From IMG/VR virus record IMGVR_UViG_2718218397_000001: DNA of 41,326 nt; one strand, given 5' to 3'. This document shows positions 1 through 41,326 of the stretch, piece by piece (position 1 is the first letter of the stretch; each line of letters begins with the position of its first letter). A program made the translations under genes and the position numbers. A model generated the notes under the pieces. It searched no databases. It was not told the DNA's origin and saw only the letters and a program-made list of their open reading frames with translations. Source of the DNA: a virus. Taxonomy: Duplodnaviria; Heunggongvirae; Uroviricota; Caudoviricetes.

Positions 1-1248
1 ATGGCACTGAATATTCCATTCAGAAATGCGTACTATCGTTTTGCATCCAGTTACTCATTTCTCTTTTTTATTTCCTGGTCGCTGTGGTGGTCGTTATACG
101 CTATTTGGCTGAAAGGACATCTAGGGTTGACAGGGACGGAATTAGGTACACTTTATTCGGTCAACCAGTTTACCAGCATTCTATTTATGATGTTCTACGG
201 CATCGTTCAGGATAAACTCGGTCTGAAGAAACCGCTCATCTGGTGTATGAGTTTCATCCTGGTCTTGACCGGACCGTTTATGATTTACGTTTATGAACCG
301 TTACTGCAAAGCAATTTTTCTGTAGGTCTAATTCTGGGGGCGCTATTTTTTGGCTTGGGGTATCTGGCGGGATGCGGTTTGCTTGATAGCTTCACCGAAA
401 AAATGGCGCGAAATTTTCATTTCGAATATGGAACAGCGCGCGCCTGGGGATCTTTTGGCTATGCTATTGGCGCGTTCTTTGCCGGCATATTTTTTAGTAT
501 CAGTCCCCATATCAACTTCTGGTTGGTCTCGCTATTTGGCGCTGTATTTATGATGATCAACATGCGTTTTAAAGATAAGGATCACCAGTGCGTAGCGGCA
601 GATGCGGGAGGGGTAAAAAAAGAGGATTTTATCGCAGTTTTCAAGGATCGAAACTTCTGGGTTTTCGTCATATTTATTGTGGGGACGTGGTCTTTCTATA
701 ACATTTTTGATCAACAACTTTTTCCTGTCTTTTATGCAGGTTTATTCGAATCACACGATGTAGGAACGCGCCTGTATGGTTATCTCAACTCATTCCAGGT
801 GGTACTCGAAGCGCTGTGCATGGCGATTATTCCTTTCTTTGTGAATCGGGTAGGGCCAAAAAATGCATTACTTATCGGAGTTGTGATTATGGCGTTGCGT
901 ATCCTTTCCTGCGCGCTGTTCGTTAACCCCTGGATTATTTCATTAGTGAAGTTGTTACATGCCATTGAGGTTCCACTTTGTGTCATATCCGTCTTCAAAT
1001 ACAGCGTGGCAAACTTTGATAAGCGCCTGTCGTCGACGATCTTTCTGATTGGTTTTCAAATTGCCAGTTCGCTTGGGATTGTGCTGCTTTCAACGCCGAC
1101 TGGGATACTCTTTGACCACGCAGGCTACCAGACAGTTTTCTTCGCAATTTCGGGTATTGTCTGCCTGATGTTGCTATTTGGCATTTTCTTCTTGAGTAAA
1201 AAACGCGAGCAAATAGTTATGGAAACGCCTGTACCTTCAGCAATATAG
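1..1248 (+). CDS. cscB: LacY-family oligosaccharide/H+ symporter, sucrose permease-like (host gene)
   Basis: 415-aa ORF, multi-pass hydrophobic profile, LacY-like motifs; I recall this sequence as CscB, and csc loci are known to sit next to argW. Confidence 0.75.
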   Translation: MALNIPFRNAYYRFASSYSFLFFISWSLWWSLYAIWLKGHLGLTGTELGTLYSVNQFTSILFMMFYGIVQDKLGLKKPLIWCMSFILVLTGPFMIYVYEPLLQSNFSVGLILGALFFGLGYLAGCGLLDSFTEKMARNFHFEYGTARAWGSFGYAIGAFFAGIFFSISPHINFWLVSLFGAVFMMINMRFKDKDHQCVAADAGGVKKEDFIAVFKDRNFWVFVIFIVGTWSFYNIFDQQLFPVFYAGLFESHDVGTRLYGYLNSFQVVLEALCMAIIPFFVNRVGPKNALLIGVVIMALRILSCALFVNPWIISLVKLLHAIEVPLCVISVFKYSVANFDKRLSSTIFLIGFQIASSLGIVLLSTPTGILFDHAGYQTVFFAISGIVCLMLLFGIFFLSKKREQIVMETPVPSAI

Positions 1249-1689
1249 ACGTAAACTTTTTCCGGTTGTTGTCGATAGCTCTATATCCCTCAACCGGAAA
1301 ATAATAATAGTAAAATGCTTAGCCCTGCTAATAATCGCCTAATCCAAACGCCTCATTCATGTTCTGGTACAGTCGCTCAAATGTACTTCAGATGCGCGGT
1401 TCGCTGATTTCCAGGACATTGTCGTCATTCAGTGACCTGTCCCGTGTATCACGGTCCTGCGAATTCATCAAGGAATGCATTGCGGAGTGAAGTATCGAGT
1501 CACGCCATATTTCGCTATCAGGATTCTGTGTGATGGTTACATCGCCCGGCCCAGGGCTGTTTAGTCATCAGCGCTTTCTGACAGTGCTGAGATTTCAACC
1601 TGTTGCAGTAAAAATGAGTAGATATAAGGCAAGTGTGCTGCCAAACCCATCTTTTACGGGGTGAAGGTAGATTTCGTTTGAAGGGTATC

Positions 1690-1704
1690 TGGTGTCCCCT
1701 GCAG
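1690..1704 (-). other. Prophage attachment core: 15-nt copy of the 3' end of tRNA-Arg (argW), reverse complement CTGCAGGGGACACCA
   Basis: Plus strand reads tggtgtcccctgcag; the tRNA-like sequence breaks immediately to the right, where phage DNA begins. Confidence 0.55.
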
Positions 1705-1777
1705 ACATCTACTTGACGAGGCAGGGGATTGATTAGAATGGTGTTTTTTAGATGTGAGAAATATTTTACCCGCTATT

Positions 1778-1978
1778 TTACCCATTGGCGCGGCTTAAAA
1801 GCTTATTTTTGAATTCACAATGGTCACGATATAACCATCTTGCTCGTCCGTGGATAACTTTGGCTTTAGGCAGGTCTCCGGACTTAATCCGGTCATAGAT
1901 GAAGGTTTTACCAAAGCCAGTATCAGCCATGATGAATTTCAAATCAACCAGTGAATCAGGCTGTAGTTCGTGTTGCAT
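1778..1978 (-). CDS. AlpA-like excisionase / DNA-binding regulator
   Basis: 66-aa ORF, small HTH-type protein adjacent to att core; resembles the AlpA/Xis family. Confidence 0.55.
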   Translation of the reverse strand: MQHELQPDSLVDLKFIMADTGFGKTFIYDRIKSGDLPKAKVIHGRARWLYRDHCEFKNKLLSRANG

Positions 1979-2023
1979 GAGTGCTATCTCCGAATAGGGA
2001 ATCGAACCTGCAAATCAGGTAAT

Positions 2024-2043
2024 AAAAAACCGCCATCAGGCGG
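2024..2043 (-). terminator. Putative intrinsic terminator (minus strand)
   Basis: ccgcc-atca-ggcgg hairpin followed on the minus strand by a T-run (plus aaaaaa). Confidence 0.4.
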
Positions 2044-2203
2044 CTTGGTGTTCTTTCAGTTCTTCAATTCGAATATTGGTTACGTCTGCATTCGCTATCT
2101 GCGCCCATATCATCCAGTGGTTATAGCAGTCGTTGATGTCCTCTGCTTCGATAACCCTGTCGAATGGCTCTCCATTCCATTCACCTGTGACTCGGAAGTG
2201 CAT
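2036..2203 (-). CDS. Hypothetical small protein (55 aa)
   Basis: ATG-initiated ORF read by hand, ends in the terminator hairpin; not in the ORF track (below 60 aa). Confidence 0.3.
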   Translation of the reverse strand: MHFRVTGEWNGEPFDRVIEAEDINDCYNHWMIWAQIANADVTNIRIEELKEHQAA

Positions 2204-2361
2204 TTATCATCTCCATAAAACAAAACTCGCCGTAGCGAGTTCAGATAAAAGAAATCCCCGCGAGTGCGAGGAATGTTATTGTCTTTTCTTCGTGCATTTG
2301 TCGCACTTTCGGCACCATCCAGATAGGCACATCCGTCCGCAATTAACACATATAGGCCACA

Positions 2362-2640
2362 TCATTTTTCCTCTTTTGGTTTATGAATCTGAATGGTCAT
2401 GCCGCTTTGAGTGGTGACTACAATGACAGAACCAGGCTGAAGACTGTTAAGATTGAATGCTTCGTAAAACGAATCCAATGCCAGTGCTTTTTTATTCTTT
2501 CGGTTCCACCAACGCCATCCCCTGCTACAGGCCATGTTGACAATCCACTGCCCACTCCTGTAAGCCATATAAAACCAGATAAGCAAAACCTGAAGGAATG
2601 CTATCCAGTCAATGATCGTATATTTCGCGAAGGAGTCCAT
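2362..2640 (-). CDS. Hypothetical small membrane protein
   Basis: ORF 2362..2691; internal Met at 2640 overlaps the stop of the upstream gene; hydrophobic segment IIDWIAFLQVLLIWFYMAY. Confidence 0.4.
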   Translation of the reverse strand: MDSFAKYTIIDWIAFLQVLLIWFYMAYRSGQWIVNMACSRGWRWWNRKNKKALALDSFYEAFNLNSLQPGSVIVVTTQSGMTIQIHKPKEEK

Positions 2641-2852
2641 CACTTCACCTCCTGCGCCGTTTTGATGATTGCTGCCAGACAATTCTTGCAAGGAACAAGC
2701 AGCGTTCCCTGCTCAATGCTCAATAGCGCATGCTGAGCATCCTGAAAAAGCCATTCGAATGACCCTGGCCGATGACCGCACCATGTCTCAATCTCGTGCT
2801 TAGGGAGTTTAACTCCCTCTCGATAGTCATATTTGATGATGTGCTTGCTCAC
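2640..2852 (-). CDS. Hypothetical protein (70 aa)
   Basis: ORF in the early-left gene string, overlapping neighbours in the usual phage manner. Confidence 0.4.
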   Translation of the reverse strand: MSKHIIKYDYREGVKLPKHEIETWCGHRPGSFEWLFQDAQHALLSIEQGTLLVPCKNCLAAIIKTAQEVK

Positions 2853-3376
2853 GACTTCACCTCCTGTTTCGGCGCTGCTGGCATTTCACGCCAGTGCGTA
2901 ACTGAGTGCGGATCCGGATATTCGGTGCCATCATCCCAGCGATTGCCATTCCACATTGCAGACCACATCTCACCGTCTTCATACATGACCATTACCGGAA
3001 TTAACTTATCTGGCATTCGCTCACTACAGCTTATCCAACCATCCGGAGTTACCGGCACTGGCTGGGCGGTATAAAGCGGTGTTATATCTGCCCGAAAATT
3101 ACATGCTTTATGCATCCGCACCCACCGTTCGACTTCTGCTTTGTCAGGATACATGCCAGTGAACGTGTTATATTCACGGTCAATTTGCGTGAAGGTTACC
3201 TTCCACGCCACCGGCTCTGCTTCCAGAGATGCCAGTGCAATTCGTGCCAGTTCCATTTGTTCGCCACGAGTAAGTCCGTTATCAAGCGGATTTTTAATGA
3301 ATAATTTGATACGTTCTTTGGTTATAGCGCTCATATCACTCTCCTTTGATGCGAATGCCAGTAGCGCGGATTGCAT
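2849..3376 (-). CDS. DUF551-like phage protein
   Basis: 175-aa ORF with a Trp-rich C-terminus (MWSAMWNGNRWDDGTEYPD) that I read as DUF551-like. Confidence 0.5.
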   Translation of the reverse strand: MQSALLAFASKESDMSAITKERIKLFIKNPLDNGLTRGEQMELARIALASLEAEPVAWKVTFTQIDREYNTFTGMYPDKAEVERWVRMHKACNFRADITPLYTAQPVPVTPDGWISCSERMPDKLIPVMVMYEDGEMWSAMWNGNRWDDGTEYPDPHSVTHWREMPAAPKQEVKS

Positions 3377-3743
3377 CGATGACTTCAGAAACTTTGTATG
3401 CCATTACCGTTTGGTAATCATCGTGAAAATCTGTTCGATGAAGCATGCTGCTACGTTCCGGGAGCAGTATTTCCCGCGCTTTCAGTTCTGCAATGCGCTT
3501 TTTTGCTGCTTCCAGTTCATCCAGTAATTCCAGCACGGTAGCCGGATTAGCCTTGGCAACAAAATCCCGGACTTGCTTACAATCAATCTCCGCAATGGGT
3601 TGATACGATGTGTAGCCATGCTGTCTTGTATAACTACCGTGACGAATAACGAAAAAATCACCATTTATTTTTTTAGCCTGCCACTTATCTTCACCGGCTT
3701 TCTCTGCCGCTTCACGCAGTGCCTGATAGTTAATTTCGCTCAC
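3336..3743 (-). CDS. Ead/Ea22-like phage protein
   Basis: 135-aa ORF with coiled-coil C-terminus (ELLDELEAAKKRIAELKAR) typical of ead/Ea22 family. Confidence 0.45.
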   Translation of the reverse strand: MSEINYQALREAAEKAGEDKWQAKKINGDFFVIRHGSYTRQHGYTSYQPIAEIDCKQVRDFVAKANPATVLELLDELEAAKKRIAELKAREILLPERSSMLHRTDFHDDYQTVMAYKVSEVIDAIRATGIRIKGE

Positions 3744-4047
3744 TGGCTGCCTCCTTTGCTGGGCTTTCTAACTTCTGAGTGGTTGTATCAAACTCAAACA
3801 ACTTAACCACGTCATCAAACAGGACATAATCGCCATCAGAATCTTCAGTCATGTCAGCGCCACAATCCTGACCGAACGAGTCACAACCATCCATATCAAG
3901 CTCGTATCGCTTGAGTTTTGCGATATTTGATAAATTCAGCGCCAGTACAGCAAGGTCATAAACCTCATCAGCGGTATACCCGGCACCATGCCCATACATT
4001 TCAATACGGGATATGATTTCTTCTACACGTTGTTTTGTGATCGTCAT
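3730..4047 (-). CDS. Hypothetical acidic phage protein
   Basis: 105-aa ORF in the early-left string. Confidence 0.4.
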   Translation of the reverse strand: MTITKQRVEEIISRIEMYGHGAGYTADEVYDLAVLALNLSNIAKLKRYELDMDGCDSFGQDCGADMTEDSDGDYVLFDDVVKLFEFDTTTQKLESPAKEAASERN

Positions 4048-4049
4048 TT

Positions 4050-4568
4050 TTACTCACCTTCCTGTTCTTCCAGAAAAATACGCATAGCCTCAAGCATCTC
4101 TTCGGTGTCATACGGTGACAACTTGTCACGCAGGATGTGTTCAATGCTGTTAATGAACTTGCGGATTGCTTTGCGTTCAATTTCAGCAAGGAATGCGTCG
4201 GTGGCCGGGGTTTTGATTTCGTTAAGTGCATCACTGAATCCACCTCTCTCCATACCTAGCTCTGCTTCGTAATCGGCATCGAATGCAGCGTCTTTGCAGA
4301 ACTTCTTCAGCTTTGCATTCTCCGCTGCCAGCGCCGAAAACTTCTCGTGTGCCAACTTAACAGCCGAATCAGCCTGCTTAATTGATTCAATCGCTTTCTG
4401 TTGGTCTTCGGACAGAGCTGAAATCTTGGCCTCCGCTTCAGCAAATTTACGCACAAGATATTCAGCGTTTGTTTCGTTAACCTTTAAATCACATGGGATG
4501 CATTTACCTTTCAGAAATCCATCCATCTCAATTAGTGTCATTTGTTTCATTTTTTCCCACTCCGCCAC
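4050..4568 (-). CDS. Ead/Ea22-like coiled-coil phage protein
   Basis: 172-aa ORF, long Ala/Glu/Lys-rich helical region. Confidence 0.45.
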
Positions 4569-4711
4569 ATCGCATTCAGATATTTGTTTTGATTCACTGA
4601 TGGAAAAGAATTTCTCTTAAGTAATTCTTCTCTCGATGGCATTGGCTTTACGCGTTGGCGAATAATCATTTCTGCCGGAAGAATGCCGGGATTGTATGCA
4701 AGCCCTCTCAT
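4544..4711 (-). CDS. Hypothetical small basic protein (55 aa)
   Basis: Hand-read ORF with ggagag SD and ATGA overlap with the upstream stop; not in ORF track. Confidence 0.3.
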
Positions 4712-4998
4712 GATTTACTCTCCACGAACTGGTCAATAGCCATGCTAAGTGACACACCTAAAGTCTCGATATGTTGCTGAATATCCTGTAGCGTCTGCGC
4801 CTGAGATAACAGGATTTCACGGTTGCATAACTCTTTAACCAGATGCTCAAACTTGCTGTAATAACCGATACGGCTTAGTGTTTCTTTCCCTGCATTCTCG
4901 CCTTCTTTGATAATTCCTCTTTCGCTAAGAATCAGATCGTGTTTTGTTCCGGTAATAACGTATTTTCCGAGGTCGATGTTTAGCTTCATTGTTTTCAT
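4708..4998 (-). CDS. Hypothetical protein (about 96 aa)
   Basis: ORF 4708..5151; likely start at the internal Met ([14 protein letters not shown]) preceded by a gagga SD. Confidence 0.4.
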
Positions 4999-5008
4999 TG
5001 TTAATTCC

Positions 5009-5305
5009 TCAGTCATTACTGATAGCGCCATAGCGTGAGCGGTAATTACGCAGGCGCGGGTCGATATATTCAGGGAAGTGGGTATATGTGGCTTTGCGGA
5101 ATGGTCGGATTGATGTCTGGTAAATTCGCTCTCGTTCTTCTTTCTCTGCAAGCCATATACAGTGGCGAAATTCCTTTTCCTCTTTCGTTTCCTGCGGTAG
5201 CGACATTATCAGGTCGTAGTTTTTTCTGAATTTATCCAGCACCTCCGATACGGAATTGCCGGAACAGCGGCGCGGGTCATCCGCACCATACAGAGGCGCT
5301 GGCAT
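5009..5305 (-). CDS. Hypothetical protein (98 aa)
   Basis: ORF with aggaga SD directly downstream of the exonuclease gene. Confidence 0.45.
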   Translation of the reverse strand: MPAPLYGADDPRRCSGNSVSEVLDKFRKNYDLIMSLPQETKEEKEFRHCIWLAEKEERERIYQTSIRPFRKATYTHFPEYIDPRLRNYRSRYGAISND

Positions 5306-5321
5306 ATTTTTCTCCTGTTGA

Positions 5322-5870
5322 TTATTTAGCTAATTTTTTCCAGATCGCTGAAACGTATTTGGCTTGGTGGATGGCATCATCAAGCGCGTTGTGGCGAGTT
5401 CCTTTGAATGGCATATCTCGCTTAGGATCGAATCCTATTACCTTCCCAAGTTCGACGATTGTTCTTACGTCGCGGTCATTCCACCACTGCCACGGAACTG
5501 GCTGCCCTGTCAGCGAATAACTGTTGCGGAGAATAACGCAGTCAAATGATGCTCCATTCCCCCAAACCTGAACGAATTTGTGGTTAGCGTTCTTTATGAT
5601 GAATTCAGATAACCATGAAAGAGCCGTTGAAAGCTCCTGAGTGTTGCTGGTTAGCGATTTTCTGGCTTCTTCACTCTGTTCCATCCACCATAAAATCGTT
5701 GAAGCGTCAGGACGCGCTCGATATCGCATTGATGATTCAAGCGAGATATTTACCGAGAACTCTTCTCCTGTTTCTCCGGTATTCGGGTCAAAGAATACCG
5801 CCCCAATAGAAATAACAGGCGCGTATGGCCCGTTGCCCATTGTTTCAAGGTCAACCATTAAGTGATTCAT
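5322..5870 (-). CDS. DnaQ-like 3'-5' exonuclease (recombination module)
   Basis: 182-aa ORF starting MNHLMVDLETMGN (DEDD exonuclease motif I-like), next to SSB and annealase. Confidence 0.7.
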   Translation of the reverse strand: MNHLMVDLETMGNGPYAPVISIGAVFFDPNTGETGEEFSVNISLESSMRYRARPDASTILWWMEQSEEARKSLTSNTQELSTALSWLSEFIIKNANHKFVQVWGNGASFDCVILRNSYSLTGQPVPWQWWNDRDVRTIVELGKVIGFDPKRDMPFKGTRHNALDDAIHQAKYVSAIWKKLAK

Positions 5871-5878
5871 GTAAGTCC

Positions 5879-6394
5879 TTAAATTGCGTGAATAGCGTGA
5901 CGAGGGAAGGGGAGAGTTACTGGTGCAAAGGGTATATCGTCGTCAAAATCCATAGGTGGTTCGCTGTGATTCCCTTGCTGCTGAGGTTGCTGTCTTTGTT
6001 GCTGACCGTTATTTCGCTGAGGTGAAGACTGTTCATTGCCTCCTTGCTTGCCACCAATCATTTGCATAGTTCCACCAACGCCCACGATGACTTCAGTAGT
6101 GAACCGATCCTGTCCGCTTTGATCCTGCCATTTTCTTGTCCGCAATTTGCCTTCAAGATAAACCTCAGAGCCTTTTCGCAGATATTCGCTGGCAATTTCT
6201 GCCAGTTTCCCGCTCATTACCACGCGGTGCCACTCCGTCTGCTCCTTTTGCTCTCCAGTTTGCTTATCACGCCATTGTTCTGACGTAGCAACTGTAAGGT
6301 TTGCAAATGCCGTTCCTGATGGTGAATATCTGATTTCTGGATCATGCCCAAGGCGACCAATAATGATCACCTTATTTACGCCTCTGCTTGCCAT
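5879..6394 (-). CDS. ssb: Single-stranded DNA-binding protein with 15-aa extension after the DDDIPF tail
   Basis: Strong similarity to E. coli SSB along the OB fold and acidic tail; ORF continues past DIPF as [15 protein letters not shown]. Confidence 0.85.
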
Positions 6395-7102
6395 TTATGC
6401 CGCCTGTTTTAGCTCGTTAACTCTGATGTTCATTACCTGAACGCATTTAGCCTGCGCCTCCTCGTTTCCAGCCATTAATTGCCAGTCACGCTGATAACGC
6501 TCGATGAGTTTTTTCTTATCAGTTTCTTTCGATGCATAATCGCTGAAGTCTTTCAGGATTTGTTCGCAGTCAACCGATGGAGATTTCTGGTTGGTATTTT
6601 CTGGTGATGGTTTGTTATCTGATGCTGGGATTGCCCAGCCGGGCAGCGTTGGAGGGAGCCAGTAAAACCCTGTTCCATCCTTCAGTTTTGCCCTGTGCCA
6701 CCCCTGCTTTTTATCGAGAGATGTTTGTGCGAAACCTTCCTCAAGGTTATACAGATACCGACCGATTCCCCATTGAACGGCAGCGCGCTTCATTGCACCG
6801 GAACGACCACCTTTGACGGCTTCTACTTGCGTGTTTTCAGCAGCATCCCATTTGGTTACCCATTCGGAATCAATCTTGATTGATATGCCGCATTCAACTC
6901 CGCCGTTGTTGGGAATATCGCGGTATTCATTGCGCCATCCTGCTTTGCCGCAAACATCGTCCAGGCGTTTCATGATTGCCCTGTTCGTGACATAAGCCAG
7001 CACCATAGCCCACACTTTTCCATCGCGTGTTTTACCGCTTTGCTGTATTCGCCATTCGATATCTTCAGGGCTGAATGGCTCATCGAATTTATTCAAATCC
7101 AT
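6395..7102 (-). CDS. Rad52/Sak-like single-strand annealing protein
   Basis: 235-aa ORF with KGGRSGAMKRAAVQWGIGRYLY motif, positioned where lambda carries bet. Confidence 0.6.
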   Translation of the reverse strand: MDLNKFDEPFSPEDIEWRIQQSGKTRDGKVWAMVLAYVTNRAIMKRLDDVCGKAGWRNEYRDIPNNGGVECGISIKIDSEWVTKWDAAENTQVEAVKGGRSGAMKRAAVQWGIGRYLYNLEEGFAQTSLDKKQGWHRAKLKDGTGFYWLPPTLPGWAIPASDNKPSPENTNQKSPSVDCEQILKDFSDYASKETDKKKLIERYQRDWQLMAGNEEAQAKCVQVMNIRVNELKQAA

Positions 7103-7201
7103 AATTCACCTCAGAATGGACATGGCCCAAGGAAATAACGCTGGTTTAATACTTCGACTCTGGACAAATTAAGGCATACCCGCATTCCTTCGCGGTCACC
7201 A

Positions 7202-7360
7202 TTATGGCGATACCAGAGAGCTTTCTGCGTGTACATGCGTCTCTGTAACTTGCTCTCCTTCACTGTGGTTGCAAGTGGCATGAATATCTCCTTCGTTACC
7301 GATTAATTCTTTCATCTGACGAATGAATTCTTCGTCTGACCAGTTATCTGTAAAACTCAT
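7202..7360 (-). CDS. Hypothetical small acidic protein (52 aa)
   Basis: Hand-read ORF with ATGA overlap to the kil stop; occupies the lambda gam position. Confidence 0.35.
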   Translation of the reverse strand: MSFTDNWSDEEFIRQMKELIGNEGDIHATCNHSEGEQVTETHVHAESSLVSP

Positions 7361-7509
7361 TTCCTGCGATACCACGGAAGGTTGATAGCTGATTTCATCG
7401 CTTTATTTGCTTCAAGCCACATTTTTGAATCACCAATAAATCTGGCTATTACTGCTTTGTTCTGTGCAGCACGAAGCATCTGGTGATTAATGGCTATTTC
7501 ATTGCGCAT
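7357..7509 (-). CDS. kil: Kil-like protein
   Basis: 50-aa hand-read ORF; IARFIGDSKMW resembles lambda Kil IATFIGDEKMF; sits next to cIII. Confidence 0.55.
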   Translation of the reverse strand: MRNEIAINHQMLRAAQNKAVIARFIGDSKMWLEANKAMKSAINLPWYRRK

Positions 7510-7628
7510 AACGCCTCCAGTTGTTTCTTTGCTGCTCTGATTAATTGTTTAACTCGGCGTGATAATTCAGATTCGTGCGGGTAGAAAGCGGACATGACGC
7601 CGCTACCCGCGAGCTGAAAGTGCATCAT
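7494..7628 (-). CDS. cIII: cIII-like protease inhibitor
   Basis: 44-aa product MMHFQLAGSGVMSAFYPHESELSRRVKQLIRAAKKQL resembles lambda/P22 CIII; aaggag SD. Confidence 0.65.
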   Translation of the reverse strand: MMHFQLAGSGVMSAFYPHESELSRRVKQLIRAAKKQLEALCAMK

Positions 7629-7694
7629 GGGTAACTCCTTATATTTGATTGCATAACGAAAACGCCTCGAGTGAAGCGTTATTGGTATGCATAT

Positions 7695-7718
7695 AAAAAA
7701 GCCCTCACACTGGAGGGC
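7695..7718 (-). terminator. Intrinsic terminator (tL1-like) upstream of cIII
   Basis: gccctc-acactg-gagggc hairpin followed on the minus strand by a T-run. Confidence 0.55.
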
Positions 7719-7852
7719 AAAGAAGATTTCCAATAATCAGAACAAGTCGGCTCCTGTTTAGTTACGAGCGACATTGCTCCGTGTATTCACTCGTTGGAAT
7801 GAATACACAGTGCAGTGTTTATTCTGTTGTTTATGTCAAAAATAAAGGTCGA

Positions 7853-8311
7853 CTATGCGGCCTCGGAAGGAAGTCCAATCATCTTATTCAAATCTTCTAC
7901 CCGTAAAGCAGGAAGTGCTGTACTTGCTTTATCTGCTTCTTTTGGTAGCAATTCTTTGCTTTCAGGCCAAACCTCAATAAGTCGCTTAACTGTTGTGACT
8001 GAGTTCAAAGCAGCCCATACATTTGATTCGATATCCTTTTTCTTGGCTTCAAGTTTTTGTTGCAATGCGCAGATTTCATCAAACCTTTTTGTTATTTCGT
8101 GTTCTGCGCTAAACATGCATTTATCTTTGTTCGGAGTAGGGAGCAATATATCTTCGCCGTTGCCGTCTTTCCCATATGAAAGCCATCCAACCCTTCTGCC
8201 AGATACAGTCAGATAAATTGAAGTAGAACGAACATCGTATGAGTAAAATGAACATCCAATCTTTCCAAGTTCTTCACTTATAGCTACCAACTTGGATGAT
8301 AACTGATCCAC
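7853..8311 (-). CDS. Hypothetical accessory protein in the N-proximal slot; frame continues upstream through an in-frame TAA to an SD+ATG at 8476
   Basis: 152-aa ORF from GTG; the upstream 12 codons (MSSIRLTTRMKE) in the same frame end at TAA 8438..8440. Confidence 0.45.
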   Translation of the reverse strand: MDQLSSKLVAISEELGKIGCSFYSYDVRSTSIYLTVSGRRVGWLSYGKDGNGEDILLPTPNKDKCMFSAEHEITKRFDEICALQQKLEAKKKDIESNVWAALNSVTTVKRLIEVWPESKELLPKEADKASTALPALRVEDLNKMIGLPSEAA

Positions 8312-8487
8312 TTCCTCAGTTTTCTTTTTACCGCCAAACGCAATAACTCTGGCGTCAAGTGCAAGCTGGTTCTTTAACTTTGTTACTTCTTCAAGTTCAG
8401 TGAAAACCCCAGACTTAATTAAAGCGTTACGAGCGATTTACTCTTTCATTCTCGTAGTTAAGCGGATTGATGACATATTAATTCCTC

Positions 8488-8814
8488 TCAAATAAGTGGT
8501 TTGCTGCCTAATTTCATTTTCTGGCGACCAACACAAGTCACACCCATTTCACTGCGTGGCTTGCTGTACCATGTGCGCTGATTCTTGCGCTCAATACGTT
8601 GCAGGTTGCTTTCAATCTGTTCGTGGTATTCAGCCAGTACCGTAAGGTCTATCGGATTCAGTGCGCTTTCTACTCGTGATTTCGGTTTGCGATTCAGCGA
8701 GAGAATAGGGCGGTTAACCGGTTTTGCGCTTACCCCAACCAACAGGGGATTTGCTGCTTTCCATTGAGCCTGTTTCTCTGCGCGACGTTCGCGGCGGCGT
8801 GTTTGTGCATCCAT
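8488..8814 (-). CDS. N: Antiterminator N (lambda type)
   Basis: 108-aa product matches lambda N (MDAQTRRRERRAEKQAQWKAANPLL...) from recall. Confidence 0.9.
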   Translation of the reverse strand: MDAQTRRRERRAEKQAQWKAANPLLVGVSAKPVNRPILSLNRKPKSRVESALNPIDLTVLAEYHEQIESNLQRIERKNQRTWYSKPRSEMGVTCVGRQKMKLGSKPLI

Positions 8815-9082
8815 CTGGATTCTCCTGTCAGTTAGCTTTGGTGGTGTGGTGGCTGGTAGTCTAGCTCCAGCTTGTTGAGTCTCATTCGGAGGGGTATAAC
8901 CGGCACCCCAGCGATTTTTCCATGCGACAACGTGCGCGTTATGGCGGCCTTATCGCCCGCGGCTCCCCATCTCGTCCACGCTATTGCTAGCGTTGGGAGC
9001 GCTTCACCGCTCAACAGTAGGTAAGCACTTGCCAGTGACTAGCTGGCTTCACCACACCCCAAAGCCTTCTGCTTTGAATGCT

Positions 9083-9112
9083 GCCCTTCTTCAGGGCTTA
9101 ATTTTTAAGAGC
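9083..9112 (-). promoter_or_regulatory. nutL (boxA GCTCTTAAA and boxB GCCCTGAAGAAGGGC on minus strand)
   Basis: Matches the lambda nutL boxA/boxB hairpin motif. Confidence 0.75.
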
Positions 9113-9157
9113 CTCACCTTCATGGTGGTCAGTGCGTCCTGCTGATGGCTTAAAATT

Positions 9158-9225
9158 ACAAGAAAGATTGTATATTGTAAACAAGAAATATTGTAAAAAT
9201 GGGCGTGAAAAACAAACTCCATTGT
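9158..9225 (-). promoter_or_regulatory. OL operator cluster (three 14-bp 434-type sites ACAA-N6-TTGT) with pL
   Basis: acaagaaagattgt, acaagaaatattgt, acaaactccattgt. Confidence 0.7.
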
Positions 9226-9275
9226 TTTTAAACGGAAAATAGTTTGTTTTTTGGTTGTCGAAATTGAGGTGAGGA

Positions 9276-10628
<1,353 letters not shown>

Positions 10629-10636
10629 GACATTCC

Positions 10637-10668
10637 CGCTCTTACACATCCCAGCCCTGAAAAAGGGC
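10637..10668 (+). promoter_or_regulatory. nutR (boxA CGCTCTTACA, boxB GCCCTGAAAAAGGGC), lambda type
   Basis: Sequence motif match to lambda nutR. Confidence 0.8.
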
Positions 10669-10747
10669 ATCAAATTAAACCACACCTATGGTGTATGCAT
10701 TTATTTGCATACATTCAATCAATTGTTATCTAAGGAAATACTTACAT

Positions 10748-11026
10748 ATGCAACTTACAAGTACTCGCAAGAAAGCGAATGCAATTACAAGCAACATCCT
10801 GAATCGAATTGCTGTACGTGGTCAGCGAAAGGTTGCCGACGCGTTAGGGATTAATGAATCGCAAATTTCGCGATGGAAAGACAGCTTCATCCCAAAAATG
10901 GGAATGCTTCTGGCTGTTCTTGAATGGGGTGTTGAAGACGAGGAGTTGGCGGAGCTGGCTAAGAAAGTAGCCAGAATGCTGACAAAAGAAAAAGCCCCGA
11001 AGAACGGCGAATTCTTCGAGGCCTGA
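10748..11026 (+). CDS. cII: CII-like transcriptional activator
   Basis: 92-aa product with conserved SQISRWK..MLLAVLEWGV core; lambda-like cII leader upstream. Confidence 0.75.
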   Translation: MQLTSTRKKANAITSNILNRIAVRGQRKVADALGINESQISRWKDSFIPKMGMLLAVLEWGVEDEELAELAKKVARMLTKEKAPKNGEFFEA

Positions 11027-11060
11027 TGTAGAAAGACTGGATCAATCCACAGGAGTAATT

Positions 11061-11222
11061 ATGACAAAACGTCGTAAGAAATACCAGGAAAAAGAAGAGA
11101 TTCGACACCCTGATTCACCTGAGGGATTAGTGGTAGCCGCAGCAAATAACAGGGCGTTCGCAGAGCGCCTTGTTGGTGTTTACAGACTAGCCAAAGCAGG
11201 AGTGAAACATGGGCGTCGTTAA
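11061..11222 (+). CDS. Hypothetical small basic protein (53 aa)
   Basis: Hand-read ORF with aggagt SD between cII and the replication initiator. Confidence 0.3.
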   Translation: MTKRRKKYQEKEEIRHPDSPEGLVVAAANNRAFAERLVGVYRLAKAGVKHGRR

Positions 11223-11271
11223 GTTAGCTGATTACAGGCATAACCCTGTACAACATCAGGAGGCATCCAGT

Positions 11272-12099
11272 ATGGGGTATGTCTCTATACACCGCCAGTT
11301 TATGGACAGCAGGCTCTATAAGGACTCTCAGGCAGTACATCTTTGGCTTCACTTAATCCTCAAGGCTAATCACGAATCTACTGTCGTCAATACGGATATC
11401 GGTCCGATAACTGTTGATCGCGGGCAGATGATAACTGGACGCCCGTCGCTGGTCAGAGAAACATTCATCCCCGACAACAAAGTTCGGAGCTTATTACGGA
11501 CTTTTGAGTCGAAAGGGATGCTTAATATTTGCTCGATGGGGAAGAAATTTAGCCTGTTTACAATCGTTAAATATGACGATTTTCAGGCAAAAAATTGTCC
11601 AACAGTTGTCCAACGGTTGTCCAACGCAAACACCAGTAATGGCGCGGCTCTCAGCGGAGATTGTCCAACGGCTGTCCAACGGTTGTCCATAAACAATAAT
11701 ATAAATAATATCTCTAATACTGACGTATTAGAGAGTGCCACAGCAGACAAAAAGTCTGACAAGAAAAAACCTTCCGTTAGCTGTCAGGATGTTGTCGATG
11801 CTTACCACGAAATCCTTCCTGAAGCGCCAAGAATCCGCGCACTGAATGACAAGCGTAAAAACCAGATCCGAACGTTCTGGCGCAAAGCCGGAGTGATAAC
11901 CCGCCAGCTTGACGGGCATGGGTTCACGATGCAGGACTGGAGAAATTATTTGAGCTACGTAGGCGAAAATTGCCGATGGATGTTCGAAGAGCGCCCAAAC
12001 CATCAGCGCGGAACCGTCTGGCACAAAAAGGGATTTGATTTCCTGCTTAACGATAATACCTACCTGAAAGTTCGTGAGGGTGAACACGATGACCGATAA
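11272..12099 (+). CDS. Replication initiator (lambda O / P22 gp18 functional analogue) containing ori iterons
   Basis: ORF 11209..12099; internal Met at 11272 has an aggagg SD; iterons inside the coding region. Confidence 0.65.
   Translation: MGYVSIHRQFMDSRLYKDSQAVHLWLHLILKANHESTVVNTDIGPITVDRGQMITGRPSLVRETFIPDNKVRSLLRTFESKGMLNICSMGKKFSLFTIVKYDDFQAKNCPTVVQRLSNANTSNGAALSGDCPTAVQRLSINNNINNISNTDVLESATADKKSDKKKPSVSCQDVVDAYHEILPEAPRIRALNDKRKNQIRTFWRKAGVITRQLDGHGFTMQDWRNYLSYVGENCRWMFEERPNHQRGTVWHKKGFDFLLNDNTYLKVREGEHDDR
11594..11690 (+). repeat. Origin iterons: six copies of TGTCCAAC(A/G)G in two clusters, followed by AT-rich stretch
   Basis: ttgtccaacagttgtccaacggttgtccaacg and ttgtccaacggctgtccaacggttgtccat. 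Confidence 0.8.
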
Positions 12100-13525
12100 T
12101 TTTTATGCGCCGCCCCATAGCATCGAGGCAGAGCAGGCGGTGATTGGTGGATTGCTTCTGGATGATGACAGCAGTGAGCGCGTCCAGAAAGTTCTGGCGA
12201 TGCTGAAGCCTGATTCATTTTACAGCCGACCACACAAAATCATTTTCGAAGAAATAACCAGAATGCACCGTGAGCAAAAGCCAGTAGATGGCCTGACGCT
12301 TTTCGATGAACTGGAGCGTAAATCGTTAACGGCGTCTGTTGGCGGTTTTGCTTATATCGCTGAGATCGCAAAGAACACGCCAAGCGCAGCAAACATCGTT
12401 GCCTATGCAATGCAGGTTCGTGAAACCGCAATGGAACGCTACGCCATCAACCGCATGACTGAAGCGACGGAATTGCTCTATTCCCGCAACGGAATGACTG
12501 CAACGCAGAAGTACGAAGCTATTCAGTCGATTTTCACGCAACTGACAGACCATGCAAAAACCGGATCGCGTCGCGGCCTTCGCTCATTTGGTGAGGTCAT
12601 GGAAGACTGGGTTAGCGACCTTGAGAAGCGATTTGACCCGTCAGGCGAACAACGAGGAATGAGCACAGGGATCCCATCGCTGGACAGGATGCTGTCACCG
12701 AAAGGTCTGGTGAAAGGCTCTCTGTTTGTCATTGGCGCTCGCCCTAAGATGGGGAAAACGACGCTATACAGCCAGATGGCAATCAACTGCGCAGTGCATG
12801 AGAAAAAGCCCGCTCTGATGTTCAGCCTTGAAATGCCCGGTGACCAGATACTGGAAAAACTGGTAGGACAGAAGTCAGGTGTTAACCCGAATATTTTTTA
12901 CCTTCCGGCGACAAATGACGCTGATGACGGCTATCAGGGTGATTACGATGGTGACTTCAACAGGGCGATCGAAACAGCTAATCGCTTGAGTGAAATCGAC
13001 ATGCTTTACATCGACGACACGCCGGGATTATCTCTGGCTCAAATCGTCAGCGAAAGCCGTCGAATCAAGCGAGAAAAAGGATGTGTTGGCATGATTCTGG
13101 TCGATTACCTGACACTAATGACCGCTGAAAAGGCCGATCGCAACGACCTTGCTTACGGCATGATCACCAAAGGACTGAAGAACCTTGCCAAAGAGCTTGA
13201 TTGCGTTGTTGTGCTTCTGACACAGCTTAACCGCGCACTGGAAAGCCGAACCAATAAACGCCCATTACCAAGTGACTCACGAGATACAGGGCAGATTGAA
13301 CAGGATTGCGATTATTGGGTGGGGATCCATCGTGAAGGTGCTTTTGATGACAGCGTTCCTCCTGGTGAAACCGAACTAATCCTTCGCCTCAATCGTCATG
13401 GCAATACCGGCACGGTGTATTGCATTCAGGCAAATGGCGCTATTTATGACACAGACCAACAGTCTGCTGAAATGCGCCGCCGTGAACGTGAGGAACCGCA
13501 GTCCAAGAAGAAAGGAGGATTCTGA
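12074..13525 (+). CDS. Replicative DNA helicase (DnaB family, P22 gene 12-like)
   Basis: 483-aa ORF with Walker A GARPKMGKTT and DnaB-like N-terminus. Confidence 0.85.
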   Translation: MRVNTMTDNFYAPPHSIEAEQAVIGGLLLDDDSSERVQKVLAMLKPDSFYSRPHKIIFEEITRMHREQKPVDGLTLFDELERKSLTASVGGFAYIAEIAKNTPSAANIVAYAMQVRETAMERYAINRMTEATELLYSRNGMTATQKYEAIQSIFTQLTDHAKTGSRRGLRSFGEVMEDWVSDLEKRFDPSGEQRGMSTGIPSLDRMLSPKGLVKGSLFVIGARPKMGKTTLYSQMAINCAVHEKKPALMFSLEMPGDQILEKLVGQKSGVNPNIFYLPATNDADDGYQGDYDGDFNRAIETANRLSEIDMLYIDDTPGLSLAQIVSESRRIKREKGCVGMILVDYLTLMTAEKADRNDLAYGMITKGLKNLAKELDCVVVLLTQLNRALESRTNKRPLPSDSRDTGQIEQDCDYWVGIHREGAFDDSVPPGETELILRLNRHGNTGTVYCIQANGAIYDTDQQSAEMRRREREEPQSKKKGGF

Positions 13526-13552
13526 TGACCATCTACATCACTGAGCTAATAA

Positions 13553-13583
13553 CAGGCCTGCTGGTAATCGCAGGCCTTTTTAT
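13553..13583 (+). terminator. Intrinsic terminator (tR2-like) between helicase and ninB
   Basis: aggcctgc-tggtaatc-gcaggcct hairpin followed by ttttatttg. Confidence 0.55.
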
Positions 13584-13601
13584 TTGGGGGAGAGGGAAGT
13601 C

Positions 13602-14042
13602 ATGAAAAAACTAACCTTTGAAATTCGATCTCCAGCACATCAGCAAAACGCTATTCACGCAGTACAGCAAATCCTTCCAGACACAACCAAACCAATCGTA
13701 GTAACCATTCAGGAGCGCAACCGCAGCTTAGACCAGAATCGGAAGCTTTGGGCTTGCCTTGGTGACGTCTCTCGTCAGGTTGAATGGCATGGTCGCTGGC
13801 TGGATGCAGAAAGCTGGAAGTGTGTGTTTACCGCAGCATTAAAGCAGCAGGACGTTGTTCCTAACCTTGCCGGGAATGGCTTTGTGGTAATAGGCCAGTC
13901 AACCAGCAGGATGCGTGTAAGCGAATTTGCGGAGCTATTAGAGCTTATACAGGCATTCGGTACAGAGCGTGGCGTTAAGTGGTCAGACGAAGCGAGACTG
14001 GCTCTGGAGTGGAAAGCGAGATGGGGAGATCGGGCTGCATGA
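13602..14042 (+). CDS. ninB: NinB (Orf family recombination mediator)
   Basis: Product MKKLTFEIRSPAHQQNAIHAVQQILPD... matches lambda NinB from recall. Confidence 0.85.
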   Translation: MKKLTFEIRSPAHQQNAIHAVQQILPDTTKPIVVTIQERNRSLDQNRKLWACLGDVSRQVEWHGRWLDAESWKCVFTAALKQQDVVPNLAGNGFVVIGQSTSRMRVSEFAELLELIQAFGTERGVKWSDEARLALEWKARWGDRAA

Positions 14043-14911
14043 TAAATGTCGTTAGTTTCTCCGGTGGCAGGACGTCAGCATATTTGCTCTGGCTAATGGA
14101 GCAAAAGCGACTGGCAGGTAAAGACGTGCATTACGTTTTCATGGATACAGGTTGTGAACATCCAATGACATATCGGTTTGTCAGGGAAGTTGTGAAGTTC
14201 TGGGATATACCGCTCACCGTATTGCAGGTTGATATCAACCCGGAGCTTGGACAGCCAAATGGTTATACGGTATGGGAACCAAAGGATATTCAGACGCGAA
14301 TGCCTGTTCTGAAGCCATTTATCGATATGGTAAAGAAATATGGCACTCCATACGTCGGCGGCGCGTTCTGCACTGACAGATTAAAACTCGTTCCCTTCAC
14401 CAAATACTGTGATGACCATTTCGGGCGAGGGAATTACACCACGTGGATTGGCATCAGAGCTGATGAACCGAAGCGGCTAAAGCCAAAGCCTGGAATCAGA
14501 TATCTTGCTGAACTGTCAGACTTTGAGAAGGAAGATATCCTCGCATGGTGGAAGCAACAACCATTCGATTTGCAAATACCGGAACATCTCGGTAACTGCA
14601 TATTCTGCATTAAAAAATCAACGCAAAAAATCGGACTTGCCTGCAAAGATGAGGAGGGATTGCAGCGTGTTTTTAATGAGGTCATCACGGGATCCCATGT
14701 GCGTGACGGACATCGGGAAACGCCAAAGGAGATTATGTACCGAGGAAGAATGTCGCTGGACGGTATCGCGAAAATGTATTCAGAAAATGATTATCAAGCC
14801 CTGTATCAGGACATGGTACGAGCTAAAAGATTCGATACCGGCTCTTGTTCTGAGTCATGCGAAATATTTGGAGGGCAGCTTGATTTCGACTTCGGGAGGG
14901 AAGCTGCATGA
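14039..14911 (+). CDS. ninC: NinC-like protein (PAPS-reductase-like fold, 290 aa)
   Basis: 290 aa as lambda orf-290; SFSGGRTS P-loop-like motif; ATGA overlap with ninB. Confidence 0.65.
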
Positions 14912-15081
14912 TGCGATGTTATCGGTGCGGTGAATGCAAAGAAGATAACCGCTTCCGACCAAATCAACCTTACTGGAATCGATGGTGTCTCCGGTGTGAA
15001 AGAACACCAACAGGGGTGTTACCACTACCGCAGGAAAAGGAGGACGTGTGGCGAGACAGCGACGAAGTATCACCGACATAA
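14908..15081 (+). CDS. ninD: NinD (Cys-rich, 57 aa)
   Basis: Hand-read [16 protein letters not shown]...; size and position as lambda NinD. Confidence 0.6.
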
Positions 15082-15224
15082 TCTGCGAAAACTGCAAATA
15101 CCTTCCAACGAAACGCACCAGAAATAAACCCAAGCCAATCCCAAAAGAATCTGACGTAAAAACCTTCAACTACACGGCTCACCTGTGGGATATCCGGTGG
15201 CTAAGACATCGTGCGAGGAAATAA
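15048..15224 (+). CDS. ninE: NinE (58 aa, GTG start)
   Basis: Hand-read (V)[57 protein letters not shown] matches recalled lambda NinE. Confidence 0.7.
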
Positions 15225-15226
15225 CA

Positions 15227-15628
15227 ATGCTTTTAATTCAACCTGGATTTGGCCTTAGCATCAAAAAAGGGCACATGTTTGGCGAGAAAGAGTCTCAACG
15301 AAAAATGGTGTCGATACAGTTGCCATTTATCAGTATTTATTGGCTAAACAGGGAGGCAACAAATTATTGGTATACATGCGCCAGAGCAGCATTTAACGAC
15401 CCTGACTGGTTTGTGAAAAACCACCACGCAGTTCGTCAGGCAAAGAGAAAGGCCAATACGACATACATGAAGGCGTATCGAAAAGCATGGAAAGAACACC
15501 GCGATCGATACCAACAAGACATGGAAAAGCTTGAATCAGAAAACATGGAATTAAGACGAAAGCTTGGTGAAGCAAAACGAGACATTGATGCTTACAAGCG
15601 ACTTTTTAATGGTGAAAGCCATGCTTAG
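15227..15628 (+). CDS. Hypothetical protein inserted between ninE and ninF (possible NinX analogue)
   Basis: ORF 15185..15628; probable start MLLIQPG at 15227; basic coiled-coil C-terminus. Confidence 0.45.
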   Translation: MLLIQPGFGLSIKKGHMFGEKESQRKMVSIQLPFISIYWLNREATNYWYTCARAAFNDPDWFVKNHHAVRQAKRKANTTYMKAYRKAWKEHRDRYQQDMEKLESENMELRRKLGEAKRDIDAYKRLFNGESHA

Positions 15629-15797
15629 TCCATCCCAATCCCTTCAATACCAGAAAGAAAGCGTCGAGCGGGCTTTAACGTGCGCTAACTGCGGTCAAAA
15701 GCTGCATGTGCTGGAAGTTCACGTGTGTGAGCACTGCTGTGCAGAACTGATGAGCGATCCGAATAGCTCAATGTACGAGGAAGAAGACGATGAGTGA
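15621..15797 (+). CDS. ninF: NinF (58 aa)
   Basis: MLSPSQSLQYQKESVERALTCANCGQKLHVLEVHVCEHCCAELMSDPNSSM matches recalled lambda NinF. Confidence 0.8.
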   Translation: MLSPSQSLQYQKESVERALTCANCGQKLHVLEVHVCEHCCAELMSDPNSSMYEEEDDE

Positions 15798-16059
15798 TTT
15801 CTCTGAGCTTATTTCCTTCAAAAAAGACAGAGAAGAAATGCGGACTGAATCTGTCTATTACGTTCAACACCGGAATAAACGCTCGGTGCTTGATCAGGAG
15901 CTGGTTATTACCGGAGACCTGGCATTCAGAACATATAAGGCCAGCATGGAAATGAAGGATTTCCCTAAATGTGGTTCTGAAAGAGAAGCCGCGTTAAAGC
16001 TGGCAGAGTGGATGCAGAGAATGGCTGCTGCAATTGAGAATTACTGGAGCGAACCATAA
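15790..16059 (+). CDS. Hypothetical protein (89 aa) inserted between ninF and ninG
   Basis: ORF with overlapping start/stop coupling to neighbours; no family recognised. Confidence 0.45.
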
Positions 16060-16670
16060 TGGCTAAACCAGCGCGAAGACGATGTAAAAACGAAGAATGT
16101 CGGGAATGGTTTCACCCTGCATTCGCTAATCAGTGGTGGTGCTCTCCAGAGTGTGGAACAAAGATAGCACTCGAACGACGAAGCAAAGAACGCGAAAAAG
16201 CGGAAAAAGCAGCAGAGAAGAAACGGCGACGAGAGGAGCAGAAACAGAAAGATAAACTTAAGATTCGAAAACTCGCCTTAAAGCCCCGCAGTTACTGGAT
16301 TAAACAAGCCCAACAAGCCGTAAACGCCTTCATCAGAGAAAGAGACCGCGACTTACCATGTATCTCGTGCGGAACGCTCACGTCTGCTCAGTGGGATGCC
16401 GGACATTACCGGACAACTGCTGCGGCACCTCAACTCCGATTTGATGAACGCAATATTCACAAGCAATGCGTGGTGTGCAACCAGCACAAAAGCGGAAATC
16501 TCGTTCCGTATCGCGTCGAACTGATTAACCGCATCGGGCAGGAAGCAGTAGACGAAATCGAATCAAACCATAGCCGCCATCGCTGGACTATCGAAGAGTG
16601 CAAGGCGATCAAGGCAGAGTACCAACAGAAACTCAAAGACCTGCGAAATAGCAGAAGTGAGGCCGCATGA
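16059..16670 (+). CDS. ninG: NinG/Rap-like recombination-associated endonuclease
   Basis: 203 aa, Cys-rich HNH-like region; size and position as lambda NinG. Confidence 0.8.
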
Positions 16671-16873
16671 CGTTCTCAGTAAAAACCATTCCAGACATGC
16701 TCGTTGAAGCATACGGAAACCAGACAGAAGTAGCACGCAGACTGAAATGTAGTCGCGGTACGGTCAGAAAATACGTTGATGATAAAGACGGGAAAATGCA
16801 CGCCATCGTCAACGACGTTCTCATGGTTCATCGCGGATGGAGTGAAAGAGATGCGCTATTACGAAAGAATTGA
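16667..16873 (+). CDS. ninH: NinH (68 aa)
   Basis: [37 protein letters not shown]... HTH-like, as lambda NinH. Confidence 0.75.
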
Positions 16874-17516
16874 TGGCAGCAAATACCGAAATATTTGGGT
16901 AGCTGGCGACCTGCACGGATGCTACACGAACCTGATGAACAAACTGGATACGATTGGATTCGACAACAAAAAAGACCTGCTCATCTCGGTTGGCGATTTG
17001 GTTGATCGCGGTACAGAGAACGTCGAATGTCTGGAATTAATCACATTCCCCTGGTTCAGAGCTGTACGTGGAAACCATGAGCAAATGATGATTGATGGCT
17101 TATCAGAGCGTGGAAACGTCAATCACTGGCTGTTTAATGGCGGTGGCTGGTTCTTTAATCTCGATTACGACAAAGAAATTCTGGCTAAAGCTCTTGCCCA
17201 TAAAGCAGATGAACTTCCGTTAATCATTGAACTGGTGAGTAAAGGTAAAAAATATGTCATCTGTCACGCCGATTATCCTTGTGACGAATACGAGTTTGGA
17301 AAGCCAGTTGATCATCAGCAGGTAATCTGGAACCGCGAACGAATCAGCAACTCACAAGACGGGATCGTGAAAGAAATCAAAGGCGCGGACACGTTCATCT
17401 TTGGTCATACGCCAGCAGTGAAACCACTCAAGTTTGCCAACCAGATGTATATCGATACCGGCGCAGTGTTCTGCGGAAACCTCACATTGATTCAGGTACA
17501 GGGAGAAGGCGCATGA
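16851..17516 (+). CDS. ninI: Ser/Thr protein phosphatase (lambda NinI-like, 221 aa)
   Basis: GDLHG, GDLVDRG, GNHE metallophosphatase motifs; internal start at 16851. Confidence 0.85.
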
Positions 17517-18136
17517 GACTCGAAAGCGTAGCTAAATTTCATTCGCCAAAAAGCCCGATGATGAGCGACTCACCACGGGCTACGGCTTCTGACTCTCTTT
17601 CCGGTACTGATGTGATGGCTGCTATGGGGATGGCGCAATCACAAGCCGGATTCGGAATGGCTGCATTCTGTGGTAAGCACGAACTCAGCCAGAATGACAA
17701 ACAAAAGGCTATCAACTATCTGATGCAATTTGCACACAAGGTATCGGGGAAATACCGTGGCGTTGCAAAGCTTGAAGGAAATACTAAGGCAAAGGTACTG
17801 CAAGTGCTCGCAACATTCGCTTATGCGGATTATTGCCGTAGTGCCGCGACGCCGGGTGCAAGATGCAGAGATTGCCACGGTACAGGCCGTGCGGTTGATA
17901 TAGCAAAAACAGAGCAGTGGGGGAGAGTTGTTGAGAAAGAGTGCGGAAGATGCAAAGGTGTCGGCTATTCAAGAATGCCAGCAAGCGCCGCATATCGCGC
18001 TGTAACGATGCTAATCCCAAACCTTACTCAACCCACCTGGTCACGCACTGTTAAGCCGCTGTATGACGCTCTGGTGGTGCAATGCCACAAAGAAGAGTCA
18101 ATCGCAGACAACATTTTGAATGCGGTCACACGTTAG
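17513..18136 (+). CDS. Q: Late antiterminator Q (lambda type)
   Basis: 207 aa, [26 protein letters not shown]... matches lambda Q from recall. Confidence 0.9.
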
Positions 18137-18178
18137 CAGCATGATTGCCACGGATGGCAACATATTAACGGCATAATA

Positions 18179-18208
18179 TTGACTTTTTGAATAAAGTTGG
18201 GTAAATTT
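18179..18208 (+). promoter_or_regulatory. Late promoter pR' (ttgact ... taaatt) with qut region
   Basis: Near-identity to recalled lambda pR' sequence. Confidence 0.7.
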
Positions 18209-18350
18209 GACCAAACAATGGGGCAATTCGCTCGTTGTGGTAGTGAGGTAAAAAGAGGCGGCGCTTACTACCGATTCCGCCTAGTTGGTCACTTCGACGT
18301 ATCGTCTGGAACTCCAACCATAGCAGGCTGAGAGGTCTGCAAAATGCAAT

Positions 18351-18408
18351 CCCGAAACAGTTCGCAGGTAATAGTTAGAGCCTGCACAACGGTTTCGGGA
18401 TTTTTTAT
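18351..18408 (+). terminator. tR' terminator (6S RNA 3' end)
   Basis: cccgaaac...gtttcggg hairpin followed by tttttt, as in lambda. Confidence 0.7.
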
Positions 18409-18410
18409 TT

Positions 18411-18485
18411 GGGTCAGTCGTATAAAGGTCATTACGGAAGGCTGTTAACCTTCTTATCGTGGTTCGAGTCCACGCTGTCCCGCCA
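18411..18485 (+). tRNA. tRNA-like gene, anticodon GUU (Asn) by manual folding; two stem mismatches
   Basis: Cloverleaf folds by hand: anticodon loop CUGUUAA, T-arm cgtgg-TTCGAGT-ccacg, 3' CCA; U-U mismatch in acceptor stem. Confidence 0.5.
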
Positions 18486-18490
18486 AATAT

Positions 18491-18566
18491 GCTGGTTTAG
18501 CTCCAATGGTAGAGCAGTCGCCTTGTAAGCGAATGGGTAGCGGTTCAAGTCCGTTAACCAGCACCA
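18491..18566 (+). tRNA. tRNA-Thr (anticodon UGU) by manual folding
   Basis: Perfect 7-bp acceptor stem, D-arm gctc/gagc, anticodon loop CUUGUAA, T-loop TTCAAGT, encoded CCA. Confidence 0.6.
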
Positions 18567-18808
18567 TAACTGAGCCGTAGCCACTGGCTATCCTGAATTC
18601 ATCAGTGATAGTTACGCTGCGGCCTTCTACACATGATCTTCGTGAAAGCGGGTAGCAAGAAGTTGCGCTAACAACCTCCTGCCGTTTTGCCCGTGCATAT
18701 CGGTCACGAACAAATCTGATTACTAAACACAGTAGCCTGGATTTGTTCTATCAGTAATCGACCTTATTCCTAATTAAATAGAGCAAATCCCCTTATTGGG
18801 GGTAAGAC

Positions 18809-19132
18809 ATGAAGATGCCAGAAAAACATGACCTGTTAGCCGCCATTCTCGCGGCAAAGGAACAAGGCATCGGGGCAATCCTTGCGTTTGCAATGGCGTA
18901 CCTTCGCGGCAGATATAATGGCGGTGCGTTTACAAAAACAGTAATCGACGCAACGATGTGCGCCATTATCGCCTGGTTCATTCGTGACCTTCTCGACTTC
19001 GCCGGACTAAGTAGCAATCTCGCTTATATAACGAGCGTGTTTATCGGCTACATCGGTACTGACTCGATTGGTTCGCTTATCAAACGCTTCGCTGCTAAAA
19101 AAGCCGGAGTAGAAGATGGTGGAAATCAATAA
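18809..19132 (+). CDS. S: Holin S (lambda type, dual-start)
   Basis: 107 aa [34 protein letters not shown]... matches lambda S. Confidence 0.9.
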
Positions 19133-19592
19133 TCAACGTAAGGCGTTCCTCGATATGCTGGCGTGGTCAGAGGGAACTGATAACGGACGTCAAAAAACCA
19201 GAAATCATGGTTATGACGTCATTGTTGGCGGAGAGCTATTCACTGATTACTCCGATCACCCTCGCAAACTTGTCACGCTAAACCCCAAACTCAAATCAAC
19301 AGCAGCCGGACGTTACCAGCTTCTTTCCCGTTGGTGGGATGCCTATCGCAATCAGCTTGGCCTGAAAGACTTCTCTCCGAAAAGCCAGGACGCTGTGGCG
19401 CTGCAACAGATTAAAGAACGTGGCGCTTTACCGATGATTGATCGCGGTGATATTCGTCAGGCTATCGACCGTTGCAGCAATATCTGGGCTTCACTGCCGG
19501 GGGCTGGTTATGGTCAGTTCGAGCATAAGGCTGACAACCTGATTGCAAAATTCAAAGAGGCTGGCGGAACGGTCAGAGAGATTGAGGTATGA
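19116..19592 (+). CDS. R: Endolysin R (lytic transglycosylase, lambda type)
   Basis: 158 aa matching recalled lambda R. Confidence 0.9.
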
Positions 19593-20056
19593 GCAGAGTA
19601 ACCGCGATTATCTCCGCTCTGGTTATCTGCATCATCGTTTGCCTGTCATGGGCTGTTAATCACTACCGTGATAACGCCATCGCCTACAAAGAACAGCGAG
19701 ATAAAAAAGTCAGTGAGCTGAAGCAGGCGACCGCCACCATTACTGACATGCAGCAACGCCAGCGTGCTGCTGATGCACTCGATGCTAAATACACGAAGGA
19801 GTTAGCTGATGCGAAAGCTGAAAATGATGCTCTTCGGCGCAAGCTTGATAATGGTGGCAGGGTGCTCGTCAAAGGAAAATGCCCTGTGCCATCCTCAGCC
19901 GAAACCTCCGGCGCCTCCGGCATGGGCAATGATGCCACCGTCGAACTCTCTCCAGTTGCTGGACGAAACGTTCTCGGTGTCCGGGACGGAATTATCCGCG
20001 ACCAAACAGCACTGAGAACGCTTCAGGAATACATCAGGACGCAATGCCTTCGATGA
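19589..20056 (+). CDS. Rz: Spanin inner-membrane subunit Rz
   Basis: 155 aa, N-terminal TM then coiled coil; position after R. Confidence 0.85.
19809..20015 (+). CDS. Rz1: Spanin outer-membrane lipoprotein Rz1 (embedded in Rz, +1 frame)
   Basis: Lipobox VAGC and Pro-rich mature region, fully embedded in Rz. Confidence 0.75.
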
Positions 20057-20230
20057 TAGCGATAATTTTACTCATCATCCTTCACATCTGGCTCTGTAGA
20101 CAGGGTGATGATCACTTCTGGAGTGAATCCAGATTAAACATCTCATTGCTGATGCTTGATATTGAGCATCTGGCGCGCGGTAAGGGGCTGCGTTGAGATA
20201 AGAGCCAGTCATTACAAATACCAGGATTTA

Positions 20231-20255
20231 GCCTCGCATTTGCGGGGCTTTTTTA
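20231..20255 (+). terminator. Putative intrinsic terminator downstream of Rz
   Basis: gcctcgca..tgcggggc hairpin followed by ttttttac. Confidence 0.4.
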
Positions 20256-20402
20256 CATCTGCAGTAAACCGCGCATCGCAGCGCGTAACAATCCCGAGTC
20301 TTTCAGAAAGCTGAGCCTGAGAATTGCCGTATATGGTGGCGACCATCTCGGGGACGGCTTTTCTGTGCGAACAGGCTCATCTTTCTAAAAGGTAAAGACG
20401 CA

Positions 20403-20945
20403 ATGAACTACCCAACCGTTGTTAACGATATAGATTTCAGAGACCTAATTTTTGTAGCAAACAACGATCCGGTTACAGATTCTTTTATGGTGGCAAAAGC
20501 ATTTGGAAAGCTGCCGAAGAACGTGGTTCGTGACATTGAACGAACCATAGAAGCTTGCCCTCCTGAGTTTGATACAAAGCTCAACTTTGAGCTTTGCTAT
20601 AAAAACAATGAGTTACAGAATGGTAAGCCGCAAAAATTCTACCGTCTCCGCAAGGATGGGTTGATGCTTTTGGTTATGTCCTACACCAAAAAAGAAGCAA
20701 TGCGTATCAAAATTGCTTACATCAACGCATTCAACTGGATGTACGCCATGCTTCAGGTTGGTCATCGTCAATTTGAAGAAGAGAGAAATGCCGTAATGCT
20801 GGAGTACATGAAAGAGAAGGATGTTGCCAGCATGTCAGGCCGCCTGCTTAATCGCTGGGGAAAAATTAAGAAGCCTCAGCTGCTGGCGAGAATTGAACGC
20901 CTTGAACAGCACGGGCAAACCGTAATCCCCGGACTCACCAATTAA
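20403..20945 (+). CDS. rha: Rha-family phage regulatory protein
   Basis: N-terminal TDSFMVAKAFGKLPKNVVRDIERTIE resembles the Phage_pRha domain. Confidence 0.65.
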   Translation: MNYPTVVNDIDFRDLIFVANNDPVTDSFMVAKAFGKLPKNVVRDIERTIEACPPEFDTKLNFELCYKNNELQNGKPQKFYRLRKDGLMLLVMSYTKKEAMRIKIAYINAFNWMYAMLQVGHRQFEEERNAVMLEYMKEKDVASMSGRLLNRWGKIKKPQLLARIERLEQHGQTVIPGLTN

Positions 20946-21103
20946 CGGCAGTACAGCGAAACAACCCAAGCCAGTAAGTGGGGAAATAACACTGGCAGCC
21001 ACTGAAAGATGAACCTCCAGCCTTATGGCAAAAAAGATTCTTTGTGGTGGCGGACTGATGGAAAGACATCCTAATCAAGCAACCACTCCACAGGGTCATA
21101 ATT

Positions 21104-21484
21104 ATGAACGACCAGCAAATCGAAAAAGAAATCGTTGAGAAAGGCAAAACCGCTCCGCGAGTTACCCCGCAGCACATCGAAGACGTGATTAAAAGCGAGC
21201 ATTACTTTACTGCTTATGATGGACGAAATGGTGCCATTTCCAGCAACGAATATTGTGGCAGGGAAAAACCAGAAGAAGGCGATCGTGATTTATCACCATT
21301 GAAGTTGCTCACTTTCTGCGTACTGGTGCTGAAGAATGGCTTCACCGTCACCGGAGAGAGTGCCTGTGCAAGCCCTGAAAACTTTGATGCAGAAATTGGT
21401 CGGAAGATTGCCAGGCAGAATGCTGTAAACAAAATCTGGATGCTTGAAGGTTACTTGCTGAAGCAGAAGCTAAGCGAACAGTAG
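21104..21484 (+). CDS. Hypothetical phage protein (126 aa; possibly Gp49-like family)
   Basis: ORF between rha and terminase; family assignment from weak recall only. Confidence 0.4.
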   Translation: MNDQQIEKEIVEKGKTAPRVTPQHIEDVIKSEHYFTAYDGRNGAISSNEYCGREKPEEGDRDLSPLKLLTFCVLVLKNGFTVTGESACASPENFDAEIGRKIARQNAVNKIWMLEGYLLKQKLSEQ

Positions 21485-21587
21485 TTATTACAAAAGCCAT
21501 TCCCTACAGAGTGGCTTTGATAATGGCTTATACCCTACACGGGATAACTTAACTGATATCCCTTTTAACGGATAAACGGAGCCAACA

Positions 21588-21830
21588 ATGGCAGAGATTA
21601 TTCCCATGACTGAAGAACAGAAATTCCAGTTAGAGATTTACAAACTGGTCATGAACCAGAACGCAGCCGCAGAAGAAGCATTTCAGTTCATTGGCACTGA
21701 CGAACTGAAGCTTGAGCTATTCAAAATTCACTTTCAGTCAGGCGGCGCTAATTCAGATATCACGACCCGCACTATCGAAGCGGTGCGTAAATCGAAGGAA
21801 GCGTTAGACCTGTTCACTACCGGAGCATAA
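21588..21830 (+). CDS. Hypothetical phage protein (80 aa)
   Basis: ORF with upstream SD (aaacggag), just upstream of the terminase genes. Confidence 0.4.
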   Translation: MAEIIPMTEEQKFQLEIYKLVMNQNAAAEEAFQFIGTDELKLELFKIHFQSGGANSDITTRTIEAVRKSKEALDLFTTGA

Positions 21831-21909
21831 ACATGGCAACTCAAGGTTTCGACAACCCATCCAAATTCCGCGATGAATGGGATAAGCAAGCAGAACGGAA
21901 ATAATCAAT

Positions 21910-22335
21910 ATGGCGACTGAGAAAAAGAACGTCGGTCGCCCTTCGGATTACCTGCCGGAGGTGGCTGATGATATCTGTGCGCTGCTTGCCTCCGGGGAAA
22001 GTCTGGTTAAGGTTTGCAAGCGCCCCGGCATGCCAGCAAAGGCTACTGTATTTCGCTGGCTGTCAGAGCATGACGAATTTAGAGACAAGTACGCGAAGGC
22101 AACTGAGGCACGAGCTGATTCTATTTTCGAAGAGATATTCGAAATTGCTGACAATGCGATTCCAGATGCTGCTGAGGTGGCAAAGGCAAGACTTCGCGTT
22201 GATACCCGCAAATGGGCGCTGGCCCGAATGAATCCACGTAAGTATGGCGACAAGGTAACTAATGAGCTTGTCGGCAAAGACGGCGGCGCAATCCAGATTG
22301 AAACATCACCGATGAGCACTCTATTCGGAAAATGA
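21910..22335 (+). CDS. Terminase small subunit (Sf6 gp1-like)
   Basis: 141 aa; GRPSDYLPEVADDICALLASGESLVKVCKRPGMP matches recalled Sf6 small terminase. Confidence 0.85.
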   Translation: MATEKKNVGRPSDYLPEVADDICALLASGESLVKVCKRPGMPAKATVFRWLSEHDEFRDKYAKATEARADSIFEEIFEIADNAIPDAAEVAKARLRVDTRKWALARMNPRKYGDKVTNELVGKDGGAIQIETSPMSTLFGK

Positions 22336-23747
22336 CCTCGATTAATCCTATCTTTGAACCGTTCATTGAGGCGCATCGCTACAAAGTCGCCAAAGGCGGT
22401 CGAGGTAGCGGTAAATCATGGGCAATTGCGAGGCTGCTTGTTGAAGCGGCGCGTCGGCAGCCGGTGCGTATTCTTTGCGCTAGAGAACTGCAAAACAGTA
22501 TCAGCGATTCGGTAATCCGGTTGCTTGAAGACACCATAGAGCGGGAAGGGTATTCGGCTGAGTTTGAAATTCAGCGTTCCATGATTCGTCATCTCGGAAC
22601 GAATGCTGAATTCATGTTCTACGGCATCAAAAACAACCCGACGAAGATTAAATCGCTCGAAGGCATTGATATCTGCTGGGTGGAAGAAGCGGAAGCGGTA
22701 ACGAAGGAATCGTGGGATATCCTGATTCCAACCATCCGCAAGCCGTTCTCTGAAATATGGGTAAGTTTCAACCCGAAAAACATCCTCGACGATACCTATC
22801 AGCGATTCGTCGTAAATCCTCCCGATGATATTTGCCTGCTGACGGTGAACTACACCGACAACCCGCATTTTCCTGAAGTCCTCCGTCTGGAGATGGAAGA
22901 GTGTAAACGCAGAAACCCGACACTGTATCGTCACATCTGGCTTGGTGAGCCAGTAAGCGCAAGTGATATGGCAATCATCAAACGTGAATGGCTTGAAGCC
23001 GCAACCGATGCGCACAAGAAACTCGGATGGAAAGCGAAAGGCGCTGTTGTCTCTGCGCATGACCCATCAGATACAGGGCCAGATGCTAAAGGTTATGCAT
23101 CGCGTCACGGTTCGGTAGTTAAGCGCATTGCCGAAGGTCTGCTGATGGACATCAACGAGGGTGCTGACTGGGCTACTTCGCTGGCAATTGAAGACGGCGC
23201 TGACCATTACCTGTGGGATGGTGATGGCGTCGGTGCGGGCCTACGCAGACAGACAACGGAAGCGTTCTCCGGCAAGAAAATCACCGCCACGATGTTCAAG
23301 GGCAGTGAATCGCCATTCGATGAAGATGCGCCGTATCAGGCCGGAGCATGGGCTGATGAAGTCGTACAGGGCGACAACGTTCGCACTATTGGTGATGTGT
23401 TCCGCAATAAGCGAGCGCAATTCTATTACGCGCTGGCTGACAGGCTGTATCTGACATATCGGGCGGTTGTTTACGGTGAGTATGCAGACCCCGACGACAT
23501 GCTGAGTTTCGACAAAGAAGCGATAGGCGAGAATATGCTGGAGAAGCTGTTTGCAGAACTGACGCAGATTCAGCGCAAATTCAATAACAACGGGAAGCTG
23601 GAGCTTATGACTAAGGTCGAAATGAAGCAGAAGCTCGGTATTCCATCTCCTAACCTGGCTGATGCGCTGATGATGTGTATGCATTGCCCAGAGTCGGCTG
23701 CGCAACCCGACTATTCCAGTTACTCAATTCCTTGTGGTGTAGGTTGA
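22332..23747 (+). CDS. Terminase large subunit
   Basis: 471 aa, Walker A-like KGGRGSGKS, coupled to the small subunit. Confidence 0.85.
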   Translation: MTSINPIFEPFIEAHRYKVAKGGRGSGKSWAIARLLVEAARRQPVRILCARELQNSISDSVIRLLEDTIEREGYSAEFEIQRSMIRHLGTNAEFMFYGIKNNPTKIKSLEGIDICWVEEAEAVTKESWDILIPTIRKPFSEIWVSFNPKNILDDTYQRFVVNPPDDICLLTVNYTDNPHFPEVLRLEMEECKRRNPTLYRHIWLGEPVSASDMAIIKREWLEAATDAHKKLGWKAKGAVVSAHDPSDTGPDAKGYASRHGSVVKRIAEGLLMDINEGADWATSLAIEDGADHYLWDGDGVGAGLRRQTTEAFSGKKITATMFKGSESPFDEDAPYQAGAWADEVVQGDNVRTIGDVFRNKRAQFYYALADRLYLTYRAVVYGEYADPDDMLSFDKEAIGENMLEKLFAELTQIQRKFNNNGKLELMTKVEMKQKLGIPSPNLADALMMCMHCPESAAQPDYSSYSIPCGVG

Positions 23748-23748
23748 T

Positions 23749-25947
23749 ATGGCAGAAAAAAAGATGACTGACTGGCATCGCAAGGTGCTGTGCAACTTTG
23801 ATAATGCCTGGTCAGCAACGCAGGATATGCGTGAGCAGATTATTGAGGCTCAACGTTTCGTCCGGGTGTCCGGCGCACAGTGGGAAGGCAGCACAAACGC
23901 TGGTTACTCATTTGATGAAGGCAGGTTCGAGCATTATCCGCGTTTTGAATTGAATAAGATTGCCCGTGAATGTGATCGCATCATTGGCGAGTATCGACAG
24001 AATCGCATCAGCGTTAAATTCAGGCCGAAGGATGACAAGGCATCGGAAGCGTTAGCCGAAAAGATGAACGGCAAATTCCGCGCTGACTATCAGGAAACAT
24101 CCGGTGGCGAAGCGTGTGATAACGCATTTGATGATGCTGTAACGGGCGGATTCGGTTGTTTCCGCATGTGTGCCGATTACGAAGATGAAATGGATCCGAG
24201 TAACGAGCAACGCCGTATAAGCCTTCTTCCTGTTTACGACCCAGCGACATGCGTCTTCTTCGATCAGGACAGCAAGCAATATGACCGCTCTGATGCTATG
24301 TGGGCTATGGAAATGTTCTCCATGACGCCTAAAGCGTTCGAAGCTGAATACCCTGATTCCATCGCTGCAAGTCTTTCTCGTGATGACACTGGCACTCAAT
24401 ATGACTGGTCAACTCCTGATGCTATCTATGTTGGTCGCTACTATGAAGTCCGCATAGAGAAGGTGAAGCTCACGGCGTGGCGCAACCCTGTTAGCGGAGA
24501 AACGGCAATCTATGATGAAGAGCAAATCAAAGATATTGTCGACGAGCTAACCGATGGCGCATTCGAACTGATTGGTGAGCGAACTGTGAAGAAACGCCGC
24601 GTTTATTGCGGCCTTCTGTCTGGCGCTGAATGGCTGGAAGAACCGAAGCGTATTCCGGGCGAACATATTCCACTCATCCCGGTATATGGGCGTCGCTCAT
24701 TTGTTGATAATCAGGAGCGAATCGAAGGCCACGCAGCAAAAGCGATGGATGCACAGCGTCTTGAGAACCTGATGGTTTCCATGATTGCAGATAACGCTAC
24801 TCAGGCTGGCGGTGATGGCATTCCTATCGTGGATGTTGATTTCATTCCCGGCCCATTAATGAATCACTGGGCAGAGAGGAATAAGAAAAGACCTGCAGTT
24901 CTTCCCATGACCAGCAAGAAGGACAAAAACGGAACGGTCATTTCAGAGGCTCAGGTTGCTGGCTGGACACCTCCGACACAAATGCCTCCTGCTCTTGCCG
25001 GGCTATTGCAGTACACCGGAACGGCTATTCAGCAAATTACAGGTGCGTCGCAGCTTGAGAACATGCCGAGCAACGTCGCTACCGATACCGTTGATAGCAT
25101 CTTTAACCGGATGGACACGCAGTCCTATATCTACATGGACAACATGGCTAAATCCATGCGCCGTGCTGGCGTCGTGTGGCTTTCTATGGCTCGTGAAGTC
25201 TATGGCAGTGATACGCCGATGCGTATCGTTAATGAGGACGGCAGCGATGACGTGGCGCTGATGACTGGTGAAGTGGTTGACCGTCAGACAGGGCAGGTTA
25301 TCGCGCTTAATGACCTTTCGCAGGGTAACTATGAAGTGACTGTCGATGTTGGCCAGTCGTTCGCTACTCGCCGTGATGCAACGGTTAAGTCGTTACTTTC
25401 CATGCTGGCACTTATCCCACCAGGAACTCCGAAGCACGACCTTGTATCGTCGATGATTCTCGACAATATGGACGGCGAAGGGATGGACGACCTGAAAGAA
25501 TACAACCGCAATCAGTTGCTTCTGTCTGGCGTCATCAAGCCGAGAACGCCTGAAGAACAGCAGATGGTTGAACAGGCGAAACAACAACAGGCCAGTCAGC
25601 CAGATCCGGCTATGGTTGCAGCGCAAGGTCAGCTTCTTGCTGGTCAGGCTGAATTGCAGAAAGCGCAGAACGAACAAGCAGCCATTCAGGTTAAAGCATT
25701 CCAGGCACAGACGGATGCTCAGGTTGCTGCGGCAAATGTTGTGAAAATCCTCGCATCTGCCGATAGCCAGCAAAAATCTGATATCCGTGAGGCGCTGAAA
25801 CTGCTCGGACAGTTCCAGCAACAGCAAGGAGATAATGCCCGTGCTGATGCAGAGCTTGTCCTGAAAAGTCAGGCACAGGGCCATGCGCAGCGCATGGACA
25901 TCAGCAGCATCCTGCAAAAATCAACTCAGCAACAACCACAGCAGTAA
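23749..25947 (+). CDS. Portal protein (P22 gp1-like)
   Basis: 732 aa, Gln-rich C-terminal barrel region, position after terminase. Confidence 0.8.
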   Translation: MAEKKMTDWHRKVLCNFDNAWSATQDMREQIIEAQRFVRVSGAQWEGSTNAGYSFDEGRFEHYPRFELNKIARECDRIIGEYRQNRISVKFRPKDDKASEALAEKMNGKFRADYQETSGGEACDNAFDDAVTGGFGCFRMCADYEDEMDPSNEQRRISLLPVYDPATCVFFDQDSKQYDRSDAMWAMEMFSMTPKAFEAEYPDSIAASLSRDDTGTQYDWSTPDAIYVGRYYEVRIEKVKLTAWRNPVSGETAIYDEEQIKDIVDELTDGAFELIGERTVKKRRVYCGLLSGAEWLEEPKRIPGEHIPLIPVYGRRSFVDNQERIEGHAAKAMDAQRLENLMVSMIADNATQAGGDGIPIVDVDFIPGPLMNHWAERNKKRPAVLPMTSKKDKNGTVISEAQVAGWTPPTQMPPALAGLLQYTGTAIQQITGASQLENMPSNVATDTVDSIFNRMDTQSYIYMDNMAKSMRRAGVVWLSMAREVYGSDTPMRIVNEDGSDDVALMTGEVVDRQTGQVIALNDLSQGNYEVTVDVGQSFATRRDATVKSLLSMLALIPPGTPKHDLVSSMILDNMDGEGMDDLKEYNRNQLLLSGVIKPRTPEEQQMVEQAKQQQASQPDPAMVAAQGQLLAGQAELQKAQNEQAAIQVKAFQAQTDAQVAAANVVKILASADSQQKSDIREALKLLGQFQQQQGDNARADAELVLKSQAQGHAQRMDISSILQKSTQQQPQQ

Positions 25948-26037
25948 TTAACCCATAACGTGCAATGGCTGTCTTTATGAGGCCTGGCACCCTATTGCCT
26001 TCCGATGGGCTGAACATCGAGTAAACAGGGGTAACAA

Positions 26038-26931
26038 ATGGACCAGATGGCAGAAAACACACCAGAAGTTGAAATCGAAACCGACGCGTCAGAGCAGATT
26101 CCTGATGATGTCGAACTGGCTGAAGAAGTCGAAACAGAAGATGGCAGTGAGTCCTCTGGCAATGATGCAAAGGAAGCTACTGAAACTGATGACGACGAAT
26201 CAGAACAGGAATTCTACTTTGGTGACGAAAAGCTGGATTCGCCAACCAGCGAAGATAGCGCAGAGCATGGACTGGTAAAACACCTGCGCAAGACGATTAA
26301 AGAGAAAGACCGTGAGCTGAAAGAGCTGATGCGTCAGTCTCAGAAACCCGTCGAGCAGCAGCCGGTAATCACTCAACCACCGCGAATGCCAAAACTGGAT
26401 GATGAGGACATCGGTTTCGATGAAGAAATCTACCAGCAACGCATGGCTAAGTGGGCAGAGGATAACGGCAAGTACCAGCAACAGGAGATGGCTCGCAAGC
26501 AGAAGGAGCAGGAGCTTCAGGCTGCCTATCAAGAGCGATTATCCAAATATCAGCAACGTGTTAAGGCTCTCAAGGTTCCTGGCTATCAGGAAGCAGAACA
26601 GGCCGTACTCGAGGAAATCCCCATCGAGACACAAAACGCGATCCTGTTTGAGTCAGAGAAGCCGGAAATCGTTGTTCTGGCGCTTGGTCGCAACGCTGAA
26701 CTGCGCAAGCAACTGGCAGAAGCTACCAACCCCGTAGCAATTGGTCGTCTGCTGGAACGTATCGAATCGAAGGCCAGAATCATGCCAAAAGCAAAAACCA
26801 CGGCAGCCACAACCCCGACAGTTAAGGGGAGCAACGGCGCAGTAATCAATAACCTCGACAAACTGAAAGCCAAGGCGCTGGAAACTGGTGACTGGACGCC
26901 GTATTTCGCCGCTAAAAAGGCAAAAAAATAA
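26038..26931 (+). CDS. Scaffolding protein (P22 gp8-like)
   Basis: 297 aa, acidic N-terminus, helical Gln/Glu/Lys-rich body, basic C-terminus. Confidence 0.75.
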   Translation: MDQMAENTPEVEIETDASEQIPDDVELAEEVETEDGSESSGNDAKEATETDDDESEQEFYFGDEKLDSPTSEDSAEHGLVKHLRKTIKEKDRELKELMRQSQKPVEQQPVITQPPRMPKLDDEDIGFDEEIYQQRMAKWAEDNGKYQQQEMARKQKEQELQAAYQERLSKYQQRVKALKVPGYQEAEQAVLEEIPIETQNAILFESEKPEIVVLALGRNAELRKQLAEATNPVAIGRLLERIESKARIMPKAKTTAATTPTVKGSNGAVINNLDKLKAKALETGDWTPYFAAKKAKK

Positions 26932-26949
26932 CCTATCGGAGCATTAAGC

Positions 26950-28203
26950 ATGGCTAACCAATTAGCAAAAGACCTTGAAATCATGTTCGAAAACTACGTT
27001 GAAGGCTTTGAGGCCGCCTGCGTAGTTTCCCGTAACGCTAAAAAATTCCGTCCCGGTGATACAGCAATGCAGCGAGCAGGTGATGTTCTGTATCGTCCGC
27101 AGCATTACCACATGAACATTGAGGAAGGGCTAGACCTCAGCGACAAAACGCCAACAGCACTGGTTCAGCGCCTTGTTCCTTCTGTGTTCAAGGAGCCGAA
27201 AAACATTCTGTACACTCTGGATGCGCGTGAAATGCGTGACCCGGAACATAAAACTGAAGCTGGTCGCGCCGCAGGTATGCGCCTTGCTGCACAGATTGAC
27301 TCTGACCTGATTTCCATGGTCGCGCAGCGTGCTACTAACGTGATCACGATGGCTGACTCAACCACAGGTACACAGGGCCGTGATTTGTGGAACTGTGCGG
27401 CAGGTATTGATGCCACCATGACGGCGATTGGTGTACCTCAGGGTATCAACCGTCGCTCTTTCTGGAACCCCTTCAACTACAAAGACCTTGCTGGCGAGCT
27501 TGGTCACCGTGCCTATGCTCAGGGCGCAACCCTGACAGCATACGAAAAAGCGCAGATCCCTCCGGTTGCGTCCTTCGATAGCTACAAGACCGATATTTCT
27601 GGTCGTGTTCCGAAGGGTACAGCAACTTCCCTGACGCTGGCGGCTGAACCTGCGCACAAGGTTGAAGCGAAAGATGCCAACGATATGCCAGTGGATAACC
27701 GACAGGGGACCATTACGGTATCTGCATCTGGTTTGCAGGTTGGCGATGCGTTTACCATCGCAGGGGTGAATTCCGTACACCAGATCACCAAAGATACCAC
27801 CGGGCAGCCGCAGGTATTCCGCGTTCTGGCAGTAAGCGGAACGACAGTAACTATCTCCCCGAAAATTCTGCCGCCCGACAACGCGGATGTCGCCAGCCGA
27901 CCATATGCAAACGTTGATGCTAACGCGGCAAATGGTGCAGCAATTACCATTCTCAACAAAAATGCCGCACCGGCTAACCTATTCTGGGCTGATGGTTCTG
28001 TTGAGCTGATGTACGGCAAACTGGCGTTCCCGACTGGTCAGGGTCCACAGGTAATGACAGCAACCACCGAGCAGGGCGCTACGCTGATCATGTCTTACGC
28101 CTTCGACCACATCAAAGGCGTAACCACTGCGCGTTTCACCACTCTGTACGGTTGCTCTGTACTGGTTCCTGAATATACGGGCATCGTTATTGCCGGGCAG
28201 TAA
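26950..28203 (+). CDS. Major coat protein (P22 gp5-like)
   Basis: 417 aa, position after scaffold, strong SD. Confidence 0.8.
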   Translation: MANQLAKDLEIMFENYVEGFEAACVVSRNAKKFRPGDTAMQRAGDVLYRPQHYHMNIEEGLDLSDKTPTALVQRLVPSVFKEPKNILYTLDAREMRDPEHKTEAGRAAGMRLAAQIDSDLISMVAQRATNVITMADSTTGTQGRDLWNCAAGIDATMTAIGVPQGINRRSFWNPFNYKDLAGELGHRAYAQGATLTAYEKAQIPPVASFDSYKTDISGRVPKGTATSLTLAAEPAHKVEAKDANDMPVDNRQGTITVSASGLQVGDAFTIAGVNSVHQITKDTTGQPQVFRVLAVSGTTVTISPKILPPDNADVASRPYANVDANAANGAAITILNKNAAPANLFWADGSVELMYGKLAFPTGQGPQVMTATTEQGATLIMSYAFDHIKGVTTARFTTLYGCSVLVPEYTGIVIAGQ

Positions 28204-28210
28204 TTTTAGT

Positions 28211-28231
28211 GGGGCTTCGGCCCCATTTTTA
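28211..28231 (+). terminator. Hairpin/attenuator after the coat gene
   Basis: ggggcttcggcccc hairpin followed by attttta. Confidence 0.5.
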
Positions 28232-28244
28232 TTGGGAGAAGACA

Positions 28245-28433
28245 ATGGCACGAACAATGCTCTATAAGCCTGGCAACATGATCACCTGTGGTCAGTTTGC
28301 TGTCGATTACATCATTGTTGATGACGAAGAAGTTAAATCTCACCTGAAAAAAGGCTGGGTAAAAACTCCTGAAGAAACCGCAGCGAAGCAAAAAGTGGCT
28401 AAGGCGGAAGAAGATGGCGAAAACGAAGGGTGA
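28245..28433 (+). CDS. Hypothetical small protein (62 aa)
   Basis: ORF 28209..28433; probable start MARTMLYK with gggagaag SD. Confidence 0.4.
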   Translation: MARTMLYKPGNMITCGQFAVDYIIVDDEEVKSHLKKGWVKTPEETAAKQKVAKAEEDGENEG

Positions 28434-28875
28434 TCTCGTTCTAAAGGCTTTACGAAAAGCCGGGCTGTATTCCAATGCCACGTTGACAGATGCTGACCCT
28501 CAGGCAATTGAAGATGCCATTAATGACCTCGAAGACATGATGGCAGCATGGCAGGCTAAAGGTATCGAGCTTGGGTATCAGTTTGCTGATACAGAAAACG
28601 GCATCATGCCGTTACCGGACGATGATTCAGGTATCCCTGCATGGGCAAATGATGGCGTCGCTTTGAAACTCGCTGTGCAAGTGTGCATGGATAACGTCAT
28701 TCAGCCGTCGGATGCTCTCCTGACCGCTGCTGACAGTGCATATCAGACAATCTGTATCGCTTTAACCAAAATACCACCACTTGAGCGACGAAATGACATG
28801 CCTCGAGGTAGTGGTAACAAAAGCGCGTTTACGTGGAATCGGTTTTACATCGAGAAAGATGATCCGAGTACGTGA
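28414..28875 (+). CDS. Head completion / tail adaptor protein (P22 gp4-like)
   Basis: 153 aa, KTKGDLVLKALRKAG N-terminus resembles P22 gp4. Confidence 0.75.
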   Translation: MAKTKGDLVLKALRKAGLYSNATLTDADPQAIEDAINDLEDMMAAWQAKGIELGYQFADTENGIMPLPDDDSGIPAWANDGVALKLAVQVCMDNVIQPSDALLTAADSAYQTICIALTKIPPLERRNDMPRGSGNKSAFTWNRFYIEKDDPST

Positions 28876-28884
28876 GGTGAATAA

Positions 28885-30303
28885 ATGCCGATTCAGCAAC
28901 TTCCGCTCATGAAAGGTGTCGGCAAAGACTTCCGAAACGCCGACTATATCGACTATCTGCCAGTGAATATGTTGGCTACACCCAAAGAAATCCTTAACAG
29001 CAGCGGATATCTTCGCTCATTCCCGGGCATTGCCAAACGTTATGATGTGAATGGTGTATCTCGAGGCGTCGAGTACAACATGGCGCAGAATGCTGTCTAT
29101 CGCGTGTGTGGTGGCAAGCTCTACAAAGGCGAAAGCGAAGTCGGTGACGTCGCCGGAAGTGGTCGCGTATCAATGGCGCATGGTCGGACATCTCAGGCTG
29201 TAGGCGTTAATGGTCAACTGGTCGAGTATCGTTATGATGGCACGGTTAAAACCGTCTCAAACTGGCCTACAGACAGCGGATTCACGCAGTATGAGTTAGG
29301 TTCGGTTCGTGACATTACGCGCTTACGTGGGCGTTATGCGTGGTCAAAAGATGGTACTGATTCATGGTTCATCACTGACCTTGAAGACGAATCGCATCCT
29401 GACCGTTACAGCGCACAATATCGTGCCGAGTCTCAGCCTGACGGTATTATCGGCATCGGAACATGGCGAGACTTCATCGTCTGCTTTGGTTCATCGACGA
29501 TTGAATATTTCTCCCTGACTGGTGCAACCACAGTTGGTGCTGCTTTGTATGTCGCACAGCCATCGCTGATGGTGCAAAAAGGCATCGCCGGGACTTACTG
29601 CAAAACGCCGTTTGCTGATTCGTATGCGTTCATCAGCAATCCGGCAACGGGTGCGCCGTCTGTATACATCATCGGCTCCGGTCAGGTGTCACCAATCGCC
29701 AGCGCGAGCATTGAGAAAATCCTCCGCTCCTACACTGCTGATGAACTGGCTGATGGTGTGATGGAATCGCTGCGATTTGATGCTCATGAGTTGCTGATTA
29801 TCCACCTTCCGCGCCATGTTCTCGTGTACGACGCATCTTCAAGCGCCAATGGTCCGCAATGGTGTGTGTTGAAAACAGGCCTGTATGACGATGTGTACCG
29901 CGCTATCGACTTCATTTACGAAGGCAATCAGATAACGTGCGGCGATAAGCTGGAGTCCGTGACCGGGAAATTGCAATTCGACATCAGCAGCCAGTACGAC
30001 AAGCAACAGGAACACCTGCTGTTTACTCCACTGTTCAAAGCGGATAACGCCAGATGCTTCGATCTGGAGGTGGAATCATCCACTGGCGTAGCTCAGTACG
30101 CCGACCGCCTGTTCCTCTCTGCAACCACTGACGGCATAAATTACGGGCGTGAGCAGATGATTGAACAGAATGAACCGTTCATTTACGACAAACGTGTTTT
30201 GTGGAAGCGTGTCGGGCGCATCAGGAAAAATGTCGGCTTCAAATTGCGCGTTATCACGAAGTCACCTGTCACTCTGTCAGGCTGCCAGATAAGGATTGAG
30301 TAA
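28885..30303 (+). CDS. Packaged-DNA stabilization / tail hub protein (P22 gp10-like)
   Basis: 472 aa, same length as P22 gp10, correct position. Confidence 0.75.
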
Positions 30304-31004
30304 TGGCTGATTCGAATCTCAACACCCCTGTTATTGTGCAGGCGACGCGGCTCGATACATCAATCCTTCCACGCAATATATTCAGCCAGTCTTACCTGCT
30401 TTACGTTATCGCACAGGGTACTGATGTTGGTAACGTGGCGAACAAGGCCAACGAGGCCGGACAGGGCGCTTATGACGCACAAGTCAGGAACGATGAGCAG
30501 GATGTGATTCTGGTCGATCACGAAGAAAGAATTCGTCAGCTCCGCATCGACGTAGACGACCATGAAATCCGTATTACTGCAAATACCAATGCAATCGCGT
30601 CGCTGGATGTCAGACTAACCACGGCTGAAGGTGAAATAGTCACCTTGCAGGCTGATGTCAGTGCTCTCGATGGTAGAGTGACGGAGGCTGAAGGAAATAT
30701 TTCTGCATTGCAGGACGATTACGTATCGAAAACAGCCACAGCAACACAATCGCTGGCATCCCCCCTCAACGTAACAACATCCTATTCAGTCGGCGGCACC
30801 AAGGTTATCGGTGCTCGTCAGACAGGATGGACAGCAGCAACCGGAACGGCACTCCTCGGCTCATTCAACGCTAACCAGTCATACACTGTCGGCACTACGT
30901 ACACACAATCCGAAGTCGCAACTCTCGCTACAGGTTTGCAGCAGGCGCGGCAGCGTATTCTGGCGCTTGAAACGGCACTTAGATTACATGGGCTGATTGA
31001 CTGA
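30303..31004 (+). CDS. Tail needle (P22 gp26-like)
   Basis: 233 aa; strong match to recalled P22 gp26 throughout. Confidence 0.85.
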
Positions 31005-31459
31005 TGATTACATTCAAACCAACGCGAAACATCGACCTGATAGAAGCAGTCGGAAATCACCCTGACATTATTGCCGGGAGCAACAACGGCGATGGATACG
31101 ACTACAAACCTGATTGCCGTTACTTTGAGGTGAACGTGCACGGTCAGTTTGGCGGCATTGTTTACTATCAGGAGATTCAGCCGCTGACCCTCGATTGCCA
31201 CGCCATGTACCTGCCAGAGATTCGCGGCTTCAGCAAGGAAATCGGGCTGGCGTTCTGGCGATACATTCTGACTAACACCACCGTTCAGTGCGTCACATCG
31301 TTCGCTGCGCGCAAATTCCGCCACGGTCAGATGTATTGCGCAATGATTGGCCTTAAGCGTGTCGGAACCATCAAGAAATACTTTAAAGGCGTGGATGACG
31401 TGACTTTTTACAGCGCCACACGCGAAGAACTAATCGACTTCCTGAATCACAGGAGATAG
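31004..31459 (+). CDS. gp14-like head assembly / ejection-associated protein
   Basis: 151 aa; gene order as P22 (26-14-7-20-16). Confidence 0.6.
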   Translation: MITFKPTRNIDLIEAVGNHPDIIAGSNNGDGYDYKPDCRYFEVNVHGQFGGIVYYQEIQPLTLDCHAMYLPEIRGFSKEIGLAFWRYILTNTTVQCVTSFAARKFRHGQMYCAMIGLKRVGTIKKYFKGVDDVTFYSATREELIDFLNHRR

Positions 31460-31461
31460 CC

Positions 31462-32154
31462 ATGTTATATGCATTTAAGCTGGGCAGAAAACTGCGCGGC
31501 GAGGAACCTTATTGCCCTGAAAAAGGCGGGAAAGGTGGCAGCTCTGATAAAAGCGCAAAGTATGCCGCAGAAGCTCAGAAGTATGCAGCAGACCTGCAAA
31601 ATCAGCAGTGGCAGACGATCATGAAAAACCTTGCTCCGTTCACGCCGCTTGCGGAGCAGTATGTTAACCAGCTTCAGAATATTTCCAGTTTAGAAGGTCA
31701 GGGGCAGGCACTTAATCAGTATTACAATTCTCAGCAGTATAAAGACCTTGCAGGTCAGGCTCGTTACCAGAGTCTTGCTGCTGCGGAGGCGACTGGTGGA
31801 CTTGGTTCGACAGCTACAAGCAATCAACTGGCTACGATCGCGCCGACACTCGGTCAGTCTTGGTTATCAAATCAGATGAGCAATTACAACAATCTGGCAA
31901 ACGTTGGGCTTGGTGCACTGCAAGGTCAGGCAAACGCCGGGCAGACGTACGCCAACAACATGAGCAGCATTGCACAGCAAAGCGCAGCACTTGCCGCTGC
32001 TAATGCCAATAAACCATCAAGTCTTCAAACTGCAATTAGCGGTGGCACGTCTGGTGCGATTGCCGGTGCAGGTCTTGCCAGCCTTTTGGGAACATCAACG
32101 CCTTGGGGCGCTGGCATTGGTGCTGGTATCGGATTGCTTGGCTCGTTGTTTTAA
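31462..32154 (+). CDS. Ejection protein (P22 gp7-like)
   Basis: 230 aa, Gln/Ala/Gly-rich with hydrophobic C-terminus; gene order. Confidence 0.65.
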   Translation: MLYAFKLGRKLRGEEPYCPEKGGKGGSSDKSAKYAAEAQKYAADLQNQQWQTIMKNLAPFTPLAEQYVNQLQNISSLEGQGQALNQYYNSQQYKDLAGQARYQSLAAAEATGGLGSTATSNQLATIAPTLGQSWLSNQMSNYNNLANVGLGALQGQANAGQTYANNMSSIAQQSAALAAANANKPSSLQTAISGGTSGAIAGAGLASLLGTSTPWGAGIGAGIGLLGSLF

Positions 32155-32163
32155 GGGGTAATC

Positions 32164-33429
32164 ATGGCTACTTGGCAAGGAACAAACGGCGGATTGTTGG
32201 CTGGTATCGGCGGCGTCAACTCAAACGCTCCGAGCGTAAATGACATCAGCAATACGCTTCAGCTTATCAGGCAGAACAATGATATTGAGCATTCAGGCGC
32301 TAACAATGTTGGGCTGACTGCTTTGCAAGGCCTTTCAGGTATTGCAGGGGTGTTTCAGCAGGAAAAGCAGGCTCAGCGGCAGAAAGAATTTCAGCAGGCG
32401 TACGCTAATGCTTATGCGTCTGGTGATCGCGGTGCTTTGCGTCAGTTGGCTACTCAATATCCAGACCAGATTGAATCCGTTCGTAAAGGCATGGGGTTCA
32501 TTGATGAAGACCAGCGTAATTCTATCGGCACCTTAGCGGCTGGCGCACGCCTTGCGTCATCGTCTCCAGAAGCAATGCAATCATGGCTGCAAAACAACGC
32601 CAAGGAACTTACTCGCGTCGGTGTTGACCCTAACAGCGTTGCTCAGATGTATCGGCAGAACCCTTCAGGATTTGGTGAGTTTGTTGATCACCTTGGAATG
32701 GCTGCTCTTGGTCCGATTGATTACTTCAATGTTCAGGACAAGATGGTAGGTCGCCAGCAGGATCAGCAAAGAATTAACGAAACAATCCGTAATAATGACA
32801 TGACAAATGCCAGAGGGTGGGCAAGCAACAATATTGCGCAACAAAATGTCAATCTTCGGCGGATGGAATTAGAGGACAAGAAATACGACAGACTCATCGC
32901 AAATGAAACTAATGCATTAAAACTTGCTGAATTGCAGGACAAGAGATTGCAGAATCAGCAAGCTATGGAGCAGGCAAAGCGAGATAAGGCCGATGCGTAC
33001 AACTCTGGAATGGATAATCTCTCCAGAACGATAGAGACGGCTACAAAAGTTCTTAATAGCCCAGGATTCACGGGATATTTCGGAACAAACCTAAACCCAC
33101 TATCGAGTAGATTCATTCCAGGAACAGAGGCTGCTGACACAGAAACTCTGGTTGACACACTGAAATCTCAGGGATTCTTATCTGGCATTCAGCAGATGAA
33201 AGGGATGGGGGCTTTAAGTAATGCCGAGGGGCAAAAGGTAATGGATGCTATTGGTAGTTTGTCCCCAAATCAGTCTGAAAAATCAGCCAGAGAAGCTATT
33301 AAAACAATCATAAAAACCACTGAGATGGCTCAGAAACGTATGCAACAGAAATACGGGAAGGACATACAACCGTCTCAACAGCAGCTTTCTGATGATGACC
33401 TGATTAATAAATATCTCGGAGGGCAGTAA
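32164..33429 (+). CDS. Ejection protein (P22 gp20-like)
   Basis: 421 aa; gene order. Confidence 0.65.
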
Positions 33430-35543
33430 TGGCCTATAGTCGTGAACAGTTGATGACGGCGTTAAGGAATGCTGATGCTGCCGGCGATACTGAGGGAGCA
33501 CGTCGCATTGCTCAGATGTTGTCTTCTGGTGATCAATCCACTCAAAACCAATCGCAGCCAGGAGAACAATCTCTGGTAGGAAAAGCCACTGACTGGCTCA
33601 CTGGTGGTCAAAGCGCAGGGCAAATTGCAGAACAGGCTGGCCGTGGTCTGGTAAACATACCATTTGACGTATTGCAGGGTGGCGCAAGTCTGATTAATGC
33701 AATCAGCCAGGGGCTTGGTGGCCCCAAGGTTTTGGATGATGTCTATCGTCCAGTCGATAGACCGACAGACCCTTACGCGCAAGCCGGTGAAACAATTGGT
33801 GGGTATCTCCTGCCAATTGGCACAGCGGCAAAAGCTGCTGGAGCGCCAGCAAAGCTCGCAGGAGACATCGGTTCCGCAGGAAACATGATTGCCGGTTCTC
33901 TTGCTGATGCTGCAAATCAGGAGGGTGATTTTGCACAAAATGCTGCCATTAACGGTGGTATCAATATTGGTGCTCAAGGCGTTCTTTCAGGTGTTGGGCG
34001 CGTTATTGCGCCAAGGGTTTCACAGGCTCTTGGTGGTGCAGCACTGAATTCTGCTAATGATGTTTCCAGGATGGCAAAGTCAGGTGCTGGGCGTCAGTCA
34101 ATTGCCAGTCAGGCCGCTAATGTGTCCGAAGATGTAGCAAAAGCGGCTGAGTCTGCTGGAATTGATATAAACGCATTAACACCAGGAATGCGATCTGGAA
34201 GTCGTGGAATTGCACAAGCCGAAGGCGCATTGGCATCAACACCAGGAATTGTTCAGGACGCCCATCAGGCAGCATTTAACGAAATATCATCAAAGTTAAG
34301 TCGAAACCTTGATGAATTTGGGGCCGCATCTGGAACGGCATCAGAAAAAAGTGCGGCTATAAAACAAAGGATTCTTCAAAATCTTGATCAGATGAAGGAT
34401 GCCGAGCGCGCGGCATGGGATGACGTGCGGTCAACGATGCCAAATCAAAAAGCAAGAATGCTAAATGGTAATGCCGTTATTCAGGCAGAGCGATCTGCTG
34501 GCATACCGCTTACTCCTGAAATGAAACAGTTTGTTCAGGCAAACAATCAAGGTGGAGTAACATTTGATGGCATGAAAGCATGGAGAGCGAAATTTGCTGA
34601 TGCGGAGCAAAAATATAAGCGTAGCGGAGAGGCAAATGCGGCAAGGAGAGCAGGGGAAATACGCCGGGCAATTACTGATGATATGCGCACAATGGCGGAA
34701 AACGGCGGATTTCTTGATAACTGGCAAAAAGCTAATGATCTGTCTAAAGCGAGGTTATCAGCACAAGAGAGTGCAGAGTCTGTTTTCGGGCGTGATTTGG
34801 CAACAGATGCACTGATTACGAATGGAGTAAAATCCCTTCAATCATCGTCAGCTAAAGGTCTTAATGGTCCTTCTGGATTCCATTCTATGATCCGCGCGCT
34901 GCCAGAATCAGAGCGTGTTCCTGCTATATCATCAATGTTGCAAGATGCTATCTCGCATGGTGTACGTGGTGGTAAAGCTGATGCAGCAGGAATTAACCAT
35001 ATCGCAGAGATACTCACTCCACAAAATGTAAAAGCCATTAGCCGATATTCCTCAGAGCTTGGAAGAATTGCTGATGCATATGGCACTCTTGCAAGAGCAG
35101 CAGTGAAACCTCAGCAGTATATTGAAAGAACAGGGAGAACTGCCAATGTACTACGCGATCTGGATGCTGGTTTATCCAACGTCACATCAACAGTGTTAAA
35201 TGCAATTGCCAACTCAACATCAGGTGCCATTGTTGGTGGTGCTGGAGGAGGCATTGCAGGCGCTGCAGCAGGTGCTTTAGTTGGCGCTGGGTTAAAAGGC
35301 GCTGTATCTAAAATTGCCACCACACGTAGTGGTCGATATGCGATAGAGAAAGCTGTTCAGGAAGCCACCAAAGCAGTAAGAGCAGGCGGAAGCAAAGAAG
35401 CATTAGCGGCGGCTGAACGCAGATTTATGGCAAATAAAGCCGCCGTAAAAGCAATACGCGATGCTATTGGTAGCGATGAATTCAATCGCTTGTCGAGAGC
35501 TGGTATTGTCGCCTCGTTAAGCGGTATGAATGAATATGAATAG
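33429..35543 (+). CDS. Ejection protein (P22 gp16-like)
   Basis: 704 aa, Ala/Gly-rich; gene order. Confidence 0.65.
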
Positions 35544-35545
35544 CT

Positions 35546-36031
35546 TTATCTAATGTTGCTGCTACTGTTGCATGTGACGGTATTTCCAAATCCTGAATTG
35601 CAGTTTGTATAGGTGTCAACACGCGTTGGGTAAGGTTGAGTTATAACAGGCTGTCTCGCTTTTTGCTCGATCGCTTGCATTGTGTTTACAGCCTGATAAT
35701 TCAATAAAGCCTGCTGGAATGCTTGGCTTTGTGCTATTTGTTGGGCTTGTTCTTGGCTTTGTAATTGAACATAAAGATTCTGAAGCTCAAGTCTTGCCTG
35801 TGCGTCACTTATCTTGCCTTCATCGACACCTTGCCCGAGCATCTTCGCAGCAAGGACATACAGCTTAGGTGTTGGTGCTGATGCCATGCGTGAGTCGTTC
35901 TTCACGCTGGCATCAAGGCAATTAGCCATATCACTAAGCTTTGGATAGCGTTGTTCGCAACTTGCTTGATAGTCACTTACTTTTGCGCATCCAACCAGCA
36001 GAAGCGGGATAATTAACAGTGATTTTTTCAT
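35546..36031 (-). CDS. Lipoprotein of unknown function (immI/sieA-equivalent slot)
   Basis: ORF 35546..36067; start MKKSLLIIPLLLVGC with lipobox LVGC and aaggagag SD; Gln-rich coiled-coil middle. Confidence 0.6.
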   Translation of the reverse strand: MKKSLLIIPLLLVGCAKVSDYQASCEQRYPKLSDMANCLDASVKNDSRMASAPTPKLYVLAAKMLGQGVDEGKISDAQARLELQNLYVQLQSQEQAQQIAQSQAFQQALLNYQAVNTMQAIEQKARQPVITQPYPTRVDTYTNCNSGFGNTVTCNSSSNIR

Positions 36032-36101
36032 ATGGTTAACTCTCCTTAGTTTTTCACAGGATATCATGAAGGCAATGCCATTTTAGCCGGAAACTAGATT
36101 T

Positions 36102-36368
36102 CTATGTTTCCTTTTTATTATTGCTATACATGGTCTTAAGCGTTTCAAAAACCATTTTCTTAACCATATCAGATTGTTGTTCTGCCATACGCTCTGCATC
36201 GTCAATGTAAACGGATGCAGAGCTTTGTTTAGCCAATGATTCTTCAATCGCTGCAATTATCTCTGAGTTCAGCGACCTGTTATTCATCTTCGCACGCTGC
36301 TTAATTTTCGCGTGGAGTTCATGCGGAAGTCTCAAGTGAAACTGCGCCTCGTCGTATTTGCTGTACAT
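36102..36368 (-). CDS. mnt: Mnt-like ribbon-helix-helix repressor
   Basis: FHLRLPHELHAKIKQRA and C-terminal DAERMAEQQSDMVKKMVFETLK resemble P22 Mnt. Confidence 0.7.
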   Translation of the reverse strand: MYSKYDEAQFHLRLPHELHAKIKQRAKMNNRSLNSEIIAAIEESLAKQSSASVYIDDAERMAEQQSDMVKKMVFETLKTMYSNNKKET

Positions 36369-36489
36369 CCTTGATGCCTCACCAGTTGGGTGGAATGGCA
36401 TCGTAACTTACTGGATAAATACTCAATAGTACCATTTCGGTATGCAATCACATCATGGTTGCATCATATCATTCGTCTGGAGCAATGAA

Positions 36490-38691
36490 ATGTCAGATAT
36501 CACCGCAAATGTTGTGGTAAGCATGCCTTCGCAACTCTTCACTATGGCTCGTTCTTTTAAAGCCGTAGCCAATGGCAAAATTTATATCGGTAAAATTGAC
36601 ACGGACCCGGTAAATCCTGAAAACCAGATTCAGGTTTATGTGGAGAACGAAGATGGTTCTCACGTCCCTGTTTCGCAACCAATCATCATTAATGCTGCTG
36701 GTTATCCGGTATATAACGGACAGATTGCCAAATTCGTAACTGTGCAAGGCCATTCTATGGCTGTTTACGATGCGTATGGCGTACAGCAATTCTATTTCCC
36801 TAATGTGCTGAAGTATGACCCTGACAGATTACAACAGCGACTTATTAGTCACTTGGATGGAAATGGAGATGCTTTAGTTGCTACTAAGCAACCTATTGCA
36901 GGGGCGAAAGATAAAACAGTACATGATTGGATTGCTGAGCATGTTTCTATTAAAGACATGTATGGTGTTATTGGTGATGGTGTTAACGATGATGCGCCTT
37001 ATATAATTACTGCACTATCCAACCTATTGATATCCTGTAATCCTATTGTATTTGTCCCTGGAACATATCTCATAAATTCAGACATTACATTTGATATCCC
37101 TGTGACATTTATTCGTGGAGCTGTATTAAAAGTAAGAAATGGTGCCGTAGTTAAATTTAATGCAGAAATTGATGCTGGAAGGTATGAGATATTTGACACA
37201 GAAGATGACTTTTTCAATAATTACTTAGAAACTCCATCTGTTAAGATACCAAATGGACCTGTTCGTATTGAGTGGTTTGGAGCTAAATCAGTAAGTAGTT
37301 ATGCAGATATAGCGTCAGCACATGATTGTTCAGATGCTTTTTTAAAGGCATGGCATGCAACATGCGGAGAATTTAATGTGGAAATAACTCCTGGTGCTCT
37401 TTATCAGTCAGAGTTTTATCATTCATATGTATCTTTATCATCAGGAAAATATAGAATGGATAAAAATCTAAAACTATGGCATAGGGTTATTTCGCCATCT
37501 ATCATCAGATATAATAAAAATGGAGGGGGGATAATTGGTGATGGAATGGGGTTGTCAATTCTTGTTTTTACAGATCCTAAGTATGAAGGAAATGCTTATG
37601 TTGAACTCAGTGATATGAGCGGAGAGATGCATGAGTTTCGTGATTTTAAAGTGACATTCTATGATCCAAATGCTACAGGAGATGATATATATTTTGGTAG
37701 AGCTGGGGCTTGCATTCTGTTCTCTAGCGCAGATAGTATAGTTACAAAGAATATATGGGCTGCTGGAGCAAAATATCTTCGCACTGATATTGATGGGGTT
37801 CGTAGGGGTGGTGTGGGTATACAATTTGAGTCATTGGTAGACCATTTTTTCGAGAATCTATTAGTAGAGCACTGTATAAACGGTATTGCATTTAGTTCCT
37901 GTGTTTCAAATGGTTTTAACATTAAGGGATTCTCTAATAGAGTATCTGATCTGGCATTTGGTAATTATATACCAGCATGGCCAGATCTAATCACGCAAAA
38001 TGGCGTAAATCTTGTATCTGTTTCTGGCATGGAGAGCAAGGCATGTCCTGCAACTCCTATTTATTTTGGGACGGTTGATAACAGGGTTAACATAACTAAT
38101 GTTAATATTAAAGGAAATGCAGAATCATCATCTTCAATAGTAACATTTAGAGCCATTGCGTTTAACCATGCTGGGGCCGGTGCAGTAGGATTGATTCAGG
38201 GCAATGTTATGAATGTGAACTACGGTCTTATTGATGACGGTGGAACAGCTTTTGCTGGTAAATCTGGTTCACCATTAAGACTAACTTTTAATGTTTATAA
38301 TGTTGCAGGGAATTCCGCAACAGAAACAGCTGTTGCTGTATTCAAAAACCCTTTGTCTAATGTCGATATTGATTTAGGTGTGAATGGCGCATTGTTTCCT
38401 GCGCTTATTAGCTCATGTAATTACGCCATAGCCAGAATTAATATTGTTGGTATCACTGGGTCAAACTCAGCTCCCTACGTGGCATTCGGATGCAATGCAG
38501 GAATATTAATAATTAGAAGTTTGAAAGCATCAGGAAGTTCAGCGGCATACCTTGGCTATGCAGGAGGATCGTCTCAAGTCATTCTTCCATCTGCAATGTC
38601 AGCTGATATCACACTGGTTAGGAAAGGTTCAGGCTCTTCTGCTGATATAAGGCAGGAATCATCTTCACCTTACAACAATATTCAGTCTTAA
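36490..38691 (+). CDS. Tailspike: P22-type N-terminal head-binding domain fused to a different receptor-binding domain
   Basis: [43 protein letters not shown] matches P22 gp9 N-terminus; remainder Gly/Asn/Ser-rich and AT-rich. Confidence 0.85.
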
Positions 38692-38725
38692 ATTCAAAAA
38701 ATAAATATCATTTTTTAATAAAAAA

Positions 38726-38760
38726 GGCATGCATACAAACTATAACTGCATGCCATTTTT
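38726..38760. terminator. Bidirectional terminator between convergent tailspike and oac
   Basis: ggcatgca...tgcatgcc hairpin flanked by A-run upstream and T-run downstream. Confidence 0.55.
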
Positions 38761-38762
38761 AA

Positions 38763-39755
38763 TCAATTGCTTATTTTATTGTATATTTTTATTGTTGTAA
38801 AATATGCGATAAAGAAACATAAGAAAGTGTATAATATAGTGTCTATAGAGTTATGCAGATACACCTTCAAACCAATCATTTTGAAAGATGAATAAATAAA
38901 TGTTTTAAGCATTTGCTCTGTTCCGCAAAGCACTAGAGTTGATTGCCCTATTAATATAACTTGCTTTATCTTTATGCGCTTTGCAATGGTAATGTTTGGG
39001 ATAAATAGCGCTGCCGTTATAATAAACGATGCAAGTATTTTTAAATATTCGTTTTTAATTCCATTATATATTGAGGCTGCCCCATAAAAATAAACATAAA
39101 TAAATAACGCCATCGACAATGAGCAAATTATGTAAGAGGTTATTTTTGATGTTAGGTTGCCATTATATTCTTGTGGCTCTTTAATATAACAGGAAAGGTA
39201 TGCGCCCAAAGCATAATAAGCAATATACCTTAAAGCGCTGTCAATATTAAAAAACAACTTTGGCTGAACACCTATTTTCATAATTGAAGAAACAAAGAAT
39301 ATCGCAATGCATGTTATGAAAATAAGATGCCTATTCTTTATTATAAGCTGTATAAATGAGTGCATCATTATAATAACAAACAAACATGGAAGAAACCAAA
39401 GTGATGCAGCAAATATGTGGTTTCTGATTCCTGGTATTATCTGGCTGGCAAGCTCTCTTACCTGATGGAAGTCATAATTATAGTATAGAGAAAAGAAAAT
39501 AAGGGAAATAAGCGAGAATGTAAAATACGGTATCAGTATCCTTTTTGAGGATTTAATCGCTATAATATTAAAATCATATAGAGAAGAGCATTTTTTAAAA
39601 AAAATCCCGGAAATAAAAAAGAATAACGGGACGTGAAATGAAAACACAAAAGGATATAACTGCTTTGCATTATCGCCAAAGTGTCCTAAGTAAATCCAAA
39701 ATATGGCCACTGCCTTTAATGAATCAATCCATTCTAAACGATGGTTGGCATTCAT
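38763..39755 (-). CDS. oac: O-antigen acetyltransferase (acyltransferase-3 family, Sf6 Oac-like)
   Basis: 330 aa, many TM segments, N-terminal RLEWIDSLKAVAIFWIYLGHF motif; very AT-rich; next to tailspike and int. Confidence 0.75.
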   Translation of the reverse strand: MNANHRLEWIDSLKAVAIFWIYLGHFGDNAKQLYPFVFSFHVPLFFFISGIFFKKCSSLYDFNIIAIKSSKRILIPYFTFSLISLIFFSLYYNYDFHQVRELASQIIPGIRNHIFAASLWFLPCLFVIIMMHSFIQLIIKNRHLIFITCIAIFFVSSIMKIGVQPKLFFNIDSALRYIAYYALGAYLSCYIKEPQEYNGNLTSKITSYIICSLSMALFIYVYFYGAASIYNGIKNEYLKILASFIITAALFIPNITIAKRIKIKQVILIGQSTLVLCGTEQMLKTFIYSSFKMIGLKVYLHNSIDTILYTFLCFFIAYFTTIKIYNKISN

Positions 39756-40168
39756 GAAATCTCCTAAATAATATTATTTATATTTAATGGCATAGGATGA
39801 TAGCACATAGACAAACTATCATCACCATGTGCTCAACAATGCTGACTAGCATTACTGTGTTAATATACAGTGCATATGGGAAGTGAGTTATTTGGTTCAC
39901 AAACTAGATAAAGAATGCATTAAATTAACTGTCAAGCTGGAGATTCTTTGCGTACTAGTATCTTACAGCTACGTTATTGAGATGTGATGAAGGCAATGCC
40001 AGGTAGCTATTACATAATTCGTGCTAAGGTGGTTGTCACTTTGCCAAGCGTATAGGTAATTCTTTTAGAACAGTAGATGGTGAAATTCTGGAGGGTGAGG
40101 TGGACGTGAAGGTGATTCTGACACATCTGATTAACCTGGTCACCGATGACGATAACCAGGGAATTTAA

Positions 40169-41326
40169 TCAGGAGAACTTTTCATCAATCCAGTCCGCCC
40201 ACCACTGCATCATTTCTCTGCGCTTATCGAGATACTGAGCATGGTTGTAAATACCGCGCACAGATCCGCCGTTGGCATGTGCAAGTTGCACTTCAATGGC
40301 GTCGGCAGGCCATTCGTGCTCGTTCATAATCGTGCTGAATTCATGCCTGAATCCGTGACCGCTTTCCAGACCCTCATAGCCGATTTGTTTGATCACAAGT
40401 AGCACCGCGTTCTCGCAGATTGGCTTTTTCTTATCGTTGCGCCCGGCAAAAACAAACTCTGATACTGGTTTAGTGATGGAGCTTAGCGTAGTGAGAAGTT
40501 CAACCACCTGGTCCGACATCGGGACCACATGAATTTTGCGGCCCTTCATCACACTGGCGTCGATGGTGATAATCCTGTTTTCAAAATCGACGTTCTTCCA
40601 TAGCATAGAACGAAGCTCTTTCGTTCTTAGGGCTGTGTAGCGTAAAACTTTGGTCGCAATGAGCGATACGATACTTCCTGAAAATGTTGCCAGTGCTTTG
40701 TTGAATGCAGGGATCTGGTCTGCAGGTAAAAACGGGAAGTTCTTCTTGCGGTATCCCTTCATGGCGTCTGCAAGGTCAGGTGCCGGGTTATATTTAGCCC
40801 TTCCGGTGACAATAGCGTAACGGAAAACCTCGCCGCATCTTCTGCGTGCTTTGTTGGCTCGCTCCATTGCACCGCGATCTTCAAATCTGCGGATTACTTC
40901 CAGCAGTTGCATCGGCTCAATATCCTGAATTTCAAGACCACCGATGATGGGTAAAATGTCGTCATCAAACATTTTGGCAAGTTCAGTTGCATAGCCTACT
41001 GACCAGACTTGCTTCTTGTGCTCGTACCATTCCTTGTAAATGGCACTAAAGGAATTGTTGTTAGACGAAGCCTTTTTCGCTTTTACCGGATCGATGCCAA
41101 CCGAGATGTCTTTCCTCGCGGTCCATGCTTTATCTCTTGCCTCCTGCAAAGTCATAAGCGGATATTTTCCTACGGTCAGTATTTTTTCCTTACCGTCAAT
41201 CTTGTAGCGAAGCTGCCATACCTTTTTCCCGGATACAGGGACATAAAGGTACAGGCCATTACCATCGAGAAGGCGGTATGGTTTTTCTTTCGGCTTTGCT
41301 GCTTCAATCTGCTTAACGGTGAGCAT
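40169..41326 (-). CDS. intS: Tyrosine integrase, P4 type (IntS-like); start at window edge
   Basis: 385-aa ORF I recognise as E. coli CPS-53 IntS-like (MLTVKQIEAAKPKEKPYRLLDGNGLYLYV...). Confidence 0.85.
   Translation of the reverse strand: MLTVKQIEAAKPKEKPYRLLDGNGLYLYVPVSGKKVWQLRYKIDGKEKILTVGKYPLMTLQEARDKAWTARKDISVGIDPVKAKKASSNNNSFSAIYKEWYEHKKQVWSVGYATELAKMFDDDILPIIGGLEIQDIEPMQLLEVIRRFEDRGAMERANKARRRCGEVFRYAIVTGRAKYNPAPDLADAMKGYRKKNFPFLPADQIPAFNKALATFSGSIVSLIATKVLRYTALRTKELRSMLWKNVDFENRIITIDASVMKGRKIHVVPMSDQVVELLTTLSSITKPVSEFVFAGRNDKKKPICENAVLLVIKQIGYEGLESGHGFRHEFSTIMNEHEWPADAIEVQLAHANGGSVRGIYNHAQYLDKRREMMQWWADWIDEKFS

Follow-up and report, generated by a model that had tools for sequence, protein, structure and literature searches.

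A tailspike–acyltransferase pair acquired by an Sf6-like Escherichia coli prophage probably couples adsorption to modification of the same host glycan

Why should a phage carry, between its tail genes and its integrase, an AT-rich island in which a tailspike gene faces a membrane acyltransferase gene? Tailspike specificity and prophage-borne O-antigen modification decide which strains are entered and what surface the lysogen presents to antibodies and other phages, and both appear to be encoded here within one segment of the stretch of Caudoviricetes DNA that we analysed (41,326 nucleotides, hereafter the window). A sequence-only reading had described, at 36490–39755, a serotype-conversion and host-range cassette made up of a mosaic tailspike, a bidirectional terminator and an acyltransferase-3 (AT3) gene. 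All of these elements are present there, as an open reading frame at 36490–38691 (+), a hairpin at 38726–38754 and an AT3 gene at 38763–39755 (−), and the parts of that interpretation that can be tested in silico are supported. We propose that the segment is probably a horizontally acquired two-gene unit in an Sf6-like (Lederbergvirus-type) E. coli prophage at argW. It would work as an “adsorb, then change the lock” cassette, in which the tailspike selects the host and the acyltransferase alters the same glycan. The kind of module is already known, namely a tailspike with an O-antigen-modifying moron; what the catalogue gains is an uncharacterised receptor-binding domain (RBD) family and an uncharacterised AT3 clade, and current understanding is not overturned.

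The tailspike is built from two parts. Its open reading frame spans 36442–38691, and we place the true start at ATG 36490 because of homology to Sf6 gp14 (MTDIITNVVI) and of a GGAG that precedes it by 8 nt. The resulting 733-aa protein, whose gene occupies 36490–38691 on the + strand (stop TAA at 38689–38691), is annotated “phage tailspike protein” in JNE082640. Residues 1–113 (36490–36828, +) form the head-binding, or virion-anchor, domain common to Sf6, HK620, CUS-3 and P22-like phages. Pfam Head_binding (PF09008) covers these residues (E 2.3e-66; 221.6 bits, the cut-off being 24), and a PDB sequence search returned Sf6 gp14 (E 8.5e-73) and the P22 head-binding domain (E ~1e-48 to 6e-50), the latter match ending at residue 114. 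An anchor of ~110 residues had been read as P22-like; the domain is there, but it is of the Sf6 type (91% identity) rather than the P22 type (~67–75%).

Beyond residue 113 lie the neck and the RBD (36829–38688, +), AT-rich in DNA and modelled, as a monomer, as a right-handed parallel beta-helix. Structure prediction thus gives the RBD the beta-helix fold of a predicted polysaccharide depolymerase. In sequence this part is unrelated to P22 and Sf6 apart from the neck, where a weak Sf6-like match persists to about residue 190. The best structural matches share 9–14% identity with the RBD, whose family is without any solved or characterised member, and an NCBIfam search gave zero matches for the tailspike and the acyltransferase alike. 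Acidic residues are invariant across the family, among them D415, D433, E460, D487 and E515. The RBD most likely cleaves a surface polysaccharide, and we predict an endoglycosidase, that is, a hydrolase rather than a lyase. This organization, an anchor of ~110 aa followed by a swappable beta-helix, parallels the tailspikes of P22 (gp9), HK620, CUS-3 and epsilon34.

The exchange of the beta-helix is visible as a sharp recombination junction at 36825–36838 (codons ~112–116), just past the residues YDPD. DNA homology to all other P22-like phages and prophages ends at 36824–36838 (megablast matches from 34 phage records and from 1167 E. coli records, the latter belonging to 1162 genomes), and alignments with homologues on other chassis start at tailspike residues 114–117. 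The junction falls at the same place as the “bsq1 boundary sequence” annotated in CUS-3. Homology to Sf6 DNA ends at 36824 and resumes at 40178. Composition follows the same boundaries: G+C falls from 0.434 in the head-binding part to 0.378 in the receptor-binding part and 0.211 in the intergenic spacer, is 0.309 in the acyltransferase gene and 0.342 in the stretch upstream of it, and returns to 0.477 in the integrase gene, against 0.478 for the remaining phage. A tailspike that turns AT-rich and loses its kinship to P22 past the anchor is what the DNA contains, and low G+C (0.211–0.378 versus 0.478) marks the acquired segment. This segment runs from ~36825 to ~40027, past the end first given (39755), and comprises the RBD, the acyltransferase and the AT-rich stretch upstream of the acyltransferase.

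That stretch (39756–40027) forms the right-hand part of the segment; it is non-coding, with zero open reading frames of at least 50 aa, and among E. coli genomes it is matched in full in JNE082640 only. The right edge of the insertion is marked by a gene remnant at 40028–40168 (+), the last 46 codons and stop of a 101-aa gene. By tblastn the remnant is 72% identical to positions 3890–4195 of locus L013 (E 2e-20), and other prophages at argW have the 101-aa gene intact beside intS. On its right the cassette is flanked by a conserved integrase gene of the IntS/Sf6 type (40169–41326, −), with Pfam integrase domains and 99% identity to Sf6 Int. The JNE082640 prophage adjoins tRNA-Arg, with integration at argW. 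Placement between the tail genes and int, as in Sf6, had been noted at the outset, and the order and orientation do coincide with the Sf6 annotation: tailspike (+), terminator, AT3-only acyltransferase (−), int (−). The correspondence extends to a promoter of the acyltransferase's own (in the window a candidate), to attP and to integration at argW. The spacer between acyltransferase and int differs, being 413 bp with a gene remnant in the window but 155 bp in Sf6.

Between the convergent genes lies a bidirectional intrinsic terminator (38726–38754). The hairpin, GGCATGCA-13 nt-TGCATGCC, has an 8-bp GC-rich stem and a 13-nt loop and is flanked by A6 at 38720–38725 and T5 at 38756–38760. Folding energies agree with the bidirectional role first assigned to it: the + strand folds at −15.0 kcal/mol (z −5.0), as well as which 0 of 200 shuffles folded, and the − strand at −16.6 kcal/mol (z −3.4); a terminator scan flagged it as terminator-like on the − strand. 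With this terminator and a deviant G+C (0.31 versus 0.48), the acyltransferase gene has two of the marks of a moron; its promoter is a candidate by sequence match. This candidate, an extended −10 TGcTATCAT (TG at 39805–39804, TATCAT at 39802–39797), lies inside a 46-bp conserved element at 39782–39827 (−), upstream of a putative ribosome-binding site AGGAG at 39765–39761; a consensus promoter scan did not list it. The element is 87% identical to the stretch directly upstream of an MBOAT gene in an Enterobacter kobei prophage (L004/L005). We rejected a conserved RNA hairpin in the element, because the window sequence folds (z −2.5) and its E. kobei counterpart does not (z +0.2). Phase variation of the Dam/OxyR type, as in gtr and oafB, was also considered, and zero GATC sites occur at 38600–40262.

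The acyltransferase gene (38763–39755, −) encodes an AT3-only membrane protein of 330 aa with ~10 transmembrane helices, a predicted O-antigen O-acetyltransferase. Its assignment as a convergent, AT-rich AT3 protein is upheld by Pfam Acyl_transf_3 (PF01757; residues 8–318, 71.8 bits, the cut-off being 31), by the G+C of 0.309 and by a very confident model with the ~10-helix transmembrane AT3 fold. A PHROGs search gave zero matches, and the sole PDB sequence match, to a sulfotransferase, was discarded as spurious. Two motifs are canonical for AT3 proteins, R-X10-H (Arg14 and His25 of OafB, in transmembrane helix 1), whose Arg is described as “absolutely conserved”, and RXXR (PMC9833829). The motif residues are reported to be essential in OafB and Oac (PMC9833829, PMC3467182). 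In the window protein His25 is present and invariant, with Lys14 at the Arg position. RXXR, on the cytoplasmic face of transmembrane helix 3, is not matched: the protein has S69-S-K71-R72, keeping the second Arg alone, and the motif is degenerate throughout the AT3 subfamily. Degeneracy here weakens membership by canonical motif, but profile and fold still assign the protein to the family.

These departures at Lys14 and S69-S-K-R72 invite the reading that the acyltransferase is an inactive passenger, which we regard as very improbable. The open reading frame is unbroken and recurs in JNE082640 with 99.4% conservation, the fold is predicted with very high confidence, and 37 homologues show little or no variation at H25, an FFxISG motif, R111, W120 and E280. 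Lys14, moreover, is typical: Lys occupies position 14 in most of the subfamily, Arg being found in some members and in Oac. Of the relatives in 50,697 phage records, the closest is the acyltransferase of SfII (35% over 328 aa, E 4e-50), and it likewise has K-X10-H. We take this protein, SfII_25, to be the functional OacD because it is the sole AT3 match in the SfII record. OacD is also reported to have a Lys within its RXXR motif (PMC8952252).

What, then, is the substrate? SfII OacD is a 6-O-acetyltransferase of O-antigen GlcNAc (PMC8952252, PMC9558356). Like the window enzyme, the SfII protein is AT3-only and convergent behind receptor-binding genes, with a terminator following; unlike the window phage, SfII is of the myovirus type with tail fibres in place of a tailspike, and at 35% identity the two acyltransferases are not orthologues. 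The same caution applies to Sf6. The label “Oac-like” holds at the family level but not as orthology, given 26% identity to Sf6 Oac (OacA) over 226 aa (E 1e-7). By sequence the window gene would not be an oac allele, and the module is Sf6-like in its presumed workings. A further clue comes from Xenorhabdus doucetiae, where the gene for an AT3 59% identical to the window's comes last in an O-antigen-type chromosomal cluster (manC, manB, GT, fnlA, RmlD-like reductase, 2-epimerase, GT4, then AT3). That position recalls WbaK of Salmonella group E, an AT3-only enzyme encoded at the end of an O-antigen cluster (PMC9558356), whereas the window gene is phage-borne and lies outside such a cluster.

The two window proteins are also linked by their inheritance. 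Six independent phage backgrounds, which between them have three different virion anchors, carry the RBD and the AT3 clade side by side in convergent orientation. Identities to the window (RBD/AT3, in per cent) are 99/99 in E. coli (L001), 66/74 in metagenome loci with a different N-terminus (L008-9) and 47/58 in a Salmonella locus with a siphovirus-type Tail_spike_N anchor (L010). The remaining backgrounds give 47/57 (L014-16) and 49/59 (L129) on head-binding anchors and 46.5/57 on a Tail_spike_N anchor (L018-20). The two proteins diverge in step. Tailspike cluster P0001 (100% over the RBD) and acyltransferase cluster P0032 (99%) have 51 member sequences each. Relatives of the AT3, sought with its alignment in GTDB genomes and IMG/VR, were at most 46% identical; such AT3s lie at 104 other loci, and at these the RBD was never adjacent. 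Scanning viral and metagenome contigs with the RBD alignment added only three loci. Tail_spike_N, T7-tail-like and Kuttervirus anchors likewise carry the RBD family.

Co-inheritance bears directly on the reading that the AT3 modifies a glycan that has nothing to do with the tailspike receptor, such as the enterobacterial common antigen (ECA), peptidoglycan or another polymer, and sits where it does because the site is a permissive one for morons. The slot between tail and intS does carry unrelated cargo, an OafA-like 631-aa acyltransferase with DinI in S163-2 and oac in Sf6, and an AT3-only enzyme, WecH, has ECA as its target (PMC9558356). A neutral insertion site nevertheless fails to account for the same RBD and AT3 clade recurring in six backgrounds at varied genome positions and on varied anchors, with identities that drop together (99/99, 66/74, ~47/57) and with distant AT3s never found beside the RBD. 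We consider this reading unlikely. The two genes often occur together but need not, as five backgrounds have the RBD without the acyltransferase (L003, L006-7, L127, L130-132, L133); behind the tailspikes of L003, L006 and L007, tblastn found no AT3 remnants. Neither the virulent phage Arya (RBD 67%) nor a Kuttervirus (RBD 52%) has any acyltransferase with its RBD, which supports a role for the enzyme in the lysogen only. In the E. kobei prophage, an MBOAT gene and a partner occupy the AT3 slot behind a 70% identical RBD and the same 46-bp element; the 339-aa partner had zero Pfam or PDB matches. The cassette is a clean natural case in which a receptor-binding and a receptor-modifying gene move together from one virion type to another, unrelated one.

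Combining these observations, we favor a shared glycan as the target of both proteins. Tailspike residues 1–113 would plug into the virion, and the exchanged C-terminal beta-helix would bind, and most likely cleave, a specific host surface polysaccharide. In the lysogen a promoter of its own would drive the acyltransferase gene, with the bidirectional terminator keeping late transcription out. The enzyme would pass acetyl from cytoplasmic acetyl-CoA through the 10-helix pore to this polysaccharide, the O-antigen, at the periplasmic face. The outcome would be serotype conversion and a block on the phage's own tailspike and its relatives, hence superinfection exclusion, as with Sf6 Oac and BTP1 GtrC. 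Precedents exist for this scheme. [quoted passage not shown] BTP1 OafB is a two-domain AT3-SGNH protein and phase-variable; the window enzyme is AT3-only, its surroundings being free of GATC.

The shared target could instead be a capsule or exopolysaccharide (K antigen, O-antigen capsule or colanic acid), cleaved by the tailspike as a lyase and acetylated by the AT3. We think this rather improbable, although a little less so than an unrelated glycan. The SfII relative, the X. doucetiae homologue and the co-inheritance in six backgrounds lend circumstantial support to O-antigen as the AT3 substrate.

The O-antigen reading can be narrowed to a candidate receptor. Only one complete E. coli genome carries the cassette, and it is one of five O163-type genomes among 5426; the other four (KD0845, TK3887, A16 and ETEC6335) are without the cassette. 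Its O163 cluster and the X. doucetiae cluster have rare-sugar genes in common, with X. doucetiae products 84%, 64%, 74% and 54% identical to those of O163. This genome has been typed OX21 (PMC10793325), and the OX21 and O163 O-antigen gene clusters are 98–99.9% identical (PMC4732683). The O163/OX21-type cluster predicts mannose and a 6-deoxy-L-HexNAc; the glycan of Sf6, by comparison, is the rhamnose backbone of S. flexneri. The best receptor candidate would therefore be an O163/OX21-type O-antigen, a link that draws on one complete genome. It points to a concrete host glycan of a type found in LEE-negative STEC.

A more ambitious proposal, which we offer tentatively and hold to be doubtful as a whole, is that the RBD and AT3 form a co-evolving portable unit that moves among podovirus, siphovirus and other chassis in Escherichia, Salmonella, Enterobacter and Xenorhabdus. 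The AT3 would be replaceable in place by a non-homologous MBOAT-type system behind the same promoter element, and in E. coli the prophage AT3 would be what separates the provisional serogroup OX21 from O163. If this last idea is true, it would account for a serotyping discrepancy that is invisible to typing based on gene clusters. As a separate observation, for which the literature offered no connection between O163 and Salmonella O41 or between O41 and QuiNAc, two O41 Salmonella serovars are found among the tailspike homologues.

The tailspike comprises a conserved anchor and an exchangeable beta-helix, the acyltransferase (AT3) is a pore-type enzyme of AT3-only architecture whose gene has a terminator beside it, and the two are inherited together. 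The tailspike ORF was called at 36442-38691 (+), downstream of an Arc/Mnt-type repressor gene (36102-36401, Pfam search); its start was set at ATG 36490, giving 733 aa, from its homology with Sf6 gp14 and from a GGAG that precedes this codon by 8 nt. Residues 1-113 form the head-binding domain (Pfam PF09008, E 2.3e-66), and a PDB sequence search matched the N-terminus to the solved Sf6 and P22 domains. The sequence-only reading had called this domain P22-like; the domain is present, but is nearer Sf6 (91% identity) than P22 (~67-75%). The 330-aa Acyl_transf_3 protein lies at 38763-39755 (-) (71.8 bits against a Pfam cut-off of 31), and the integrase at 40169-41326 (-) is 99% identical to Sf6 Int. 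The interval 36490-39755, first marked out as the cassette, runs exactly from the start of the tailspike gene to the start of the acyltransferase gene. Its predicted Sf6-like placement between tail genes and int is borne out: the order tailspike (+), terminator, AT3-only gene (-), int corresponds to the Sf6 layout feature for feature.

The limits of the foreign DNA were mapped by megablast, with 50,697 phage records and 5,426 complete E. coli genomes as targets. The head-binding part drew hundreds of matches, every one ending at 36824-36838. The whole stretch occurs in only one of the E. coli genomes, that of STEC strain JNE082640 (99.1% identity), in a prophage adjoining tRNA-Arg. Sf6 DNA is matched again from 40178 on, three codons short of the integrase stop. 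Immediately outside the integrase gene, 40028-40168 (+) holds the last 46 codons and stop of a 101-aa gene that other argW prophages carry whole next to intS; this remnant looks like the scar of cassette insertion. The match ends and the remnant together place the foreign segment at ~36825 to ~40027, so the proposed left edge within the tailspike stands, while the right edge moves out from 39755. In the E. coli S163-2 argW prophage the intact gene (3890-4195) stands between a DinI gene and intS, and similar DNA in two other genomes is annotated "S24/S26 family peptidase". G+C falls over the cassette and then returns to the phage level, from 0.478 in the rest of the phage to 0.434 (head-binding), 0.378 (receptor-binding), 0.211 (spacer), 0.309 (acyltransferase), 0.342 (upstream of the acyltransferase) and 0.477 (integrase), confirming the AT-richness noticed after the head-binding domain and in the acyltransferase gene.

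Within the 71-bp spacer lies GGCATGCA-13 nt-TGCATGCC (38726-38754), with an A-run on one side and a T-run on the other. This hairpin folds on both strands (-15.0 kcal/mol, z -5.0, on the + strand; -16.6 kcal/mol, z -3.4, on the - strand) and can therefore end both convergent transcripts, as expected of the bidirectional terminator first seen by eye. The acyltransferase has a well-matched ribosome-binding site (AGGAG, 39765-39761), ~40 nt below an extended -10-like motif, TGcTATCAT. Promoter use there we only infer, because a consensus scan called no promoter at that place. No GATC was found between 38600 and 40262, so Dam-dependent phase variation of the acyltransferase, as in gtr and oafB, is unlikely.

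In six independent backgrounds, a member of the AT3 clade (at least 56% identity) adjoins, and is convergent with, a homologue of the tailspike receptor-binding domain (RBD), and the divergence of the two runs in step. The window and the E. coli JNE082640 prophage share a head-binding anchor (RBD 99%, AT3 99%). Metagenomic loci L008-9 encode an 834-aa spike with a different N-terminus and lysis genes alongside (66%, 74%), and a Salmonella locus (L010) has a siphovirus-type GpJ plus Tail_spike_N anchor (47%, 58%). The remaining backgrounds are L014-16, with a head-binding anchor and the tailspike at the prophage end (47%, 57%), L018-20, with a Tail_spike_N anchor (46.5%, 57%), and L129, with a head-binding anchor (49%, 59%). 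The cluster with the window's tailspike and that with a 99%-identical acyltransferase have 51 member sequences each, and at none of 104 loci with more distant AT3s (at most 46% identity) does the RBD stand alongside. Other loci have the RBD but no acyltransferase: the virulent Enterobacter phage Arya (67%), a Kuttervirus (52%) and contigs L003 (85%), L006-7 (51%), L130-132 (70%) and L133 (64%). AT3 therefore need not accompany the RBD; it was observed in settings that resemble prophages and was missing from the virulent phages.

It could be argued that the acyltransferase acts on an unrelated glycan and that adjacency reflects a permissive insertion site alone, since the slot holds other cargo in E. 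coli S163-2. Set against the repeated, co-diverging pairing of RBD and AT3, we consider this explanation improbable. In an E. kobei prophage (RBD 70%), the slot behind the tailspike is occupied by a DltB-like MBOAT (E 4e-28 to DltB) and a 339-aa protein. A 46-bp stretch before the E. kobei pair is 87% identical to window 39782-39827, where the promoter-like motif lies; it looks like one O-acyl system was replaced in place by another. The E. kobei genes occupy 7494-9975 (-) of their contigs (L004/L005), the MBOAT being 484 aa and its partner matching nothing in Pfam or the PDB; together they may form a two-component O-acylation system for phage conversion. The 46-bp element, at 39782-39827 (-) in the window and 10006-10051 in E. 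kobei, precedes the non-homologous AT3 and MBOAT genes, each of them behind a homologous tailspike domain, and TGcTATCAT lies within it. The E. kobei copy does not preserve a hairpin that the window element can form. The P22-like prophage L003, beside dacD, encodes the 85%-identical tailspike without an acyltransferase; ~250 bp downstream, a 52-bp fragment (7450-7501) is 92% identical to window 40178-40229, the integrase 3' end, and may be the trace of a module that was exchanged or deleted.

That the acyltransferase is an inactive passenger might be suspected from its motifs. The Arg of the R-X10-H motif is said to be absolutely conserved (PMC9833829); this position is Lys14 in the window enzyme and Lys in most of its subfamily, with Arg in a few members and in Oac, and the RXXR motif is down to S-S-K-R72. 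The SfII acyltransferase, taken as functional OacD, has K-X10-H too, and for OacD a Lys substitution in RXXR has also been reported (PMC8952252); we take both departures for variants of the subfamily rather than signs of decay. Alignments of 26 and 37 homologues show H25 to be invariant, and F45, F46, G50, R111, W120 and E280 invariant or almost so. Given this conservation and the functional SfII relative, an inactive passenger is very improbable. Confidence in the acyltransferase model is very high (pLDDT 92.7, pTM 0.90), and its fold was recently unified with others (PMC12423673). The tailspike model, built from 23 homologues (pLDDT 78, low only at both ends and in linker 105-150), shows a right-handed parallel beta-helix from ~residue 160, hence a glycan-processing tailspike fold. 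The modelled fold would be consistent with a hydrolase or a lyase alike.

"Oac-like" described the enzyme correctly as to Acyl_transf_3 membership, but at just 26% identity to Sf6 Oac it is no orthologue. A tblastn search of all deposited phage genomes matched it only to the two SfII records, at 36% identity across 96% of its length (BLASTP 35% over 328 aa, E 4e-50). There too the acyltransferase gene lies convergent behind tail-fibre genes, followed by a terminator, and OacD of SfII 6-O-acetylates O-antigen GlcNAc (PMC8952252, PMC9558356). [quoted passage not shown] The observation stands and its interpretation is supported; the biology is ordinary but tidy. A few details are modestly new: the RBD family and the AT3 clade are uncharacterised, the two travel as one across four genera or more and three or more types of anchor, the AT3 slot was apparently given over to an MBOAT system in one prophage, and the receptor assignment is testable.

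Three observations, from gene content and a single genome, suggest an O163-type O-antigen as the common substrate of both proteins. JNE082640 is typed OX21:H19 (PMC10793325), and the OX21 and O163 clusters are 98-99.9% identical (PMC4732683). Its cluster runs manC, manB, wzx, wzy (annotated O163 family), two glycosyltransferases, FnlA-like dehydratase, RmlD-like reductase, 2-epimerase, WbuB-type GT4 and wbuC, and under published pathway assignments (PMC7685785) predicts mannose and a 6-deoxy-L-HexNAc (L-QuiNAc or L-FucNAc) joined to GlcNAc. A Xenorhabdus doucetiae cluster (manC, manB, GT, fnlA-like, RmlD-like, 2-epimerase, GT4) closes with a 59%-identical AT3, and its products are 84%, 64%, 74% and 54% identical to O163 enzymes. 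Finally, O163-type wzx/wzy occur in 5 of 5,426 complete E. coli genomes, the sole cassette carrier among them, a coincidence expected at random about once in a thousand. The acyltransferase gene might account for the OX21/O163 split, which we think rather unlikely. Two named Salmonella carriers of homologous tailspikes (hits P0021, P0024) are O41 serovars, Waycross and arizonae 41:z4,z23:-.

We propose that the beta-helix would bind and cleave O-antigen to reach the outer membrane, and that in the lysogen AT3 would carry acetyl from acetyl-CoA to the same O-unit at the periplasmic face. The acetyl group would alter serotype and hinder this tailspike, by analogy with Sf6 Oac and BTP1 OafB/GtrC acetylation, for which both effects are documented (PMC9558356, PMC4413052). 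Because the JNE082640 O163 cluster holds no uronic-acid synthesis genes, we favour, with low confidence, a hydrolase over a lyase.

Several further observations concern neighbouring genes and related loci. E. coli O157:H7 was the isolation host of the Kuttervirus vB_EcoM_JN03, an Escherichia phage in which the C-terminal part of a 1097-aa tailspike (L135, 4543-7836) is 52% identical to the RBD, which therefore also serves on myovirus multi-spike adsorption complexes. The myovirus-type S163-2 argW prophage (L013) encodes a 631-aa acyltransferase family protein (1531-3426, -) between tail-fibre genes and intS, a position equivalent to the cassette slot; its size would fit a two-domain OafA-like enzyme, and the site seems a general home for surface-acylating morons. 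The third ejection protein (33429-35543, +; 704 aa) has no Pfam match. The JNE082640 prophage is otherwise near-identical, but there the corresponding protein (L001, 4763-7156) is 797 aa with an annotated lytic transglycosylase domain, a length difference that points to another mosaic joint on the upstream side of the cassette. At the left end of the window is a complete LacY-family sugar/proton symporter (1-1248, +; Pfam E 1e-193), probably a host gene flanking the prophage; the right end falls exactly on the start codon of the integrase. A 173-aa ORF (35546-36067, -) with a lipoprotein-like N-terminus, MKKSLLIIPLLLVGC, separates the ejection-protein genes from the mnt-like repressor and matches PHROG 6067; this is the position of sieA in P22, and the ORF may be a second exclusion function.
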